Part shown: positions 1 to 64,000 of the stretch, piece by piece
Layout: each line of letters opens with the position of its first letter
How positions within the stretch are numbered: position 1 is the stretch's first letter
Assembly (NCBI GenBank): GCA_048886745.1
Contig: JBHLKK010000001.1
Span: 33,925-97,924, forward strand
Length of the DNA stretch: 64,000 nucleotides
Direction of reading: 5' to 3'
Origin: Candidatus Hodarchaeota archaeon
GTDB taxonomy: Archaea; Asgardarchaeota; Odinarchaeia; Odinarchaeales; JBHLKK01
Position numbers and translations under genes: made by a program
Notes under the pieces: generated by a model
The model's input: the letters and a program-made list of their open reading frames with translations, nothing else
Databases searched by the model: none
What the model was told of the DNA's origin: nothing

Positions 1-1
1 C

Positions 2-1894
2 TATCTTACTGGAATTGGTGTTACGGTCTCCAATTATCCTGGCACAACTGTAGAAATTACCGAGGGCAAGGTCAGGTTTAGCGGAAGGACCATACTAGTT
101 AAGGACTTGCCTGGAATCTACTCGATTATTGCTGCAACCATGGACCAGATGGTGGCGAGAAGAGCAATACTGGAAGAGAAGAATGCAATAGTTGTGAACA
201 TAATTGATGCCTCCAACCTTCAAAGAAACCTAAATCTCACGCTACAGATCTTGGAACTCGAGGTTCCCTTAGTCATTGTACTGAATATGCTGGATGAAGC
301 ACATAAACGTGGAATAGAAGTTAATCATGGAAAATTATCCGAGATACTAGGAGTTCCAGTTATTCCGGCCGTTGCAACCCGAGGTGAAGGAATAAAAGAA
401 GCAATTGAAGTAGCACTACAAATTGTGGATAAAAAAAGAAACCTCAAGCCGATGAAGGTTCAATACGGTAAGGACGTGGAGGATCTAATCGATCAACTCA
501 AAAAAGCATTGGAGACCAATGCTACCGAAAAACCGTATGGGATGCCCTATCGAGCACTAGCTATTCGGTTACTCGAGGGAGACAGTGAATTAGTCAACAA
601 ATTAATGAAATCCGAAAAACATCTCATTGAATTAGCAGAAGATCTTGCCAAGACAATAGAAAAACAACATGATGAAACAGCGATTCTAAGGATTGCTAAA
701 GAGAGTCATGGTATTGCAAATAGTATTGCAGAAGCGGTTATGCTAAGAAGAGATGAAAAGATACTACTTAAGGATAAACTCAGTGAAATAACAACGAATC
801 CATACACAGGAATACTCGTAATGTTTGGTGTTTGGGTTGGGCTTTTTGCATTGCTGTTGTATGGCGGTAGTTTCTTGGAGCAGTATATTGTAGCTGGTTG
901 GAATGCTTTCTTAGCTCCTGCCTTACAACAGTTTTTCGGACTCCTCCCATCGCCTTTTGGAGATATTATTGGTAGGGGAGTCATTCTAGGACTTGAAGCA
1001 GGTGTTGCTGTTGTAATTCCTTATGTCGGACTGTTTTATATTGCTCTAGCAATCTTGGAGGATACAGGATACCTAACAAGAATGGCGTATCTGATGGACA
1101 ACATGATGCATAGGCTTGGTCTGCATGGCAGGTCCATAATACCCATTATCGCAGGCTATGGATGTAGCGTTCCAGCCATCATGGGTACCCGCATTCTAGA
1201 AACACGCAGGGAAAAAATAATCGCAAGTTTTCTCATAACACTTGTACCCTGCTCAGCAAGGACTGTTGTTATACTAGGGATCGTAGGCCAATATCTTGGA
1301 CTAATTCCCGTCTTGTTGATCTATGCATTTGATATAGGTATTGTGGCAATCGCGGGCCTTGTCCTAAACAAAATCATGAAGGGTGAGTCTCTGGGTTTAG
1401 TAATGGAAATGCCCCCTTTCAGAGCTCCTTATCCCAGACCTATTCTGAAAAAAACTTGGATAAGGCTTAAAGAGTTCATTTACATGGCATTCCCTCTCCT
1501 CATTGCAGGAAGTCTGGTCTTGAGTTCCATGGAATTCTTCGGAGTATTGGGACCTGCTGCAAGCCTTCTGAGTCCCGTAACTGTGGGATTATTAGGTCTT
1601 CCCCTTTTAAGCGGAGTTGCGCTGTTATTTGGAGTGTTAAGGAAGGAAATGGCACTTGGGATGTTAGTTGTGGTCTTTGGAACAACCAATTTTGCTTTGG
1701 TTATGACGCCGGTTCAGATGGTTGTGTTTACGGTCGTGCTTATATTGTATATTCCATGTGTTGCTGCCATCGCTGTCTTGGGACGTGAGCTTGGATGGAG
1801 AAATGCTTTGATTATTGGAGCGAGCACAGTAATCATTGCGTTCATGCTGGGGGGATTAGTGAATACGGTTCTTTTGAGTTTGGGCTTCCAATAG
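2..1894 (+). CDS. feoB: Ferrous iron transporter FeoB, 5'-truncated by the window edge
   Basis: The frame of ORF 107..1894 stays open back to nt 2 (YLTGIGVTVSNYPGTTVEITEGK...DLPGIYS, matching the FeoB GTPase switch region). It is followed by a helical linker and a polytopic membrane domain typical of FeoB. Confidence 0.9.
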   Translation, partial: YLTGIGVTVSNYPGTTVEITEGKVRFSGRTILVKDLPGIYSIIAATMDQMVARRAILEEKNAIVVNIIDASNLQRNLNLTLQILELEVPLVIVLNMLDEAHKRGIEVNHGKLSEILGVPVIPAVATRGEGIKEAIEVALQIVDKKRNLKPMKVQYGKDVEDLIDQLKKALETNATEKPYGMPYRALAIRLLEGDSELVNKLMKSEKHLIELAEDLAKTIEKQHDETAILRIAKESHGIANSIAEAVMLRRDEKILLKDKLSEITTNPYTGILVMFGVWVGLFALLLYGGSFLEQYIVAGWNAFLAPALQQFFGLLPSPFGDIIGRGVILGLEAGVAVVIPYVGLFYIALAILEDTGYLTRMAYLMDNMMHRLGLHGRSIIPIIAGYGCSVPAIMGTRILETRREKIIASFLITLVPCSARTVVILGIVGQYLGLIPVLLIYAFDIGIVAIAGLVLNKIMKGESLGLVMEMPPFRAPYPRPILKKTWIRLKEFIYMAFPLLIAGSLVLSSMEFFGVLGPAASLLSPVTVGLLGLPLLSGVALLFGVLRKEMALGMLVVVFGTTNFALVMTPVQMVVFTVVLILYIPCVAAIAVLGRELGWRNALIIGASTVIIAFMLGGLVNTVLLSLGFQ

Positions 1895-1898
1895 TGAG

Positions 1899-2060
1899 AT
1901 GGTTTTGATGGATATATACAGATGTCCACTGTGTGGATATAAATTTGCGAAAGAAGAAGCAAAAGGATGTCAAGAGTGTTTCTTGGCAAAGAGGTGCAGT
2001 TTAATCCTTTGCCCAAATTGCAGCTATGAGTTCCCAAAGATTCCAATCCAAAAGTCATAG
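1899..2060 (+). CDS. Small Cys-rich zinc-ribbon-like protein (53 aa), not in the ORF track
   Basis: ATG at 1899 lies 4 nt after the feoB stop. Translation: MVLMDIYRCPLCGYKFAKEEAKGCQECFLAKRCSLILCPNCSYEFPKIPIQKS, stop TAG 2058-2060. Cys spacing is CxxC-x10-CxxC-x6-C-x4-CxxC and there is no TM helix. Confidence 0.45.
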   Translation: MVLMDIYRCPLCGYKFAKEEAKGCQECFLAKRCSLILCPNCSYEFPKIPIQKS

Positions 2061-2097
2061 ACTTGTAAATATCTTGATTTTCTCAAACTTATAAGGA

Positions 2098-2787
2098 ATG
2101 ACTCTAAATTTCTCAATGAGTGAAATGAAGCAAAGGTTTAAGGCTATAATATTCGATCTTGACGGCACATTGATAGATATTCCTGATCACAATATATTTA
2201 ATAGACTGCTAGCTGAAACGCTAGAGAATCTATCTGTTCGGGTTCCATCGAGAAAAGAGCTGAAGGAATTGTGGGTTAGTGGGAAGAATTATGTAGATAT
2301 CCTCAGGGGCTGGGGAGTAGGGAACATTGATGAGTTTTGGAGAATATTCGATCACAAGGATTTGACAGCGAGAAAGGATCTTATCAGAAGAGGTCTGATT
2401 CGTCCATTCGATGATGTTGGAGTCCTAGAAAGGCTGAAAGAGAGATTCAAACTGGGTTTAGTAAGCAACACAATTGAGGAGATAGTCATGCTGGAGATCG
2501 AGGCGTTTGATTTGAAGAAATACTTCTCAAAGATCGTTACGTTGGGAACCGTTGCTCAGCAGTTCGCCAAGCCAGAACCTGATGGCATAATCTGGTGCCT
2601 TGAGGGCTTAGATGTCCCTCCGAATTCCGCATTGACTATAGGAGATCAACACACAGATATCATAGCAGGAAAGAGAGCCGGTTCCACGACTGCTTTATTG
2701 ATAAGACGAAGAGATCAGCAATCTGCTGACGCAGATTTGGTTTTTAAGACACTCTACGAGTTAGAAGATTATATCGTAGGGATATAA
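2098..2787 (+). CDS. HAD-superfamily hydrolase (phosphatase-like)
   Basis: HAD motif I is IIFDLDGTLID, motif II is LVSNT, motif IV is GDQHTDIIAGKRAG. The start could instead be an internal Met at 2116 or 2125. Confidence 0.8.
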   Translation: MTLNFSMSEMKQRFKAIIFDLDGTLIDIPDHNIFNRLLAETLENLSVRVPSRKELKELWVSGKNYVDILRGWGVGNIDEFWRIFDHKDLTARKDLIRRGLIRPFDDVGVLERLKERFKLGLVSNTIEEIVMLEIEAFDLKKYFSKIVTLGTVAQQFAKPEPDGIIWCLEGLDVPPNSALTIGDQHTDIIAGKRAGSTTALLIRRRDQQSADADLVFKTLYELEDYIVGI

Positions 2788-2836
2788 GAATCTGATCCAT
2801 TTGTAGGGAATAGGAATCAACGGGGCAGGATTTGAC

Positions 2837-3940
2837 ATGAAGGAACATAATTCTCTGTCAGAATTCATGCAGGAGAATTACTTGGCAATTGTGAGTCAAT
2901 CAAGCGATTTAGATGACACTTTCAAGCAGGGAATACCGATAGTCGAAGAGGCTGTTGAAGAATTGAATGGGATTGGCATGGATCGAATCCTTCTTACTGG
3001 ATGCGGAGATTCGCTTTTTGTTTCTGAAATTTGTAGATTTGCATTTGAGGAATTTGTAGAAATGCCGACTGAGGCCATACCAGCACTCGAATTAGCCAGA
3101 TACCGCAAATTAGGCGGGAATGATTTGGTGATTGCTTCTTCAGCCTCAGGACGGACCAGTAGAACCATTGAGGCTGTCAAAAGGGCAAAGTCTCAGGGAG
3201 CGTACGTTGTTTCTATTACAAACGATGTATCAGGAATCTTGGCCCAGCTATCTGACTGGATTCTGTTAACAAGATGCTCTCCCCCCATAGGAATATTGCC
3301 ATCAAAGACCTCAACAACTGCCTTGTTGCTTCTCTTTATGTTAGCTGTGAGAATTGCTAATAGATTACATAGGATAAATGGATCCAGGAGCGAGCAGCTA
3401 ATGGAGCAGCTGGGGAGCATTCCCTCCATCGTAAAAACCTGCATCAGGCAGAATGAGGCTCGAGTAAAAGAGGCCGCATCAGCTCTTAGGAATTGTGAGA
3501 ATTTCCATTTCATTGGAGGAGGTCCGAGTCTAGGCGTGGCTAAATTGGGGTCAGCAAAGATTAAAGAGCTAAGTCTGGGTCATGCTGAAGCAGTCGAGCT
3601 GGAGGAGTTTTGCCATTATCAGATTTTGATTGTGAGCAAAGATACACCTGCAATATTGGTTCTTCCCCCAGGGGCAAGTTATGACCGGGGACTTGATGTT
3701 TTGGATGGTTTGGGTGAGATCGGTGCGAGAGCGGTGATAGTCAGTGACGCTGATGATGAGTTCATCAGAAGGAATGCTTTCACAACGTTTGAGATTGAGG
3801 GGGACGTAAGCGAGGTTTTTTCCTCAATACCTTACGTAATTCCCTTACAGCTGTTCGCATATCATCTAGCTATTCAGAAAGGAAGAAATCCTGGCTGGTT
3901 TAGAGAGCCCAACGCATCGGCGATAAGGATATCTGAATAG
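2837..3940 (+). CDS. Double SIS-domain sugar-phosphate isomerase/deaminase (GlmS C-terminal-like / GlmD-like)
   Basis: SIS signatures LTGCGDSLFVS and ASSASGRTSRTIEAVKRAKSQGAYVVSITN. A second SIS repeat carries HFIGGGPSLGVAKLGSAKIKE...AEAVELEEFCH. Confidence 0.75.
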   Translation: MKEHNSLSEFMQENYLAIVSQSSDLDDTFKQGIPIVEEAVEELNGIGMDRILLTGCGDSLFVSEICRFAFEEFVEMPTEAIPALELARYRKLGGNDLVIASSASGRTSRTIEAVKRAKSQGAYVVSITNDVSGILAQLSDWILLTRCSPPIGILPSKTSTTALLLLFMLAVRIANRLHRINGSRSEQLMEQLGSIPSIVKTCIRQNEARVKEAASALRNCENFHFIGGGPSLGVAKLGSAKIKELSLGHAEAVELEEFCHYQILIVSKDTPAILVLPPGASYDRGLDVLDGLGEIGARAVIVSDADDEFIRRNAFTTFEIEGDVSEVFSSIPYVIPLQLFAYHLAIQKGRNPGWFREPNASAIRISE

Positions 3941-3950
3941 AAGCAGCTAT

Positions 3951-5270
3951 TTAATCTGAGAGCAAATTTCCAATTGTGCGACTTGCTCTTTGCATCACTT
4001 CCTCTTCATCAACTGTGGTTACCTGTCTGTTGATCATTACAATTCTTCCATCAATGATGACAGTATCAATATCTGCTCCATTGGCAGAATATACAAGATT
4101 GGCTTTATGATTATTTGATGGAGTAAGATGTGGTTTTCTGGTATTAACCAAGATTATATCGGCAATCTTTCCTACTTGAAGAGAACCTATTTCCTTTTCT
4201 AGTCCAAGGGCTCTGGCACCACCAATCGTGGCCATCCCTAGAATTTCATCAATAGGGAGAATCTCGGGATTCATATAATTGATCTTCTGGAGAAGGGCTG
4301 CAAACTTCATGGTCTGAAACATATCTAATGAATTGTTGCTGGCTGCACTATCCGTTCCAATTCCTACAATTGCCCCAGATTTCAGAAGATCATATATTCT
4401 GGCAATTCCAGCTGCAATCTTCATGTTTGATATAGGATTATAGGCGATCTTAACATCACGTCTTACTAAGATCTTCAATTCTTCATCCGATATATGGATA
4501 CAATGAGCTGCAAGGACATCTCCCTTGAGAAAGCCCAAGCTATCAAGGAATCTCACGGGTGAAGTTCCGTATTTGTCTTTGACAAGCTTCTTCATGTCCA
4601 GAAGCTCAGCCAAATGAATATGAAGGCCGACACCAAGTCGATCAGCCTCTTCTCTAAATCTCTTAAGAAGCTCTGGACTCACAGTATAGGGCGCGTGAGG
4701 ACCCAACCAAGTCCTTATCCTGCCATTGGCTGATTTGTTGTATTTCCTGATGAAATCTATGCCAGCTTTTAATCCTTGTTCTCCCCTTTTCTTGTCTCCA
4801 TTTTCAATTACACCTAGCGCTAACACACCTCGAATTCCTATTCCTTCTACTGCCCGAGCCACTTTGTCTTCCATATAGTACATGTCTGAAAAACAGGTGG
4901 TGCCACTTCGTATCATTTCAAGACATCCGAGCAGAGTCCCCCAATATATGTCATCTGGACTTAGTTTTTCCTCAAGAGGCCAGATTATTTCATTAAACCA
5001 ATCGCCAGCGTTCTTATCTTCAGCTACTCCCCTGAAGATCGTCATGGGTACGTGGGTATGGCAATTTATCAATCCTGGCATTGCAATCATGTTTTCTCCA
5101 TCAACCTCAGTCTCACCTTTTGCCCCTTTCTTGACTTTACCCACATATGATATTCTATTCCCATCTACGCCAATCATACCATTTTCAATTATCTGTCCAG
5201 GTATTGGAAGGACAGTACAATTCCGAATCAAGAAGTCAAATTCTTCTATCCCAACCCTCTCCTCACTCAT
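3951..5270 (-). CDS. mtaD: Amidohydrolase, 5-methylthioadenosine/S-adenosylhomocysteine (or 5'-deoxyadenosine) deaminase family
   Basis: The metal-binding motif MPGLINCHTHVPMTIFRGVAED and overall layout fit the MtaD/DadD family. The ORF track starts at GTG 5306. I prefer ATG 5270 because a TTTTTATAAA box at about 5320-5329 would place the transcription start downstream of 5306. Confidence 0.75.
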   Translation of the reverse strand: MSEERVGIEEFDFLIRNCTVLPIPGQIIENGMIGVDGNRISYVGKVKKGAKGETEVDGENMIAMPGLINCHTHVPMTIFRGVAEDKNAGDWFNEIIWPLEEKLSPDDIYWGTLLGCLEMIRSGTTCFSDMYYMEDKVARAVEGIGIRGVLALGVIENGDKKRGEQGLKAGIDFIRKYNKSANGRIRTWLGPHAPYTVSPELLKRFREEADRLGVGLHIHLAELLDMKKLVKDKYGTSPVRFLDSLGFLKGDVLAAHCIHISDEELKILVRRDVKIAYNPISNMKIAAGIARIYDLLKSGAIVGIGTDSAASNNSLDMFQTMKFAALLQKINYMNPEILPIDEILGMATIGGARALGLEKEIGSLQVGKIADIILVNTRKPHLTPSNNHKANLVYSANGADIDTVIIDGRIVMINRQVTTVDEEEVMQRASRTIGNLLSD

Positions 5271-5370
5271 TAAATCCGTATACAGGATATGGAAGATATG
5301 GAACACTAATTAAAAAGATCCTGTTTATAAAAAGATCCTATTCTCGGAAGGGTATGGGGGACTATCTTTT

Positions 5371-5730
5371 TCACCTAAATATCTTTGAATACCATTTGGG
5401 CAGCTCATTGACGTAATTATCTAGGTTCTTAGATATTTTCTCAGTCAGTTCCAATATTTTCTCGGTGTATTGTTCTGGTTTTTCCTTTTCACTCAATATC
5501 AGAGCTGTAGCTCTTTCCGAATTGTTATCAAAATAACTATAAACCTTCAGCCTTCCAACTTTAGTTTTGATGAACTCCACAGGATTGATGCCTACTTTCA
5601 TATTTGGAAAATGCATGCTAAAGACAGTTGTTGCAAATGAGGGAGGGACCCACGCACTTCTGGTACATCTTGCCTCAATAACTCCTCCAAGGCGATTATC
5701 CCACTTGATTATTACGATACCTAGTGGCAA
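5371..5730 (-). CDS. Hypothetical small protein, possible single longin/roadblock-like domain
   Basis: The 119-aa N-terminus MPLGIVIIKWDNRLGGVIEA...FATTVFSMHF loosely follows the pattern of the neighbouring longin-like paralogs. The C-terminus is helical. Confidence 0.45.
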   Translation of the reverse strand: MPLGIVIIKWDNRLGGVIEARCTRSAWVPPSFATTVFSMHFPNMKVGINPVEFIKTKVGRLKVYSYFDNNSERATALILSEKEKPEQYTEKILELTEKISKNLDNYVNELPKWYSKIFR

Positions 5731-6008
5731 CTTTGGTCTCTCCGATTTTTCCTTCTATAGGTCAAATTACGTTATAATTCTTTTGATGTCTTTTGAGTGA
5801 AGGTCATAAATTTGGGGGTCGGTCGAGTAGAATTGTAGTTGTTTGCTTATCAAAAGTATTTTATTACGTTGATATAAACATTTCTAAATCTGTTGCGATT
5901 TTCTCAGCCGACAAAAATAGAGACTGAGAAATGCTTAAGTAACTGGGAAAGTATAGGTAATATCAACAACGCAGAATCAACAACTCCCAAATTTCTGGTG
6001 CAGATAAA

Positions 6009-6677
6009 ATGCCAGTTCACGGTATATGGATAATCGATAGCGCTGGACTCTGCATATTCCACAAGAACTATAGTAATATTAACATAGACCCCCAGCTATT
6101 TTCGGGGTTCTTTACAGCGCTCGTTCAATTTTCAACTGAGATCAATAAGGTCCAGCTAGAACGTATAGTTCTGGGATATCTAGACATATCATATACTAAT
6201 GATCGGGGCATTCACTTTGTTGTGTGTACAAATAAAGGAGAGTCTGCCATCAGAATTCTTAGGGGCATAAGAGAAACTTTCAGCGACCATTTTAAGGATG
6301 AAATGATTGTTCTAAGTGATATGCTAAGAGACGGACCAGGCTTAAGTCTGCTTAATAGGTTTGAAAAAGAGCTTGATAGAATTGTTGGCTACGCCCCTGA
6401 CGCAGAGTTTCGTCCTTCAAGGTATGTTTCCATCACAAGAGTTCTAAAAAGAGGATCTGAAATGAGGAATACTTTGGAAAGAAAGTTCGGAACTGATGGA
6501 ATAGCCATAATGCTTCTATGTGATGGAAGTCGAGCTATCACAGATATAGCTGATGAGCTCAATATCCCAGAAGAAGAAGTTGCCAAGATTGTTGATTTCG
6601 GAGTTAAAGAGAAAATATTGGGAACAATGCGCGTCAGGAGCGATGTTGATCAGGTAGCAGATCAGAGTGTTCTATGA
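6009..6677 (+). CDS. Longin/roadblock-like N-terminal domain + C-terminal winged-helix protein
   Basis: N-terminus MPVHGIWIIDSAGLCIFHKNY...DPQLFSGFFTALVQFSTEI resembles TRAPP Bet5/sedlin-type longin folds. The C-terminal part ITDIADELNIPEEEVAKIVDFGVKEKIL is wHTH-like. Confidence 0.6.
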   Translation: MPVHGIWIIDSAGLCIFHKNYSNINIDPQLFSGFFTALVQFSTEINKVQLERIVLGYLDISYTNDRGIHFVVCTNKGESAIRILRGIRETFSDHFKDEMIVLSDMLRDGPGLSLLNRFEKELDRIVGYAPDAEFRPSRYVSITRVLKRGSEMRNTLERKFGTDGIAIMLLCDGSRAITDIADELNIPEEEVAKIVDFGVKEKILGTMRVRSDVDQVADQSVL

Positions 6678-6730
6678 AACTGGATATTTTAGATTTGATA
6701 AATCATACGAAATCTCTGAAAAAAAAGTTG

Positions 6731-7093
6731 TTATGCGCCAAACATTTTTCTGACTCGGGATACAAGTAATCGCCCTTTCACACCATGAGATTTAACTTCA
6801 ACCATTCCCTTTTCCTCAGCTTCTTTATACTCCTCTTTGCTCAAGGTATTCAGAAGCATACTCAGAGTCCCATTATCTCCAGTTATTGAAACATGGGGTT
6901 TTTTTAGTAAATCCTCATTTAACTTAACATCATTCTTTGAGATTTCGGCGGAAAGTGTTTCACCAGTATCTGTAGCTGTAACATTTATCTTTGCCGAACC
7001 AACCAGTCTCAAAATGGTTCGCACTTTCCTGCTTTGAAGCATACTTGTCCCAACCACTTTCAATTTCTCGTTGACAGCTTCATATAGAGACAT
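6731..7093 (-). CDS. Hypothetical protein, weak SCP2 (sterol-carrier)-like pattern
   Basis: 120 aa. Size and the segments VSITGDNGTLSMLLNTLS...VEVKSHGVKGRLLVSRVRKMF are reminiscent of SCP2 domains. The function call is weak. Confidence 0.4.
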   Translation of the reverse strand: MSLYEAVNEKLKVVGTSMLQSRKVRTILRLVGSAKINVTATDTGETLSAEISKNDVKLNEDLLKKPHVSITGDNGTLSMLLNTLSKEEYKEAEEKGMVEVKSHGVKGRLLVSRVRKMFGA

Positions 7094-7274
7094 ACATTAT
7101 CCTCCTACGGTCTACTGTAAAACGCCCTACCCTATTGGCTAGCTTCACCTTGCGGGGATTAGGATGAAGTGAATAGGTGGTATTTTAACGTTGTGAGGAA
7201 AAGACCTAGTTGTCTTTAGGGATGAGTTCTGCAAACAAAATAGCTCCTCATGATATGAGTGAGACGTTTTTTGA

Positions 7275-8045
7275 TTAGCTTATGTATGATTGACGATCTG
7301 AGGCTTCAGGCAATCTCTTCTCAAGACGTCCTCTCAGCTTCGCGAAAGCCTTTTCCATAGTTGCAATTTGTTTGTCCAGTGCACTCATATCAATTCCAAT
7401 ATTGAACCATTTGCCCAATATTTGAACAATCGCTTTGGAAGCCTTTGGATCGGTCGCTAAAACGGGTATTGTCTCTGCCAAGAGACAGACTCCTTCAATT
7501 CCATATTTAGCTTTACCCCATGCAGGGATTATGCCATTTGCGCCCATAATGACCCCTTCCTTCATCACCTTGCATTGATCATGTTTGGCGAAGATGTCAA
7601 GAAGTTCATGCGAAGTCGAAGAAACAAAGATGCTGGGCTCAGAGGAGACATTATCCGTAACATAGGCACCTGTTGAGACAATAGTCTTAACCCCATGAGA
7701 ATTGCAGAAGTCGCTGATGTGATCAGAAAAAGCAAATATTCCTAGAGAGGTTGTTGGTTGGAAATCGCCACTTATGAAGAATAAATCATTTACTCCCTTA
7801 GGATCTTTCCAGAAGTAGATCGTTGATCGCGGTACATGAAGCTTCCCGTTTGCCCCTACAGCAACCTGAGCTGGGAAATCATGATAGAAAATCAAAGCGA
7901 TCTTCTCGGCTTTTAGGCTATCTGCAATGTTGAGGACGGCCCCCTTTCCAACCATTGCTATTCCGGGTAGGCCTACAATAGCCACAGGACTATTCATCTT
8001 GGCTAGATCCAGTTTCTTTAGAATCTCTGTGCGGGGTCCATTCAT
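7275..8045 (-). CDS. PAC2-family proteasome assembly chaperone-like protein
   Basis: SPVAIVGLPGIAMVGKGAVLNIADSL...IFYHDFPAQVAVGANGKL...LFFISGDFQP matches the archaeal PAC2 pattern. The ORF-track start at 8129 is a TTG. ATG 8045 is preceded by GTGAAGGA, so I prefer it. Confidence 0.65.
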   Translation of the reverse strand: MNGPRTEILKKLDLAKMNSPVAIVGLPGIAMVGKGAVLNIADSLKAEKIALIFYHDFPAQVAVGANGKLHVPRSTIYFWKDPKGVNDLFFISGDFQPTTSLGIFAFSDHISDFCNSHGVKTIVSTGAYVTDNVSSEPSIFVSSTSHELLDIFAKHDQCKVMKEGVIMGANGIIPAWGKAKYGIEGVCLLAETIPVLATDPKASKAIVQILGKWFNIGIDMSALDKQIATMEKAFAKLRGRLEKRLPEASDRQSYIS

Positions 8046-8135
8046 CTGGGTCAAATCCTTCACTCCCTTATTGAAAAATGGAGACAAACTCCACTTAAAA
8101 AGATATTGAATGTCATAGATTCCATACAAGAGAAG

Positions 8136-9059
8136 TCACGATTCAGCATTACTTGTGATTCGAGACTTAATATCTGGTACTTTGATCTGGACAAGTTCGA
8201 CAATCTTTGGAATCATTGATTCATCAATGTCCAATTCCTTAATCAGCTCATCTCCTGTAATTTCCTCTTTGAAACGAAGCAGATTGCAGATCCTAGTAAC
8301 ATAGCTATATGTCCGGCTAATCCTGTTTTTGAGTATTTCAAGTCCTCTTGGATCTTGCATGTCTTTTACTTCCAAAACCATTTGAATTAATGAGGTCATC
8401 CAAGAGACATTCTCTGATTCCGGAAGTCCGTATTTCTCAGATAGGCCGGTATCAAGATAGTATACAACATATTTGTCAGGTTTGTCAACAGATGCCAGCT
8501 CATCTGGTTTAACACCTATCAATTGAGATTCTTCTATTTTGTTTTCTTCAGTTACCTGTGCTATTGACACACTCTCAGGAGAAATGCTGGATAATGTGCA
8601 TAGCAGTATGCGAACCTCGTTCCTATTATCCCCAGCAATGAAGATTTTATCGCCATTAATTACGTGATAAATAAGTTTCGCAAAATCACTGGCAGAAACG
8701 ATTCTCAGAGTATCCTCTATCGATTTGAGCGCAGCGATATCAATCATTGTAGCGATATTTTCTTTCTTGAGATTTAGAATGAACGCAAGTGATATTTGGG
8801 ATAAACGCCAGTTGATTTGTGATCTTGGATAGTCTCTCCCACTAACGACTATTAATATGTGATCACTCATCTTCTTGAACCAAAAAGTAAAGTCACTTGT
8901 GGATATTTCTTCGACACTCTGACCTGTCAATACGCTGAGAAAACTATTTTGGGCACTAAAATACCCAGACATGAGTGTAGCATCAACCGCGATGGTCCCG
9001 TACATTCTAGAAATGAGTGGGATCCCGTTTATCTCCAAAATGTAGACATTGTGTATCAT
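8136..9059 (-). CDS. Longin-like + DENN-core-like + winged-helix protein (hypothetical)
   Basis: N-terminus MIHNVYILEINGIPLISRMYG...DATLMSGYFSAQNSF is longin-like. The middle part LIYHVINGDKIFIAGDNRNEVRILLCTLSSISP ... QLIGVKPDELAS...KYVVYYLDTG mirrors cDENN motifs. The C-terminus is wHTH-like. Start is ATG at 9059. Confidence 0.6.
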   Translation of the reverse strand: MIHNVYILEINGIPLISRMYGTIAVDATLMSGYFSAQNSFLSVLTGQSVEEISTSDFTFWFKKMSDHILIVVSGRDYPRSQINWRLSQISLAFILNLKKENIATMIDIAALKSIEDTLRIVSASDFAKLIYHVINGDKIFIAGDNRNEVRILLCTLSSISPESVSIAQVTEENKIEESQLIGVKPDELASVDKPDKYVVYYLDTGLSEKYGLPESENVSWMTSLIQMVLEVKDMQDPRGLEILKNRISRTYSYVTRICNLLRFKEEITGDELIKELDIDESMIPKIVELVQIKVPDIKSRITSNAES

Positions 9060-9240
9060 TGCAAGTCGCCATGCCCTAGATTCAAAGAACTCGTTGTTGT
9101 AATTATAACTAATGATTCTTAAGGATATTAACTTGTGGGTTTTGTGAAATTACAAATTATCCAAATCGAGTTATCCCGAAATCAAAATAGAAAAAAGATT
9201 AAGACTGGTACGGGATAATAACTATGCAAAGGGACTAAAA

Positions 9241-9747
9241 TTGAAAGGTGTCTATACTCTAGTGTTCATAATTCCACAGGAAATCCGGATTAAGATCGGA
9301 AGTCTGGGAACCGTCAGATTTGAAACAGGCATTTATGCTTACATTGGCTCAGCATTAGGTGTGGGCATTGCCAGTCTTAAAGGTAGAATAAAACGACATA
9401 TTTCGAAGAGGAAGAGAATCTTCTGGCACATTGATTATCTTTTGATGCACGAGGAAGTGCAAATTATCGAGGTCATTTATGCTAGGACCAACCTAAAAAT
9501 GGAATGTGAGATTTCAGGAATATTAGAGAGCTCTCCCCTAGTTACCACTCCTATCGAGAGATTTGGTGCATCTGACTGTGAGAGCGGGTGTAGGAGTCAT
9601 CTTTGTCATATCAAAACAAACATGGAAGAAGCCCTGCGAATAATAATCCGCTGCTATAGCAGAGCAGGGCAAGAGCCAGAAAGATTCAGATTAAATCGAT
9701 ATGGCACTCCCAAACTCAAGGTATCATTAATGTTGAGGTCTCTTTGA
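9241..9747 (+). CDS. GIY-YIG-like nuclease family protein (DUF123)
   Basis: GVYTLVF...GIYAYIGSALG...LKGRIKRHISKRKRIFWHIDYLL is the characteristic DUF123 signature. The start codon is TTG. Confidence 0.75.
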   Translation: MKGVYTLVFIIPQEIRIKIGSLGTVRFETGIYAYIGSALGVGIASLKGRIKRHISKRKRIFWHIDYLLMHEEVQIIEVIYARTNLKMECEISGILESSPLVTTPIERFGASDCESGCRSHLCHIKTNMEEALRIIIRCYSRAGQEPERFRLNRYGTPKLKVSLMLRSL

Positions 9748-9786
9748 CCTCAGTTCAATGTCAATTTTCCGTGGTTATATTTGGGT

Positions 9787-10089
9787 TTATTGTTTCTTGA
9801 CCTTCAGAGGAAGTTTCTTGAACAATGATTTTACGGCAGATAATAACCGTGAGATGATACTATCATATTTAGCTAGAGAAACAGGAATATCTGAAGAAAG
9901 GGATAGAACAGTGAATATTCCTCGTTCAGTTTTTGATCCGCTGGATGATATGTCAACGTTTTTGAACCCTTGCTTCTTAAACACGTTTTTTGCGTCCTCC
10001 ATCTCTATGAATTCCCAGATGTTGACGGGAGGATAGAATTCAATTTTCAGGTTGCATTTTGTAAGATCTTCTATTTCCTGGAATCTCAT
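9787..10089 (-). CDS. Hypothetical protein; possibly the C-terminal remnant of a class I methyltransferase
   Basis: The ORF-track start at 10131 is TTG and the first ATG is at 10089. The open frame upstream reads KYQGFDGGFLLAAPTGRF, which resembles the post-motif region of SAM methyltransferases. It overlaps an opposite-strand ORF (9758..10036). Confidence 0.3.
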   Translation of the reverse strand: MRFQEIEDLTKCNLKIEFYPPVNIWEFIEMEDAKNVFKKQGFKNVDISSSGSKTERGIFTVLSLSSDIPVSLAKYDSIISRLLSAVKSLFKKLPLKVKKQ

Positions 10090-10223
10090 GGAAATCTTTG
10101 TGGGTGAAAATCTTCCAGTTGGAGCAGCCAATAGGAATCCTCCATCGAATCCTTGATATTTCTAGAGTCTGAGAGCCTTTTATGCTTTTCTTTTAGTTCC
10201 TGGTACGAGTCCCTTGCAAGATT

Positions 10224-13200
10224 CTATTCGAGTGCTTTTTCGTATACAGCCGCTATTCTTTGGGCAACTTTCTTCCAGGAGCATACTTTTAATACAAAAT
10301 CCCTGGCATTTCTTCCCATCTGTCTCCTTTTTTTATCATTATTGAGGAGATCGAGAATGGCCTCGGATAGATTCTCCACAAGTTCAGAATCCAGACTTAC
10401 GAGTCGTCCTACATCGCGGTTTACGAATTCCTCGAACGATTCTATCCTGGAGGCAACTGTGGGTAAACCACATGCCATAGCCTCCAAAACAGATATACTC
10501 ATTAATTCCATTTTGGTCATTGTCACGAATAGGTCTGCATGTCTGAGGAGTCTGATCTTTTCTTCTTCTGGAACGTAGCCAGTAATAACAACATTTTTGC
10601 TTCCATACCTACTTTTCAGAGAATTATAAAGAGGACCCTTTCCTACAATCATCAAGCGAACCCTTTCACCAAAATCACATTTCAAATAAGCTTTGATCAG
10701 TGGCTCTATGTTTTTCTCAGGGGATAATCTTCCAACATATAGGATGGTTTTCTCTTTCTTCTTCTTCAACGGTATTGGTCTGAATACATTCACATCTACT
10801 CCTGTCGGAATGTGATTTACATTAGGAAATCCTGCACTTTTCACAAAACTCTCCTGCGATTTGGAGGTTACTATTATCTGATCTGACTGTTTTAGATATC
10901 TTTTCCCTATTTGATACATTAGACGGGAGAGATATCCATATGTTGAATCCTGAAGTGATAAAGCATAGTGAAGGTTGGAGACTATGGGCACATTCAATCT
11001 CCTTGCAGCCTTAAAGGCATAAGCATCCCAGGTTGTAGTAGGCCAGTGTAGGTGCAAAAGCTGAAATGGTTGCTTCTTATGAATTCTCAGAATTGTGTTT
11101 ATCGCCTCTTCGCCTTTGGGAAGTACAAAATAGAATTCTCCAATTCTAACTCTTGTGGGAAGGGGAATGTCCTCAGGATATATAGGTTCCATATCCTTCT
11201 CTTCTGGAAAATAGAAGCCAACTATCTTTGCATCATCTTTCTCTAGGTGTTTACGAAGATGCGCAACGTAGTGATATATGCCATGAGTGGCCCCTGGATA
11301 AATCATACCAATATGTCGAGTTTTTCCCTCTATGTGCTCTTCTTCTCTTGGGCTAACCACCAGCTCATTTCTATCTTCAGGATGACATTCTAAGCCCCCC
11401 ACAAGATAGTGCGGCATCGCTATTGATTTTGCAGTTGCCAGCATAGTCTCAGGATTTTTATGTTCGAGTAGTGACAGAACAGAGACTTGTCTGTAGATTC
11501 CCGCATGGATCCAGTTGGTGCGAAGACTTACATCAATGCCAAGAACATCCTTTTCCTGAATTAGTCGGTCAAATGATTTTCCAATAGTCTCATCGGGATT
11601 GCATATAGCCCAAATAAGCATATTGCTTTTATTATCAACAAAAACCGATCCATTATCATAATCAGAGACTATGTGGGAGTCTCCAGTGTCTAATCCGATG
11701 TATGGAACTAGAGCCTGCCGACAATCCACATCTTCAACGAGTGTCTTTATCTCAAGCGGATTAAATAGGAGCATTGGTGTTTCATCGACATTGAAGACAT
11801 AAATTCTAAAAGTAAGCTTGTGAACATCAGTTGCAAACTTACCTGAGAGTCTTAAACAAAATGGGCTATCTTTGTTGTCCAAAGTCACCCCAGAAGTTCT
11901 CTTTTTGATCTTTTTCCACTCATGCATTCTAATGTCATCTTCTGCCTTCTTTGGTCCCACTCCAAAAAGAGCATCCCTTACATTACTTGAAGTGAGGAGA
12001 AGCCGAAGATGATATTGACGTAAAGGTCTCTTTATTGTTCGTCTGAGTCCTGCATACCGAGAATAACTAGGCCAAAATGACACTCCAATACCTTTTTTGT
12101 TGAGGACATTCTTACCATTAGTGTCTTTTACTGATTCTATTACACCTGTTCTTTGATTTATTCTGCAGAATTCTCTCCAGTCATCGTTTTCTCTTACTTC
12201 TATCGATAAGCATTCTCCATCGAGATTGCACCTTACTCTGCTTGGTATTCTTCTTCTTGTTCGAGCTTTGTCATCAAAATAAATGAAAAGCTGTGTTTGA
12301 GGATGTCTGACAGGTATATGAGCAATGATTTCATCACCAATGGATAATCGAGTTTCATCCTTACTAATGACATGAGAGGAGATCAACTTGCCTTTATGGA
12401 TTATTCGGATAGATTGTGGATTTACTGCAGTATCCTGATTATCAAGCAAGTGTTTAGCTGGAATGATAACGGGAACCTTTGCCAGATCAGAAGGCAAATC
12501 AAAAAGAAATAGAGGAATACGATGTTTCCAGCTCTTATTCCACCATTTTTCAGTTGTCCCTTCTCCTGTCTGCAATTGAATGAAATGTTTACCGCTGGGA
12601 ACTATGATGTCTCTGGATTTCAAATCTTTTCCGTTTAGTTTGGTCAGAACCTCTCCGTCAATAGACAGGAGAATCTTATCTGAAGGGAAGTTCCTGACAG
12701 TAATCCTGGGACGAGTTCCATTGTACCATATTTTGATTCTTTGGTCTTCAGGACTCCAGAGAGCAAGAAGGTTTCCGACTGACTTCCCTGTAACCCTTAT
12801 TCCTGAATCATTCTGTTTTCCAATAAGGACTGTTGAGGTTTGACCCTTTTTCAGATTAATGCCAAAAACACTTCTATTGCTTCTCGACACAATTTCTTCC
12901 TTGTCTATCTCTGCACGTCGTCCGGCTAGGTATGGTGAGTGTATTTCGATTCCTGAAAGCTCAACATCTGAGTCGTTCTCCAAAACAATGTAAACGATTC
13001 CGTTTTTTAGGTAAATTTCCTTAAGAAAGCTGCATCTTTCCAAGAGCTCAATCTTGCCTCTTCTTATTTTGAAACTGACCTTCTTGTCCAGCGTATCACA
13101 TTCCATCGATGCTAGAAGAAGCTCGTTGGCAGCAAATGTTTGTTGAACCGGTATTTCTTCCAGTCTGTGAATATAGTTGAAGAAGTAAGTCTCACTAAGG

Positions 13201-15161
13201 CCACCATCATGTTCTCTAAATTTAAGCGCTTTCCAATAAACATAATCGAAAACTTTTTTCCAGAAAGGATCTCCGGTTAACCTATATAGTCTTGCATAGA
13301 CCGGTAGAACCATGACCGTTTCATAAGGGGCTACTCGAGGAGTTATAGAAAAAGAAAGCGGATCAAAACCACCATGAATCTCAAGGTTGTCCGATTCCCA
13401 CCAAAAGTGCCATGTTAGAAGATATTTGGCCCAAGCCAAACCATAGTCTAGGAATCTTCGAGTATGAAGTGTCTCATAGGCATCTAAATTGGCATGAGCA
13501 GCTATAATTGCAGATATTCCTTCTTCCTCGTCCACTCCAGCATCTCTTAGATAATTGTACCCTAAACATGCAAAAGCTTTCGGGTTAAGCCAACCTAGCC
13601 CCTTCAATGCCGCGGAAAGGTAAATCTTCTCACCCGTTATGCGGTAGGCCATAAGAAGAGCTCTGATGCACTCTGCACTTCCACCAACAGACTCCTTAGA
13701 TTCAAAATCCATCCTGCGGGCAGGGTACTCACGAAAAACTTTTATTCCAAGTCGCCAAGCTCCATTCTCTTTTTGGGTTTTTAGTATCCAGTCAAGCGCA
13801 TCCAAACCAGCATTCAAAGCTCTTCTGTCCTCAAGGTCTTCCCAGTCTCGTCGCACACTGAATAATTCTAGGAACTTCAGAGCAATAGTTGCTTGACCGC
13901 CTGGATATCCCGCATATCCACTCCTAAGGTAAGAATATCCTTCAGCTGCTACTCCGTTATAAGCGATACCATTGTGCCAGATCCTGCAATTGTTCTTGAT
14001 TTCGGAGAGATTCTCGGAAAGCAGCAGCTTTCTTAATTGCCTTGACCAATTGAGGAAGAATCTGTTGCCGCTCTTCAAGTAGTAGCGGTAGAAACCTACC
14101 ATTCGTTCTGCTTCAAAAGAGGTAAGACCGAATAGTAAATCATCAAACAGAAAAGATGGATGATCCTTATATGGAAGCTGTAGAAAGGTTTTCAGCCTAT
14201 CATCCCAGGCTCTCCAAAAAGCGTTTTGGGTTTTTGCCGCAACTTTTCTGCAGGTTTCAATATCCAGATCTACGGGCTCCAAGGGCTTCATTTGGAAGAA
14301 CTTGTCGACAGCTTCAGTCCAAATACCATATCCGTATAAAATGGTTGCTGTGGATTTGATCTCTTCCCCAGCGTCCAGAATTATAGGAAGAGGCTCAGGT
14401 TTTGGATGGCGGCCCAGCCAAATATTGCTTTTTAGCATTAGTTCTTGGGAGCAGTAGGCTAAAGCCGCAACATTGTTCCCTGTTTCAGAGGTTTTTTTAC
14501 CCTCAAATCTTATGGAATGAACAAGATCTTGACCAAGACTTGATTTTTCAACTGGAGAAAATGCAATCCCAAAATATGAATTGGAGGAGTCAAATACTAT
14601 AAGAGGCATTTTGCAGTACATTGCACTTCGATAATAGTTTCCATCGATGACTGTTGGCGGAATCTTGGATTTATAGTAGGTCGAGAAAGGATAGGGGAAA
14701 TCAAATGTTCGATTAACTATATCAAAGTCGTTGGAGCGAATATATCTCATACCACCTACAAAGGCATAATTCAACGGAAATGTGTAGCACAAAATCGGAT
14801 TCTCAAAAAGAACTAGTTCAACTCTATCTTGAGAGGTGCATGTTGTCATTATTCGAGGAAAAGACGTTGAAAAATCCCAGATTGTGTGGATTTTCCATCC
14901 TTTGGATTTTCCAGATATCTTAATTCTATCCTTTTCGACCACAATGTCGTTCAGCGGTATTCTAAGTTTCAGGGGTTCTCCATCTATCTTATAAATTATA
15001 GTAGGAGGGTTTGGCTCAAAGGCTATCTTTCTATCCCTTGAAAATCCTTTGTCCGTAAGGTAGAGCCCTTCCAAGAGCCAACCATTTTCTCCCTTTCTCC
15101 ATTGCCATTTTTCATTATTCTTTACAAGGGTAACTACACCTTCTTTTCCCGTGATCTCCAT
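10224..15161 (-). CDS. Giant (1645 aa) multidomain protein: N-terminal beta-rich + (alpha/alpha)-toroid glycoside-hydrolase-like region, beta-sandwich middle, C-terminal GT4 glycosyltransferase
   Basis: The C-terminal ~390 aa carry GT4/GT-B signatures: HLHWPTTTWDAYAFKAARRLNVPIV, ILYVGRLSPEKNIEPLIKAY, VLEAMACGLPTVASRIESFEEFV. Residues ~400-700 have toroid-like repeats (GGSAECIRALLMAYRITGEKIYLSAALKGLGWL). Start is ATG at 15161. No signal peptide is visible. Confidence 0.85.
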   Translation of the reverse strand: MEITGKEGVVTLVKNNEKWQWRKGENGWLLEGLYLTDKGFSRDRKIAFEPNPPTIIYKIDGEPLKLRIPLNDIVVEKDRIKISGKSKGWKIHTIWDFSTSFPRIMTTCTSQDRVELVLFENPILCYTFPLNYAFVGGMRYIRSNDFDIVNRTFDFPYPFSTYYKSKIPPTVIDGNYYRSAMYCKMPLIVFDSSNSYFGIAFSPVEKSSLGQDLVHSIRFEGKKTSETGNNVAALAYCSQELMLKSNIWLGRHPKPEPLPIILDAGEEIKSTATILYGYGIWTEAVDKFFQMKPLEPVDLDIETCRKVAAKTQNAFWRAWDDRLKTFLQLPYKDHPSFLFDDLLFGLTSFEAERMVGFYRYYLKSGNRFFLNWSRQLRKLLLSENLSEIKNNCRIWHNGIAYNGVAAEGYSYLRSGYAGYPGGQATIALKFLELFSVRRDWEDLEDRRALNAGLDALDWILKTQKENGAWRLGIKVFREYPARRMDFESKESVGGSAECIRALLMAYRITGEKIYLSAALKGLGWLNPKAFACLGYNYLRDAGVDEEEGISAIIAAHANLDAYETLHTRRFLDYGLAWAKYLLTWHFWWESDNLEIHGGFDPLSFSITPRVAPYETVMVLPVYARLYRLTGDPFWKKVFDYVYWKALKFREHDGGLSETYFFNYIHRLEEIPVQQTFAANELLLASMECDTLDKKVSFKIRRGKIELLERCSFLKEIYLKNGIVYIVLENDSDVELSGIEIHSPYLAGRRAEIDKEEIVSRSNRSVFGINLKKGQTSTVLIGKQNDSGIRVTGKSVGNLLALWSPEDQRIKIWYNGTRPRITVRNFPSDKILLSIDGEVLTKLNGKDLKSRDIIVPSGKHFIQLQTGEGTTEKWWNKSWKHRIPLFLFDLPSDLAKVPVIIPAKHLLDNQDTAVNPQSIRIIHKGKLISSHVISKDETRLSIGDEIIAHIPVRHPQTQLFIYFDDKARTRRRIPSRVRCNLDGECLSIEVRENDDWREFCRINQRTGVIESVKDTNGKNVLNKKGIGVSFWPSYSRYAGLRRTIKRPLRQYHLRLLLTSSNVRDALFGVGPKKAEDDIRMHEWKKIKKRTSGVTLDNKDSPFCLRLSGKFATDVHKLTFRIYVFNVDETPMLLFNPLEIKTLVEDVDCRQALVPYIGLDTGDSHIVSDYDNGSVFVDNKSNMLIWAICNPDETIGKSFDRLIQEKDVLGIDVSLRTNWIHAGIYRQVSVLSLLEHKNPETMLATAKSIAMPHYLVGGLECHPEDRNELVVSPREEEHIEGKTRHIGMIYPGATHGIYHYVAHLRKHLEKDDAKIVGFYFPEEKDMEPIYPEDIPLPTRVRIGEFYFVLPKGEEAINTILRIHKKQPFQLLHLHWPTTTWDAYAFKAARRLNVPIVSNLHYALSLQDSTYGYLSRLMYQIGKRYLKQSDQIIVTSKSQESFVKSAGFPNVNHIPTGVDVNVFRPIPLKKKKEKTILYVGRLSPEKNIEPLIKAYLKCDFGERVRLMIVGKGPLYNSLKSRYGSKNVVITGYVPEEEKIRLLRHADLFVTMTKMELMSISVLEAMACGLPTVASRIESFEEFVNRDVGRLVSLDSELVENLSEAILDLLNNDKKRRQMGRNARDFVLKVCSWKKVAQRIAAVYEKALE

Positions 15162-15354
15162 GGCATACTTCTCCGCAGGAATTCAATAGAGAAATCAGAA
15201 AACTTCAGAGTGACTATTAGTCTTGCTCTTAAATATAATTTCTTTGGATATCACGCTTATAATGCTAGTATTGCTGATCCTGTAGGTTGGTCGTAAAGGG
15301 CCGGATAGTACTGTGAAAACAGAAAAGCAAACATAAATCTGTGTTTTAAAAGCC

Positions 15355-15999
15355 CTATGTTTCACTGTTAAACGATGATAAAAACATGGCTTCTTGCGCC
15401 ATAAGTCCCAGTAGAATGAGTGTTTCCCTACCTTGTTCGCTCAACCCGTAGTTGCTTCCAATCTTTAGAATAAGTCCTTCACCCATTAAGGCATTAATGT
15501 GATGATATAATGAGCCTCCTTTCTTACCAATGATTTTTTGGATTTCCTTAACAGACCTATCTCTTTCTCCCAGATGTACTAGCATTTTCAGCCTCTCAAC
15601 ACTTGACATGGTTTGAATGAAACTTGAAAGTCTGTTGAATGTATCATCAGAGTTGCCTTCAACATTCTTCGGCGACAAAAGATTATCATTATAATCGTAC
15701 GACTGGCTATGTATAATTAATGGCTGGTTGCGTCTGTACTCTGTGGCTATCAGAAATATGAGGCCCGATTTCGTATTCCTTGAAGCACTTATGGCCTCAA
15801 CCATCATCTTTTCCAGGGCTCGGGTCTTGGCAATATCGGGATCGGCTCGAATACCGGGTACATCGGGCTGCGGAGTTTGCAAGAGCATATCGCCAATCTT
15901 ATCGAGTTGGAGTTTTATTCCTTTAACATCCAGGGAAACACCCTCAAGTTCGGCGATTTTGTTCCTGAGTTTAGAGATCTCATGTCTTACAGACTCCAT
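15355..15999 (-). CDS. ArsR-family winged-helix regulator with N-terminal coiled coil
   Basis: The C-terminal VERLKMLVHLGERDRSVKEIQKIIGKKGGSLYHHINALMGEGLI is an ArsR/SmtB-type HTH. I prefer ATG 15999 (MESVRHEISKLRNKIAELEG) over the 62-aa unconvincing N-terminal extension in the ORF track. Confidence 0.65.
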   Translation of the reverse strand: MESVRHEISKLRNKIAELEGVSLDVKGIKLQLDKIGDMLLQTPQPDVPGIRADPDIAKTRALEKMMVEAISASRNTKSGLIFLIATEYRRNQPLIIHSQSYDYNDNLLSPKNVEGNSDDTFNRLSSFIQTMSSVERLKMLVHLGERDRSVKEIQKIIGKKGGSLYHHINALMGEGLILKIGSNYGLSEQGRETLILLGLMAQEAMFLSSFNSET

Positions 16000-16419
16000 C
16001 TGAACCCCTTCTGTAATGATAATACAATCTCTTGTAATATACATCCAAATATTTGTACTTTTAATCCTAAAAAGTTTGCGTTTTGAATGTTCTTTACAGT
16101 AATTTGTATGATGTGTGGAGAAAAGGCCGACAAAAATGATATCTGAAAAATCGGTTCCCCAGATCCAAAATCCAGTCAAATCCAATAAACATTACCTATC
16201 ACGCAAGAGAATTTGATATTGTCCTATCTGGTGAGAATGTGAGTGGAATCAAGTCAACCCAAAATTCTTATATTCGATCATCACTTTATTAGAGCGCTGG
16301 ATATTTTTTAAGAAAGTTGAAGAAAGAGGCCTTAAGGTTGTTAGGGGTCTGGATCTCAAGAGAAAAGAGCCCTCTCAGAAAATCCTGAAATGCATGGAAT
16401 TCCAAAAAGGTGAAAGCAT

Positions 16420-16932
16420 TTGAGGAAACAGGACAAATTATTTGTCGCTTTAAATGAGATCAAAGAGCGATATAGCGATCTAACAGATATTCATCGAACG
16501 AGACTCGAAGAACTTCTTGGCCTGTTGGAAAAACTAAAAACTTCTGAGCCTGGGGACCAAGCAGAGATAGTCAACTCGCTGGTAGATAAGATATTTGCTT
16601 TCAGTGAATTCTTAAAGCAGCTAGAGATTTGGGCATATGACGTTGGAAGTCTGGAGATTGCTGAAAACACCATTGATAGAATGGTGTCTTCATTCTCTTC
16701 ACAAGTGAAGGAGGAAATAGAAACGCTTGAAAGAGTAAAGGCTTCCAGCCGAGATTTAGTAAAAACGAAAGGACTAGACACTCCTTTGACTAAAGGTGTA
16801 AAAGAAGCATTTGCCAGAAATACCTCAAACTTGGAAGAGGTTTCCTCGAAAGTTAGACAATATGGAGAAGAACTATTCGATCTGCTCTTGAAAAAGGAGG
16901 GACTAATAAACTCATCATTAGATCATCTCTAA
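16420..16932 (+). CDS. Hypothetical coiled-coil protein
   Basis: 170 aa, all-helical with heptad-like composition. The TTG start is preceded by AGGTGA 6 nt upstream. It is divergent from the ArsR-like gene. Confidence 0.5.
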   Translation: MRKQDKLFVALNEIKERYSDLTDIHRTRLEELLGLLEKLKTSEPGDQAEIVNSLVDKIFAFSEFLKQLEIWAYDVGSLEIAENTIDRMVSSFSSQVKEEIETLERVKASSRDLVKTKGLDTPLTKGVKEAFARNTSNLEEVSSKVRQYGEELFDLLLKKEGLINSSLDHL

Positions 16933-17031
16933 AACCCTCTTTTCTTTTTTGATCACAAAAGGAAGTTCATCGCTTCACCATACGAATTTTTAATATATAT
17001 TCTTGAATAATCATTTGTTTGGTGGTTAAGA

Positions 17032-18195
17032 ATGAAGGCCGTCATTCCCGCAGGTGGATACGGAACTAGATTAAGACCGCTTACCTATACAAGACCCAAA
17101 GCTCTATTGCCTATAGCCGGAAAGCCAATGTTATATTTCATAATAAAACATTTGTCAAAGCATGGGATTAATGAGATGATTGTCTCAGCGAATGCTGAAT
17201 TTAGAGAGATAGAGGAATATTTTGGGGATGGATCGGGATTTGATGTAAAGCTAAGCTATGTATGGGAAAAGCAAAGACTTGGGGGAGTGGGTTGTATTAA
17301 GCATGCTTCCAAAGGATTAGAGGAGGCATTCTTGGTCATTCTCGCAGATAATCTGACGGACATTAACATATCAGAAATGATTAGGTTCCACAAGGAGAAG
17401 CAATCAGATGCAACTGTTGCCCTTGTATATTCAAAAACGCCGTGGTTATATGGAGTACCCGATATGAGGGATGATAACAGAATAAGAAGCTTCATTGAAA
17501 AACCCGATGAAGCTAAGCCCACTCATATAGCAACCGGAACCTACATATTTGAGCCTCAAATAATGAGCGATATTGACGATAGCAGATTTCTAGATCATAC
17601 TGGAGACATATTTCCAATAATCTTGCAAGCAAAAAAGAGAGTATATGGTTTTAAAACAAAGGCTTTTTGGGTAGATATTGGAGATTCCGCAAAATATCTT
17701 TTAGCCAACAAGTGGGCTTTAGATAGACTCGACAGGAAAGTTTCCCAAACCGTTAGTGCCCAAAATGCATCCATAATAGGAAGAGTCTACATTGGCAACA
17801 ACACGGTTATAGAGCCCGGAGTGAGAATCACAGGACCTGTTTTCATTGGTGATGATTGTCACATAAAGAAAAGAGCTGAAATTGATGCAAATACTTCAAT
17901 AGGTTCAAATGTCGCACTGGGTGAATCTGTTAAGATTGGCGGGAGTTTGATTTACGAGCAGTCAGAGATCGGAAATGAAACGAGAATAAGGGATTCCATT
18001 GTAGCGGAGAAAACAGTAGTTGAAAGGCACGTGAGAATTAATAATAGCGTTATTGGCTCAGAATGTCATATTGGAGATTCAGCAACGATTCGATCAAAAT
18101 CAAGGATATGGCCAAAAGTACGAATTGAAGCAAAATCAATAATAAAAGGAATTATAAGACATACCTATTTTCCCATTAGACTGGATTCATATTGA
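17032..18195 (+). CDS. Sugar-1-phosphate nucleotidyltransferase with C-terminal left-handed beta-helix
   Basis: N-terminal AGGYGTRLRPLTYTRPKALLPIAGKPML is the GxGTRLxPLT motif. The C-terminal hexapeptide-like repeats read IGNNTVIEPGVRITGPVFIGDDCHI... Confidence 0.8.
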   Translation: MKAVIPAGGYGTRLRPLTYTRPKALLPIAGKPMLYFIIKHLSKHGINEMIVSANAEFREIEEYFGDGSGFDVKLSYVWEKQRLGGVGCIKHASKGLEEAFLVILADNLTDINISEMIRFHKEKQSDATVALVYSKTPWLYGVPDMRDDNRIRSFIEKPDEAKPTHIATGTYIFEPQIMSDIDDSRFLDHTGDIFPIILQAKKRVYGFKTKAFWVDIGDSAKYLLANKWALDRLDRKVSQTVSAQNASIIGRVYIGNNTVIEPGVRITGPVFIGDDCHIKKRAEIDANTSIGSNVALGESVKIGGSLIYEQSEIGNETRIRDSIVAEKTVVERHVRINNSVIGSECHIGDSATIRSKSRIWPKVRIEAKSIIKGIIRHTYFPIRLDSY

Positions 18196-18201
18196 GTTTA
18201 T

Positions 18202-18771
18202 TCAGGGCACTAGGATCATTCGAATCAGGAATACCAACAGTAGAGTCCCTACTGCATCGCCTAGAGTTGTGATAATAGGCGGTGTAAAGTTATCTGGATC
18301 AAGCTTTTTTCGGACAACCATGTATGCAACGAATAAACCAATGCCACACATCAGAATGGTTGTGAAGATCCCGGAAACAAGTATTATTACAAACAATGCA
18401 AACAGACTCACCTCAATTCCAAAGAAGACAGCATTAATTCCAAAAGTTATCAAGGATAGTACTATGAACCCCGTCAAGGCCACCAAGGTCAATCCAATAA
18501 GATCTGAGAAAAGAATGCCATAAGGCCGATATTTTCGATCTAATTCACCGAGGAGTAAACGCGATGTTATTCTAGCTGCGAAGACGCTAGCAAACCCGCC
18601 AGCCATATTGATGAAAGCAGGAACCATTATTATTAGAAAAGGGAATTGTGTTACAAATATATTAAGAGCAGTTCCAAGGTTGTGTCCCGTGAATAGTGAG
18701 AATCCGAGTATGCTCAGTAGTATAGGCAGACTTTCCTTGACAATCCTTGACATCTTATACGTTTGGGCCAT
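18202..18771 (-). CDS. MgtE/SLC41-type divalent-cation transporter membrane domain protein (paralog 2)
   Basis: Five predicted TM segments. The C-terminal motif is LDPDNFTPPIITTLGDAVGTLLL, typical of MgtE TM domains. No cytosolic MgtE N/CBS domains are present. Confidence 0.65.
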   Translation of the reverse strand: MAQTYKMSRIVKESLPILLSILGFSLFTGHNLGTALNIFVTQFPFLIIMVPAFINMAGGFASVFAARITSRLLLGELDRKYRPYGILFSDLIGLTLVALTGFIVLSLITFGINAVFFGIEVSLFALFVIILVSGIFTTILMCGIGLFVAYMVVRKKLDPDNFTPPIITTLGDAVGTLLLVFLIRMILVP

Positions 18772-18783
18772 GTTTAGCTCCTC

Positions 18784-19371
18784 CTATATTGGCAAGAATG
18801 TACCTGCCCACACTACTATGCGAACTACAATCAGTAAGTAGAATACCGTAAAGACATCCCCCAGCGTTGCAAGAACGGGGATTGTTATGTTATCCGGATC
18901 CAGCCCTTTGTGTGCAGAATAGAGTGCAACCAAAACAGTAATAGCAATCTGAGTTATTCCAGAAAAAAAAGCAGTTAAGAGGGCTATTAGAACGAATCCG
19001 AGCAAGCTTAAGCCAGAGAGTCCAACAAGTGAGCTCACAAAAAAGGCAAGACAGGCTAAAACGAATGCTACAACAAACCCAAGAAGGAGAGATGACTTGA
19101 CGTTTTCCTTAAGGTCATCATTGAAACCTAATTTCCAATCTATCACACCAACGTGTATCGCGGATCCTAATCGCTGCCCTAAAGAAGCAGAAATATTGCC
19201 TCTGGCTTCCATCAATCCGGGCAAAAGCAGAATCAAACCAGGCAAGATTGCGTAAAAATTAGTAAGTCCTGTAAGAAGAGCGCCTGCCCCTATTTCGGCC
19301 AGCGCAGTTAGGATTACAAAGGGTGTTACCTCTCGATATATCTTCTTTATTACAGAATGATCCAGACCCAT
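18784..19371 (-). CDS. MgtE/SLC41-type divalent-cation transporter membrane domain protein (paralog 1)
   Basis: Same architecture, with motif LDPDNITIPVLATLGDVFTVFYL. It lies 12 nt upstream of its paralog on the same strand. Confidence 0.65.
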   Translation of the reverse strand: MGLDHSVIKKIYREVTPFVILTALAEIGAGALLTGLTNFYAILPGLILLLPGLMEARGNISASLGQRLGSAIHVGVIDWKLGFNDDLKENVKSSLLLGFVVAFVLACLAFFVSSLVGLSGLSLLGFVLIALLTAFFSGITQIAITVLVALYSAHKGLDPDNITIPVLATLGDVFTVFYLLIVVRIVVWAGTFLPI

Positions 19372-19581
19372 TGTAAGACACCCTGTTTGAATTTGTACGC
19401 AATTGTGACATAATAGGTCGGAAACCTCCCTTTGGGAAGCTAAACTTCCTGCTAGTTCTTTGGGCAGTACTCCGATTATTCAATAGACAAACTAGTATAT
19501 AGTTTTTTCGTATATCCGAAACTTTCCTATTAGCATATCCTAATACTGTAGAGCAGATGCTTCGTGAACCTTTAAATGATC

Positions 19582-20367
19582 TTAATGGTTTTTAAGACTT
19601 TTTCTGATGACCTTTCTCGCGAATGTTAGATAGGCAGTGTGCCCTACCATCAGAGTTGCCGGGCGGGTCATATTCTCCCTTACCAAAATAGGGCGGACCA
19701 AACACTCGACCGTTGTTATAACACCAAATCCCTTTTTCAAGGCGTAAACGGTTTTTTGTGTTTGCTCAATTGTAGGAGAGTAGCTTACAAAAACCCCCCC
19801 TCCCCTTAAAGCTTCATAGGCGTGAGGAATTGCTAGCCAGGGTGTAGCCAGATCTAGGATAACTGCATCAATGCTTTGCTCATCTATTCCTTGCGTTACA
19901 TCTTTCATCTTGATACTGATATAATCAGTCAGACCTGCTTTTTCTATATTCTTCTCAGCTGTTTTGATGTATTTCTCGTTAATCTCATAGCTATAGACTC
20001 TTCCTGAAGGCCTGACAATATTAGCAAGCATGATTGCAAGCGCACCACTACCGGTACCAGCTTCAACTATTTGGCTTCCGGTCCCAATTCCAGCATACGT
20101 AATGATTATGGCTGCGTCTTTGGGGTAGACTATTTGGGTTTTTCGCTCGACCTTCAAAGCGAAGTCCTTCATAAGCGGATAAAAAACCATGAACTCTACT
20201 CCTGTGTTACTCTGAACGCATTGTCCATATTCATTTCCGATTATGTCTTCGAAGTCTACGACTCCCTTGTGAGTATGTAGCTTCTTATCTTTCTCAGCCT
20301 TTACTAGCCATCGTCTCCTAGTGTCCAGAGCTATTAGAATAATATCGCCTTCTTCTACCGTTGTCAT
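19582..20367 (-). CDS. trmI: tRNA (adenine-N1)-methyltransferase TrmI (GCD14 family)
   Basis: N-terminal beta-domain (EGDIILIALDTRRRWLVK...THKGVVDFEDIIG) is followed by the SAM motif IVEAGTGSGALAIMLANIV. Confidence 0.75.
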   Translation of the reverse strand: MTTVEEGDIILIALDTRRRWLVKAEKDKKLHTHKGVVDFEDIIGNEYGQCVQSNTGVEFMVFYPLMKDFALKVERKTQIVYPKDAAIIITYAGIGTGSQIVEAGTGSGALAIMLANIVRPSGRVYSYEINEKYIKTAEKNIEKAGLTDYISIKMKDVTQGIDEQSIDAVILDLATPWLAIPHAYEALRGGGVFVSYSPTIEQTQKTVYALKKGFGVITTVECLVRPILVRENMTRPATLMVGHTAYLTFARKVIRKSLKNH

Positions 20368-20494
20368 TTATATCACACACAAGTTTCTTCCATGGTTGTC
20401 TCAAAATAACAGGAGGCATCATAATTTATAAACTCGCATGCATCTTAAAAATCAGATCTGTCTTCTACAAACATCGGTTCCAAGCGTGAACGAA

Positions 20495-21562
20495 ATGGAT
20501 CATAATGTTTTCGTCAAACAAGCCCGACTCTATGAAACTCTAACGAATAAAACTGTTAGGTGCTTGACATGCGAACATAGATGTACGATATCTGAAGGGG
20601 ATTTTGGAATCTGCAAGACTCGGAAAAACGCAGGTGGAGTTTTATATACTCTGGTTTACGGAAACATAAGCTCATTAAGCTGTAATCCTATTGAAAAGAA
20701 GCCGCTATTTCACTTCTGGCCCGGCACTTTTGCACTGACTGTAGGAACATGGAGCTGCAATTTTACTTGTCCATGGTGTCAAAACAGTGGCATTAGTAAA
20801 ATATCCCCTAATGAAAGCACGGGAAAGTTTTTGAGTCCTGAACAATTAATTGAACTCATGATAAGAAGGCTCTGCAAAGGGACAAGCTATAGTTTCAACG
20901 AGCCTACCCTTCTTTTGGAACACGCTATTGAAGTATTTCCCATAGCTCGAAAATATGGATGTTACAATACCTATGTTACTAATGGCTATATGACATTGAA
21001 AGCACTTGATCTTCTTATTGATGCAGGTCTTGACGCCTTAAATATCGATATTAAAGGGTGTAAAACTAATGTAAGTAGATACTGCGGTGCAAATATTGAG
21101 CTCGTTTGGAGGAATGCGGCTCATTCCATAAAAAAGGGAGTCCATGTGGAAATAACTACACTGATTATTCCTGGAGTTAACGACGACGAAAAATGCCTTA
21201 GATTCATTGCTGCAAGAATCAAAGAGCAGCTAACAGCAGATACCCCTTGGCATGTAACGAGATACTTCCCGGCCTATGAGTTTGCCAAGCAGCCACCATC
21301 AATTCAAAAGTTGGAAAGGGCAAGAGAAATTGGACATGAAGAAGGACTGAAATATGTTTACATTGGCAATGTGGCTAATCACCCAGCAGAGAGTACTTAT
21401 TGTCCTGGCTGTAAAGAAATCCTAATTGAAAGAAACATCTTGGGCGTATCCAAATACAGGATCGACAGAAATGGCAATTGCCCACATTGCGGTGAGAAGA
21501 TTAAGATCATAGGTGGTTCTGTGAGTAAAATAGGAGATAGAGGACACGATTTGTCGAGTTGA
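20495..21562 (+). CDS. amrS: AmmeMemoRadiSam-system radical SAM enzyme (PflA-like activase family)
   Basis: The N-terminal Cys cluster is VRCLTCEHRCTISEGDFGICKTRKN, followed by PIEKKPLFHFWPG. The radical-SAM CxxxCxxC motif is CNFTCPWCQN. I prefer start ATG 20495 (MDHNVF...) over 20438. Confidence 0.75.
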   Translation: MDHNVFVKQARLYETLTNKTVRCLTCEHRCTISEGDFGICKTRKNAGGVLYTLVYGNISSLSCNPIEKKPLFHFWPGTFALTVGTWSCNFTCPWCQNSGISKISPNESTGKFLSPEQLIELMIRRLCKGTSYSFNEPTLLLEHAIEVFPIARKYGCYNTYVTNGYMTLKALDLLIDAGLDALNIDIKGCKTNVSRYCGANIELVWRNAAHSIKKGVHVEITTLIIPGVNDDEKCLRFIAARIKEQLTADTPWHVTRYFPAYEFAKQPPSIQKLERAREIGHEEGLKYVYIGNVANHPAESTYCPGCKEILIERNILGVSKYRIDRNGNCPHCGEKIKIIGGSVSKIGDRGHDLSS

Positions 21563-21740
21563 AACTAGCCCCATATCGAAGAATCTGTAGTTTGAGAAAT
21601 ACTAGAGAAAGCCTGTGAGTCAACAGCAAGAATCACTAATGGAACAATCAGAGAAATTCATATAGAAGGCCATGAGCATTTCTTTATAAGTAACATATAT
21701 TTAGCTTAAGAACTATTACTAGATTTGAGAGGAGTTAAGA

Positions 21741-22991
21741 ATGACCACATCGATAAGAATAGCCTTCGATGAAACCCATAATGAAGGAGGCAGACTTCAG
21801 ACAACATATTCGAAATTGAAGGAAATCCTTGAAAAGGAAGGATTCAATTGCTTCAGCATTATTGATTTTCCTATTGTTTTGAAGAAGCTTCAGGAATTCA
21901 ATATTCTGGTCATAGCAGGACCCGATCTTTCGAAGTTTCGGCCGACAGAGATTCAGGATATAATCAAATATGTTGATACAGGTGGTGGACTATTAATTAT
22001 GTCTGATGCCGGCGGAGATCGAGGGCATATGACAAACTTGAACAACATAGCTTCAGCTTTCGGAATAAGATTCAATAATAATCAGGTAACTGACTCAAGG
22101 CACAACTTGGGAATAGATACGGTACCAGTAATAACTGATTTCAAAAACCATGAAATTTCGAAAGACTTGACAAAGATCTGTTATCGCGCTGGCTGTAGCT
22201 TATCAACATCTGGCAATGCTTTTCCGATTGCATTTTCTAATCGCATAGCTAATCCACAGTCAGCTCCTATCATTGCTATGACCGAATATGGTCTGGGGGC
22301 AGTAGTTGCGATCGGAACATATGAAATGTTTCGGACCGAAGGGCTAGGGGGAATTGAAACGCCACAAAACACCCAGCTTGCCCTGAACATATTTCATTGG
22401 CTGGCTAAGATACCGGAAGCTATTCCTGTCGTAACCGCGGAAGTCATTTCAGAAAAACCCACAGTCAAGCAAGAAGAGGTACCAGTAGCATCAGAAACTG
22501 ATCCAGAGACTCCTGCTCCTTCGATGAGAGATCTTATTCCGAGTATCGTGGAACAAGTTAAAGCTCACTCATCCTCAATCACAGAATTAGAGAGTTTGCC
22601 TGGTGAAATTAAGAAAATCAGAAATGCTCAAGGAGAGCTAAAAGCTATTCTTAAAGACTATGACGGTCAACTGGATGCTTTTAAGAGCATGAGAAGTCAA
22701 ATGGACGTGATTAATGAGAAAATCACAAAAGCCGCCCCCATTAGTGAGATCAAAAATCTAAATGAAGTCCTGAACCGAATTCGCGAAGAAGTAGGCACCT
22801 CTTTGAAGATATCGGAAGAGAAATCCGAGAAAATGCTAGCTTTAGGCATAAAGATCGATTCTCTGAGTGAAAGAGTTCAAACGTTGGAAGACAGCTTAAG
22901 TCAGATGGATAAAAAGATATCAGAGTTGGAATCCAAAGTAGCCAAACCGAGACGGCGAACAAGAAAAAAGAAACAGGCAAGTGAGTCTTAG
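21741..22991 (+). CDS. Hypothetical protein: N-terminal DUF4350/GATase1-like alpha-beta domain, Pro-rich linker, C-terminal coiled coil and basic tail
   Basis: IRIAFDETHNE...NILVIAGPDLSKFRPTEIQDIIKYVDTGGGLLIMSD resembles the DUF4350 pattern. The last 170 aa have a heptad-like composition and end in KPRRRTRKKKQASES. Confidence 0.55.
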   Translation: MTTSIRIAFDETHNEGGRLQTTYSKLKEILEKEGFNCFSIIDFPIVLKKLQEFNILVIAGPDLSKFRPTEIQDIIKYVDTGGGLLIMSDAGGDRGHMTNLNNIASAFGIRFNNNQVTDSRHNLGIDTVPVITDFKNHEISKDLTKICYRAGCSLSTSGNAFPIAFSNRIANPQSAPIIAMTEYGLGAVVAIGTYEMFRTEGLGGIETPQNTQLALNIFHWLAKIPEAIPVVTAEVISEKPTVKQEEVPVASETDPETPAPSMRDLIPSIVEQVKAHSSSITELESLPGEIKKIRNAQGELKAILKDYDGQLDAFKSMRSQMDVINEKITKAAPISEIKNLNEVLNRIREEVGTSLKISEEKSEKMLALGIKIDSLSERVQTLEDSLSQMDKKISELESKVAKPRRRTRKKKQASES

Positions 22992-23992
22992 AGCTCCGCT
23001 TCTGAAGCTTGAGCAAAGCAATATATGAAAGTTAAAAAGAACAATATGGCAGAAGCTATAATCGCTATAGTCATAGCCATTAGGTTGAATCTGTAGAAGA
23101 TTTCTATAACAAGGAATGTTGCACCAACCAAGATTCCTAAGGCGGTTGCACCTCTCCCAACCTCTCCCCACTTTAATCTAAGTAGGATGACTACAGCCAT
23201 AATTCCAAGAGAGGCTGGGTTGATATAGTCAAACAAGAATTGCATATTTCCTAGCTGAGGTAACCAAAGATATGCAAATGTGCAAAAGAGAACTAAATCG
23301 AGTATTCTGACTTTCCACCCGGTGATTTCTAAAGCTTCCGAAACAGGCTGTCGCTTTAGGAGGTTGCCTAGAAGCCAAACAAACGAGCCAATCGTGATAG
23401 AGTTCACAATCCAGATAGAAAAAGCATATAGAAAGTTGATTGAATCATTCCAGGCAACTGTGATCCAGTTCCATACAGGCAGATAAGCTGGGTAGAATAG
23501 GATCAATAAGAGAACCGGGATAGCAGAGACAATAGCAAGGACAATTATGGTGTATCCTGCAAGAGTCCTTCTACTCCGATTCCAGGCGAAATCTGAAGCT
23601 AGTACAACTCTCCAAGCAGCCACTGCACTCATGAATACACCCAGAGGTGGTGAAGCAAAGGGGAGTAGAAAGAACAGAGCGACAAATGAAGTATTTAATC
23701 CATAGAATATTATCCATCTTAGGGGTACAATTGTCGTTTTCTCCCTCCATACCTCAAAGGTGTTGGCTAGACGATTTCTATAGATAAAAATGAAGAGTAG
23801 CCATGGTGAAGTGAAAACAATAGGCATAATTGCGTATTCAAATATGACGCTCAGGAGCTCGCTTCCCAAGAATTGCGGCGGCACAATTCGTGGACTAAAA
23901 AACATCAGGATTACGAAATAGATGGGAAGGAACACCGCAACAACAAATACTAGTAGCCTGGAAATCTCAATACCTCTCCAGTAAGTTGCCAC
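22988..23992 (-). CDS. Polytopic membrane protein, unknown function
   Basis: 334 aa with about 9-10 hydrophobic segments. Its stop overlaps the convergent upstream gene by 4 nt. Confidence 0.6.
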   Translation of the reverse strand: MATYWRGIEISRLLVFVVAVFLPIYFVILMFFSPRIVPPQFLGSELLSVIFEYAIMPIVFTSPWLLFIFIYRNRLANTFEVWREKTTIVPLRWIIFYGLNTSFVALFFLLPFASPPLGVFMSAVAAWRVVLASDFAWNRSRRTLAGYTIIVLAIVSAIPVLLLILFYPAYLPVWNWITVAWNDSINFLYAFSIWIVNSITIGSFVWLLGNLLKRQPVSEALEITGWKVRILDLVLFCTFAYLWLPQLGNMQFLFDYINPASLGIMAVVILLRLKWGEVGRGATALGILVGATFLVIEIFYRFNLMAMTIAIIASAILFFLTFIYCFAQASEAEL

Positions 23993-24135
23993 TCTTAGAT
24001 CACTCCGTTATCTAGGTTTAAGCGTTGAACAGTAAGATAAAGATTTTGCAGGATGGATTAGAACATATGTTCTAATAAACTAGTCAAAAGGAAATATATG
24101 TATAGCTTATCTATTATAGAAGACTAGGGATCTTT

Positions 24136-24942
24136 ATGTCTGAATTCCTAAAAAGACTATGGAAAATGTCAAAAGAGAACAAGAGTCGAATAGTCCTAGC
24201 TCTTGATCCATCAGCAAAGTTGACAGTGTCGAATGAATCAGATAAGGACAGATTGCGTGAAGAACTCGTAGAAACTGCTTTGAGAGTGATTCATGAGACG
24301 AGGGATCATATTGCGGCTATAAAGATTAACCGACAACTTATCCTACCCCTAGGATTGTTCGATCGTCTCCAAAAGATTATCAAAGTCGCTAAATCCTTCA
24401 AGCTTCCACTCATAGTGGACTGTAAAATAAACGATGTTGGACACACAAATCTCTGGATTGCTCAACACTATTTTGACGCAGGATTTGATGCGGTAATCGC
24501 AAATCCATTTGTAGGTTGGGAGGGGGGACTCGACAGCGTGTTTGAACTCGCCCATGGAAATGGAAAGGGTGTGATACTTCTTGTCTACATGTCACATCCA
24601 GCTTCTAGAGAGGGGTATGGCCAAAGCATATATGACCCATACTCGGGTCAGAAGACACCACAGTATTTGGCTTTCGCAAAGAAAGCTGCTAAATGGAAAG
24701 CGGATGGGGTTGTTTGTGGGGCCACCTTTCCAGACAAAATCCGAGATGTCTACAATGTTTTAGGTGGTGAGATTCCCATCTTCTCTCCGGGAATTGGAGC
24801 ACAAGGAGGTGCCATAAAGGAAGCATTTAATGCGGGAACAAGTTTTGCAATTGTAGGTCGTTCAATATATCAGGCAGAAAACCCAAAAAATACAGTATTA
24901 TCATTTAAGAGATTGATTAACCAATTCTTAAAAGACCAGTAG
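24136..24942 (+). CDS. pyrF: Orotidine 5'-phosphate decarboxylase
   Basis: IVLALDPS, AAIKINRQL, the catalytic DxKxxD (VDCKINDVGHTN) and the C-terminal AIVGRSIYQAENP. Confidence 0.8.
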   Translation: MSEFLKRLWKMSKENKSRIVLALDPSAKLTVSNESDKDRLREELVETALRVIHETRDHIAAIKINRQLILPLGLFDRLQKIIKVAKSFKLPLIVDCKINDVGHTNLWIAQHYFDAGFDAVIANPFVGWEGGLDSVFELAHGNGKGVILLVYMSHPASREGYGQSIYDPYSGQKTPQYLAFAKKAAKWKADGVVCGATFPDKIRDVYNVLGGEIPIFSPGIGAQGGAIKEAFNAGTSFAIVGRSIYQAENPKNTVLSFKRLINQFLKDQ

Positions 24943-24952
24943 TAATTCAGGA

Positions 24953-25912
24953 TTATGATACATGTCTATTTGTTTTTTCAATTCTTCCTGGATCTCCTGC
25001 GTATTCTGATTCAATCGTAGCAGCAACCATTCCTCTATAGTATATGTTTAGAATTATCGTCCCTGCAAGTATCGTGGCCGTTCCAATGACTCTTAGATAG
25101 GATATCGGAAATATTATCTGGCCATCTACCGGTAGAAGTATCATTTCTCCGAAAATGAATACTGCAGCAACCATAGGTATAGATATAGAAAGACTTGTTA
25201 TCAAAGGGATTGCAACTGCAGATCTCCCCTGAGACAGAGTGACTTGTTTTAGCATAAAACTTATGGCAGTCAATGTTGCTAATCCCCAGAAAATTGGACT
25301 TATCACTAATAGAAGTGGATTTAAGAATGACGGTGATTCACTGCCACTCTCGATGGTCATCCATTTTGTAAATATCTCTGCCAAACTATAGAGTATCCCC
25401 GCTGTTAGAGCAGAAATCAGGGCTTTCTTATTGCTAATACGACCCAGAAGTTGAATACCAATAGCAGTCGTCAGCAATAAGCCTATTACAAGAAGCAATA
25501 TTGATAAATCATAGAAATAGGCGCCTGTTGTTTGAGGATTGTAACTTAGGCAGAATATCCCAATAATCATAGCTACTATTCCAGACCATTCAGTTCTATG
25601 GATTTGCTCTTTTAGTTTTGTTACTCCGATCAATATCACCACAAGAGTATTCGCATTTATCAATGGACGGACCACTACTAGATCACCAATGGCTATAGCT
25701 TGAACATAGATCAACCATGCAGCCATTCCAGTCAGGAGACCTAGAACCCAAATCTTATTTGATAGTAGTTGCTTAAGGACTTTGAAGATTTCTCTTATGA
25801 ATTGGCTGAAGGTTAATCGTGGAAGTTTTGCTAAGGCCTTTTTCTGCATGGATGTGGCAGTTCCAGACAGAGAAGCAGCAATTAGTGCGAGTATTACGTA
25901 CTCCCCAGCCAT
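24953..25912 (-). CDS. EamA/DMT-superfamily-like membrane transporter
   Basis: About 10 TM segments in a two-repeat layout. The ORF-track start at 25927 is GTG. ATG 25912 is preceded by GTGAGGA, so I prefer it. Confidence 0.55.
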   Translation of the reverse strand: MAGEYVILALIAASLSGTATSMQKKALAKLPRLTFSQFIREIFKVLKQLLSNKIWVLGLLTGMAAWLIYVQAIAIGDLVVVRPLINANTLVVILIGVTKLKEQIHRTEWSGIVAMIIGIFCLSYNPQTTGAYFYDLSILLLVIGLLLTTAIGIQLLGRISNKKALISALTAGILYSLAEIFTKWMTIESGSESPSFLNPLLLVISPIFWGLATLTAISFMLKQVTLSQGRSAVAIPLITSLSISIPMVAAVFIFGEMILLPVDGQIIFPISYLRVIGTATILAGTIILNIYYRGMVAATIESEYAGDPGRIEKTNRHVS

Positions 25913-25996
25913 ATGATTAATCCTCACTAATTTAGTCTAAAAATAGATAAAGATGATTTTTAAAGATTGGCTCTATCTTGGGAAACGGTTAGTTTT

Positions 25997-26212
25997 TCAG
26001 AGGCTTGATATCTTGCTCAGAGGAACTTTGTGCCATGTTTCCTTTCGAATAAAATACCTTATTGCTTCTCTAATCGCCTCACTTCTACTTGGATAGAGGC
26101 CCACTTCTACAAGTGCGTCTAGACCTTTAATGTAAGTCTCGGGCATTTTTACTGTAACAAGTTTTAACCATTCATCAACATTTTCTTCTTTCAAGGGGAG
26201 ATTTCCCTCCAC
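25997..26212 (-). CDS. Ribbon-helix-helix (CopG-like) DNA-binding protein
   Basis: KLVTVKMPETYIKGLDALVEVGLYPSRSEAIREAIRYFI matches the RHH beta-strand plus two helices. The start is GTG and its position is uncertain. Confidence 0.6.
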   Translation of the reverse strand: MEGNLPLKEENVDEWLKLVTVKMPETYIKGLDALVEVGLYPSRSEAIREAIRYFIRKETWHKVPLSKISSL

Positions 26213-26333
26213 TCGTTATTCAATTATTCGGGACTGAGAATAAAAACTTTTCGTCGGAAGGATTTCCAAAAAAAAGCCTATTTAACGATTATCCAGATCA
26301 TATGATTCCATCAGGTTTTTGTCAAGGTAGTAT

Positions 26334-27068
26334 CTACTCCAATAATGCCCACAGGTATTCAAAGTATCCTGCAGAAATACGCGCAAGACCTAGATGGTCA
26401 GACCAGATTCCAACTATTGGATTAACTAGGACTATTACCACTTCTTTGAGGTCAACTATGACACCGCCGCCGAAAAGCTGTTCGGCTACTTTGACCTCAG
26501 CCAGCCGATCTATCCTTTTTAGAAGATCCTCGGAAAGGGACGACACTAGGACCTTTATCGTTACACCTTTATCTTTTAGGACATGGAGAACGGGATATAT
26601 CATATCTAATATCTCAGAAGTAATTGTTGGTAATGTAACTAAGACATTCTTCTCAGCTTTGCCAAGCATGGCCTTGATCTTGGCAATTACCTTGTCCTCG
26701 CCACGCAGAATCCAAACATCAGGTCTTTCAGCCTCTGTTCTTTTGTCATAGAAGGGCTGCAACTCCTCCATTATCTCCGTTTCAATTCTCTCAAGCTCTT
26801 CTTGTTTCTTTAGCTTTACACGTCTTAGGGTTTCTTCAGGAGACATGGGTTTGAATCTCTTGGGACGTCCTCTTTCGGAGACAATCCACCCAGCTTCCTC
26901 CAGATTGGTCAAAACATTGTAGATCCTGCTTTCAGGAACCCCACTCAGCCAACTGACTTCTTTTGCCGATAGACCTCCTTTCTCAATCAATGTCAAATAG
27001 ACTCGAGCCTCGTTTGGCTTCAGTTCCAAAACCTTGAGCATTCTATATATTCGTTCACTAAAGGACAT
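26334..27068 (-). CDS. TrmB-family transcriptional regulator
   Basis: N-terminal LELKPNEARVYLTLIEKGGLSAKEVSWLSGVPESRIYNVLTNLEEAGWIV is the TrmB wHTH. It is followed by a coiled coil and a C-terminal domain. Confidence 0.8.
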   Translation of the reverse strand: MSFSERIYRMLKVLELKPNEARVYLTLIEKGGLSAKEVSWLSGVPESRIYNVLTNLEEAGWIVSERGRPKRFKPMSPEETLRRVKLKKQEELERIETEIMEELQPFYDKRTEAERPDVWILRGEDKVIAKIKAMLGKAEKNVLVTLPTITSEILDMIYPVLHVLKDKGVTIKVLVSSLSEDLLKRIDRLAEVKVAEQLFGGGVIVDLKEVVIVLVNPIVGIWSDHLGLARISAGYFEYLWALLE

Positions 27069-27167
27069 GTTTTTGTCTCCCTTTGCTTCTTATGATTCAT
27101 TTGGTCTTAAAGGTTATAGGTTATCCATAGTTCCCTATTTTCAGAAGTTTTTTATGTAACTTGCTAC

Positions 27168-27827
27168 ATGAGATTACCTGGTGGAAAGCACCTCATGAGT
27201 GACTCAGATACAGCGAATAAGCAGGAAGAAGGTAGAGAAAAGGTCTCACTATTGAACAGGTGCAGACAATACATAAGAATTACTGGTGTAAGCGAGATCG
27301 CAAGACGGTATTTTGTTATGAACGCCTTCGATGGAGCTTTAACAATGCTTGGAATTGTTATTGGTGCCTATGCTATAGGAGGCATAGATCCGAAGATCAT
27401 AATTGGTGCTGGTTTTGGCGCAAGTTTAGCCATGGCGATTTCGGGAGTGAGCGGGGCATATATGACTGAGAGAGCGGAAAGGCTTAGAGAGTTAGAGAGG
27501 TTGGAAAAAGCAATGCTGAAGACAATGGATAATACCGTTCAGGCCAGAGCAATCAGATTCGCATCCATATATGTTGCCATAGTAGATGGAGCAGCTCCCT
27601 TCATTGTTTCAGTGATTGCAATTGTTCCTTTCATTCTATCACAGATAGGTATACTCGCGGTTGGATTCGCAGTAATTGTATCTGTAAGTATTACTCTTCT
27701 TGTACTCTTTATCCTTGGAGGATTTTTGGGAAAAATCTCAAAAAGAAACATAATTGTCTCCGGTATCAAGATGGCAGCTGCTGGAATTGCAACAGCGCTT
27801 GTTGCATTGCTGCTCAATCTTCTTTGA
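27168..27827 (+). CDS. VIT1/CCC1-family iron/manganese transporter
   Basis: FVMNAFDGALTMLGIVIG, a cytosolic helical stretch (ERAERLRELERLEKAML) and C-terminal TM helices. An alternative start is ATG 27195. Confidence 0.7.
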   Translation: MRLPGGKHLMSDSDTANKQEEGREKVSLLNRCRQYIRITGVSEIARRYFVMNAFDGALTMLGIVIGAYAIGGIDPKIIIGAGFGASLAMAISGVSGAYMTERAERLRELERLEKAMLKTMDNTVQARAIRFASIYVAIVDGAAPFIVSVIAIVPFILSQIGILAVGFAVIVSVSITLLVLFILGGFLGKISKRNIIVSGIKMAAAGIATALVALLLNLL

Positions 27828-27830
27828 TTA

Positions 27831-29891
27831 TCAACTGCCGTATCCACAACTCTGTAAAACCCTGTAAAGTTCATCTACTGTGCGTTCTGGTTGTTCGACT
27901 CCTATTCCCCTAATTAGTGAAACATCTAGTTCGTACCTATATTCTTCTCCTAATTGATTCCACAGAGGAGGAGTGCATTTATTCAGCATATTATTAACAC
28001 ACCTAGATGTGTCAGAGAAATATCCGTTGGTGGATTCTATATTGATAATAGGTAGTTCCAAATAGTCATTCTCCAAGAATCTTGTCCATCTGTCTGAAAT
28101 TCTTCTACCCAACAGAACTAACGCCGATATGAAGATTGTGCTGTTAAACCAACCAATGAGAGGTTTTATCATTCGAGCATTATCGCTTTTGATTATGTAG
28201 AAGTTTTTGGACGCGGCAATGCGCTGAGTCGTATAATTGGCAAAAACACTTCTCTTGGCAAAAGATAGATCTACTTTGTCTGGCATGAATATTTGTCCAT
28301 ATGGCTTTTTGGAAATCATCTGTCGATATACATGACTGTACCAATATTTGCCCCAAGCTCGTACGGAGGGATCTGCCGTTCCAGATCCTTTCCCCCATCT
28401 CATGTAGATCTCTAGATCCTCTGAGAAATGATCAACTTCATTTGGCGGAATTGAAACCATAAAACTTCTCGAATAAGCCCTAATTGCGTCACCATAAAGA
28501 CTGGGTTTGCGAAGAGTTCTGACCAAGAAGATGTTGCTCAAGGTTAGCCTACTTCTATCTTCTATGTTTTCTATTTCAGTTGAAATGTTATCTTGCCTTA
28601 AAATGCGCCAGTATTTGTTTGGAATAAAGAAAAAATCAGGGCCATACATTTCAACACCGCGAATAATGTTTTTCTTCCCAATCACGTCGTTGCAATATGC
28701 CATGGTACCATTCTTTAGACCTTGTTTGAAAATGGAAACCACAAGGTCTCTCAATTCACTTTTCTCCAAAAGAGATAACCAGTTAAAATCTAAGAATCTC
28801 GGAAGCCGATAAATATTGATGGGGTTTAGGCCGTTATTGCAGGACGGCCCTCCAAGTATGTTTCCTTTTCTATCTTTGCCTTGATTGCCTATTATGCCAA
28901 ATAGTGTTAACCCATTTTGAACGGCCCCTTTGATGCACGACAATATTACTTCCTTAAATCCACTATCTTCAGAAAATGAAGGTCTGGATGCACAACCCAC
29001 AATCTTCAATATGGCATATTTCTCCTTTAGAAAAAGCTTATACCCTTTTCCATATATTGTGTAGAACGTGGATGCTGGAAGAATAGACGCAAGCAATCCA
29101 TTATCTTTTAGACAGTAATCCGCCAAGAACATGGATAACAACTGAAGATTTGGTTCGCCCTTCATAATGTAATCGCTATAACCTAGATTGGTCAGTGTAT
29201 CAACTAGAAAACGTCGGTATTTTTCTTCTAAACATCTCCAACGCGTAAATGGGGGATTTGTGAGTACAACATCACTTCTAGGAAATTCCGTCTTTCTTCT
29301 TGGAGAAAAACCGTAAGGAATTTCTTTAAAAGCATCACCAACCTTGACGGTGATCAGATCTTTCTTTCCCTTTACCGCTTTCAGTAGAGATGCATATCCT
29401 ACTAAAGCTGGTAGAGGTAAAGGCTCAATACCCCAGACTTTCTCTATCTTCTTGCATCCAATTCTCTGAATTGCTTCCGTTAATGTTCGTGCTGACCCTA
29501 GGAAAGGGTCCGCGAGCACAATCTTCTTTTTTTTGAACCGACTCAAATACTCGCCGACTGTTGATATCATATGATCGATGCCATCTTTCAATGAGTAATA
29601 GACGGCATACCTTTTCCTTATTTCGAACGGAATCTGTTTCTGGACCAATATTTGACATTTCTCAATGGATGTCATGTCTTTTGACATTTCGGAAATAATA
29701 TATCTTATTTCATCCGAATCTAGCCTTTTCAAATTATTTAGCACAGGGGTATCTAAAACGCCTAAGAAGTCTCTATCTCCATTCATGCCATAGTGTAAAA
29801 TGGTTTTTAGAGCCACAATAAGAATCTGAAAATTGGTGGGGGTGGCAGGCCATATTTCAAGTTTCTCCATTATTCTCGCTCTTTTTTTCAT
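27831..29891 (-). CDS. N6-adenine DNA methyltransferase (gamma-class, Eco57I/TaqI-like) with a large C-terminal region
   Basis: Motif I-like is VLADPFLGSARTL and motif IV is VVLTNPPFTRW. The ORF-track start at 29954 is TTG. ATG 29891 (MKKRARIMEKLE) is preceded by GGGAGAGAG, so I prefer it. Confidence 0.75.
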   Translation of the reverse strand: MKKRARIMEKLEIWPATPTNFQILIVALKTILHYGMNGDRDFLGVLDTPVLNNLKRLDSDEIRYIISEMSKDMTSIEKCQILVQKQIPFEIRKRYAVYYSLKDGIDHMISTVGEYLSRFKKKKIVLADPFLGSARTLTEAIQRIGCKKIEKVWGIEPLPLPALVGYASLLKAVKGKKDLITVKVGDAFKEIPYGFSPRRKTEFPRSDVVLTNPPFTRWRCLEEKYRRFLVDTLTNLGYSDYIMKGEPNLQLLSMFLADYCLKDNGLLASILPASTFYTIYGKGYKLFLKEKYAILKIVGCASRPSFSEDSGFKEVILSCIKGAVQNGLTLFGIIGNQGKDRKGNILGGPSCNNGLNPINIYRLPRFLDFNWLSLLEKSELRDLVVSIFKQGLKNGTMAYCNDVIGKKNIIRGVEMYGPDFFFIPNKYWRILRQDNISTEIENIEDRSRLTLSNIFLVRTLRKPSLYGDAIRAYSRSFMVSIPPNEVDHFSEDLEIYMRWGKGSGTADPSVRAWGKYWYSHVYRQMISKKPYGQIFMPDKVDLSFAKRSVFANYTTQRIAASKNFYIIKSDNARMIKPLIGWFNSTIFISALVLLGRRISDRWTRFLENDYLELPIINIESTNGYFSDTSRCVNNMLNKCTPPLWNQLGEEYRYELDVSLIRGIGVEQPERTVDELYRVLQSCGYGS

Positions 29892-30151
29892 ATTCTCTCT
29901 CCCTTGGCTATAATAGACTTGATAAATAATGGTGATTTCTAACCATACTGACAAAGCAGTTTATTTAGGTTCTGTTATGGAGGTTACGTTCATGGGAATA
30001 GTATGCGGTGGATAATGATATTGATTTGTGTCAGCATTATCGGGGGCAAGATGAGCACACTAATTACAAACTAGCCACTAATGAATAACTAATATATACA
30101 ACTTTGGGACTATAATAAAAAAAAATAGAAGCTTCTGGAGGGGGAGATAAT

Positions 30152-30940
30152 ATGGAACTTAAAGGAGTACACATATTAGCCATCGGCGTGGTGGGAGTCA
30201 TTGCTGTAGGCGGCGTTGTGGGTGTAATTCTTCTAACCCAAAGCGATGGAACTTTTGCCTCCCTTACCCAGGGTACCGGTAATTGTATGCAGAGCTTTAC
30301 ACCGATCTTTGACGGCTTGCTCAGCGTCCTTGAGGAGGTCGACTGGGATGTCCGGATTCTTCGCAATAATACCTCCATCAACAAAGCATCAATCCCGTGG
30401 AGGTTCAGTGTTGATCAAGACTACAATGGCGACTCCTTAGGGGATACTAGAATCAATGGCACGATTAGCCCAGGAATTGGTACAGTACTCGGAAGTATGG
30501 GAACGACGGATAACGCTGTCTTCGCTTGGTCCAATTACGCAGGAGTGCCTCCCGACCCGCCTTACTCTATCCTAACAGCTTGGGGAACCTTCACCTTCGT
30601 AAAGTTATCATCGGACACATTTCGGATGACCATTGTTGCAGAAACCATCGTCTACACCTCGGCTACCTGCTGGATCAACTTCACGGGCTTCGATCTGTAC
30701 TTCAATCTGTCGGCATACATTCAAGGATATGCGCCGTATCTGGATATGTGGGAGTTTGCTGACCCGTGGGTGGGCGTTTATACCGGAAACATCAACTTCG
30801 TCACGACCCGTAACTCTGACACTCTTGTGGGCATGATGACGTTCGACGGCTCAAACATAGCCACGGTGACAGGAAACTACATGGGCTCAGATTATACCTT
30901 CACAATCGACTTGGAAACGTTCGCGGTAACCATCGTTTAA
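30152..30940 (+). CDS. N-terminally membrane-anchored beta-rich protein, unknown function, GC-rich
   Basis: The TM anchor is VHILAIGVVGVIAVGGVVGVILL and GGAGGGGGA lies upstream of the ATG. Hand-counted GC of 60-nt lines is 43-55%, against about 40% in flanking genes. Confidence 0.6.
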   Translation: MELKGVHILAIGVVGVIAVGGVVGVILLTQSDGTFASLTQGTGNCMQSFTPIFDGLLSVLEEVDWDVRILRNNTSINKASIPWRFSVDQDYNGDSLGDTRINGTISPGIGTVLGSMGTTDNAVFAWSNYAGVPPDPPYSILTAWGTFTFVKLSSDTFRMTIVAETIVYTSATCWINFTGFDLYFNLSAYIQGYAPYLDMWEFADPWVGVYTGNINFVTTRNSDTLVGMMTFDGSNIATVTGNYMGSDYTFTIDLETFAVTIV

Positions 30941-31233
30941 CCTTAGGCCCCTAGCGCAAACCATGCCTTTCTTCTCCTCCTTTCTGACGATGGTCGCGAT
31001 GGAGGAGAGTACCATCATTTCCCGACAGTAAATATGAGGTTGCGGGAATAGCTCATCGGGATAAGGCGGTCCAAATTAGGAAGAAGGCGGCGAGGTTGGG
31101 GGCGCCGCACATAGACAGGGGTCTAAGCACCATCGACCTTGATCGCGCAAAAAAATGAATGTCAAATTAACTTGGTGTCCCCGTTTTTAGGATAATCATC
31201 GGTTGGTATCATCATCGATTTGAATATGTCTTT

Positions 31234-31655
31234 CTAATCCTCATTCGGATTTTTCGATGGACAGTCTGTTATGTTTTCATTAGAATCGATGGATATGCTT
31301 GGATCACCAGGATGGAGGGTATAGTTCCGATCTTCATCTACTTTTTGCATTACCCACCCTCTATAAGGGAATTTGGCAGCAATAATGGCAATCCTATTAT
31401 TGAATGGTTGAAACATCTCAAGAAATAGATGTAGTTTTTCAATTTGCCTTCTTGAGAAGTAGGCACATCCTTTCTGATTAACTTTTACCTCAAAGGCAAG
31501 TATCGTATCATCTTTGGTTGCCAATACGTCGGGAAGTGGTTCACCACTTGGGGCACTAACCGGAATTCTTACAGCCCTCCAACCTTTTACCCTAAGTAGC
31601 TTAACAAGTTCGCGCTCGGCATTATACCCCTTTTTACGTCTTCCCTTGATTTCAT
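31234..31655 (-). CDS. hjc: Holliday junction resolvase Hjc; reading frame requires a -1 shift at an A5 run
   Basis: The frame ending at 31234 encodes KKGYNAERELVKLLRVKGWRAVRIPVSAPSGEPLPDVLATKDDTILAFEVKV...IAIIAAKF (Hjc E...D...EVK motifs). It has no ATG/GTG/TTG upstream of the TTG at 31524. ATG 31655 (MKSREDVK) is in the +1 frame and joins at AAAAA (31631-31635). Confidence 0.7.
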
Positions 31656-31777
31656 CTTTTAAGGATGTGCCCTTGGACTGTCTCTTATCAGACGTAGGCT
31701 AACCCCCTAGGGTTCGCGAAAACCCGTACTATATATTCGATATATCATCCTTAAAAGGATGCTATCAACGATTCTAA

Positions 31778-32677
31778 TCATATGAGGAGAAGAATCAAGA
31801 GGGAGGCTAGCTTAAGAAGACAGGCGGCAATAAAGACTGTAGCCCAGGCAGTTTCACTCCAGCGTCTTACCTTGGCCCCATCGAGAATACTTACTGGCAT
31901 TAGATTGAACCAAGCCAGATCAACACAGAATGTTGAACCAAGTATTCCGATAAGGAAGACATCAGGATTCATTGATAAGAACGCCATAAGAATCAGTGAG
32001 AATCCCATTATCGTGTTGGCAGTTGGACCAGCTAAAGCTATTTTTCCAAACTCCTCCTGTGTAATCTTGTCATCTTCGTCCAAATAAATCATTACAGCCC
32101 CAGGAGCAATAATTCTGAAAGGAAGTATTGTTGAAACTAGCGTCAGATACGAACTATATCTTACCAATCTGAATTCAGCGTTATGTCCAAGTCTTCGTGC
32201 TACGAACTTATGAGAGAATTCGTGAAGGAAGAATCCAGATGTTAAAACAATGATTAGGGCAAGAATGAAATGTGTGTTCGCAGGGGGAATAATGCCTGTT
32301 GGTAAATGCATATCGACTGGCAAGAACCAGCTAAAGAGGAGCGGAAATAGCGTCAATTCAACGAATACAACCATAAGGATGCCGCCAAGCAAGTGTAGAA
32401 TCTCACTTTTTGAGAAAGCAAAGCCCATCTGGCTTCTGGCATCTATAAGTCTTCCTTTTAGAGGGAGTCGAAGCGGAGGACCAGTGTATGGCTCCGAACT
32501 AGTTACTTCTTGGGGTTTTTTGTTAAGTATTCTGGATTTAATAGACTTAGGGATCTTGTTTGAAGAATAGCTCATCTTGGTGTAATTATCAGACCTGAAT
32601 GATACATTAGCCCTATTCCCGCAATAATTGCAGTCTATTATGCCGTTAAAAGCGCCAAGCACATACATAATCTTCAC
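31778..32677 (-). CDS. M50-family (site-2 protease-like) intramembrane metalloprotease
   Basis: HEFSHKFVARRLGH is an HExxH within a TM segment, and FNLMPVSILDGAKV is the NxxPxxxLDG motif. The start is uncertain: GTG 32677, ATG 32668 or ATG 32575. Confidence 0.7.
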   Translation of the reverse strand: MKIMYVLGAFNGIIDCNYCGNRANVSFRSDNYTKMSYSSNKIPKSIKSRILNKKPQEVTSSEPYTGPPLRLPLKGRLIDARSQMGFAFSKSEILHLLGGILMVVFVELTLFPLLFSWFLPVDMHLPTGIIPPANTHFILALIIVLTSGFFLHEFSHKFVARRLGHNAEFRLVRYSSYLTLVSTILPFRIIAPGAVMIYLDEDDKITQEEFGKIALAGPTANTIMGFSLILMAFLSMNPDVFLIGILGSTFCVDLAWFNLMPVSILDGAKVRRWSETAWATVFIAACLLKLASLLILLLI

Positions 32678-32873
32678 GACACTTAGTAGACATTCATACG
32701 TTTAAAAACATAATGTCAAAAATAGGACATAAAAGATGGTTGTTGCGACATCTAGAACAAAGGGATTAGCAGTGCCGTTTCTCGGAAGCATGTAGAAGGC
32801 TTTGAAAAAAACAAGTATTTATGTTAATAATCACAAATAGGTAATTAGTTTCGTATTTGCGAGATGAATCAGA

Positions 32874-33464
32874 TTGAAAGATAGTTTTACACCAAAAACT
32901 AGAATCATCAATATTCCTGGAAGCTCCTATAAGGTTCAATTAGGAAGACAAGGTGGGTGGGTAATTAGAATATTGAGAGGTTTGAATATCATTTCGACAG
33001 TCCCCATAGAAGAGGAAAGCTTGGTACCTAACAATATTGTAACAGTCATTCGGGATAATCTTTCAGATAGGTTTATGCCGATCTCACCTTTTCAGATCTC
33101 CAGAGCAGTTTCACAGCTTTTGAACGATGTAGAAACCGGTTGGACCCCACCCGAAGATCAGCCAGCAACAGGACATGCCGGAGAAGAAGACAAAGCAGTT
33201 TTATCCGGAGAAATCTCAGCTGACTCTGAGGGCACAGAAATATCCAAAATTCAACCTGAAATCGGCAAAAGCATCGAAGATGAAACAGCTGATCAAAGTC
33301 AAATAGAGAGAGAAGAAGAGATGGTCTCACCAAAAATGAGAATGCCCACTGTACTAACACTTCTTGGTCTAGGAGGAAAAGAAGAAGAGGACGAAGAAGA
33401 GGACGAAGAAGAGGACGAAGAAGAGGACGAAGAAGAGGACGAAGAAGAGGACGAAGAAGACTAG
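32874..33464 (+). CDS. Hypothetical acidic protein with poly-(EEED) C-terminal tail
   Basis: TTG start. Globular N-terminal ~90 aa, an acidic low-complexity middle, and a C-terminus KEEEDEEEDEEEDEEEDEEEDEEEDEED encoded by a perfect 12-nt tandem repeat. Confidence 0.5.
   Translation: MKDSFTPKTRIINIPGSSYKVQLGRQGGWVIRILRGLNIISTVPIEEESLVPNNIVTVIRDNLSDRFMPISPFQISRAVSQLLNDVETGWTPPEDQPATGHAGEEDKAVLSGEISADSEGTEISKIQPEIGKSIEDETADQSQIEREEEMVSPKMRMPTVLTLLGLGGKEEEDEEEDEEEDEEEDEEEDEEEDEED
33381..33461 (+). repeat. Perfect tandem repeat (GAAGAAGAGGAC) x6 plus a partial seventh copy
   Basis: Six identical 12-nt units occupy 33381-33452, followed by GAAGAAGAC and the stop TAG at 33462-33464. Confidence 0.95.
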
Positions 33465-33520
33465 AAGAAAAAGAAAGAAAAAATTCGAATGATACTTTTC
33501 TTTTCGAGAATAGGAGATGA

Positions 33521-34723
33521 TTAAGCCTTCGATCTGATGAAGGCCTCTATCTTATCAAAAGCAGATTCCAATGTCTCTGGCGGCGGAAGAAAAACCATTC
33601 TAAAATGGCCTGCACCGTAGGTCTCACAAAAGCCTGAGCCAAATACCACAACAACTCCAGTTTCAGCCAATAAGTCAAGTACGAAATCTTTATCATCTTT
33701 CCATGAATTTCCGAGAACCTCGATTTTTGGAAATGCATAAAATGCTCCCTTGGGCTCAGCACAACTTAGACCTTCGATTTCATTAAGTCGTTTGTATGTA
33801 AGATCTCTCCTTTTTCTTAGCTTATCAACAAGTTCTTTAACATGATCCTGTGGTCCCTTTAGAGCCACTATTCCGGCATGCTGGGCAGGTGCACTTGCGC
33901 ATAATCGAATACGTCCTTCCTTTTCTATATGTTCTCTGAGTTCACTAATCTTTTCTTCAGGATCGTGGAAGTACATATATCCCAGACGCCATCCAGGAAC
34001 CAAATACACCTTAGAGAATCCGTTGAATCCGATAACCGGAAGGTCACCAGCTATAGCTGCCGTGCTCACAGTGCGATCTTCATATACGATTCTATCATAA
34101 ATTTCATCGCTTAAGAGAAGCAAATCGTTTTCGCCCGCAATGTCTATCATCTGTTTTACCACTCTTTTAGAATATAGAGATCCACAAGGATTGTTTGGGT
34201 TTATCACAACAAGCGCCCGAGTTTTATCTGAAATTTTTGACCTGAGATCGTCAATATCCGGTTGCCAGCCATCTTCCTCTACGCATCTGTACGTTACTGG
34301 CTCTATGCCGAAGAACTTCGCGTAACTGATGTAAGGCGGATAACTGGGTCCAGGAATCAAGATTTCTTCTCCCTGAGCTGCAATCGCCGCCATTACAAAG
34401 GCTAATGCCTCAGATATACCTGCCGTAATAATTATATCGTCTGAAGTCAGGCTTCTTATGTCATTATAGTTCTTCTCTTTCTCGACAATTGCCGCTCTGA
34501 GTTCTTCTACGCCTTTGGAATGAGAATAGCCATTATACCCATCTCTTACAGCTTGTATAATGGCTTCTTTCATGTATTCAGGAGTATCAAAGTCGTATTT
34601 TATTGGATCTCCGATATTCAAATAGAGCATTTTCATTCCTTGCTTCTCTAGTTTTTCGGCGGAAACAACAATATCTCTAATAGCATATTTTATCATCTTT
34701 ACTCGCTCATTGACAAAGACCAT
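33521..34723 (-). CDS. Class I PLP-dependent aminotransferase, alanine aminotransferase-like
   Basis: LNIGDPIKYDFDTPEYMKEA resembles the archaeal AlaAT N-terminus. The PLP-lysine context is GFSKVYLVPGWRLGY, with VVINPNNPCG also present. Confidence 0.8.
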   Translation of the reverse strand: MVFVNERVKMIKYAIRDIVVSAEKLEKQGMKMLYLNIGDPIKYDFDTPEYMKEAIIQAVRDGYNGYSHSKGVEELRAAIVEKEKNYNDIRSLTSDDIIITAGISEALAFVMAAIAAQGEEILIPGPSYPPYISYAKFFGIEPVTYRCVEEDGWQPDIDDLRSKISDKTRALVVINPNNPCGSLYSKRVVKQMIDIAGENDLLLLSDEIYDRIVYEDRTVSTAAIAGDLPVIGFNGFSKVYLVPGWRLGYMYFHDPEEKISELREHIEKEGRIRLCASAPAQHAGIVALKGPQDHVKELVDKLRKRRDLTYKRLNEIEGLSCAEPKGAFYAFPKIEVLGNSWKDDKDFVLDLLAETGVVVVFGSGFCETYGAGHFRMVFLPPPETLESAFDKIEAFIRSKA

Positions 34724-34877
34724 ATTAGTCCACCAAAACCTATAGGGTTTGTGCGATTAAGTGTTACAATAGTCACGAAATATTAAATTATCGGTCTAAC
34801 GTTAAAAAAATGAGAACATTCAGAATCAGCTGTTTATCAATGTAAGTTTATCAAAAATAGTACCGTGTAATTCAATG

Positions 34878-35111
34878 TTAACCTCTTTTCCATTGACGAT
34901 AAGCAAGTTCGACATCTCTGCCGGTTACCGTCTTTCGTTTAGCATGTCTGGCCAATTCTTCGGCGCGTCGAGCGATTTCGAGTCCAAACTCTTCAAGGAT
35001 AACGCCTAAAGCCTTTGCAGCCTTTTCTGATACTCTCTCCACGTTTGCTTTTCGAATCAGTCGATCCAAGGGTGCAAGAGGAACAATCCGTTCAGCCCGT
35101 TTTCTTGGCAT
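34878..35111 (-). CDS. Archaeal histone (HMf family) with a short basic N-terminal extension
   Basis: PLAPLDRLIRKANVERVSEKAAKALGVILEEFGLEIARRAEELARHAKRKTVTGRDVELAYR aligns by eye to HMfA/B. The N-terminus is MPRKRAERIV. Confidence 0.9.
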   Translation of the reverse strand: MPRKRAERIVPLAPLDRLIRKANVERVSEKAAKALGVILEEFGLEIARRAEELARHAKRKTVTGRDVELAYRQWKRG

Positions 35112-35117
35112 GATATT

Positions 35118-35163
35118 TCACCTAAGTTATGGAGTCGTTCTTTGAATGTTCTTTCTATTTAAA
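35118..35163 (-). promoter_or_regulatory. Putative histone RBS (AGGTGA) and TATA-like box (TTTAAATA)
   Basis: On the minus strand, AGGTGA (35118-35123) lies 6 nt upstream of ATG 35111. TTTAAATA (35156-35163) lies about 45-50 nt upstream. Confidence 0.35.
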
Positions 35164-35416
35164 GCTTTTTCTACCTCAAAATTCATGATATTCGAGAAAT
35201 AGGGGTCTAAAAATGAAATAACACCAGTTTGAGCCTACAAATGTCCTATGAACAATATAATTAGTACAAGGAAGAACGTCATGGTTTTCTATCCATATTA
35301 TTATTTAGTTGACACCGCAAGGAAACCATAAGAGTTTAATATTGAAAAAGCGTATGACTATTTATTTAGTTGATTAGCATATTGTAATTATTTGTTACCG
35401 ATTGGAGGGAATAATT

Positions 35417-36988
35417 GTGAAAATCGTTCTGACTGCCCCAGCGACTGAGATGAGTGACCATAATAAAAGAATATTCTTGGGGTTTGGAACATGCTTTCCA
35501 CCAGTAATAATCCCTCCATGGTTCCTAAGACTCTTTTTTTATCCTAAGGTTAGAACGAAAAAGAATGGAATTGCAAAGTATGCACCTTATGGCCTTAGAA
35601 AGATTGAAGCGATATTAGTTAATGATGGATTCGAGGAATTTGACGTCGCTGTCGTACCTCCTGATAAACTGGAGAGGTTCGTAGGACCTGAAACCAGAGT
35701 TATTGGAATATCAACAATGGATCCCTTAGGATATGGACCTGTTAGCATAACATTTAGTGCGATTCTTGGAGGAAAAGCAACCACAAAAATTGAGTTTTAC
35801 AAACTAATGAAAATGGTACGCGATCTGAAAAGCAAATACAAGCATTTGAAGATCATCGTTGGAGGTTCAGGTGCTTGGCAGCTTGAACTAAATAAGGAAA
35901 TACAGAAGCGTCTCGGTATTGACACTATAGTAACTGGAGAAGGCGATGCCGAGGTTTATCCTCTCTTTCAAAAAGCAATAAAGGGAGATTTCTTACCAAA
36001 AAAGATTAGCATGAGTAGTCCCTCACCTGATAGGATAATCCCGATAAGAAACGCATCCATAGATGGGCTTATTGAAGTATCCCGAGGTTGTGGAAGGCAT
36101 TGTCAATTCTGCTCCGCAGCTGCGAGAAAAAGGCAGGATATTCCACTGGAAATCATAGTCGAGGAGATAAAAGTGAATATTCGAGAGAAATCTGGGGATC
36201 CAATCCTCCATGCTGAAGATGTTCTGATGTGGGGATCAAAGGACAATTTCCGCCCAGAACGGGAAGCAGTAAAAAGACTATTTAAAACAGCTCTTGCTGT
36301 TCCCAGAGCTGGGAGCGTTGGTGTAAGTCACATATCATTGGCTGCTCCTGCTGCAGATCCTCAATTGATTTCTGAATTATCTGAAATCATGAAATTGGGT
36401 AAAGGACATCTACGGTTCTTTGCAGCTCAAACAGGAATTGAAACAGGAAGTCCCAAACTCATTAAGCAGCTTATGAAGGCCAAACCGCTTCCTTTCAGAC
36501 CAGAAGAATGGCCAGAAGTTGTAAGGCAAGCTTTTGGCGTACTCAATGATAATCACTGGGTTCCTGCAGCAACAATAGTCATCGGATTGCCCAAAGAGAC
36601 TCCAGAAGATGTTCAAAGAACTCTCGAACTACTAGATGACCTCAAAGATAATTTATCTCTCATGGTCCCGCTCTTTTTCATACCAATGAAGGGTGCAATA
36701 TTAGAAAAAGCAAAAGCCTTTATCGCAAGAGAACTAGAATACGCACACTGGGAGCTATTTGTCAAATGCCTAGATCACGATGCAAAACACATATTCAATC
36801 TAGAAAAAGAATATCTGAGAGGACTAAGTCTTCTTAATTTCGTCGTAGGAATGGGGTTCAAGATTTTTTCAAGATGGATACGCTTGAGAGCCCAGAAGCT
36901 TGACTTTCACCAAGTTTATAAGAAACTTAAGGTTAACTTAGAAAAAGCAGGTACACCAAAGCCAATGGTTGCCAATGTATCTAATTAA
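35417..36988 (+). CDS. Radical SAM protein with N-terminal B12-binding-like (Rossmann) domain
   Basis: The radical-SAM cluster motif is VSRGCGRHCQFCSAAARK. The N-terminal domain carries VIGISTMDPLGYGP. GTG 35417 is preceded by GGAGGG 7 nt upstream, so I prefer it to TTG 35402. Confidence 0.8.
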   Translation: MKIVLTAPATEMSDHNKRIFLGFGTCFPPVIIPPWFLRLFFYPKVRTKKNGIAKYAPYGLRKIEAILVNDGFEEFDVAVVPPDKLERFVGPETRVIGISTMDPLGYGPVSITFSAILGGKATTKIEFYKLMKMVRDLKSKYKHLKIIVGGSGAWQLELNKEIQKRLGIDTIVTGEGDAEVYPLFQKAIKGDFLPKKISMSSPSPDRIIPIRNASIDGLIEVSRGCGRHCQFCSAAARKRQDIPLEIIVEEIKVNIREKSGDPILHAEDVLMWGSKDNFRPEREAVKRLFKTALAVPRAGSVGVSHISLAAPAADPQLISELSEIMKLGKGHLRFFAAQTGIETGSPKLIKQLMKAKPLPFRPEEWPEVVRQAFGVLNDNHWVPAATIVIGLPKETPEDVQRTLELLDDLKDNLSLMVPLFFIPMKGAILEKAKAFIARELEYAHWELFVKCLDHDAKHIFNLEKEYLRGLSLLNFVVGMGFKIFSRWIRLRAQKLDFHQVYKKLKVNLEKAGTPKPMVANVSN

Positions 36989-37186
36989 TGGTAACACCTT
37001 GGAAAGCCTTCGTTCCTAAATCGAAGTGCTTAAATTAAAGTTACGAATAATATAACCTTAAGAACTATTTTGGCAGCAAATCTCAGATCTCATTAAATGA
37101 AGTTGAGAAATGAATAAAAAATATTGAGAAAATCTTAAACTCATCATTGCAAGAGGAAGGGTTTATTATATCTGGATGTGTTGCCT

Positions 37187-38128
37187 ATGTATCTAACGAT
37201 ATGGCATGTAATTGCATCAATTATGCTCGGCGTAATCAGTGATGCTTTAATCATAATGTCAATTCTGCTGTATCGTCGAGGTTTCGCCCAAGATATTCCA
37301 TCGACCATTTCAGCGGCCTTCGTTCTGCTTGTTTTGAGTTTCATGTTTGTCGTAAGTCCACCATTGCCTGAAGCACTAACAGGCACTTTACTGGCATGGT
37401 GTGCCGCAGTGATTATTTATTATGTAATATGCTATAGAAGGTCATCTAGGAGGGGAGAAATAAGGAGCAATCCCGCTCCTGCAGTAACCCCGCTTGCTCG
37501 ACATTTGCTAAGAAAGAGCTTTCATGTCCTTGTGTTGGTTATACCTTTCGTTTATGTCTTCCTTGGTGACTACATATTCAAATTGCTGCAAATTGCAGGA
37601 TTGCCTGGAGATATCATTGGAGAAATTGGCCTTGATCCAGGAAGATTTTTCTCAATATTGGTGATGAGTTGTGCATTTGTTTTCATAGCCATCTCTGAAA
37701 CTGTAAGAGTTTTTGCACACGAGTACTATCCGTTCGTAGAAATCAGTTATAAAACCCTGAAACCCGAAGAAAGAAGGACCGTAGCTCATCATTTCCATTT
37801 CTCTCTCGGGATTTTTCTTGTTCTAACGCTGTTAGAGGGACCCGTCGCCTTGGCAACCATAATGATGGCCTCATTTGGTGATGCGGCTGCTTCGATAGCA
37901 GGCTTAACCATAGGTAAACATAGGATTCAAGACAAATCAGTTGAGGGGTTCCTTGCAGGATCGGCTGTTTCTTTCTTAATAGGACTTCCGTTTGTAAGCA
38001 TATTGCTTTGTATGATTGGATCTTTTGTTGAATTAATCATTGACATCGCTTCATTACCAATATCAGACAATCTCCTCAATCCTGTCCTCATAGGAGCTAC
38101 CATGACGATGACTGCTCTGCTTCTTTAG
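37187..38128 (+). CDS. Polytopic membrane protein, dolichol/polyprenol kinase - phosphatidate cytidylyltransferase family-like
   Basis: The C-terminal motif SFGDAAASIAGLTIGKHRIQDKSVEGFLAGSAVSFLIG matches the CTP-dependent polyprenol kinase/CdsA-family signature. The start could be ATG 37187 or GTG 37178. Confidence 0.55.
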   Translation: MYLTIWHVIASIMLGVISDALIIMSILLYRRGFAQDIPSTISAAFVLLVLSFMFVVSPPLPEALTGTLLAWCAAVIIYYVICYRRSSRRGEIRSNPAPAVTPLARHLLRKSFHVLVLVIPFVYVFLGDYIFKLLQIAGLPGDIIGEIGLDPGRFFSILVMSCAFVFIAISETVRVFAHEYYPFVEISYKTLKPEERRTVAHHFHFSLGIFLVLTLLEGPVALATIMMASFGDAAASIAGLTIGKHRIQDKSVEGFLAGSAVSFLIGLPFVSILLCMIGSFVELIIDIASLPISDNLLNPVLIGATMTMTALLL

Positions 38129-38241
38129 GCTCATGACTCAATTATATCCGACGCTGGGAAAGAACTTTCTCGGCTATAAAATAAGGATTTTTATATTCAT
38201 GCAGACATAAACATCTGATAAGAGCGTCAAGAGGCGGGGTT

Positions 38242-39405
38242 ATGTTATATAAACTTTTGAGGGCGAAACTTAAGCTTAGGAAGAAAGAATACAAAAAGCC
38301 CGAAGAGCTAAGAAAAATCCAACAGAAACGATTGAGAAAATTGATTTATAATGCTTATGAAAATGTGGAGTACTATCATCGATTATTCGACTCACTTGGG
38401 CTAAAACCAGATGATATAAAGACTGCAGGAGACCTAGGAAAACTTCCCTTAACCAATAAAAAGGTACTGAGAAATAATAATCTACTCTCAGACAGGGTTA
38501 AGAATAAGAAGCTAATCAAAATAGTCACATCTGGGAGCACAGGGGAGCCAATAGAAGTTGCTTTTACAGAAAGAGATTTTGCATTCGTTGCAGCCACAGG
38601 AACCAGGGTCATGGATGCGGCGGGTGTTAAGACATCTAGAGATAGAGTAGCTCAATTGCTTATGATAGGGCCATATGTCGGATCAACCATTGTAAATACA
38701 CTTTATACAGGATTTGTGAAGCTGTTTTCTAAACTGAGGATAATATCAATAAAAAAACCATTACCCGAAATAGTCGATGAACTTCTAGAATTTGACCCCA
38801 CACTAATAAGCGTGTACCCATCAGTTGCATATTCAATAGGGCAGTATATGGCCGAAAATGAGTTGGAGTTACCACGTTTGAAGACTGTTGTAACCGGTTC
38901 TGAGATTCTTGATATAAAGACAAGAAGAGGAATTGAAGAAACTCTGAATGCTGAGGTTTATGATGCTTATGGCTTAACTGAAATCCATGTCTTTGCTTAT
39001 GAATGCTCGGAGCATGCAGGACTTCATGCAGCAATTGATACTGCCATCATGGAAGTAGTAGATGAGAATAACGAGCCAATATCTGAAGGGGAGAGAGGAA
39101 GGCTTATTTTAACACCACTTATGAGGGAGGCAATGCCGCTAATCAGGTATGATACGCATGATATCGTCAAAATCAGCGGAAGGGAATGCGACTGTGGAAG
39201 GACTTTTCCACTGATCGACATCATAGAGGGCAGAGTTGAGGATACCATCAAACTCCCAGACGGAAGCTTAGTCTATCCTCAGATTGTCATTGGAGAATTA
39301 GGCGATATTAGGGAGCTTGGGAATTATCAAGTTATTCAACCCCGGATGGATACCATCGAAGTAAGCATAGTGAAGGGGAGGGATTTCAGTGATAAAACCA
39401 CCTAA
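38242..39405 (+). CDS. Adenylate-forming ligase, phenylacetate-CoA ligase (PaaK)/coenzyme F390 synthetase family; interrupted by an in-frame TAA
   Basis: The AMP-binding motif is VTSGSTGEPIEVAFTERDF, with YDAYGLTE also present. After TAA 39403-39405 the same frame stays open for 43 more codons (KVQKICRDIFKGTKLKIDFKEKIPESPSARMRHIISKVGEESF, stop 39535-39537). That stretch resembles the family's C-terminal end. Confidence 0.75.
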   Translation: MLYKLLRAKLKLRKKEYKKPEELRKIQQKRLRKLIYNAYENVEYYHRLFDSLGLKPDDIKTAGDLGKLPLTNKKVLRNNNLLSDRVKNKKLIKIVTSGSTGEPIEVAFTERDFAFVAATGTRVMDAAGVKTSRDRVAQLLMIGPYVGSTIVNTLYTGFVKLFSKLRIISIKKPLPEIVDELLEFDPTLISVYPSVAYSIGQYMAENELELPRLKTVVTGSEILDIKTRRGIEETLNAEVYDAYGLTEIHVFAYECSEHAGLHAAIDTAIMEVVDENNEPISEGERGRLILTPLMREAMPLIRYDTHDIVKISGRECDCGRTFPLIDIIEGRVEDTIKLPDGSLVYPQIVIGELGDIRELGNYQVIQPRMDTIEVSIVKGRDFSDKTT

Positions 39406-39579
39406 AAAGTTCAGAAGATTTGCAGAGACATTTTTAAAGGTACAAAATTGAAGATTGACTTCAAAGAGAAGATACCCGAATCCCCCTCTGCTAGAATGAG
39501 ACATATCATTTCAAAAGTTGGTGAAGAGAGCTTCTGAACTCCTCCCCAAAATTTCACAGGTAACTTATTTTAGATAGGG

Positions 39580-40590
39580 TTAGATTGATCTGCAAGCGAA
39601 AAGTGCGTTTCCCAGGATATTTGGCTTCGTGAAATCCGCCTTTACAAAAGTATCCTCGAAGAAGTCCTTTTGAGGATACCCTTTGAAGTCAACGGAGGCA
39701 CGAAATAAGACATCTAGATAAGCTATGCTATCCATATCCTTTCTTAGTGGTTGCATACCGCAAAAACTAGCTCCTGTCTCAATTAATGTTCTGATATTCC
39801 TGAGAGCAATCAGAGTCTGATCTTCAGTGAACCAATGGAAAAACAATGATGAAAATATACCATCTACTTTTTCTTCAATGGGAAGATTCTTCAGAACATC
39901 ACAAACTATGAATTCAACTCGATCACTCAAATTTGCAATATTAATGTTCTCTCTTGCAATTTCAATAGCTTTTTTCGATCGGTCCAATGCAAAAACCTTT
40001 TTTGGATTTGCTACTTGTATCAGGTCAATGGTGCTCCACCCGGTGCCGCATCCCAGATCCAAAAGCACGCAATCTCGGGGCATTCTACCCCATTTAAGTG
40101 AAATCTCCCTTGCGGTTTTGTACATTTGACTTGAGTATATGCTATCCCAAATAGCCAATAATAGTTCTCGCGTAAATTCCCTAGTTCTTACATGACCTCT
40201 TAGGGCATAAGGTAGATAAGTAGAAAAGATTTCGCCAAGCTTGGCAAAAGCAAGTCCGATTTTTTGGAGTTTTCTTTCGGCTTTTGATATTTCCACCTTC
40301 CTTCCATTCCAGGAATATAGATTCCCATTCTTTTTTAGAGTGCCCATTTCTACTAAAACACCCAAGAAATCCTTTGTAAGCGTTTCATTCTTGTATTTCA
40401 TTCTGGTAACGATCTGCTCAAATGATAACGGTGATATGAGAAGATCTGGAAATCCTTCTTTTATAGAGACTTGTGTTAACAATCTTTCGCTAAGTCGCTG
40501 AGAGCCCTTGTTAAGTATTCTTAGACTTGGACTAAGCGCTTTGCCCATGATTTTCAGTTTCGTAATGGTGTTTCTGATACTGTTGCTCAT
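39580..40590 (-). CDS. Class I SAM-dependent methyltransferase with N-terminal winged-helix/dimerisation-like domain (O-methyltransferase-like layout)
   Basis: Motif I is CVLLDLGCGTGWSTIDL, and post-I/II are KVFALDRSKKAIEIA and DGIFSSLFFHWF. Confidence 0.75.
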   Translation of the reverse strand: MSNSIRNTITKLKIMGKALSPSLRILNKGSQRLSERLLTQVSIKEGFPDLLISPLSFEQIVTRMKYKNETLTKDFLGVLVEMGTLKKNGNLYSWNGRKVEISKAERKLQKIGLAFAKLGEIFSTYLPYALRGHVRTREFTRELLLAIWDSIYSSQMYKTAREISLKWGRMPRDCVLLDLGCGTGWSTIDLIQVANPKKVFALDRSKKAIEIARENINIANLSDRVEFIVCDVLKNLPIEEKVDGIFSSLFFHWFTEDQTLIALRNIRTLIETGASFCGMQPLRKDMDSIAYLDVLFRASVDFKGYPQKDFFEDTFVKADFTKPNILGNALFACRSI

Positions 40591-40618
40591 TCATAACACC
40601 GGACCTGCAGATTCAGAA

Positions 40619-42073
40619 TCAGGAAACCAGGTAGATTATCTCTCTTTTTTGCAGATTCATTAGTGCCTTTGTTGCGGACTCTCTTGTTAGTTTTATGTCA
40701 CCTTTTTCAATGAATTTCTCCAGTTCATTGGCATTCAGCCTGCTGTCTGATATTAGGTTCACAAGCTTGTCGATTTCCCTTATTGGAATCTTGTTCTTAC
40801 TGACAAACAGCCTGAAGCCTTTTGAGTCTCTATAATACTCCCAATATGCTTTTGAGCCAAAATCATCGATTGAGTATAGCTGCGTTTGGGGTCTAACAAT
40901 TTCACCGTTCTCTATACGGTGAAGGTGTGACCCGAAATATCGTCTCACCAATCGTTCGACTGGTCTAAACACTGAGAGGTCGCCATTCCAATATTCTAGT
41001 ATATGATTGAATCTTACTTCAAAGGTATCTACAAGGACTCTCATCTTGCTTCTCACTTCATCTTCTGCCGTCTCAGTCGTGCAGACCACAGTAACACAGA
41101 TCTTCTGGCCCCATTCACATAATATCTGTAGATTGCCCTTACGTATTCCTGATAGTTCCCCCTCACTAGGTAACATCTGTTTTGCGAATGTTGAGACTGC
41201 GGTCAAAAAGGCAGAAACCACATCTACTTCATATTCAGCATTCTCAGATTTCGCATTGAATAAGCAATAACCATTTCTATCGATTATATAGACATCATAT
41301 ATTTGAGGTGTGAGAGCAAAGATTTCTAGTTGACCTCCCCCCATTATTGATAGAGGAACCATTCCTTCATTATTTGCCAGTGCGAAACTTATCCAATCTG
41401 AATTAGGATCTCTGTTCTTCATTCTTCTTATTCTAATTTGTCTTTGATGATTTCCTGCAACCTCAGTAAATCTAAACTCAATTTCACCATCAAAGCTACT
41501 TTGAACTCGTCGTCTTAGTTCTTCGGGTTGTACATCTGGTGTAAGTGTACATAGACAGGACGCATTATCCAGACGGATATTTGCTACAAGCTCATCGAGG
41601 AAATTCATAATGAATTGACCTTCTCGATCATATTCAATTAGATCCGACAGTGAATCTATCACAAGACGTACTTTGTCGTATTTTCTCATGTAGCTAAATG
41701 CAGAAGCAATTTTCAAGTTTAGGAGAGAGAGATTTCTTGGGTCAAAATAACCACCTTCGACAAACATGCTCTTCGAAGGGGAACCTTCGATGAACATCAG
41801 TTGCTCGTTTTCCAAGTAATTCGTTATATCCCATCCCATGCGTTTCATCATAGAGGTGACCGTATTTGAGGATTCGCTCAAAGCTACATATATGCCGCCT
41901 TCACCGTTTTCTAATCCCTCATGAATGAATTTCTGACACATTATAGACTTGCCTACTCCCGACTCTCCTACGACAACTATCGCAGCCGAAGGGGGGAAAC
42001 CTCCTCCCAACATATTGTCTAAGAATACAATTCCTGATTTTTCTAGGTTGCTTTTCCTGAGTTCATTAAACAA
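40619..42073 (-). CDS. KaiC/RadA-like RecA-superfamily ATPase fused to a longin-like domain and C-terminal winged helix
   Basis: Walker A is VVVGESGVGKS and Walker B is VRLVIDSLSDL. Residues ~260-350 read IYDVYIIDRNGYCLFNAKSE...VDVVSAFLTAVSTFAKQM (longin/Bet5-like). The C-terminus is LTRESATKALMNLQKREIIYLVS. Confidence 0.75.
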   Translation of the reverse strand: MFNELRKSNLEKSGIVFLDNMLGGGFPPSAAIVVVGESGVGKSIMCQKFIHEGLENGEGGIYVALSESSNTVTSMMKRMGWDITNYLENEQLMFIEGSPSKSMFVEGGYFDPRNLSLLNLKIASAFSYMRKYDKVRLVIDSLSDLIEYDREGQFIMNFLDELVANIRLDNASCLCTLTPDVQPEELRRRVQSSFDGEIEFRFTEVAGNHQRQIRIRRMKNRDPNSDWISFALANNEGMVPLSIMGGGQLEIFALTPQIYDVYIIDRNGYCLFNAKSENAEYEVDVVSAFLTAVSTFAKQMLPSEGELSGIRKGNLQILCEWGQKICVTVVCTTETAEDEVRSKMRVLVDTFEVRFNHILEYWNGDLSVFRPVERLVRRYFGSHLHRIENGEIVRPQTQLYSIDDFGSKAYWEYYRDSKGFRLFVSKNKIPIREIDKLVNLISDSRLNANELEKFIEKGDIKLTRESATKALMNLQKREIIYLVS

Positions 42074-42327
42074 TAGTATACCCCTCTTTTGCGATTTTCC
42101 CAGTCTTAGTGATAATCTGATATATATGATTCAGCATCAGCACTCAATATATACTTATGGAAAATGATAATTTAAATTTTTTTGATCATTCTCAATCAAG
42201 AATTGCGATATTCTTAATGAAGGAAATGTGACTAGATCTTTCCGCAATTAAAATCCAGAATTAGAAAAGAACTGTCTTGATACGGGGGCCCCATAGATAA
42301 AAGAATTGAAGAAATAAAGAAAGTTGG

Positions 42328-42879
42328 TTAAAAGAGAACAGCCAATGAAGTCCCTAAGAGTAATAGCGCTCCTTGAACTATGCAGATCAGACCTAGGGGA
42401 ATCGATACCGCCGGGAAGCTCAATACGGTGCCGACACCATCTAGTATGGTTTCGATTGATTTGGCAAATACGAATACTATTATAACGATAACCACGAAAA
42501 CAGCCGCTACAATCTTTATTGAGCCAAAGAATCCAGAGATAAAAGCTGCAACTAAACTGCCTACAGCTAATGCGGCTATTCCGGCTAAAGGCAGTTTCTT
42601 AATCGGACCCAAGCACAACGCCAGTCCAACTATTATGAAGAGTGCAATTGTTATCCAGTCTGCCACTCCCATACTCCATATTGTTCCGCCAACGATTAGA
42701 CATATTATCCCGACAAAAAAGCCTATGAAGGCAGTAAGTTTTATTGTCGCTTTCCATTCTTCTTCCTTGTCACGTCCAGCAAGCCATTGAAATATACTGA
42801 TGGCAGAAATGAGACCTGCAATGATCAATATCGGTCCTCTATAATCTGCAAGAGACATAAAGAATTCCAGTATTTGCAT
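42328..42879 (-). CDS. Small polytopic membrane protein, unknown function
   Basis: 183 aa with 5-6 hydrophobic Gly/Ala/Ile-rich segments. Confidence 0.55.
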   Translation of the reverse strand: MQILEFFMSLADYRGPILIIAGLISAISIFQWLAGRDKEEEWKATIKLTAFIGFFVGIICLIVGGTIWSMGVADWITIALFIIVGLALCLGPIKKLPLAGIAALAVGSLVAAFISGFFGSIKIVAAVFVVIVIIVFVFAKSIETILDGVGTVLSFPAVSIPLGLICIVQGALLLLGTSLAVLF

Positions 42880-43029
42880 TATTTGTTCCTCCAGAAATCA
42901 CTTAGTGTAACAGACTTTTAATATTTATCATTTAATCTGTGCTTTTTTGGCAAATTATATAAATATTTCATAGACTGATTAATGATAGTCAGGTTTTGGG
43001 TGTCTTATTTGTCTAGAGAAGAACAAGAA

Positions 43030-44904
43030 ATGAGCAAAATAGAGAAGGAACTTAGAACTAGGCTGAGTGATGAGCACTACAAGAGGATCAAAGCAATAGA
43101 TAATCCAGATCTCCATAAACTTGTTGCAAAGTTTTCAGAACTTTGTAATCCAGACAGTGTCTTTGTTTCAGCAGATTCCCCGGAGGATATAAAACACATC
43201 AGAGAAGAGGCCATAAGAACCGGGGAGGAGACAGAACTCGCTATGAAGGGGCACTCCGTTCATTTCGATGGATTTTACGATCAGGCTAGGGATAAGAATC
43301 AGACAAAGCTCCTTTTAACTGAAGATGTCTATTTAGGCCCTGGCATAAGCTGGATAGATAGGGGGGAAGGACTCAAAGAAATACCTGTCATCTTTAAGGA
43401 TATCATGAAGGGGCATAAATTGTATGTATTATTCTTTACGTTAGGCCCTGTAAACTCTGATTTTTCTATACCTTGTGTCCAACTTACTGACTCCTGTTTT
43501 GTAGCTCATAATGAGTACTTGCTTTATAGGCCAGGATATGATGAATTTAAAAGATTGGGAAGAAAAGCCCGCTTCTTCAGGTTTTTGCATTCACAAGGGG
43601 AAGTTGAAAATAACGTAAGCAAAAACACTGACAAACGCAGGATATATATTGATCTCCAGGATGAAACGGTGTACAGTGCGAATACTCAATATGGTGGAAA
43701 TACTATCGGACTCAAAAAACTGGCATTGAGACTGGCGATAAATAGGGCATCAAAGGAAGACTGGTTGGCTGAGCACATGTTCATAATGGGCGTTCACGGC
43801 CCGAAAAGAAGAGTAACTTATTTTGCAGGCGCATTCCCCTCGTTGTGCGGAAAAACATCTACTTCAATGCTAGAAGGCGAGACTATAATCGGAGACGATA
43901 TTGCTTATCTCAGAGAGAAGAATGGAGAAATAAGAGCAGTCAACGTTGAGAAAGGAATATTTGGAATAATCGAAGGTATCAACCCCGAAGATGATCCGAT
44001 CCTATGGGAAGTACTCCATTCGCCTGGGGAGATTATATTCTCAAATATTCTGGTGACGGAAGACAGGGGCGTCTATTGGATTGGAAAGGACGACAATATT
44101 CCAAAGAGGGGAATCAATTACTCTGGGGAGTGGACTTTGGGAAAAAGTGACGCAGAAGGTAACGAAATACCTCCTGCTCATAGAAACGCTCGATTTACGC
44201 TTGATATGAAACTCCTGAAAAATGCAGACCCCAGATTAAACGATCCAAAAGGAGTCAAGATAGGTGGAATAATATACGGCGGTAGAGATTCAGATACATG
44301 GGTCCCTGTGGAGGAGGCTTTTGACTGGATTCATGGCGTAATCACCAAGGGCGCATCTTTAGAGTCTGAAACCACGGCAGCGACCTTAGAAAGAACCGGT
44401 ATAAGAGAGTTTAACCCAATGTCCAATTTGGATTTCTTATCGATAACGTGGGAGAGATATATTGAAAAGCATCTTGAATTTGGTGCTATGCTGGAAAAAC
44501 CTCCTCCAATTTTCTCCGTAAATTACTTTTTGAAAGACTCTGAAGGAAATTTCATGAATGATAAGAGAGACAAATCGGTTTGGCTTAAATGGATGGAGCT
44601 CAGGTCCCACAAAGAGATTAAAGCAATTGAGACGCCGACGGGATTTATGCCGAAATATGAAGACCTTAAAAGGTTATTCAAAGAAGTCCTTGGCAAGAAC
44701 TATTCAAAAGAAGACTATATTAGACAATTCACACTAAGAGTTCCAGAAAGTCTGGCAAAAATTGATAGATTAATGCAAATTTATACGACTGAGATTTTTT
44801 ACACACCTACAGCAGTATTTAGAGCACTGAAAGAGCAAAGAAATAGATTATCAGAAGCAAGAGAAGAATATGGAGACTACATTTCCCCATTTAAGTTCTA
44901 CTAA
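43030..44904 (+). CDS. pckG: Phosphoenolpyruvate carboxykinase (GTP)
   Basis: The kinase-1a motif is AFPSLCGKTSTSML, with GDDIAYLR and NARFT also present, and the length is right. I prefer ATG 43030 (MSKIEKE) over the upstream ATG 42982. Confidence 0.9.
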   Translation: MSKIEKELRTRLSDEHYKRIKAIDNPDLHKLVAKFSELCNPDSVFVSADSPEDIKHIREEAIRTGEETELAMKGHSVHFDGFYDQARDKNQTKLLLTEDVYLGPGISWIDRGEGLKEIPVIFKDIMKGHKLYVLFFTLGPVNSDFSIPCVQLTDSCFVAHNEYLLYRPGYDEFKRLGRKARFFRFLHSQGEVENNVSKNTDKRRIYIDLQDETVYSANTQYGGNTIGLKKLALRLAINRASKEDWLAEHMFIMGVHGPKRRVTYFAGAFPSLCGKTSTSMLEGETIIGDDIAYLREKNGEIRAVNVEKGIFGIIEGINPEDDPILWEVLHSPGEIIFSNILVTEDRGVYWIGKDDNIPKRGINYSGEWTLGKSDAEGNEIPPAHRNARFTLDMKLLKNADPRLNDPKGVKIGGIIYGGRDSDTWVPVEEAFDWIHGVITKGASLESETTAATLERTGIREFNPMSNLDFLSITWERYIEKHLEFGAMLEKPPPIFSVNYFLKDSEGNFMNDKRDKSVWLKWMELRSHKEIKAIETPTGFMPKYEDLKRLFKEVLGKNYSKEDYIRQFTLRVPESLAKIDRLMQIYTTEIFYTPTAVFRALKEQRNRLSEAREEYGDYISPFKFY

Positions 44905-44974
44905 AATCGACACAAAAATCAATCATCCAAGCTTGGTAATTAGTATTTAGTTCCAGAAATTGAGGGCGATAAAT

Positions 44975-45895
44975 ATGTGTGGCATAGTATGCACAATCCC
45001 GGGAGACCTAGATTTAACGATTTCGATGCTTGAAATCCTCGAAGAATACGTTGGTGGAAGAAATGCTTTCAGACTTTTCAGCAGTAAGGGAGGTTCTGGA
45101 ACAGGATTGATGCGTCTTTCAAATGACAAATTGTCTCGTATTAGGAGTAATTCCTTTGCCAGAGAGATTTCCGCAAAAGCCCAAGATGCTGGTTGGTGCG
45201 GTGGAGAAATCCTAGTTGGTCATACACGGTTTTCTGACATAATCATACCAGTAGAAGAGAGATTTGTGCATCCCTATTCTGATTGCAGGAATTCGTTTTA
45301 TGTGGTGCATAATGGTGCCGTTAATAACCATGAACTATACTATGATCAACTCAAAATGCAGGGACACCAATTCAGAACTGAGAATAAGGGAATAATAGTT
45401 GACAGTGAGGTAATACCTCATCTTCTGGAGGATGAGCTGAAGCAGAAGGAGATCGGAATTGAAAGCCTTCTTGGTGCGGGAAGGACCATTCTTGGCAAGC
45501 TAGGTAAGACCAGTGTTGAAGAAGGGCTTGGCATGTTTGTTGTCTTACTTGATGGTTTGAATATTGCCCTAATTGTGCACCATATTCATAGTTGGGGAAA
45601 TACATTAAAGTTCTGGACGAATGACGATATAACTGTCGTATCTACATATAATGTTCTTCCTTATAGACGAATAGTCTTAGAACCACCCCCATATGGTGGT
45701 GTGAACTTGGAGGAGATGAACAAAAGGATTGATAATATAATAAAAAACCAAGGATTCGATGAAATAGGATATACCAAGCGTGGTGTGGTTTTTGCCATAA
45801 CATCAAAAGCTACAATAGTCTCCCTCTGTGGAGAAAAGCTGAAAGAAGAGAGAATAGATGAAACCAATCTGTTGGCTTCTTCAATTAGACTCTAG
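44975..45895 (+). CDS. Class II (Ntn) glutamine amidotransferase-like protein
   Basis: It begins MCGIV (nucleophilic Cys2) and carries HTRFSD and VVHNGAVNNHELY. GAGGG lies 9 nt upstream of ATG 44975. Confidence 0.7.
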   Translation: MCGIVCTIPGDLDLTISMLEILEEYVGGRNAFRLFSSKGGSGTGLMRLSNDKLSRIRSNSFAREISAKAQDAGWCGGEILVGHTRFSDIIIPVEERFVHPYSDCRNSFYVVHNGAVNNHELYYDQLKMQGHQFRTENKGIIVDSEVIPHLLEDELKQKEIGIESLLGAGRTILGKLGKTSVEEGLGMFVVLLDGLNIALIVHHIHSWGNTLKFWTNDDITVVSTYNVLPYRRIVLEPPPYGGVNLEEMNKRIDNIIKNQGFDEIGYTKRGVVFAITSKATIVSLCGEKLKEERIDETNLLASSIRL

Positions 45896-45897
45896 TT

Positions 45898-46860
45898 TCA
45901 ATATGCGGGCGTAATCCAGTCAGAATATCTTGGGATCTTTCCACATACTACATCTAGATATACCCGCTGTAATCTCCTTGTTAAAGGACCAGGTTTTCCG
46001 TCTCCAACCTTCTTATGATCGATGACTATAACCGGTGTTATCTCTCCCGCAGTTCCACAAACAAAGATCTCATCCATGTCATAGAGCGAAGCTCGAGTAA
46101 TATCTGTTTCCGTCACTTCAACTCGGAGTTCGTTTCTAAACAGAGTAATCAAGGAATCTCTTGTTATACCCATGAGTATCGACGCATAGCTTGGTGGCGT
46201 TAATGCTTTTCCGTCTTTTATTGTGAAGATATTTTCTCCGGTTCCTTCTGAAACAAAACCCCGGTGGTCCAGAAATATAGCTTCATCATAATTCCTTTCG
46301 ATAGCTTCAAGTCTTGCAAGAACTGAATTCAAATAGTTCCCACATGCCTTGGCGTGAATTGGAATTGCATGAGGTGGAATCCTCTGCCAGGATGAAACAA
46401 GGCATTTTATGCCACTCACTGTTGCCCCTTTTCCCAAATATTCTCCGATTGGAATAACATAAATCGCTACATTTACCGGGATCTTGATAGGGTTTACACC
46501 AAAAGGACCATAACCACGATATACGAGAGGACGAATATAGCAATTTACTTTTATGTTATTATCCATAATGAGTTTAACAATAGCATTTCTCAATTCTTGC
46601 TTCGTAAACGGTATATCCATCCTGTAAATCATGGCAGAATAATATAGCCGATCCAAGTGCTCTTTCAGTCTAAAGATGTTGATATTATCATTGTGTGCAT
46701 AGCCTCGTATTCCCTCAAATACTCCAGTTCCATATGATAATGCATGAGCCTTCACGTGAACTTTGGCATCATCCCATTTGACCGATTTCCCATCCATCCA
46801 GATGTAATCTGCGCGCTCCTCCTCCGACAAAACGGACACCCCAAGGATTAAATAAGACAA
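45898..46860 (-). CDS. ilvE: Branched-chain amino acid aminotransferase
   Basis: IWMDGKSVKWDDAKVHVKAHALSYGTGVFEGIRGY and GENIF...G.ALTPP...ILMGITRDS fit fold-type IV aminotransferases. TTG start. Confidence 0.85.
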   Translation of the reverse strand: MSYLILGVSVLSEEERADYIWMDGKSVKWDDAKVHVKAHALSYGTGVFEGIRGYAHNDNINIFRLKEHLDRLYYSAMIYRMDIPFTKQELRNAIVKLIMDNNIKVNCYIRPLVYRGYGPFGVNPIKIPVNVAIYVIPIGEYLGKGATVSGIKCLVSSWQRIPPHAIPIHAKACGNYLNSVLARLEAIERNYDEAIFLDHRGFVSEGTGENIFTIKDGKALTPPSYASILMGITRDSLITLFRNELRVEVTETDITRASLYDMDEIFVCGTAGEITPVIVIDHKKVGDGKPGPLTRRLQRVYLDVVCGKIPRYSDWITPAY

Positions 46861-46959
46861 GGAGGTTTAGAAAAATCCCTACTAATAACATTTACGTAGA
46901 AAATCTAGACAGGCGGAGAAGCAATTATGCAGAGATCAATTGACAAGATTATTGACTGA

Positions 46960-47859
46960 TTATTCGAATTCCAAGGCCTTGACCATTACCTTTCCATTTT
47001 CTTCTCTGATCTCTACTAATCCTTTATCTTCAAAAGGTTTGACCCAACGCTCCAAAACATAAACGGTAGGATGACCAACTATCAGCCGTTTCAATTCAGT
47101 CCATCCAGTCTGATCAGTTAGTTTGAAGAACCAGCCATATCGTGTATCATCAGTAACAACGTTTGTCAATCGAGCCCAGCGTTCATCCGTGATGCGTATT
47201 TCTTTCTCCATTTTCATGGCTCTCTCAGAGAGTTCATGGATATTAGCTTCCTGAACCTCTATCTGATTCCTTTGGCTTTCAACAATACTTGTAAGTTTAC
47301 TAATGTCCTCTGGCAGCTTTTCTCTCATTTCTTCAAGCGCATTTTCCTTAGCACGGAGTTCCGATGCTAGCTCCTCTACTCTCGACTTTAAAGCTTCTAC
47401 TTCGATCTTGTGTTCCTCAATTGTTTGATTAAGTTTCATTGTCTCTTCTTCTTTTTCAGTTAGTTTGTTTTTCAAGATGGAAACTTCAGGAGAAGCTTCA
47501 ATTCTGTTGATAAGATTCACTGCGTGATCTGAAATCTCTTCAGCGGATTGATTAATACCGCCTATTACATTCGATAGAATGCTCTTCACATTATTCCAGA
47601 TTCTTTCTTCGCAATCTACAATAGTCGATATTATTTCCTCATCGACTATTCGTTCCACTATTTTGGCAAAGATGTCTATCCCGCCGAATTCCTTAAGTCG
47701 AACGGGTATTCTGGTCTTGCAGCTATCTAATTCTTCACTATAGTGCTGTAATCCAAAATCCAGTTCAGATAAGAGGGTTTCCTGCAGTCTTCTTACACCG
47801 TTTCTTAATTGCTCAACCAATTCAGGCAGCTGATCGTAGGACAAAAACAATTCCTCCAT
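46960..47859 (-). CDS. Hypothetical coiled-coil protein with small C-terminal winged-helix-like domain
   Basis: 299 aa. The central ~110 aa are heptad-rich (KLNQTIEEHKIEVEALKSRVEELASELRAKENALEEMREKL). The C-terminus is GWTELKRLIVGHPTVYVLERWVKPFEDKGLVEI. Confidence 0.6.
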   Translation of the reverse strand: MEELFLSYDQLPELVEQLRNGVRRLQETLLSELDFGLQHYSEELDSCKTRIPVRLKEFGGIDIFAKIVERIVDEEIISTIVDCEERIWNNVKSILSNVIGGINQSAEEISDHAVNLINRIEASPEVSILKNKLTEKEEETMKLNQTIEEHKIEVEALKSRVEELASELRAKENALEEMREKLPEDISKLTSIVESQRNQIEVQEANIHELSERAMKMEKEIRITDERWARLTNVVTDDTRYGWFFKLTDQTGWTELKRLIVGHPTVYVLERWVKPFEDKGLVEIREENGKVMVKALEFE

Positions 47860-48074
47860 TCTAGTTGATTATTCGAAGCTTATTTGTCAATGAATTCTTG
47901 AATACTATTGTTTGTTTCTCATTCTTTTACAATATTGGTTGTGTTTATCTCCAAATATAAACATATTTATTGTATAACTCACAACACAAACCAGCTAAGA
48001 AGACAGAATAATAAGTGCTTTTGAATTTCGGGAACGCTGGCAACAGCGCCATTCATTTCCACAAAAATCCTTGA

Positions 48075-48347
48075 TCATCCTATTCTTTTTAACCATTTAA
48101 CTCTACTGACTTCGTAATCGACCAAAGCATAGCGAGGTTCACTCCTATACCCTTCAAGTTCCACCTCGTGCCCGACTTTCGGGATGAAGCCCAATTTCCT
48201 GAATATTTTATCGGGTATGAGAACAGAGTATAATCTTTCATCTTCATCTTTTATGGTAAGAATCAAAAATGCAAAAACTTTACGTTGGGTAATCCTCTTT
48301 GTTTTAGACGAGCTTATGCTTTGGATTACACCCCGGATTATGACCAT
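48075..48347 (-). CDS. Hypothetical small protein (OB-fold-like?)
   Basis: 90 aa with a beta-rich composition. Same strand as, and 215 nt upstream of, the coiled-coil gene. Confidence 0.4.
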   Translation of the reverse strand: MVIIRGVIQSISSSKTKRITQRKVFAFLILTIKDEDERLYSVLIPDKIFRKLGFIPKVGHEVELEGYRSEPRYALVDYEVSRVKWLKRIG

Positions 48348-48413
48348 CCGGCCCTTCCTCCATTATTCGCGTTTGGATGGCGTAGTATTACCTCATACAT
48401 ACTTTTATAAAAT

Positions 48414-48830
48414 ATGGTCGGCACTTCTAAATATGGAGATGAAGCCTTGAGCAAGAAGATAGAAGATAAATTTTTCTCGCTAATAAATAAGCTCGATGAG
48501 GTCGCTAAGAGCATAGATGAAGTTACAAAGACCATAAAGGAGGACTTAACCTCCGCTTTTGAGAACCATACTGAAGAATTAAGGGATATGATCAATAGAT
48601 TTGCTGAAGCAATAGGGGTGGAAGCACAGAAATTCGATGACCAAACCAACTTTCTGATTAGGAATTTTAACGTTGGCATTGATAGCATTAAGAACACTTT
48701 TGATATTAAGAGACTGGATCGGGCCATAAATAAGATCGATGATCTAAGCCAGAACATCTTGAGTGGTATTGATCTGGACAAAATGAGAGAGGGGCTCAAG
48801 CTTCTCGCCAAAAAAGTTAAGACCGGCTAA
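48414..48830 (+). CDS. Hypothetical helical/coiled-coil protein
   Basis: 138 aa, all-helical composition, ATG start. Confidence 0.55.
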   Translation: MVGTSKYGDEALSKKIEDKFFSLINKLDEVAKSIDEVTKTIKEDLTSAFENHTEELRDMINRFAEAIGVEAQKFDDQTNFLIRNFNVGIDSIKNTFDIKRLDRAINKIDDLSQNILSGIDLDKMREGLKLLAKKVKTG

Positions 48831-48851
48831 GAAATACGCGAGGCTCCTGCA

Positions 48852-49259
48852 ATGAGCGAAGATGTTCCAGGAGAAGTTTTGAGATTTGTGACTAGGGCAT
48901 TAGACGATATCTATTCAAGGACAGATAACATCATAAAGTCCATGAATGAACTCAACAAAACGCTGAAGAGTCTAAAGGAAGGACTTGACAAGAATACCAA
49001 GTCAATGGTCGAGCAGATAGAGAAATTGGGGAAACAGAACAAAGATCTGAGGGTAAGTATGATAAGCAAGGTCTCAGAACTGGAGAACAAAGCTCATTCA
49101 GACCTGCAACTGATTCTTTCTGAAGTCAAGAACAGAAACCCCAAAGAGATGGTTGAAACCCTTGATAGGTTGCTCAAGAAAACCAGGAGTGCAGCCTGGC
49201 TTGTTCAGCTGACATCTCTTAGCAGAGAGCTTACAAAAGTTCTGGAGAGTCTCGCATAG
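48852..49259 (+). CDS. Hypothetical helical/coiled-coil protein
   Basis: 135 aa. It starts 21 nt after the previous gene and has a similar composition and length. Confidence 0.55.
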   Translation: MSEDVPGEVLRFVTRALDDIYSRTDNIIKSMNELNKTLKSLKEGLDKNTKSMVEQIEKLGKQNKDLRVSMISKVSELENKAHSDLQLILSEVKNRNPKEMVETLDRLLKKTRSAAWLVQLTSLSRELTKVLESLA

Positions 49260-49281
49260 AAAGTTGCAGTCCCGACTTTCA

Positions 49282-49848
49282 TCACTCTTCGTCACGGATG
49301 CCTTCCCATATAGACTTAGGCTTTACTTTCTTTTTAATATAGGAAGGAACACGCTCACCAACTACCACATCTGGTCCTTCTTCCTCATCAGATCTCGTTT
49401 CACTAGGCGAAGGGGGTGCATCAGGAGCTGATTCCCCTTCCTTGAAAGAGGCTTTCGGTTCCTCAAACAAGGGCTTTGAAGCAGGCATAGGAACAGGTTC
49501 TACATCTTTCTTCAATGCTGGTCTTGCAGCAGGGGTCGTAGGTACTATTTCCTTTCTCACCGGTGCTAATGGTCGGGATCTTTGTGCCATTCCTTTTACA
49601 TCATTCAAAAGATTGGAGATATGTAGAACTGGAACCAATAAGCTGATTTCGTCAATAAGATCCTTAGTCTTTTCTAATCCACTGAATTGGTTTTCTAGAT
49701 TCTCTAATCTCGACAGAATTCGTTTCTCGAAATCACTCATTCTCGAAGTAAGCAGGCTTGTTGAGTCATCCAATTTCTTTAAAACCGAGGATAATCCCTT
49801 AACAAGATCCACGATTGCTTTCTCTAAGTCCTTGGTGTCTTTACTCAT
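49282..49848 (-). CDS. Hypothetical protein: N-terminal helical domain + Pro-rich disordered region + charged C-terminus
   Basis: 188 aa. The N-terminal 95 aa resemble the two neighbouring helical proteins in composition. The middle reads PLAPVRKEIVPTTPAARPALKKDVEPVPMPASKP. Confidence 0.55.
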   Translation of the reverse strand: MSKDTKDLEKAIVDLVKGLSSVLKKLDDSTSLLTSRMSDFEKRILSRLENLENQFSGLEKTKDLIDEISLLVPVLHISNLLNDVKGMAQRSRPLAPVRKEIVPTTPAARPALKKDVEPVPMPASKPLFEEPKASFKEGESAPDAPPSPSETRSDEEEGPDVVVGERVPSYIKKKVKPKSIWEGIRDEE

Positions 49849-49957
49849 TGGCTGTCCTCCGCAAACTTACCAATTAATAATATATAGGCTTATTCTAAAA
49901 ATGTATCTGTTCCTAATCCCATTTTTGAGGAATGTTATGCGAGGTGTATTATGAGCC

Positions 49958-51226
49958 TTGGAGTTCACGATAAATAACGGAGAAGTATTTCAGATTTATG
50001 GACCAGCAAAACTTAGGCTTCTTGAAGGAATTGTCCATGTTCTTGGTGCCGCTCTTCTGGTGGGACAATCAACGGTCGTTGCCGAGGGAAAATCAGTCTC
50101 GGTTGAGGCGAAATCATCGTCAAAATTGTATATCGATACGAGTCAAGGTGGAAAAGTAGATAGGATCGGGAGTGCGTTTCCCGAGGATCGCAGAAGAATC
50201 CTCCAGTCAGTTCTAGGCGCAGAAAAACCAACAAAAGTAATGATCATCGGGGATGTGGATTCGGGGAAAAGCACCCTTGTTACATACTTAGCCAACGCGA
50301 TATTTGCTGCAGGACCAAAAGTCGCTATCATTGATCTCGATGTTGGGCAATCAAACATAGGTCCCCCTACAACCATCGGAATGGGAATACTTGAAAAGCC
50401 TGTTTTGAGTATGGATGAGATCGAAGCAAAAGAGATCTACTTTGTTGGCTCGACTTCTCCTCAGAAGCATCTTTTGAGGGCACTGGTCGGATTTGTAAAA
50501 CTCCTGAGCAAAGCAATTGAAGAAGCAGATGTCATATTGATTGATACAACAGGATGGGTCCTTGGGGGAGCTGCTCGGGCATATAAAACTGCAAAAATAG
50601 ATTTGATACAACCCGATATAATAATCGCGTTAGAACGTGAAGATGAAATTGAACACATAATAAGACCCTACGAATACACCAAGACGAAAATTATCAGAGC
50701 AGAAGTGTCTGACAGGATTAGACCTAGGAACGCAAATGTTAGAAGGTCATTGAGAATGAGACTTTTCAGGAGATACTTTGCTAATTCAAAAATCCGTACC
50801 ATTCCTATCAACAGCTTTGGAAAAACATATTCACTTTTTGGCACAGGTGAGCCTGCGGACGAGAATTTGGTTGAGAAGCTGAGAAGAATGTTGAGAATAA
50901 AAATTCTGTACTGTGAGAAATCCAAAAATGGTATATTTATTGTAAAGGAAAGAGATGAAAGATACGACAAAACCAGCTTGCCGGTATTGAAAGAGCTGTT
51001 GGGTGTTTGTGAAATTCGAATAATAAGCCAGGGAAGTGAGAGTGGGATTATCGTAGGTTTATTGGACCGCAATGGCTCATTAAAGGGACTTGGCATTATT
51101 CAGAAGATAGTTTATGAAACTGGCAAGTGTGAACTAATGACACCGGTTGAGGGAGAGATATCACAGATGCAATTCGGTTCCCTAAGAATCGACTCAAAAG
51201 ATGAAGAGTTAATAGAGAAATTATAA
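49958..51226 (+). CDS. Clp1/Grc3-family polynucleotide 5'-kinase-like P-loop protein
   Basis: MIIGDVDSGKSTLVTYLAN (P-loop GxxDxGKST), then IIDLDVGQSNIGPPTTIG and ILIDTTGW, as in archaeal/eukaryal Clp1. TTG start. Confidence 0.75.
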   Translation: MEFTINNGEVFQIYGPAKLRLLEGIVHVLGAALLVGQSTVVAEGKSVSVEAKSSSKLYIDTSQGGKVDRIGSAFPEDRRRILQSVLGAEKPTKVMIIGDVDSGKSTLVTYLANAIFAAGPKVAIIDLDVGQSNIGPPTTIGMGILEKPVLSMDEIEAKEIYFVGSTSPQKHLLRALVGFVKLLSKAIEEADVILIDTTGWVLGGAARAYKTAKIDLIQPDIIIALEREDEIEHIIRPYEYTKTKIIRAEVSDRIRPRNANVRRSLRMRLFRRYFANSKIRTIPINSFGKTYSLFGTGEPADENLVEKLRRMLRIKILYCEKSKNGIFIVKERDERYDKTSLPVLKELLGVCEIRIISQGSESGIIVGLLDRNGSLKGLGIIQKIVYETGKCELMTPVEGEISQMQFGSLRIDSKDEELIEKL

Positions 51227-51318
51227 TATTGCTGATTTTCCTGAAACAAAAGAATAATAAAAATAGGAATAGGTGTGGGTATCCCAGCACACGCCTGCAT
51301 CGAAAGCCTATCTGTAAG

Positions 51319-52818
<1,500 letters not shown>

Positions 52819-52844
52819 CTATTTTTACCTCCAAGTTACATATT

Positions 52845-54974
52845 TTATGGGACTAGTACTAGGAAATATAATACAAGGATTGAAACTATGGCAATCATGC
52901 CAAGCAATACACCAAGCATGTTATAGGACAAGACGCCTGTCTGTAGTCTTCTAAATCTCTTTCCAAACGCTGAGAAAGTTTTAGCAATTCCTCTGTTAAA
53001 GCCTTCTAAACCCTTCATCTCAGGATATTTATAAAACCAATTTGAAATGCGTTTGGCTGCTTCTGCAATTGCATAATTAAGCCTATCAATACCTTTTGTT
53101 TCAGCATACTTGTATAGACCACTCCCTGCTCTAACTGCTCCTCGAACGAAGACTCGATAATAAGCTTCATTGATGTACCATCTATTACGTAGGAATTTAT
53201 AGATTGGCTTTATTGTGGGCGTTGGGGTTTTCCCGTCCCGTCTGATATATAGCATAAACGCTGGAATGAAGCCTATAGCAAGCATTAGAAGGCTTGTTCC
53301 CAGTGCAATTTGCACAGTCGGATCTAGAATCGGAACAGTATGCACTACAGGGCCATGACCTAGAATTGCTTCGAAATAAGTATGCAAAGCTCCCTCAAAA
53401 CCTGAGAATCCTAAGAAATCGGGTATTGATAAGACACCTATCAAGACTGTAAACCCGGCAAGTACTAACAGAGGAACTAGCATATTTAGTGGAGCTTCGT
53501 GAACATGTTTACCCTCAGCCTCTCTTTTCTTCAGAAAATCGCTCTTTGGACCAAAGAATGTTATTCCGAGCATACGTAGACTATAAAAGGCTGTTATGGC
53601 TGCAGTAACCGCTGCCACAACAAAGAGCAAAACCTGTTCGGTCTGCAATGCGGCAACAAGGATGGCTTCCTTGCTCCAACCACCAGCAAACAGGAAGGGC
53701 ACACCACTAAGTGATAAAACGCCTACGAGCATGGTTCGGTAGGTCCAGGGCATTTCCTTACTGATTCCTCCCATCTCGAACATGTCTTTCGTTTCGGTAG
53801 CATGTAGCACAGCTCCGGCTGCCAAGAATAGGAGAGCTTTGAAGATTGCGTGAGCAGCTAGGTGGAATACTCCTGCTGTAAATCCTGCACCGAATTCTAT
53901 TGCCATTCCGCCTATACCTAACGCGCAAAACATGTATCCGAGTTGGCTTATGGTAGAAAAGGCCAAGACTTTCTTGATTTCTTTGGCCACCATACCCATG
54001 GTAGCAGCCATAAACGCAGTAAATATTCCAATCCAAGCAACAACCTGGAAGAAGGTATAGAGTTCTGGATAACCATGAGTGAATGCCTCATGGAATATAG
54101 GCAGGCTCCTGGCAACTAGGTAGACACCAGCCTTAACCATGGCGGCAGCGTGAATTAACGCACTGACTGTTGTAGGACCGGCCATAGCTTCTGGGAGCCA
54201 GACTTGCAGAGGAAACTGAGCAGATTTCCCTATGGGACCTCCAAGCAGAAGCAAAGGCACTACCAGGGAAATACCCATAGTTGAAAGAATACCCATCCAA
54301 GCAAAATCGCTTTGAAGTTCAAGGTAGTTGAAAGTTCCTGCAGTCATAAAGATAATCAGGATTGCGATCAAAAGAGTGATATCGCCAGCCCTAGTTACTA
54401 TGAATGCCTTCAATCCAGCGTGCGCGTTATAGTCACCCTCTGATGCATATCCGGGAACAGGGCTTGGTGTGGTTTTTTTGTGCCAAAAACCGATCAACGC
54501 ATAGCTGCATAGCCCCACGCCCTCCCAGCCTATAAACATCAAGAGGAAGTTATCGGCCATCACGAGTAGAACCATAGAGCCAATAAAGAACTGCATGAAG
54601 AACCAATATCTAGTCTTATCTGGATCTCCATGCATATATCCTATTGAATAAAGGAGGATAAGAAAACCAATATCAGCTGCTACATTTGCGAGCAGGACAC
54701 TCAGCGGATCGATAAGGACACCCACATTAAGTCCTATCGTGGGCATCCACGGCACTATCCAGTCATAGGGTATCTCATGAGAACTCCCATCAGGCAAAAC
54801 AACTTGGTCGGCCAGAATGTCTGGTATCATGGAGACTGCCATGATCATGGCCAAAGCTCCAAAAACGACTGCTGCATAATCCCTAACTTTTGGACTGATT
54901 TTGGCAAATATCGGTGTAAGGACCGAGCCAATCAGAGGAATCGCCCAGCAGAGCCACGCAGCATAGGGTATCAA
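52845..54974 (-). CDS. nuoL: Complex I subunit L / MrpA-type antiporter-like protein
   Basis: FIGWEGVGLCSYALIGFWHKK and QVWLPEAMAGPTTVSALIHAAAMVKAGVY, plus a long C-terminal extension consistent with the NuoL lateral helix. Confidence 0.85.
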   Translation of the reverse strand: MIPYAAWLCWAIPLIGSVLTPIFAKISPKVRDYAAVVFGALAMIMAVSMIPDILADQVVLPDGSSHEIPYDWIVPWMPTIGLNVGVLIDPLSVLLANVAADIGFLILLYSIGYMHGDPDKTRYWFFMQFFIGSMVLLVMADNFLLMFIGWEGVGLCSYALIGFWHKKTTPSPVPGYASEGDYNAHAGLKAFIVTRAGDITLLIAILIIFMTAGTFNYLELQSDFAWMGILSTMGISLVVPLLLLGGPIGKSAQFPLQVWLPEAMAGPTTVSALIHAAAMVKAGVYLVARSLPIFHEAFTHGYPELYTFFQVVAWIGIFTAFMAATMGMVAKEIKKVLAFSTISQLGYMFCALGIGGMAIEFGAGFTAGVFHLAAHAIFKALLFLAAGAVLHATETKDMFEMGGISKEMPWTYRTMLVGVLSLSGVPFLFAGGWSKEAILVAALQTEQVLLFVVAAVTAAITAFYSLRMLGITFFGPKSDFLKKREAEGKHVHEAPLNMLVPLLVLAGFTVLIGVLSIPDFLGFSGFEGALHTYFEAILGHGPVVHTVPILDPTVQIALGTSLLMLAIGFIPAFMLYIRRDGKTPTPTIKPIYKFLRNRWYINEAYYRVFVRGAVRAGSGLYKYAETKGIDRLNYAIAEAAKRISNWFYKYPEMKGLEGFNRGIAKTFSAFGKRFRRLQTGVLSYNMLGVLLGMIAIVSILVLYFLVLVP

Positions 54975-55259
54975 GTTGTTTCTTACCTCCTTTTATTGAC
55001 ATGGAAGCGGGTGTTTATTGCTTACAAGTAGTTTAAAAGATTTTCTACTGACATTGGCTTGCCTAGAGGATAGACTTCGACCTTCCATTGCAGAAGATTG
55101 CACGATTCTGCTTCAAGGAATGGTCAGAGGAAATGGTAAGTGAGGAGGGGGTCGACTGAGGATAGAATTAAGCCTTGGGGAGTTATTTTCATCTCGTATT
55201 TAGTTGGAGATTCCATCCTTCAGGATAGGGAGGAAGGCCAACTTCCTAACATCGCCGAC

Positions 55260-55952
55260 CTATACTATTGGAATGTACGTAAAGTATACAAGCACAAAGA
55301 TCATTGAATTCAGGAAACCGTGGGAGATTGTTGATGCTATTACATTATGTCCGGATTTGAGATAAACAATTCCAATTACAAGTCCCTCAAGTATCGTGGG
55401 AAATATCCTGAAAAATTCAATATGGAGTATTCCAAATAGAATTGAAGCCAGTATCAAACCCGAATTCTCACCAAGAGAGTTTTCCAGTCCTTTTTGAACA
55501 AATCCTCTAGAGAAGATCTCTTCGCACGGCGCTATAACGAAAAACGATAGTAAAATCCAAGTAGTAAGAGAGGCAATATCACGGGGCGCTAGTAGATCAA
55601 GGTATTGCAGATACGATTCTGGAGGGGCTCCCAGGATTAGGATCTGAATTCCAACGCCTGCAAAACCTAATCCAATGGCTGCGATGGCGGAAACCAACGC
55701 CAGAATTATCCATTTATAGGATATTCTTTTCACTCCAAGGTTACTGTAAGATGCGCCAAAAAATCTTGTAGCAGCTACGATCGTTACAAGCAGAATCGTG
55801 AATTCGGTTACGATTACGCCCAGCCAGATACTGTGTGAATGAACAAAACTAAAAGAGACAATTATTATCAAAACCACAGCCCATACAAGGAGAGCATGTT
55901 CTATTCTCCATATGCTGATTTCTTTCGATTCTGGAAGTTCTGCCATCATCAT
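55260..55952 (-). CDS. CPBP-family (CAAX protease-like) intramembrane glutamic protease
   Basis: Motifs CEEIFSRGF (EExxxR), LFGILH (FxxxH) and ISHGFLNS (HxxxN). The ORF-track start at 56000 is TTG, so I prefer ATG 55952 (MMMAELPE). Confidence 0.75.
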   Translation of the reverse strand: MMMAELPESKEISIWRIEHALLVWAVVLIIIVSFSFVHSHSIWLGVIVTEFTILLVTIVAATRFFGASYSNLGVKRISYKWIILALVSAIAAIGLGFAGVGIQILILGAPPESYLQYLDLLAPRDIASLTTWILLSFFVIAPCEEIFSRGFVQKGLENSLGENSGLILASILFGILHIEFFRIFPTILEGLVIGIVYLKSGHNVIASTISHGFLNSMIFVLVYFTYIPIV

Positions 55953-56066
55953 ATGCCCCTTTCGTTGAAATGACCAGATGTATAAATGTATTATAATCAA
56001 AAAGTTAGAAAAATAGTTTTCGACCTATTCTCCCTTTTTTCATTCACTCGATAGGAGCGATTAGCT

Positions 56067-57794
56067 TCAGGGATGAGCAAAATATACCGTTATCATCGGC
56101 TTCAAACGATCTACCTTTACAAAGCCGTATCTCTCAAATTGAACAACAGCACCTTCAGATAAATCGACGCACTCGGGTTCTCCAAGACCTTTTGAAATCT
56201 CACCGTTTTCCATGATAACCTCTATTGGAACGCTATCATCGGAAGGAACCCAGTGTATTATTCTTTTCACATCCGATTTCCTTGCATCATCTATGGTTCC
56301 ACTATGATAGGAACCTATGATTTGCCTCCTATCAATAGAGCGCATTTCGATATTAGCCAGATCCTTCAATCGAATTGTATCTCCAATACCGATTCTTTTG
56401 ACATCGTCTTCAGAAATGTATACTGAAAAACGACCATTTTTCAGTGGCACGTCAATGCGTCGTCGTCCCCTATCTGGATAATCCGGATGTCTGGGAGGGT
56501 TGGCAATCATCATGTTATCACCAGGCGCTCCTTCTACTTTCAACTCTCTCGGAGCATCAACAAAGAACAATCGGTTTACAGCTGGATCGATCATCTTTCG
56601 ATTGATAGCATATAATAGACTTGGACTGTAATCAATGTCGGTCAGACTCAGACCAAGGTCCAAGATCGCTTGCTTAATGGCTTCTGATTCGAATCCACGC
56701 TTCTGAAGTGACTGAAGACTCCAAGTTCGAGGATCAGTCCAGCCATAGTATATTCCTTCATCAATTAAGCGGCGGGAACGAGATTTACTTAGGGAAAGAT
56801 CGGTAAATCTGATTGTCCCGTAATGGATGAATTCGCGACTTTCGAATCCCAAGAGATCCCAGATCATTTGTTCTATTCTATCTTCCTTGATTAAATCCTT
56901 TCCTCTCAGAATATGAGTTACGCCCAAAAGCATATCGTCAATTGCCCAAGAGAATTCCAATAAAGGCCAGACTCGGTATTTTGACCCCACCCTTGGATGA
57001 ATTCTATCTGAGATCCTCATAATCACATGGTCTCTAAGTGCAGGATCATCTGCATCCATGCCTGTCTTAAGTCTGACAGCGGCTTCTCCTGCATCGTATT
57101 CACCATCAATCATTTTTTCCCAACGGTCAAGATTTTCTTGCATATCTAAACTTCTGCAGGGACATGGCTGTTGGGTCAGTTTAAATTGCTCTCGCCACCT
57201 AGTTGGTTCACAAATACACACATAGGCCAGTTCTTTTTCTAGGAGTTTTTTGCACCATTCATAGAAGAACGGAAGTCGGTCTGACTTGTATAATGTTTTA
57301 TGGTACTTAATTCCCAGCCAATCTAACCCTTCCAGGATGAGATCATAGGCTTCGGGAAGGATGATCTTCTCTTCGCTACCAATGGTATCGTCAAATACCA
57401 AAAGCAGATTTCCATTGTAGCGTTTTACGTACTCGTCATTTAAGACAACCATCCTCGCATTTCCGATATGGAGTGGTCCAGACGGATATGGTGCCAATCG
57501 CATTATGACGCTGTCATATCTGTCAACATTAGGTAGCGATGGTAGAATCCTCTCTTTGGTCTCTTTCTCTTTTTCCAGTCCAACGTATTGAGATGCCAAC
57601 TTCTCTTGTTCTTTCAGTGGCATATTGTTTATTTCGTCAATAGTCTTCTTGAGAATGATAGAAATCTCTTCTGTCTTCGATTTGAGTTCTGGTTGCTCTG
57701 AAATGATTTTGCCCATGACTGCTTTGAAACTAGCTTTCCCACCATATTTGACTGCATTAAGCAGGGTATACTTGCGTGCGATTTCTTCCAACAT
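56067..57794 (-). CDS. gltX: Glutamyl-tRNA synthetase, archaeal/eukaryal type
   Basis: VIMRLAPYPSGPLHIGNARM (HIGH region), class I GlxRS layout, LSLSKSRS region. I prefer ATG 57794 (MLEEIARKYTLLNAVKYGGKA) over 57842. Confidence 0.9.
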   Translation of the reverse strand: MLEEIARKYTLLNAVKYGGKASFKAVMGKIISEQPELKSKTEEISIILKKTIDEINNMPLKEQEKLASQYVGLEKEKETKERILPSLPNVDRYDSVIMRLAPYPSGPLHIGNARMVVLNDEYVKRYNGNLLLVFDDTIGSEEKIILPEAYDLILEGLDWLGIKYHKTLYKSDRLPFFYEWCKKLLEKELAYVCICEPTRWREQFKLTQQPCPCRSLDMQENLDRWEKMIDGEYDAGEAAVRLKTGMDADDPALRDHVIMRISDRIHPRVGSKYRVWPLLEFSWAIDDMLLGVTHILRGKDLIKEDRIEQMIWDLLGFESREFIHYGTIRFTDLSLSKSRSRRLIDEGIYYGWTDPRTWSLQSLQKRGFESEAIKQAILDLGLSLTDIDYSPSLLYAINRKMIDPAVNRLFFVDAPRELKVEGAPGDNMMIANPPRHPDYPDRGRRRIDVPLKNGRFSVYISEDDVKRIGIGDTIRLKDLANIEMRSIDRRQIIGSYHSGTIDDARKSDVKRIIHWVPSDDSVPIEVIMENGEISKGLGEPECVDLSEGAVVQFERYGFVKVDRLKPMITVYFAHP

Positions 57795-57929
57795 CAATGA
57801 GACCTTCCCGCTAGTAAGTAAGCATCTGTTGAGGGAAAACATTCTCCTTTTTATCGGTTATCCTTAATTAAATTAAACCCTAGATTCAATTAAAATCAAA
57901 AGAAGGATATGAAAAGGGAGGTCATATTA

Positions 57930-58240
57930 AAAACCCCCCTTTCCTCCTCACCGTCCCTGTAGTAATCCAAAGGATAACTACCTAAATTTCGCCCTTTCCG
58001 CCTTATGTTTGATAGGGTTAACCATTGTGAACTACCCCAAGCTTTGGCAAGGGGCTTCCTCCCTCGCAATCTGAATCTCTAATAGGTCTCCTCTCGGAGC
58101 TGCGAACACTGGGGAGGTTTGGGGCTGGTTCACTTCCCTTATTATTTCAGTCACAGACTGCGGGACAGCCCTGCTCTTGAGCATATAGCCTAAGAGCCTG
58201 TTACCTATATTCAAGGTCAAAGACCTCAACCTTAATAATC
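57930..58240 (-). ncRNA. Candidate structured non-coding RNA (identity unknown) in a GC-rich intergenic region
   Basis: The gap between gltX and the GTPase gene is about 500 nt. Hand-counted GC is 50-57% for 58021-58200. Hairpins lie at 57959-57981, 58047-58067, 58160-58174, 58173-58197 and 58210-58229. Two of them are fully paired only on the minus strand, through G-U pairs. Confidence 0.25.
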
Positions 58241-58342
58241 CAAGGAAATATTTAAACGTAGCGAAATTCATCCCCTTGCTTATGCATGGTGTCTTCTTAG
58301 GAAGAATGAAAAAGAGCATTTAGTAGAAGGAGTTATCAAAAC

Positions 58343-58867
58343 TCAAACAGAAAGTACTTTTCGTACCATCATTCGAGCTAACATGGAAAAACAGTCAACA
58401 ACATTTACTCCGAACTTGGCAGACGACTCATAATAGGGAATTCCCCGATCATAGGCTAGCTTTTCCCCTTCTTCACGACTGATCATGCGACTATTGGTCA
58501 TATCTACCTTATTCGCAACCAGAATCATTGGAATTATACTACACTGATTTACAACTTCATTAAACCACTTATCCATGTTTTTGAATGTTTCACTTCTTGT
58601 TACGTCATAGACCAACAGACACCCTTTGGCACCCCTATAGTAGAGAGATCTTAGATTGCTAAATCTTTCTTGACCACCTGTATCCCAGATTTGCAGCTTC
58701 ACATGCAGTCCGTCCACATCTATGGTTTTTATGGCGAATGATACGCCTACGGTAAGCTTATATTCGTCACTAAAACTCTCCTCGCTAAACCTGGTGGTCA
58801 AGGATGTTTTCCCTACTGCCCCATCTCCAACTACGATGGTCTTGAAAAGATAATCATAATCAGGCAT
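58343..58867 (-). CDS. Rab/Ras-like small GTPase (eukaryote-like)
   Basis: G1 GDGAVGKT, switch I YKLTVGVSF, G3 WDTGGQERF, G4 NKVD, G5 SSAK. There is no C-terminal Cys prenylation motif (the protein ends RKVLSV). Confidence 0.9.
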   Translation of the reverse strand: MPDYDYLFKTIVVGDGAVGKTSLTTRFSEESFSDEYKLTVGVSFAIKTIDVDGLHVKLQIWDTGGQERFSNLRSLYYRGAKGCLLVYDVTRSETFKNMDKWFNEVVNQCSIIPMILVANKVDMTNSRMISREEGEKLAYDRGIPYYESSAKFGVNVVDCFSMLARMMVRKVLSV

Positions 58868-59057
58868 AGCGATTACCTGTCATAACTCGTTCAGTCTCTA
58901 ATACCTAATTTTGATTTATGTGATAAAAACATTATTGACATATGAACCGGTGTTGAAGACAGGAATCTTCAAATGATTCTATTTAATGAATCTCTTTGCT
59001 TATCTGATTACAGCTATTGAGCATTAGGAAAATACGCAAGCAGTAGATGGAGAAATG

Positions 59058-59123
59058 TTTATATAGAAGTTTAATTTCCCCTTGCAAATGAACCTTACGA
59101 TAATAAGATATTTTTGGAGGTGA
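59058..59123 (+). promoter_or_regulatory. Putative thermosome promoter TATA box (TTTATATA) and RBS (GGAGGTGA)
   Basis: TTTATATA at 59058-59065 lies about 70 nt upstream of the ATG. GGAGGTGA at 59116-59123 lies 9 nt upstream of ATG 59133. Confidence 0.4.
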
Positions 59124-59132
59124 AGGGGTTCC

Positions 59133-60812
59133 ATGTCGGCACAATTAGCACAAATTGGTGGAACACCTGTCTTAATCCTTAAAGAAGGTACAGCAAGAAG
59201 TCGTGGTAAGGAAGCCCAAAAATCAAACATCATGGCTGCAAAGGTAATAGGTGAAGCAATAAGAACTTCACTAGGTCCTCGGGGAATGGATAAAATGTTA
59301 GTTGACAGCCTGGGGGACGTGACAATTACAAACGACGGTGCAACGATCTTAGACGAGATTGATGTTCAACATCCAGCTGCAAAGATGATGGTCGAAGTTG
59401 CCAAAACCCAAGATGACGAAGTCGGGGACGGAACCACAAGCGCAGTCGTACTAGCAGGTGAACTTCTTAAGAAAGGTGAAGAGCTTATTGAGCAGAACAT
59501 TCATCCGACAACTATAGTTGCAGGATACAAGAAAGCTGCTGACAAGGCAATTAAGGTCCTTGAAGAGATTTCCATAACAGTAGAACCTGATGACAAAAAG
59601 GTTCTCAGGAAGATTGCTATGACATCCATGAACAGTAAATCTATCGCTGGAGCAAAGGAGCACTTTGCAGACATATCGGTCACTGCACTCAATCAGATTG
59701 CAGAAGACAGAGATGGCAGACTGTATGTTGATATCGATATGGTAGGGATAGTAAAGAAACAAGGAAAAAGCCTGAAAGAAACTGAATTGATTAATGGCGT
59801 AGTAATTGACAAAGAGGTAGTTCATTCAGGAATGCCTAAGCGTGTTGAGAAAGCGAAGATAGCACTTCTTGATACAGCTTTAGAGGTTGAGAAACCAGAA
59901 TTTGACGCACAAATAAGGATATCGGATCCCACTCAGATGAAGGAGTTCCTTGCCGAAGAGGAGAATATGTTAAGGAAGATGGTGGATAAGATTGCCAATT
60001 CTGGCGCGAATGTAGTGTTTTGTCAAAAGGGAATCGACGATATGGCTCAACACTTTCTATCTAAGAAAGGGATTTTATCAGTTCGGAGAGTCAAGAAGAG
60101 TGATATGGAGAAACTGAGCAAAGCCACGGGGGGCGTCATCTTAACCACTATGGACGACTTGGATCGTAAGAGTCTTGGCTTGTGTGGACTTGTAGAGGAA
60201 GTCAAGATTGGAGAAGACAAGCTGATATATGTTAGAGAATGCAAGGATCCTAGAGCAGTTAGTGTTGTCATCCGAGGAGGAACCGAGCTCGTGGTTGACG
60301 AAGCAGAAAGAGCGCTTCATGACAGTCTTTGTGTTGTCAGAAATGTGATGGAAACCAGAAAAATCGTTGCTGGTGGTGGTGCGCCTGAGATAGAAATCGC
60401 CAAGAGACTGAGGAGTTATGCTGGAAGCGTTGGCGGCAGAGAGCAACTCGCTATTGAGGCGTTTGCTGATGCCTTGGAGATAATACCTTCAACCCTTGCA
60501 GAGAATGCAGGACATGACCCGATTGATTTTCTAGTTGAACTTAGAGCTAAACACGAAGAAAAAGAAGGCGGGCTATGGTATGGCGTAGATGTTATCAAGG
60601 GTAAGGCAACGGATATGCACAGGCAAGGAGTCATTGAACCCAGCATTGTGAAGCGTCAGGTTATTCGCTCGGCAACTGAGTCATCTCAAATGATATTGAG
60701 GATAGATGACGTAATAGCGTCCAAAGGAATGAGCAGAGAAGATATGCCCAGAGGCGGTCCTCCTATGCCTGGAGGAATGCCCGGTGGGATGCCCGGAATG
60801 CCACCTTATTAG
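59133..60812 (+). CDS. ths: Thermosome subunit (group II chaperonin)
   Basis: [45 protein letters not shown] and the C-terminal [13 protein letters not shown] tail. Confidence 0.95.
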
Positions 60813-60831
60813 AATAAGGGGGATCATCCTC

Positions 60832-60837
60832 TTTTTT
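60832..60837 (+). terminator. Oligo-T tract downstream of the thermosome gene
   Basis: TTTTTT lies 20 nt after the stop at 60810-60812, consistent with archaeal oligo-T termination signals. Confidence 0.3.
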
Positions 60838-60907
60838 ATCAGTGTAGATTCATGATTTTTTCTTTAGACTGTGACTATCAAACCTTGTGGCTAAGACATT
60901 ATACTAA

Positions 60908-62272
60908 TCATCCCATTATTCTTAGGAGGTCAAAACCCTTCTTGACAGCTTCAAGACCAGAGGGGGCAAAAATCCAAACTATTGATTCCTTCCCTACGCC
61001 ACCTCGATCCCAGATTACTTCAGGAACTCGTCCTGCTTTTCTAATGGCATTATTTACGCCCCAAGCCAACAATTGATCTTCTGTCTTTACATTCTTCGGC
61101 GTATCTCTACGATCAAAATCTGAGACGATCATACCCATGGCTTTACATGTGTCAAGGATTCTTTGAGAGTATCTTATAATGACTGAAGCTCGATAATTCG
61201 GATTGTGTTTTATCATAGCAAGAATGATCGATGCGCGGGGAGATACTCCAAACCACGGAAAACCAACAACTACTGGACGTCCATCTATTATCGTTATTCT
61301 TCCATCTATTGCTGCGACTTCATCTTCAGATTTTGCGCTAGGCAGAGCCATCAGTATATCTGCCCTGGTTTCAGGAACTAGTTCGCTAAATCGGGGAGTG
61401 GTACTGACATCTCTTATGGCTAGATGGAGGTTGCTAAGAACTTCAAACCTCTCCTCCATTGGTTGAATGGTAGCAAGGGGGTTTATTATAGCTGCCCCAC
61501 GTCCTATGCCAACCGGAGACGAAAAAACGGTATGGATAAATTCCTCGGCGTTATTTACTGCTTCATCAATACTATGTCCTTTTGCCAAGAATGCGGCTAT
61601 TGCTGCTGAAAAAACACAGCCAGAACCATGAATATTCTCCGATCCAATTCTTGGCTTGGAATAGGTTTTCATCTGTCCCTTCCAACAGAGTAAATCTGTT
61701 ACATTTTCAGAAGGTAGGTGCCCACCTTTGATCACTACAGCCTCTGGTCCTTTATTTATGAGTTCTTTGGCTGCCGTTTCGAGATCGCCGATATCCTTGA
61801 TTCGTGTGTCCAAGATTGCTTCTGCCTCAACTATGTTCGGTGTCAGAACAGTTGCTCTGGGTATAAGGTCTTCAATGATGGCTTTTTCGGATTGTTTGGT
61901 AATTAAGCGATCACCAACTCCTGCCCATATTACTGGGTCAACAACAAGTTGAAATCCATACTGATCGAGCTTTTCAATCAGCATCCTGACAATGTCTCTG
62001 CTAGGCAGTAAACCGGTTTTTGCAGCATTAATGCCCATATCCAAAGCGACAGCATCAATCTGATCTTCAACCATTTCAGAGGTGACATTCATCATACCAG
62101 TAATCTTAATAGTGTTTTGTGCCGTAATGGCTGTAACTGCACAAGCGCCGTGTACACCTAGAGCCGCAAAAGTCTTTAGATCTGCAGCTATCCCAGCCCC
62201 ACCACCGCTATCTGATCCGGCTATAGTCAATGCTATATGCGATCTTACAATGGTCTGTCGGGCTTCAATCAT
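60908..62272 (-). CDS. thiDN: Bifunctional hydroxymethylpyrimidine/phosphomethylpyrimidine kinase + thiamine-phosphate synthase (ThiD-ThiN fusion)
   Basis: The ThiD N-terminus is [40 protein letters not shown] and the C-terminal ~180 aa are ThiN-like. ATG 62272 is preceded by AGGTGAGAGGGG, so I prefer it to 62341. Confidence 0.85.
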
Positions 62273-62363
62273 ATCAACCCCTCTCACCTTAGAATACCTC
62301 AACCAATATTTAACATAGCAGGAAATATATTGGATAATCAATATCAGGGTAGGAGAGACAGAA

Positions 62364-63371
62364 TTGCAGGAAATAATAAGAGACGGAGATGCAATAATCT
62401 CAAAGCATAATCTTGTCTTCTATGCCTTTGGTTATGAGCACCCACAAGGCAACATAATCGCATTCTTAAAATATGTTCCAAACGAGTATAAGAGACATTT
62501 CAGAATTTCATGGTTGGAATACAATTGGGAATTCGAAGGTATATCTCTTGTCAGACCTTCAGAACTTTACTCTCCCCGAACGTACTCAGCAGTTATTGAA
62601 GGATTGAAGAGCATATCCCCCGATTATTCATACGAAGACAAAATCATCGCAAAGCCGATAATTGTGGTTCCAAGAAGATTGATAAGAAGGATCTTTTTTC
62701 CATATAAGCGGCTTCAACACCTACTGAACAAGAAAAACCTTGATCCCTTGGAGAAAAAGGCTGTTAATCTCATTAAGCTATTATCAGATGAATCAGGAAC
62801 ATCTATTACTGATTTTGGAATTCACGGTTCAATATCTTTAGGTATGCATACCGAGAAAAGCGATATCGATATATCAGTTTACGGAGCGAAAAACTTCAGA
62901 AGAGTAAAGAGAACTGTTGCCGAGTTGGATGGGGATGGGTTAATTGTTCTATCCAAAAGCAATCCGATTGAAAGAGTTCGATGCAATAGAGGGTTTTACG
63001 AGGAAAAGAATTTCGTGTTTAATGCAACCCGCAAAAACGAAGAAATTACCGATCAATATGGTTCGGCGTCATATAAGGCCATAAAACCGCTGAAATTCTC
63101 ATGCAAAGTGGTAAACGCTGATGAGGCTATGTTTAGACCTGCTAAATACCATATTGAGGATTATATCCCTCTCAATAGATCTTACGAAATTGAAGAGAAA
63201 CCGAAGACCGTCGTCTCAATGATAGGAGAATTCAGGGATATTGCAAAAGCAGGAGATAGAATAGAAGTACATGGCATGTTGGAAAGAGTTGAGGGCAAAC
63301 GGACTACGTATAGAGTCGTCATAGGTTCAGGCTTTGGGAAGGAATACATATGGCCAGAAAATTTAGAGTAA
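62364..63371 (+). CDS. Pol-beta-superfamily nucleotidyltransferase-domain protein (paralog 1)
   Basis: NTase core is FGIHGSISLGMHTEKSDIDISVYG (GS...DxD). There is an N-terminal ~150-aa domain and a C-terminal beta-rich, OB-like region. The TTG start is preceded by AGGAGAG. Confidence 0.65.
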   Translation: MQEIIRDGDAIISKHNLVFYAFGYEHPQGNIIAFLKYVPNEYKRHFRISWLEYNWEFEGISLVRPSELYSPRTYSAVIEGLKSISPDYSYEDKIIAKPIIVVPRRLIRRIFFPYKRLQHLLNKKNLDPLEKKAVNLIKLLSDESGTSITDFGIHGSISLGMHTEKSDIDISVYGAKNFRRVKRTVAELDGDGLIVLSKSNPIERVRCNRGFYEEKNFVFNATRKNEEITDQYGSASYKAIKPLKFSCKVVNADEAMFRPAKYHIEDYIPLNRSYEIEEKPKTVVSMIGEFRDIAKAGDRIEVHGMLERVEGKRTTYRVVIGSGFGKEYIWPENLE

Positions 63372-64000
63372 GGGATAGAGATGCTCCAGTTACAGATGAA
63401 GGCATAATTCTCCGAGTTTATGGCTATTCCCATCCATCAAACGCAGCCATATGTGACGCAGAGTATGCAAGCGACCAGATATACCACAGTCACGATATAC
63501 GGGCATTAAGAAAGGATCGGAAATCTGAGACCATATACTATAAGTTCTATTCTGACGAGGGGCTCCAATTTATTAAGAGCAACCACCCACAATACCAGAT
63601 TTACTATGAACCGTTGCAGAAATGGATGGTCGGAATCAGAAAGGAGCAAATTGCAGAATTGAGAAAACCAGAGACCAAACTTCAACAATTGATAACTGGA
63701 GAAAAGGAAGACTTGCTCATTAGTTCTGGGATTGATGTCCTTGACATGATCTTTGAGCGTTCCAATCTTAGAAGCTCAGATTTCGGCATTTTTGGTTCTA
63801 TTCTTCATGATTTTCATCATATTTCCTACAGCGATATAGATTTTATTATATATGGAAGAAAACCTCTCAACACTCTTCTCAGCCTACTAGCAGATTTCTA
63901 TTCAGAAAGAGAGTCGAGCCTGAGAAATGAGTTTGAAGGTCCTCCAAAGGCTGGTTCAAGCAGTCATTGGATGTTCAAAGATTATTCGGCCAGAGAATAT
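63350..64000 (+). CDS. Pol-beta-superfamily nucleotidyltransferase-domain protein (paralog 2), 3'-truncated by the window edge; absent from the ORF track
   Basis: ATG 63350 opens a frame that runs to nt 64000 (217 codons): MARKFRVRDRDAPVTDEGIILRVYGYSHP...FGIFGSILHDFHHISYSDIDFIIYG. Its domain order matches paralog 1, and it overlaps that gene by 22 nt. Confidence 0.6.
   Translation, partial: MARKFRVRDRDAPVTDEGIILRVYGYSHPSNAAICDAEYASDQIYHSHDIRALRKDRKSETIYYKFYSDEGLQFIKSNHPQYQIYYEPLQKWMVGIRKEQIAELRKPETKLQQLITGEKEDLLISSGIDVLDMIFERSNLRSSDFGIFGSILHDFHHISYSDIDFIIYGRKPLNTLLSLLADFYSERESSLRNEFEGPPKAGSSSHWMFKDYSAREY

Follow-up and report, generated by a model that had tools for sequence, protein, structure and literature searches.

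Two longin-fold families encoded side by side in an Odinarchaeia-related Asgard genome, with fusions to winged-helix, DENN-like and KaiC-like modules

Four longin-fold genes belonging to two sequence families

The window analysed here is a 64,000-nucleotide stretch from an Odinarchaeia-related Asgard MAG that carries the public label Promethearchaeota; the genome scanned comprises 1.75 Mb and is 78% complete. Four ORFs are considered: P0001 (5371..5730, minus strand), P0002 (6009..6677, plus strand), P0003 (8136..9059, minus strand), and P0004 (40619..42073, minus strand), the last being 31 kb away from the other three. Each of them was confirmed at the coordinates first given. Eukaryotes use the longin fold to control small GTPases. 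Two distinct families of longin-fold domains are encoded in the window, where fusions combine the fold with winged-helix, DENN-like or KaiC-like modules.

A first-pass annotation had treated all four genes as paralogs with a common opening pattern, and this holds for three of them. The motif D/E-x-x-[LVI]-x-S-[GA]-[FY]-[FL]-[ST]-A-x-x-x-F is present in P0002 (DPQLFSGFFTALVQF), P0003 (DATLMSGYFSAQNSF) and P0004 (EVDVVSAFLTAVSTF), and a loosened form of it matches 9 ORFs in the genome compared with 0.0 in 50 shuffles. These three genes share a domain of about 125 aa (family 1), located in the C-terminal half of P0004, and P0002 bridges them, with pairwise BLASTP values of 2e-6 to both P0003 and P0004, which match each other at 0.027; an iterated HMM places all three in one family that has 13 members in the genome. 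The motif is absent from P0001 and there is no detectable similarity to the other three (BLASTP E 2.3; hhalign probability 37%); it belongs to a different sequence family (family 2).

The family 1 domains have a longin fold, as had been proposed. The best matches of the family profile to the PDB include BET5 (3.1e-5), MON1 (6e-4), zeta-COP (0.015), AP sigma (0.02) and TRAPPC1 (0.03), in keeping with the suggestion that the genes open in the manner of Bet5/TRAPPC1; family members match Pfam Fuz_longin_1 at 2e-8, as well as Longin and Clat_adaptor_s. AlphaFold2 models of P0001 and P0003 both show the beta-beta-alpha-beta-beta-beta-alpha-alpha longin topology without an N-terminal helix. Ras/Arf domains are found in 5 of 76 family 1 members, three paralogs in this genome are small-GTPase fusions, and the domain is also fused to membrane-receptor modules. 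A search of the genome for the Bet3/TRAPP family detected no gene, and the control search was equally silent.

P0001 is a stand-alone protein of 119 aa that is predicted to adopt a canonical longin fold. Its model has a pLDDT of 91.2 and a pTM of 0.85, and the best 50 Foldseek matches in the PDB are all longin, roadblock or related profilin folds, among them Sec22b (4.8e-3), AP-3 mu (TM 0.65) and DENND10 (TM 0.63). Family 2, with seven copies here, occurs in 146 of 301 genomes across the phylum. Every homolog of P0001 is annotated as 'hypothetical', neither Pfam nor the PDB sequences give a match to the family, and no known longin is significantly related to it by sequence. W10, D11 and G15 are invariant, forming a WD-x3-G hairpin where strand 1 ends and strand 2 begins; the likeness to C9orf72 at this motif does not extend significantly into the rest of the sequence.

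Domain architectures

P0002 consists of a family 1 longin domain (residues 1-127, 6009..6389; own-genome HMM E 1.2e-35) followed by a winged helix-turn-helix (wHTH) at residues ~160-212 (6486..6644) with the motif CDGxRxxxDIAxxLxhPxxxV.... This assignment is well supported by profile comparison: the C-terminal profile matches LrpA (1.5e-4), CodY (7e-4) and MarR (1e-3) in the PDB, together with AdcR and ArsR, and Pfam TrmB is found in 12 of 12 family members and HTH_47 in ten of them (0.0083 for P0002 itself). A wHTH had been attributed to three of the genes; for P0003 and P0004 the indications are only suggestive.

P0003 had been read as a plain longin plus wHTH, and this simple layout does not account for its centre. 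The family 1 domain (residues 1-120, 8700..9059; HMM E 3e-35, Pfam Fuz_longin_1 0.013), modelled as E2-9, E14-19, H27-45, E51-53, E57-64, E67-74, H79-98 and H103-120, is followed by a five-stranded alpha/beta domain (residues 123-232, 8364..8693) resembling the DENN core, and then by a d-DENN-like or HTH-like helical end (residues 239-300, 8160..8345) with helices at 239-263, 269-276, 280-290 and 297-300. The model is of medium confidence (pLDDT 75.7, pTM 0.58). The best whole-length Foldseek matches are to the DENN-module proteins DENND1B (1.3e-5), DENND1A (1.8e-5), C9orf72 (4.8e-5), FLCN (3.9e-4) and SMCR8 (7.6e-4), although with low global TM-scores (0.33-0.40, rmsd ~15 Å) and E-values just about tenfold better than those of longin-only matches. 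Pfam Folliculin_C aligns through its positions 3-63 with residues 111-170 (0.0017; 18.4 bits against a cut-off of 27) and matches two of six orthologs. The central domain has invariant G, S-P and I-G positions; a profile of the central and C-terminal parts found no DENN protein by sequence and no PDB sequence match, and wHTH-type Pfam matches at the end are weak (PF0610-like_N 0.08-0.23, TFIIE_alpha 0.09). The GP motif, a feature of GAP-type longins, is absent, P0003 having G-I-P and family 2 having G followed by G/A/T/S. On the predicted structure P0003 is better read as a longin, a DENN-like core and a helical end, that is, as a minimal protein resembling the DENN module; cDENN too is described with five strands (PMC3521125).

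P0004 is a genus-specific fusion of a KaiC/RecA-type ATPase domain (residues 12-236, 41366..42040; Pfam KaiC 4.9e-35, NCBIfam ArlH 5.3e-26) with a family 1 longin domain (residues 256-381, 40931..41308; HMM E 2.9e-43, Pfam Sybindin 0.03) and a conserved C-terminal module (residues 385-484, 40622..40921) recognised by alignment, with the pattern YY-x-D...FYRDSRGF... and an HTH-like end that gives scattered weak HTH matches only. The module is common to stand-alone proteins of ~230 aa, and outside the window's own genus the C-terminal half of P0004 is such a separate gene.

Conserved gene neighbourhoods

Between P0003 and P0001 lie two further genes on the minus strand. One (7275..8129) encodes a PAC2-family protein, of the proteasome assembly chaperone family, as first annotated (Pfam PAC2 4.1e-30; TIGR00162 3.9e-39); its true start is likely the ATG near 8045, and it lies directly downstream of the P0003 ortholog in four genomes (G001, G013, G035, G053). 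The other (6731..7093) encodes a conserved protein of 119-120 aa with orthologs at the same position in G001, G013, G024 and G035 (E 2e-9 to 2e-16). The suggestion that it is SCP2-like is unconfirmed because searches of Pfam and of PDB sequences gave no match.

The cluster of P0003, PAC2, the 119-aa protein and P0001, with short gaps, is retained in this order by three of the sister family's four genomes (G001, G013, G035), the remaining MAGs being too fragmented for a call. In other genomes a family 1 gene lies within 1.5 kb of a family 2 gene at 12 of 19 loci (63%, against a background of 2.7%), the 12 loci not being independent and representing about 4-5 arrangements. The head-to-head arrangement of P0001 and P0002, divergent across 278 bp, is seen again in a different family of this phylum, where the P0002 ortholog is full-length (E 8e-21). 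On contig C56 a family 1, a family 2 and a KaiC-like gene form an operon in this order, and in other lineages Arf/Rag-like small GTPase genes directly follow family 2 genes. The only small GTPase of the window is 49 kb distant (58343..58867), which weighs against the function proposed below.

Proposed function and alternative explanations

A heterodimeric longin platform regulating NTPases is the function that we consider likely. Genes of the two families adjoin far above chance, and the mechanism we find most likely is heterodimerisation of a family 1 with a family 2 domain; the dimer would then serve as a platform, binding to an NTPase switch and controlling its nucleotide state. Eukaryotic longins that form heterodimers include TRAPPC1/C4, Mon1/Ccz1, FLCN/FNIP, C9orf72/SMCR8 and NPRL2/3. 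The fusions and operons point to the partners, which may be Arf/Rag-like small GTPases, as in the three fused paralogs and downstream of family 2 genes, and KaiC-like ATPases, as in P0004 and on contig C56. The wHTH end could be an adaptor or output module, preferably directed at proteins or the GTPase as in DUF742/MfpC and NPRL2/3, or alternatively at DNA. The analysis establishes the folds, the family membership, the wHTH of P0002, the synteny and the fusions; heterodimerisation and NTPase regulation, like a GEF or GAP direction of the effect and any role for the co-transcribed PAC2 protein, are points that we infer.

If the wHTH does bind DNA, for example in the 278-bp intergenic region, then P0002, the P0004-type proteins and family 2 proteins of ~360 aa could be one-component transcription regulators, with the longin merely a sensor or dimerisation domain and no NTPase involved. 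The matches to DNA-binding regulators and TrmB are as this would predict, one family 2 paralog has a bona fide TrmB domain (4.1e-10), and two divergent genes separated by a conserved spacer are a textbook arrangement for a regulator that controls its own expression. However, P0002 has an acidic sequence (PEEEVAKIVDFGVKEK) where its recognition helix is presumed to lie, small GTPases and KaiC are fused directly to the same longin domain, and in NPRL2/3 and MfpC the wHTH modules attached to longin/Roadblock systems have proteins as their targets; we regard this explanation as unlikely. Somewhat less probable again is that the centre of P0003 is a generic Rossmann-like alpha/beta domain and no DENN homolog, in which case P0003, P0001 and the 120-aa protein would assist the PAC2 chaperone in proteasome assembly or regulation and would not regulate GTPases. 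The conserved, closely spaced gene order would fit, as would the low TM-scores, the sub-threshold Folliculin_C score and the silence of the sequence profile on DENN proteins; yet each of the top five structural matches is a DENN-module protein with an alignment spanning the whole length, no other alpha/beta family is among the best 50 Foldseek matches listed (34 at E<=1e-3), and the start of Folliculin_C gives an independent weak match right after the longin domain. We know of no role for longin domains with PAC2. That the genes ended up together by chance, as functionally unrelated neighbours from a large family undergoing recent duplication, is very improbable: the families are indeed very large (13 and 7 copies in the genome, 9198 cluster representatives in metagenomes) and P0004 is remote from the other genes, but the clustered genes are mutually only 19-31% identical and so not recent duplicates, neighbourhoods are kept between families within the phylum, at identities of 27-53%, and the adjacency exceeds its background.

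Comparison with known systems

The TRAPPC1/Bet5 (sybindin) longins and longin domain 1 of MON1 are closest to family 1 by sequence profile, and their strand 1, strand 2 and helix 1 are the counterpart of the opening motif. Family 1 scores 14.8 bits with Pfam Sybindin, short of the cut-off of 25, and TRAPP subunits lack the modules to which it is fused (wHTH, DENN-like, KaiC, GTPase and membrane-receptor).

The combination of a longin with a wHTH was thought to have no eukaryotic counterpart, a view that fails because NPRL2/NPRL3 (Npr2/Npr3) of GATOR1 pair an N-terminal longin domain with tandem winged helices (PMC3521125); the longin-DENN architecture of FLCN, C9orf72 and DENND proteins is a second ground. 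P0002 differs from NPRL2/NPRL3 in having a single TrmB-like wHTH where theirs form a triad, and a longin nearest to TRAPPC1/MON1 and not NPRL2; Pfam NPR2 and NPR3 are unmatched, and neither a GP motif nor an arginine finger was recognised. DENND1A/B, FLCN, C9orf72 and SMCR8 share the layout of P0003, which is much smaller (307 aa), below the Pfam DENN and Folliculin_C cut-offs, without the GP motif, and restricted to one order (7 genomes). Asgard DENN proteins are encoded in an operon with Roadblock and a Rab-like GTPase (Liu et al. 2020/2021, 10.1101/2020.10.19.343400), whereas P0003 is co-encoded with PAC2.

In the actinobacterial conservon or Mfp system the Roadblock protein MfpD (GAP) and the DUF742-HTH protein MfpC (GEF) act on the Ras-like GTPase MfpB (PMC11343762, PMC9769811), and P0002 resembles a single-chain version of this platform. 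The Mfp components are separate genes with a Roadblock topology, whereas those in the window are fused and have a longin fold; DUF742 matches two of 12 members, weakly (0.079), and the histidine-kinase-like partner is absent.

The longin class itself is not novel: earlier papers already describe longin/Roadblock expansions in Asgard archaea, along with longin-GTPase fusions, DENN proteins and longins of the NPRL2 type (10.1101/2020.10.19.343400; PMC10933270), including the longin/Roadblock-superfamily ESPs of Klinger 2016 as cited in PMC10933270. Those ESPs share with our genes an expanded longin-fold set, longin-GTPase fusions, lineage-specific multidomain architectures and a TRAPPC1-like longin, and the genes of the window belong to that expansion; in MK-D1, GTPase genes are generally outside operons with longin genes (Tran et al. 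2024, PMC10933270). The Asgard longin literature compared here (Liu et al.; Tran et al.) does not mention a longin with a TrmB-like wHTH, a KaiC-longin fusion, the four-gene cluster or a systematic adjacency of two longin families. What is new here is the placement of family 2 genes beside family 1 genes, together with the conserved P0003-PAC2-119aa-P0001 cluster, and this side-by-side encoding of two longin families is a useful addition to the known Asgard gene expansion.

Two longin families among the four genes

The four open reading frames that the first-pass annotation had grouped as longin/roadblock-like paralogs are all present: P0001 (5371..5730, minus strand, 119 aa), P0002 (6009..6677, plus strand, 222 aa), P0003 (8136..9059, minus strand, 307 aa) and P0004 (40619..42073, minus strand, 484 aa). 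The helix-1 motif proposed as their common signature is found in P0002, P0003 and P0004 and is absent from P0001; a loosened regular expression for it recovers 9 ORFs in the 1.75-Mb genome, compared with 0.0 in 50 shuffles. P0002 is matched by BLASTP to both P0003 and P0004 (2e-6 in each case), and P0003 to P0004 at only 0.027; the ties among the three are weak yet specific. Word-index homolog searches with P0002 and P0003 returned only relatives with at least 76% identity.

P0001 could not be placed with the other three, as its BLASTP match to them has an E value of 2.3, the hhalign probability is only 37%, MAFFT misaligned it, and the iterated HMM of the P0002/P0003/P0004 family (family 1) does not include it. 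Its AlphaFold2 model (pLDDT 91.2, pTM 0.85) has the topology beta-beta-alpha-beta-beta-beta-alpha-alpha, and the best 50 Foldseek matches are all longin, roadblock or related profilin folds, including Sec22b (4.8e-3), Ykt6, VAMP7, AP mu/sigma, DENND10, LAMTOR, FLCN, NPRL and MglB, with TM-scores of 0.55-0.65. P0001 thus belongs to a second sequence family with predicted longin topology (family 2), and the initial proposal was right as to its fold and wrong as to its paralogy. The likeness to known longins is structural only, with no match for family 2 in Pfam or PDB by sequence, and every public homolog of P0001 is annotated as 'hypothetical'. Family 2 is found in 146 of the 301 genomes of the phylum and has the consensus MPxGxxVxxWDNxxGAVxEAKYP with invariant W10, D11 and G15. 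It either makes up a whole protein of ~125 aa or opens longer proteins of ~360 aa that continue into HTH-like repeats or a TrmB domain.

The WD-x3-G spacing of family 2 is that of C9orf72 residues W33, D34, G38 and P39 (PMC12290439) and lies in the same hairpin. Beyond this motif the relationship finds no support: the HMM scores C9orf72 at -0.7 bits, a value that several of 500 shuffled sequences exceed (the C9orf72 sequence used being checked at those four residues only), and we treat the resemblance as a possible lead. GAP-type longins (FLCN, NPRL2, SMCR8, C9orf72) have a GP motif before strand 2 together with a catalytic arginine finger (PMC12290439). In family 2 the invariant glycine is followed by G, A, T or S, with proline in only 1 of 16 sequences; P0003 orthologs have G-I-P instead, and no arginine finger was located in these longins.

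Family 1 resembles TRAPP and MON1 longins

Iterated HMM searching of the window's own genome converged at 13 family-1 paralogs sharing a domain of ~125 aa. The domain is fused to a small GTPase in three genes (C20_10_987, C86_2221_3081 and C2_31731_32576), is followed by an HTH-like end in several, forms the cytoplasmic tail of large membrane proteins in three, and lies behind a KaiC ATPase in P0004. A profile built from the 13 domains matches BET5 (3.1e-5), MON1 longin domain 1 (6e-4), zeta-COP (0.015), AP sigma subunits (0.02), TRAPPC1 (0.03) and MglB (0.98) in PDB, in agreement with the Bet5/TRAPPC1-type likeness suggested previously. Among 76 family-1 members scanned against Pfam, some match Fuz_longin_1 (2e-8), Longin or Clat_adaptor_s, and others have Ras/Arf, TrmB, HTH_47, Robl_LC7 or KaiC domains. 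The longin topology of P0002 and P0004 is assigned through membership of the HMM family that they share with P0003.

The family is large: among 1.84 billion representative proteins the profile matches 9198 at E<=1e-3, of which 2444 also pass E<=1e-10, with lengths between 116 and over 3000 aa. With P0003 as the query, matches at E<=1e-3 occur in 200 of the 301 genomes of the phylum, mostly through the N-terminal domain; the named relatives are from Promethearchaeota, Odinarchaeia and Jordarchaeales MAGs.

Other assignments within this fold class were considered. For Roadblock/LC7 (PF03259), the models of P0001 and P0003 begin with strand 1 and have no N-terminal helix, and the Robl_LC7 profile matches none of the four proteins, so membership was rejected; the 9 Robl_LC7 matches in the genome, which has 7-9 canonical genes of this type, are at other positions. 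Sybindin (PF04099) is matched by P0004 only, and at 14.8 bits is below the 25-bit cut-off. Bet3/TRAPP (PF04051) gave no match in the genome, although the control of the same search was also silent, so its absence is unproven. This small genome, an assembly of 1.75 Mb at 78% completeness in an order whose other members have 1.3-2.0 Mb, still encodes about 27 longin or Roadblock proteins (13 + 7 + 7), along with a dozen or more small GTPases.

Outside the window, three large membrane/surface proteins of 493-1163 aa (C8:17077-20568, C100:33-1514 and C91:1622-3868) carry, beyond their last transmembrane helix, a family-1 longin and an HTH-like end, and look like receptor-type versions of P0002.

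Winged helices and a KaiC fusion

Three of the proteins were said to end in a winged helix, and this is confirmed at the sequence level for P0002, for which a C-terminal profile matches LrpA (1.5e-4), CodY, MarR, AdcR and ArsR in PDB (1e-4 to 5e-3) and the family C-termini match Pfam TrmB in 12 of 12 members and HTH_47 in 10 of 12. For P0003 the HTH-type matches are weak, and for the P0004-type C-terminus they are scattered and weak with none significant, so that winged helices there are only suggestive. Assignment of the P0002 domain to DUF742 was rejected, with 2 of 12 members matching weakly. The acidic character of the presumed recognition helix of P0002 speaks mildly against DNA binding.

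The combination of longin and winged helix was thought to have no eukaryotic counterpart, but Npr2 and Npr3 are composed of a longin domain and tandem winged helices (Zhang et al. 2012, PMC3521125). The analogy is confined to the architecture: NPRL2/NPRL3 have a triad of winged helices and P0002 has one, and Pfam NPR2/NPR3 gave no match at E<=1.

Residues 12-236 of P0004 match Pfam KaiC (PF06745; 121 bits, E 4.9e-35, above cut-off) and contain the Walker A motif GESGVGKS. This KaiC-longin fusion is limited to the window's genus, and elsewhere the C-terminal half is a separate gene of ~230 aa. Downstream of P0004, after 28 nt and in the same orientation, comes a 336-aa ORF (39580..40590, minus strand) in which a class-I SAM-methyltransferase-like motif is seen, VLLDLGCGTGWS; it may be co-transcribed with P0004.

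P0003 has a longin domain and a putative DENN-like core

P0003 was modelled with AlphaFold2 from an alignment of 7 orthologs and paralogous N-domains (pLDDT 75.7, pTM 0.58). Residues 1-120 have longin topology (strand, strand, helix, three strands, two helices) without an N-terminal helix, as had been proposed for the N-terminal module, and are followed in the model by a 5-stranded alpha/beta domain (residues 123-232) and a helical region (residues 239-300). The leading Foldseek matches in PDB are whole-length, to DENND1B (1.3e-5), DENND1A (1.8e-5), C9orf72 (4.8e-5), FLCN (3.9e-4) and SMCR8 (7.6e-4); the next involve the N-domain alone, and are to Roadblock, LAMTOR, MglB, TRAPPC1 and MON1.

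Core DENN domains have been described as alpha/beta sandwiches of three layers containing 5 strands (PMC3521125), and the central domain of P0003 fits this description. Pfam Folliculin_C also matches P0003 below cut-off (E 0.0017, residues 111-170 against the first 63 profile positions), and this recurs in 2 of 6 orthologs (0.0017-0.003). The TM-scores to DENN proteins are low (0.33-0.40), the E values are only about tenfold better than those of longin-only matches, and a sequence profile of residues 118-307 matched nothing in PDB, including any DENN protein. For these reasons we rate a DENN-like central domain, as modelled, as likely and no higher. The C-terminal helices fit either a d-DENN or an HTH-like three-helix unit equally, with weak PF0610-like_N and TFIIE_alpha matches. 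Full-length P0003 orthologs are found only in the window's own order, in 7 genomes of 1.3-2.0 Mb.

The two families are encoded side by side

In four genomes of another family of the phylum (genus g25), a full-length P0002 ortholog (27% identity, E 8e-21) is positioned head-to-head with a family-2 gene of ~130 aa, and the head-to-head P0001/P0002 pair is no accident. In other lineages (loci L045-L051 and L055), a family-1 longin-small-GTPase fusion comes directly after a family-2 gene for a ~360-aa protein, the two genes overlapping by 4 nt or standing at most about 40 nt apart. These ~360-aa proteins, with a longin and two ArsR-like HTH-looking repeats, have an architecture that recalls NPRL2/3, and the pair might be a published Asgard operon. 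A third arrangement is at C56:4788-7094 (minus strand) in the window's genome but outside the window, where family-1 (377 aa), family-2 (150 aa) and KaiC-like ATPase (244 aa) genes are organized as if in an operon, parallel to the KaiC-longin fusion of P0004; a family-2 ortholog in another genome of the phylum (locus L053 in G053) likewise has a KaiC-like gene after it.

Of 19 family-2 loci examined in other genomes, 12 lie no more than 1.5 kb from a family-1 gene, against a background of 2.7% of ORFs in the window's genome (binomial P 6e-15, or 1.4e-3 if only four arrangements are taken as independent). There is no operon-partner GTPase in the window; the only small GTPase there, a Rab-like protein of 174 aa (58343..58867, minus strand), is 49 kb away and does not adjoin any longin gene.

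A conserved cluster with PAC2

In three genomes of a sister family (G001, G013 and G035), a divergent DUF123 gene is followed by the P0003 ortholog, PAC2, a gene for a ~119-aa protein and the P0001 ortholog, the latter four all in the same orientation and separated by roughly 25-100 nt. Gene order in the window is identical, except that P0002 lies head-to-head with P0001 across a 278-nt spacer. In a further genome (G024) the PAC2, 119-aa and P0001 genes are adjacent, and no full-length P0003 ortholog was found.

The PAC2 gene reported to be interspersed here is borne out by Pfam (7275..8129, minus strand; PF09754, 105.7 bits, E 4.1e-30, above cut-off), whereas an SCP2-like gene at 6731..7093 is supported neither by Pfam and NCBIfam nor by a 3-sequence profile searched against PDB. 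The PAC2 ORF call starts at TTG 8129, and judging from orthologs that begin MNGPRTEIL or MDEFKIKQ, the true start is probably an ATG near 8045. All of the PAC2 orthologs have a conserved R-Q-[SP]-Y-I-S tail, in which the tyrosine is third from the end and not at the canonical HbYX position. The DUF123 gene in the window (9241..9747, plus strand; Pfam 5.3e-26) is divergent from P0003, and this divergent neighbor is kept in G001, G013 and G053.

Discussion

Eukaryotic GEFs and GAPs of membrane traffic and nutrient signaling are longin-domain heterodimers, such as the TRAPP core, Mon1-Ccz1, FLCN-FNIP, C9orf72-SMCR8 and GATOR1. By analogy with these pairs, a family-1 and a family-2 longin could heterodimerize, and the heterodimer would act as a platform for binding an NTPase switch and regulating it, as GEF or GAP, with the winged-helix and DENN-like parts presumably providing specificity or output modules. 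The fusions to GTPase domains and the adjacency of the genes are indirect evidence for a dimeric, GTPase-binding platform of this kind. The recurrent proximity of the families offers concrete pairs for biochemistry: family 2 with the longin-GTPase fusion, with the longin-wHTH protein, and in the longin-DENN-like cluster. The same proximity suggests that heterodimeric platforms of longins are older than eukaryotes, and, judging by the KaiC fusion and operon, small GTPases may not be their only partners.

A bolder proposal, which we think unlikely, is that P0003 (longin and DENN-like core) and P0001 (a stand-alone longin with a C9orf72-like WD-x3-G hairpin) would pair as a minimal longin-DENN heterodimer of archaea, the counterpart of C9orf72-SMCR8 or FLCN-FNIP, co-transcribed with PAC2 in a reduced-genome Odinarchaeia-like lineage, and that family-1/family-2 heterodimers acting on small GTPases and KaiC-type ATPases would be the ancestors of eukaryotic longin GEF/GAP platforms.

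For an HTH domain with a non-DNA role there are precedents in NPRL2/3 and in the actinobacterial Mfp/conservon system, in which a Roadblock protein is the GAP and a DUF742-HTH protein the GEF of a Ras-like GTPase (PMC11343762; see also PMC9769811).

The longin-domain gene set is well supported as real, and it belongs to a class with several earlier reports. Tran et al. (2024, PMC10933270) describe longin-GTPase fusions, model a TRAPPC1-like longin and, for Lokiarchaeum, cite a predicted 41 longin domains, 38 Roadblock domains and 37 Rab-like proteins. The Roadblock/longin superfamily comprises 130 asCOGs, and Asgard DENN proteins (including FLCN-like longin-DENN architectures), NPRL2-like longins and many lineage-specific fusions are known (Liu et al. 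2020/2021, 10.1101/2020.10.19.343400); FLCN/SMCR8-type Asgard longins were described in a 2025 study. The class is therefore already known, and longin with winged helix has its eukaryotic counterpart. Published work places GTPase and longin genes mostly outside shared operons, and the two-family pairing, the PAC2-containing cluster and the KaiC link were not found in the Asgard longin literature cited here. Set beside the many longin proteins already known from Asgard archaea, these genes are ordinary for such a genome.

Follow-up and report, generated by a model that had tools for sequence, protein, structure and literature searches.

The 307-aa protein encoded at 8136..9059 (-) of the window, that is, of the whole stretch of 64,000 nucleotides analysed here, is likely a compact archaeal protein of the longin-DENN superfamily that has diverged strongly, and its closest eukaryotic counterparts are probably folliculin/FNIP/SMCR8/C9orf72 and DENND1. 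The domain order proposed in the initial annotation, a longin followed by a DENN-type domain, was borne out by a sub-threshold and recurrent match to the Pfam model Folliculin_C, by a profile-profile alignment with folliculin (FLCN) and by Foldseek searches with the isolated C-terminal domain. Longin-DENN proteins have a core part in regulating the membrane traffic and nutrient signalling of eukaryotes, as Rab GEFs and in the FLCN, GATOR1 and C9orf72 GAP complexes. Those of Asgard archaea bear on the origin of this eukaryotic machinery. FLCN-like longin-DENN proteins of Asgard archaea were already published in 2020/21, and the 307-aa protein adds a member to them.

The gene is complete, with an ATG start and a stop codon at 8136..8138. 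The reading frame was confirmed in the ORF list, and both sequence blocks quoted in the initial annotation are present in the protein. This protein (P0001) shows 100% identity to the NCBI entry 'hypothetical protein ACFE7E_00200 [Candidatus Hodarchaeota archaeon]', and its orthologues share its start methionine. When 1.84 billion representative proteins were scanned with HMMER, only about 4 relatives of full or nearly full length came out; two long multi-stretch matches (P0015 and P0018) were discarded as false, since they are repetitive proteins. A search from a 6-sequence alignment found related loci in 4 GTDB species only. The alignment behind the AF2 models of the 307-aa protein and of its C-terminal domain was shallow (12-13 sequences). 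The full model (pLDDT 84.4, pTM 0.81) displayed a ββαβββα order, then a five-stranded α/β core and then helices.

The longin domain, equivalent to uDENN, covers aa 1-97 (8769..9059, (-)). Its ββαβββα topology was found at the N-terminus by DSSP of the AF2 model (strands 2-9 and 14-19, helix 27-45, strands 51-53, 57-64 and 67-74, helix 79-95) and by the longin/roadblock matches of Foldseek, which in this region comprised adaptin sigma/mu, zeta-COP, TRAPP, LAMTOR and Asgard roadblock structures. The domain also carries the G12-I13-P14 loop preceding β2 and the D26..SG[YF] motif where helix 1 starts. The Pfam model Fuz_longin_1 matched aa 5-97 below threshold (E 0.013) and recurred, again sub-threshold, in 6 family members (E 0.013 to 5e-4).

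In the catalytic GAP longins the arginine finger, R164 in FLCN, R78 in NPRL2 and R147 in SMCR8, stands in the β4-β5 hairpin. DSSP and the family alignment revealed no conserved arginine in the longin β4-β5 hairpin of the 307-aa protein, which reads K62-K63-M64-S65-D66-H67 with K63 invariant, its position being matched to the arginine finger by secondary-structure element and not by superposition. The β1-β2 loop is N-G12-I13-P14, i.e., G-x-P, as against the G-P motif of GAP longins. G12 and P14 are invariant across the six full-length members, and Lokiarchaeial relatives have G-I-C. A GP motif ending the β1-β2 loop, combined with a conserved arginine finger, marks the catalytic 'GAP longins' of the FLCN/SMCR8/NPRL2 type (PMC12290439). 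As its β4-β5 hairpin has no arginine, the longin-DENN protein is probably not a folliculin-type arginine-finger GAP subunit.

The DENN-type domain (8271..8747, (-); aa ~105-263) has N-terminal helices (aa 99-134) ahead of a five-stranded α/β core (aa 138-210), which is followed by two long helices (aa 218-234 and 239-263). It contains the two blocks in which the initial annotation had seen hallmarks of eukaryotic cDENN domains. Block 1, LIYHVINGDKIFIAGDNRNEVRILLCTLSSISP (8577..8675, (-); aa 129-161), forms a helix, the strand β1 (KIFIA) and a last helix which ends at the family-invariant P161, with T155 nearly invariant. Block 2, QLIGVKPDELASVDKPDKYVVYYLDTG (8445..8525, (-); aa 179-205), comprises the strand QLIGV, in which G182 is nearly invariant, and the strand YVVYYLDTG. 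In both alignments used (A3 and A4), P161 was invariant and T155 and G182 were conserved at 90% or more. The gap between the blocks is 17 residues, and not about 30 as had been stated.

The sequence evidence points mainly to folliculin. The family C-terminal domain, compared by hhalign with an alignment of 19 metazoan folliculin C-terminal sequences, scored 41.6 (P 1.5e-5, prob 79%), aa 107-185 being paired with human FLCN 342-422. This span takes in block 1 and the first residues of block 2 (QLIGVKP), which was aligned to NFLGL of FLCN, and with relaxed settings the alignment was colinear up to the C-terminus. Control scores reached at most 18.5 in 100 column shuffles and 28.4 in 100 block shuffles, and 13.4 with the reversed profile; since 41.6 stands against a control maximum of 28.4, the resemblance to folliculin is beyond chance. 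It was significant only with the 19-sequence alignment, a single FLCN sequence giving the right register at a non-significant P of 0.024. In Pfam, Folliculin_C matched aa 111-170 with profile positions 3-63 (E 1.7e-3, 18.4 bits for a cut-off of 27) and recurred sub-threshold in orthologues (E 3.1e-4 in P0002), and the C-terminal portion of the FNIP_C profile matched weakly in P0003 and in P0007 (24% identical). The DENND1 strings quoted in the initial annotation are accurate, as they are present in PDB 6ekk_A (DENND1A), and the register which it gave for the blocks against DENND1A/B was reproduced by hhalign in a weak alignment, with block 2 facing PYLIGIH... (P 0.008). The same test detected nothing between FLCN and DENND1. 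Pfam uDENN, DENN and dDENN did not match the 307-aa protein, nor did any curated model at threshold, and searches of PDB sequences with the single sequence and with an 8-sequence profile returned noise and a designed helical protein but no DENN-like one.

The five-stranded α/β core of DENN type was seen on the predicted model only, with strands at 138-142, 166-168, 180-183, 197-201 and 206-210. The helices 218-234 and 239-263 come after this core, where the all-α dDENN of the DENN module superfamily (Levivier, 2001; Zhang et al., 2012), with its two α-hairpins, would stand. Foldseek searches of the PDB with the full model gave DENND1B (3tw8, E 8.6e-6), DENND10 and DENND1A as best matches, and also C9orf72 (6lt0_C) and FLCN (6ulg_L). 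When the C-terminal domain was modelled alone (pLDDT 83.4), the top seven matches were all DENN proteins (DENND1B/1A, FLCN and SMCR8; E 1.6e-3 to 3.2e-2), with a TMq of 0.44-0.50 for the DENND1 and FLCN chains and of 0.32 for SMCR8; these E-values are marginal (~1e-3), for TM-scores of 0.50 at most and RMSD of 8-10 Å. Both by profile and by structure, residues ~105-210 are similar to DENN proteins in particular, which is the opposite of the outcome that the initial annotation had named as refuting.

Such marginal E-values, TM-scores of 0.5 or less and sub-threshold Pfam matches could also point to a generic Rossmann-like or P-loop-like α/β domain with an unrelated function behind the longin/roadblock domain, the refuting case foreseen in the initial annotation, with DENN matches that are convergent or artefacts of a shallow-MSA model, and the second-tier Foldseek matches are indeed the P-loop proteins TsaE and YdiB. 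We consider this improbable, as the profile comparison with FLCN is independent of any model, has clean shuffle controls and gives the same register as Pfam, and as a clear gap separates the seven DENN matches from all others. No Walker A/B motif was read from the sequence of the DENN-type domain, and a longin followed by DENN is the canonical architecture. The first non-DENN match of the isolated domain, P-loop-like TsaE (E 0.06), fits the minimal P-loop-like topology of the DENN core itself (Zhang et al., 2012, PMC3521125). There is even less to be said for a Rab-GEF subunit of the tri-longin type (Mon1/Ccz1/Fuzzy/Inturned-like), in which the C-terminal part would be a second, degenerate longin/roadblock domain, and which we regard as very improbable. 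Subunits of this type (Mon1, Ccz1, Fuzzy, Inturned and HPS1) have two more longin domains behind the first. Although the top Pfam longin match is Fuz_longin_1 and the full-length Foldseek matches include MON1A, Fuzzy and Mon1 (E 7e-5 to 5e-4) over ~300 aligned columns, the isolated C-terminal domain matched no tri-longin, longin or roadblock structure in Foldseek. Its order is β-α-β-β-α-β-β then helices instead of ββαβββα, and both hhalign and Pfam indicate FLCN_C.

The C-terminal tail (8139..8270, (-); aa 264-307), which carries a helix-turn-helix-like signature (ITGDELIKELDIDESMIPKIVELVQ), is a possible small winged helix, as had been suggested. The AF2 model fits a helix-strand-helix-helix-strand topology (by DSSP, strands 267-268 and 301-302, helices 269-276 and 280-290), and hhalign relates the tail to the wHTH tails of longin-wHTH paralogues (P 3.7e-4); however, the signal is weak (prob 36% over 25 columns), and PF0610-like_N alone was matched in Pfam (E 0.23). 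The tail has no similarity to the FLCN tail by hhalign (E 0.67), and P0025 and P0040-42 end before it. This resemblance and topology, as well as the existence of proteins that consist of longin and wHTH (6009..6677 and P0054-69; Pfam HTH_47 E 3.6e-5), could speak for a transcription regulator with a longin sensor. A ligand or partner would then be bound by the longin and α/β domains and DNA by the tail, in the manner of the many Asgard longin-wHTH proteins, and the DENN resemblance would be structural only. We hold this to be unlikely, because it leaves the specific DENN similarity unexplained and because the Lokiarchaeial relatives, from which the tail is missing, keep the longin and DENN domains. 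Moreover, eukaryotic NPRL2/3 have wHTH domains without DNA binding (PMC3521125).

Several genes around the longin-DENN gene are conserved. The same-strand gene downstream, noticed in the initial annotation, was confirmed as a PAC2-family proteasome-assembly-chaperone homologue (7275..8129, (-); Pfam PAC2 E 4.1e-30, TIGR00162 E 3.9e-39). Judged from the sequence, its true start is likely the ATG at 8045 (256 aa), which is preceded by a ribosome-binding-like motif, GGGAGTGAAGG, and its orthologues are 256-257 aa long. The adjacency of the longin-DENN and PAC2 genes is kept in all relatives. The third gene of this conserved same-strand run encodes an SCP2-like protein of 120 aa (6731..7093, (-)). 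It comes after PAC2 at four related loci (L004, L007, L012 and L013), and its orthologues matched SCP2 (L004, E 2.1e-3) or Alkyl_sulf_C (L007, E 0.13) in Pfam. The longin-DENN gene is probably co-transcribed with both the PAC2 homologue and the SCP2-like gene. In Odinarchaeota-labelled MAGs, the fourth gene of the run encodes a 119-aa protein with no assigned family (5371..5730, (-); MPLGxxxIKWDNxxGG...SMHFPxMK, invariant R73), which is 47-53% identical between lineages; in L012 and L013 it comes directly after the gene for the SCP2-like protein. Neither Pfam nor the PDB sequences gave a meaningful match to it (best PDB E 0.099). The idea that it could be an NPRL2-like Arg-finger longin was unsupported, two longin alignments (hhalign E 0.33 and 0.054), Pfam and PDB being negative.

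On the opposite strand, a longin + winged-helix paralogue of 222 aa (6009..6677, (+); Pfam HTH_47 E 8.3e-3, longin HMM E 8.8e-9) is an insertion present in the closest relatives only, and it shares 27-39% identity with the 307-aa family over its N-terminal 51 aa. A DUF123 gene (9241..9747, (+); Pfam DUF123 E 5.3e-26) is transcribed divergently from the longin-DENN gene and has a common intergenic region with it in all relatives. The DUF123, PAC2, SCP2-like and 119-aa neighbours are kept down to 32% identity. The initial annotation had also brought a Rab-like GTPase of the window into connection with a Rab-GEF role. This Ras/Rab-like gene is real (58343..58867, (-); Pfam Ras E 2.8e-57) and is the sole Ras-like GTPase gene within the window, but it is unlinked and gives no contextual support for such a role, since it lies 49 kb away between GluRS and thermosome genes. 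It was rejected as the cognate partner on genomic grounds, and no GTPase, roadblock or LAMTOR-like gene was found beside the longin-DENN gene.

To our knowledge, all characterised longin-DENN modules bind a Ras-superfamily small GTPase. By analogy, a putative GTPase would be bound in the cleft between the longin and DENN lobes, where its nucleotide state would be controlled or read, and the protein would probably form a homo- or heterodimer via the edge of the longin β-sheet. As the hairpin is without the arginine of FLCN, NPRL2 and SMCR8, an exchange factor like DENND1, or a GTPase-binding scaffold or non-catalytic partner like FNIP or C9orf72, would be likelier than an arginine-finger GAP. 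Both the GTPase binding and the catalytic activity of the 307-aa protein are something that we purely infer. We also envisage, as an unlikely hypothesis, that the longin-DENN, PAC2 and SCP2-like proteins, possibly with the 119-aa protein, constitute a functional unit that would tie proteasome assembly, or proteolysis, to signals from a small GTPase or from nutrients. The folliculin-like module would then perhaps be completed by the 119-aa protein, with its invariant Arg, as catalytic partner. A full-text literature search found no DENN-PAC2 link. If true, the eukaryotic link of FLCN/GATOR type between amino-acid sensing and protein turnover would have an archaeal precursor in this functional unit.

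The DENN assignment improves the annotation of this protein, because it is labelled 'hypothetical' or 'roadblock/LC7 domain-containing' in databases. Also, the 307-aa protein is a minimal version in which sequence-level similarity to both folliculin and DENND1 is retained. Its minimal size and this double likeness would make it a tractable target for structure and for the ancestral question of GEF versus GAP.

FLCN, FNIP1/2, SMCR8 and C9orf72 consist of a longin and a divergent DENN domain and act in GAP complexes for RagC/D and Arf/Rab. The 307-aa protein shares with this group the identical two-domain order, its best Pfam matches (Folliculin_C, and FNIP_C in relatives), its best profile-profile match and Foldseek matches (6ulg_L, 7o2w_B, 6lt0_B and 6lt0_C). 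In contrast, it is half the size and without insertions, has G-I-P before β2 instead of G-P, lacks the hairpin arginine (R164 in FLCN, R147 in SMCR8) and ends in a tail dissimilar to that of FLCN, and its genomic partners are PAC2 and SCP2-like genes, not Rag or Ragulator-like genes. DENND1A and DENND1B are canonical uDENN-cDENN-dDENN Rab35 GEFs (PDB 6ekk and 3tw8). They lead the Foldseek matches whether the full model or the C-terminal domain by itself is searched, and the two blocks align with them in register (LIG ... hydrophobic strand-D-T). However, the sequence similarity is weak (hhalign P 0.008), Pfam uDENN, DENN and dDENN are absent, and the all-helical dDENN is replaced or shortened here to two long helices and an HTH-like tail.

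Liu et al. (2020/2021; bioRxiv 10.1101/2020.10.19.343400) have described DENN proteins of Asgard archaea, among them FLCN-like longin-DENN proteins from Heimdallarchaea. The 307-aa protein resembles them in its Asgard origin, in a longin and DENN arranged 'exactly as FLCN' and in lineage-specific paralogous expansion. The Asgard DENN operon of these authors comprises a LAMTOR1-like roadblock protein, a Rab-like GTPase and DENN, whereas the neighbours here are DUF123, PAC2, SCP2-like, longin-wHTH and the 119-aa protein. Finally, although the Arg finger and GP motif of NPRL2 are absent from the 307-aa protein, NPRL2/NPRL3 (GATOR1; longin + winged helices) and the Asgard longin-wHTH proteins are comparable to it by an N-terminal longin that carries the D..L.SGF motif and belongs to the same Asgard paralogous family, and by a possible C-terminal HTH-like module.

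The gene at 8136..9059 (-) has an ATG start in the ORF list, lies in a window of ~40% GC and encodes a 307-aa protein that is 100% identical to the NCBI entry 'hypothetical protein ACFE7E_00200 [Candidatus Hodarchaeota archaeon]', which marks the window as DNA of an Asgard archaeon. The Pfam search proposed as a check returned sub-threshold though specific matches: Fuz_longin_1 over aa 5-97 (E 0.013) and Folliculin_C over aa 111-170, on profile positions 3-63 (E 1.7e-3). Both were seen again in orthologues, and FNIP_C weakly matched the last ~80 residues of two relatives, P0003 and the 24%-identical P0007. PDB sequence searches were negative, and the 307-aa sequence contains no Walker A motif. 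Then, the C-terminal part of human folliculin (FLCN 341-579, checked against 6ulg_L) and metazoan homologues were assembled into a 19-sequence alignment and compared by hhalign with A4, the alignment of the family's C-terminal domain. This aligned aa 107-185 with FLCN 342-422 (score 41.6, P 1.5e-5, probability 79%). The maximum was 18.5 in 100 column shuffles and 28.4 in 100 eight-column block shuffles, and the reversed profile scored 13.4. Relaxing the alignment threshold made the FLCN match colinear through to the C-terminus, at low confidence. The match to DENND1A/B was weak (P 0.008), pairing QLIGV with YLIGI, with a second pair involving YVVYYLDTG; in the same test, FLCN and DENND1, which are known structural homologues, gave no match to each other.

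The AlphaFold2 model of the whole protein, built from an input alignment of 13 sequences, was confident (pLDDT 84.4, pTM 0.81). It comprises a ββαβββα longin domain (aa 2-95), helices (aa 99-134), a five-stranded α/β core (aa 138-210), further helices (aa 218-234 and 239-263) and, after aa 263, a small strand-helix-helix-strand tail. Foldseek against the PDB ranked DENND1B first (E 8.6e-6), with DENND10 and DENND1A, followed by MON1A, Fuzzy and C9orf72, and FLCN further down. Many single longin or roadblock structures were also matched, and global TM-scores were low (0.3-0.38), which may reflect differing lobe orientations. To tell a DENN domain from a second longin domain, aa 99-307 were modelled alone (pLDDT 83.4). 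The top seven matches were all DENN proteins (DENND1B, DENND1A, FLCN, SMCR8; E 1.6e-3 to 3.2e-2); the DENND1 and FLCN chains reached a TMq of 0.44-0.50 over ~210 columns, the two SMCR8 chains 0.32. Below them came a gap and then, at E 0.06, the P-loop-like TsaE and YdiB. These lower matches agree with how the DENN core has been described, as a minimal P-loop-like α/β sandwich of five strands without nucleotide-binding residues (Zhang et al., 2012, PMC3521125).

The longin + DENN-type architecture that the initial annotation had seen by eye is thus borne out by Pfam, hhalign and AlphaFold2/Foldseek; DENND1B and folliculin, the structures named there for comparison, are among the matches of both models. 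The two blocks likened to hallmarks of DENND1-type proteins exist (aa 129-161 and 179-205), separated by 17 residues instead of the claimed ~30 aa. The DENND1 strings quoted there are accurate, as compared with PDB 6ekk_A and 3tw8_A, and the proposed register is the one that hhalign reproduced weakly. Taken singly the figures are modest, but the sequence-only and model-based lines are independent and agree on the same register, and we consider the longin + DENN assignment highly probable.

At the C-terminus, ~45 residues (ITGDELIKELDIDESMIPKIVELVQIKVPD...) look like the HTH portion of winged-helix tails in paralogous Asgard longin-wHTH proteins (neighbour 6009..6677, P0054-69; hhalign P 3.7e-4, probability 36%, 25 columns), and hhalign found no similarity to the FLCN tail. 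The element order of the modelled tail is also compatible with a small winged helix, but the Pfam match is negligible (PF0610-like_N, E 0.23), so that the fused winged helix first suggested is plausible rather than established.

The family is small and isolated. Only 4 close orthologues (76-100% identity) came out of a word-indexed search of 5.8 billion proteins. A HMMER profile run exhaustively against 1.84 billion representatives contributed two full-length relatives, P0005 and P0006 (31-32% identity), the fragment P0007 and one Lokiarchaeial form, P0025; its remaining matches were limited to the N-terminal ~100 residues or were repeat-protein artefacts. A pattern scan of 185,579 GTDB species representatives gave 4 loci, in MAGs labelled Promethearchaeota or Odinarchaeota. 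Members are named 'hypothetical protein', P0006 being a 'roadblock/LC7 domain-containing protein [Candidatus Odinarchaeia archaeon]'. More Lokiarchaeial members, found by a second profile search, present a longin, a longer linker and the α/β domain, sometimes duplicated, and are missing the C-terminal tail. The Lokiarchaeial relatives P0038 and P0039 (419 aa, outside the window) carry one longin and two tandem DENN-like α/β domains, whereas in P0046 a DENN-like domain stands alone and ends in a zinc ribbon. Across Asgard genomes, the α/β domain therefore behaves like a mobile module.

As the initial annotation stated, a PAC2-family gene comes next on the same strand (7275..8129 (-); Pfam E 4.1e-30, TIGR00162 E 3.9e-39). 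Its start is probably the ATG at 8045, giving a product of 256 aa, the length seen in orthologues; just before this ATG, ~90 nt past the longin-DENN stop, is a GGGAGTGAAGG motif, and this layout is compatible with co-transcription of the two genes. The order DUF123 (divergent), longin-DENN, PAC2 and SCP2-like 120-aa protein was kept in every relative inspected (L004, L007, L012, L013), down to 32-35% longin-DENN identity, within a strictly conserved run spanning 5371..9747. A gene for a 119-aa protein (5371..5730 (-); 47-53% identity across lineages) has its 119-121-aa counterpart directly after the SCP2-like gene in the two Odinarchaeota-labelled MAGs, where it follows longin-DENN, PAC2 and SCP2-like without interruption on a single strand, and nearby in the others. 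This protein shows the pattern MPLGxxxIKWDNxxGG...SMHFPxMK and an invariant R73 just before a hydrophobic stretch. By eye it might be a short longin carrying an Arg like that of NPRL2, but this found no support: Pfam and PDB sequence searches gave no meaningful match and hhalign no longin-family similarity. Wider synteny is partly kept too (FeoB, SIS, amidohydrolase, HAD hydrolase); therefore the genomes are not very distant, and the shared gene order argues only moderately for functional coupling.

Beyond the domain architecture and its specific resemblance to modules of the FLCN and DENND1 types, which are observed here, analogy with all characterised longin-DENN modules suggests that the protein would bind a Ras-superfamily small GTPase, would set or read its nucleotide state and would probably dimerise through the longin sheet. 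In eukaryotic GAP longins, β2 is preceded by a GP motif and an arginine finger is present (PMC12290439). The loop before β2 of our protein reads G-I-P, and its β4-β5 hairpin, KKMSDH, has an invariant Lys and no Arg. It is in this hairpin that we take the arginine finger (FLCN R164, NPRL2 R78) to be placed. Sequence and model thus point, weakly, away from a catalytic GAP subunit and towards an exchange factor like DENND1 or a non-catalytic partner like FNIP or C9orf72.

When all ORFs of the window were scanned by HMM, no second DENN-like gene came up, but two more longin-like domains did. One is in a 222-aa longin-wHTH paralogue (6009..6677 (+); HTH_47 E 8e-3), an opposite-strand insertion shared only by the closest relatives; its N-terminus is 27-39% identical to the 307-aa family over 51 aa. 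Its longin plus C-terminal winged helix recalls NPRL2/3, and by eye an Arg falls in its predicted β4-β5 hairpin (NDRGIH). The other belongs to a 484-aa KaiC/RecA-type ATPase-longin fusion (40619..42073 (-); ATPase Pfam E 4.9e-35), an unusual architecture in which the longin-like domain occupies aa ~258-345 (E 1.7e-3 with the family longin HMM, E 0.03 with Sybindin) and the C-terminal region is without Pfam assignment. Also, a giant 1645-aa protein (10224..15161 (-)), whose gene is kept beside the cluster in close relatives, has a large unassigned N-terminal part and, to judge by the Pfam families listed for its orthologue at locus L001, a GT4-type glycosyltransferase C-terminus. A 135-aa ORF (48852..49259 (+)) has a sub-threshold Mo25-like Pfam match (E 6.5e-5; 22.8 bits, cut-off 31.2). 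In eukaryotes, Mo25 serves as a scaffold of the LKB1/STRAD complex, and the ORF is a possible further eukaryote-like protein. The Rab-like GTPase mentioned initially is indeed a Ras-family gene (58343..58867 (-); Pfam Ras E 2.8e-57), but stands alone between GluRS and a thermosome subunit gene; it ends ...MVRKVLSV without C-terminal cysteine and therefore has no prenylation signal.

A full-text literature search found no DENN-PAC2 link in Asgard archaea; there seems to be no earlier description of the conserved association with the PAC2 and SCP2-like genes, nor of the family's resemblance in sequence to FLCN as well as DENND1. DENN domains themselves were already reported in Asgard archaea (Liu et al., 2020, bioRxiv 10.1101/2020.10.19.343400; Nature 2021) and are treated as known in later work. 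The operon of Liu et al. combines a LAMTOR1-like roadblock protein, a Rab-like GTPase and DENN, whereas the arrangement here differs, the only Ras-like GTPase of the window having GluRS and the thermosome gene as neighbours. The 307-aa protein adds to the known Asgard DENN proteins a new member that is unannotated and unusually compact.
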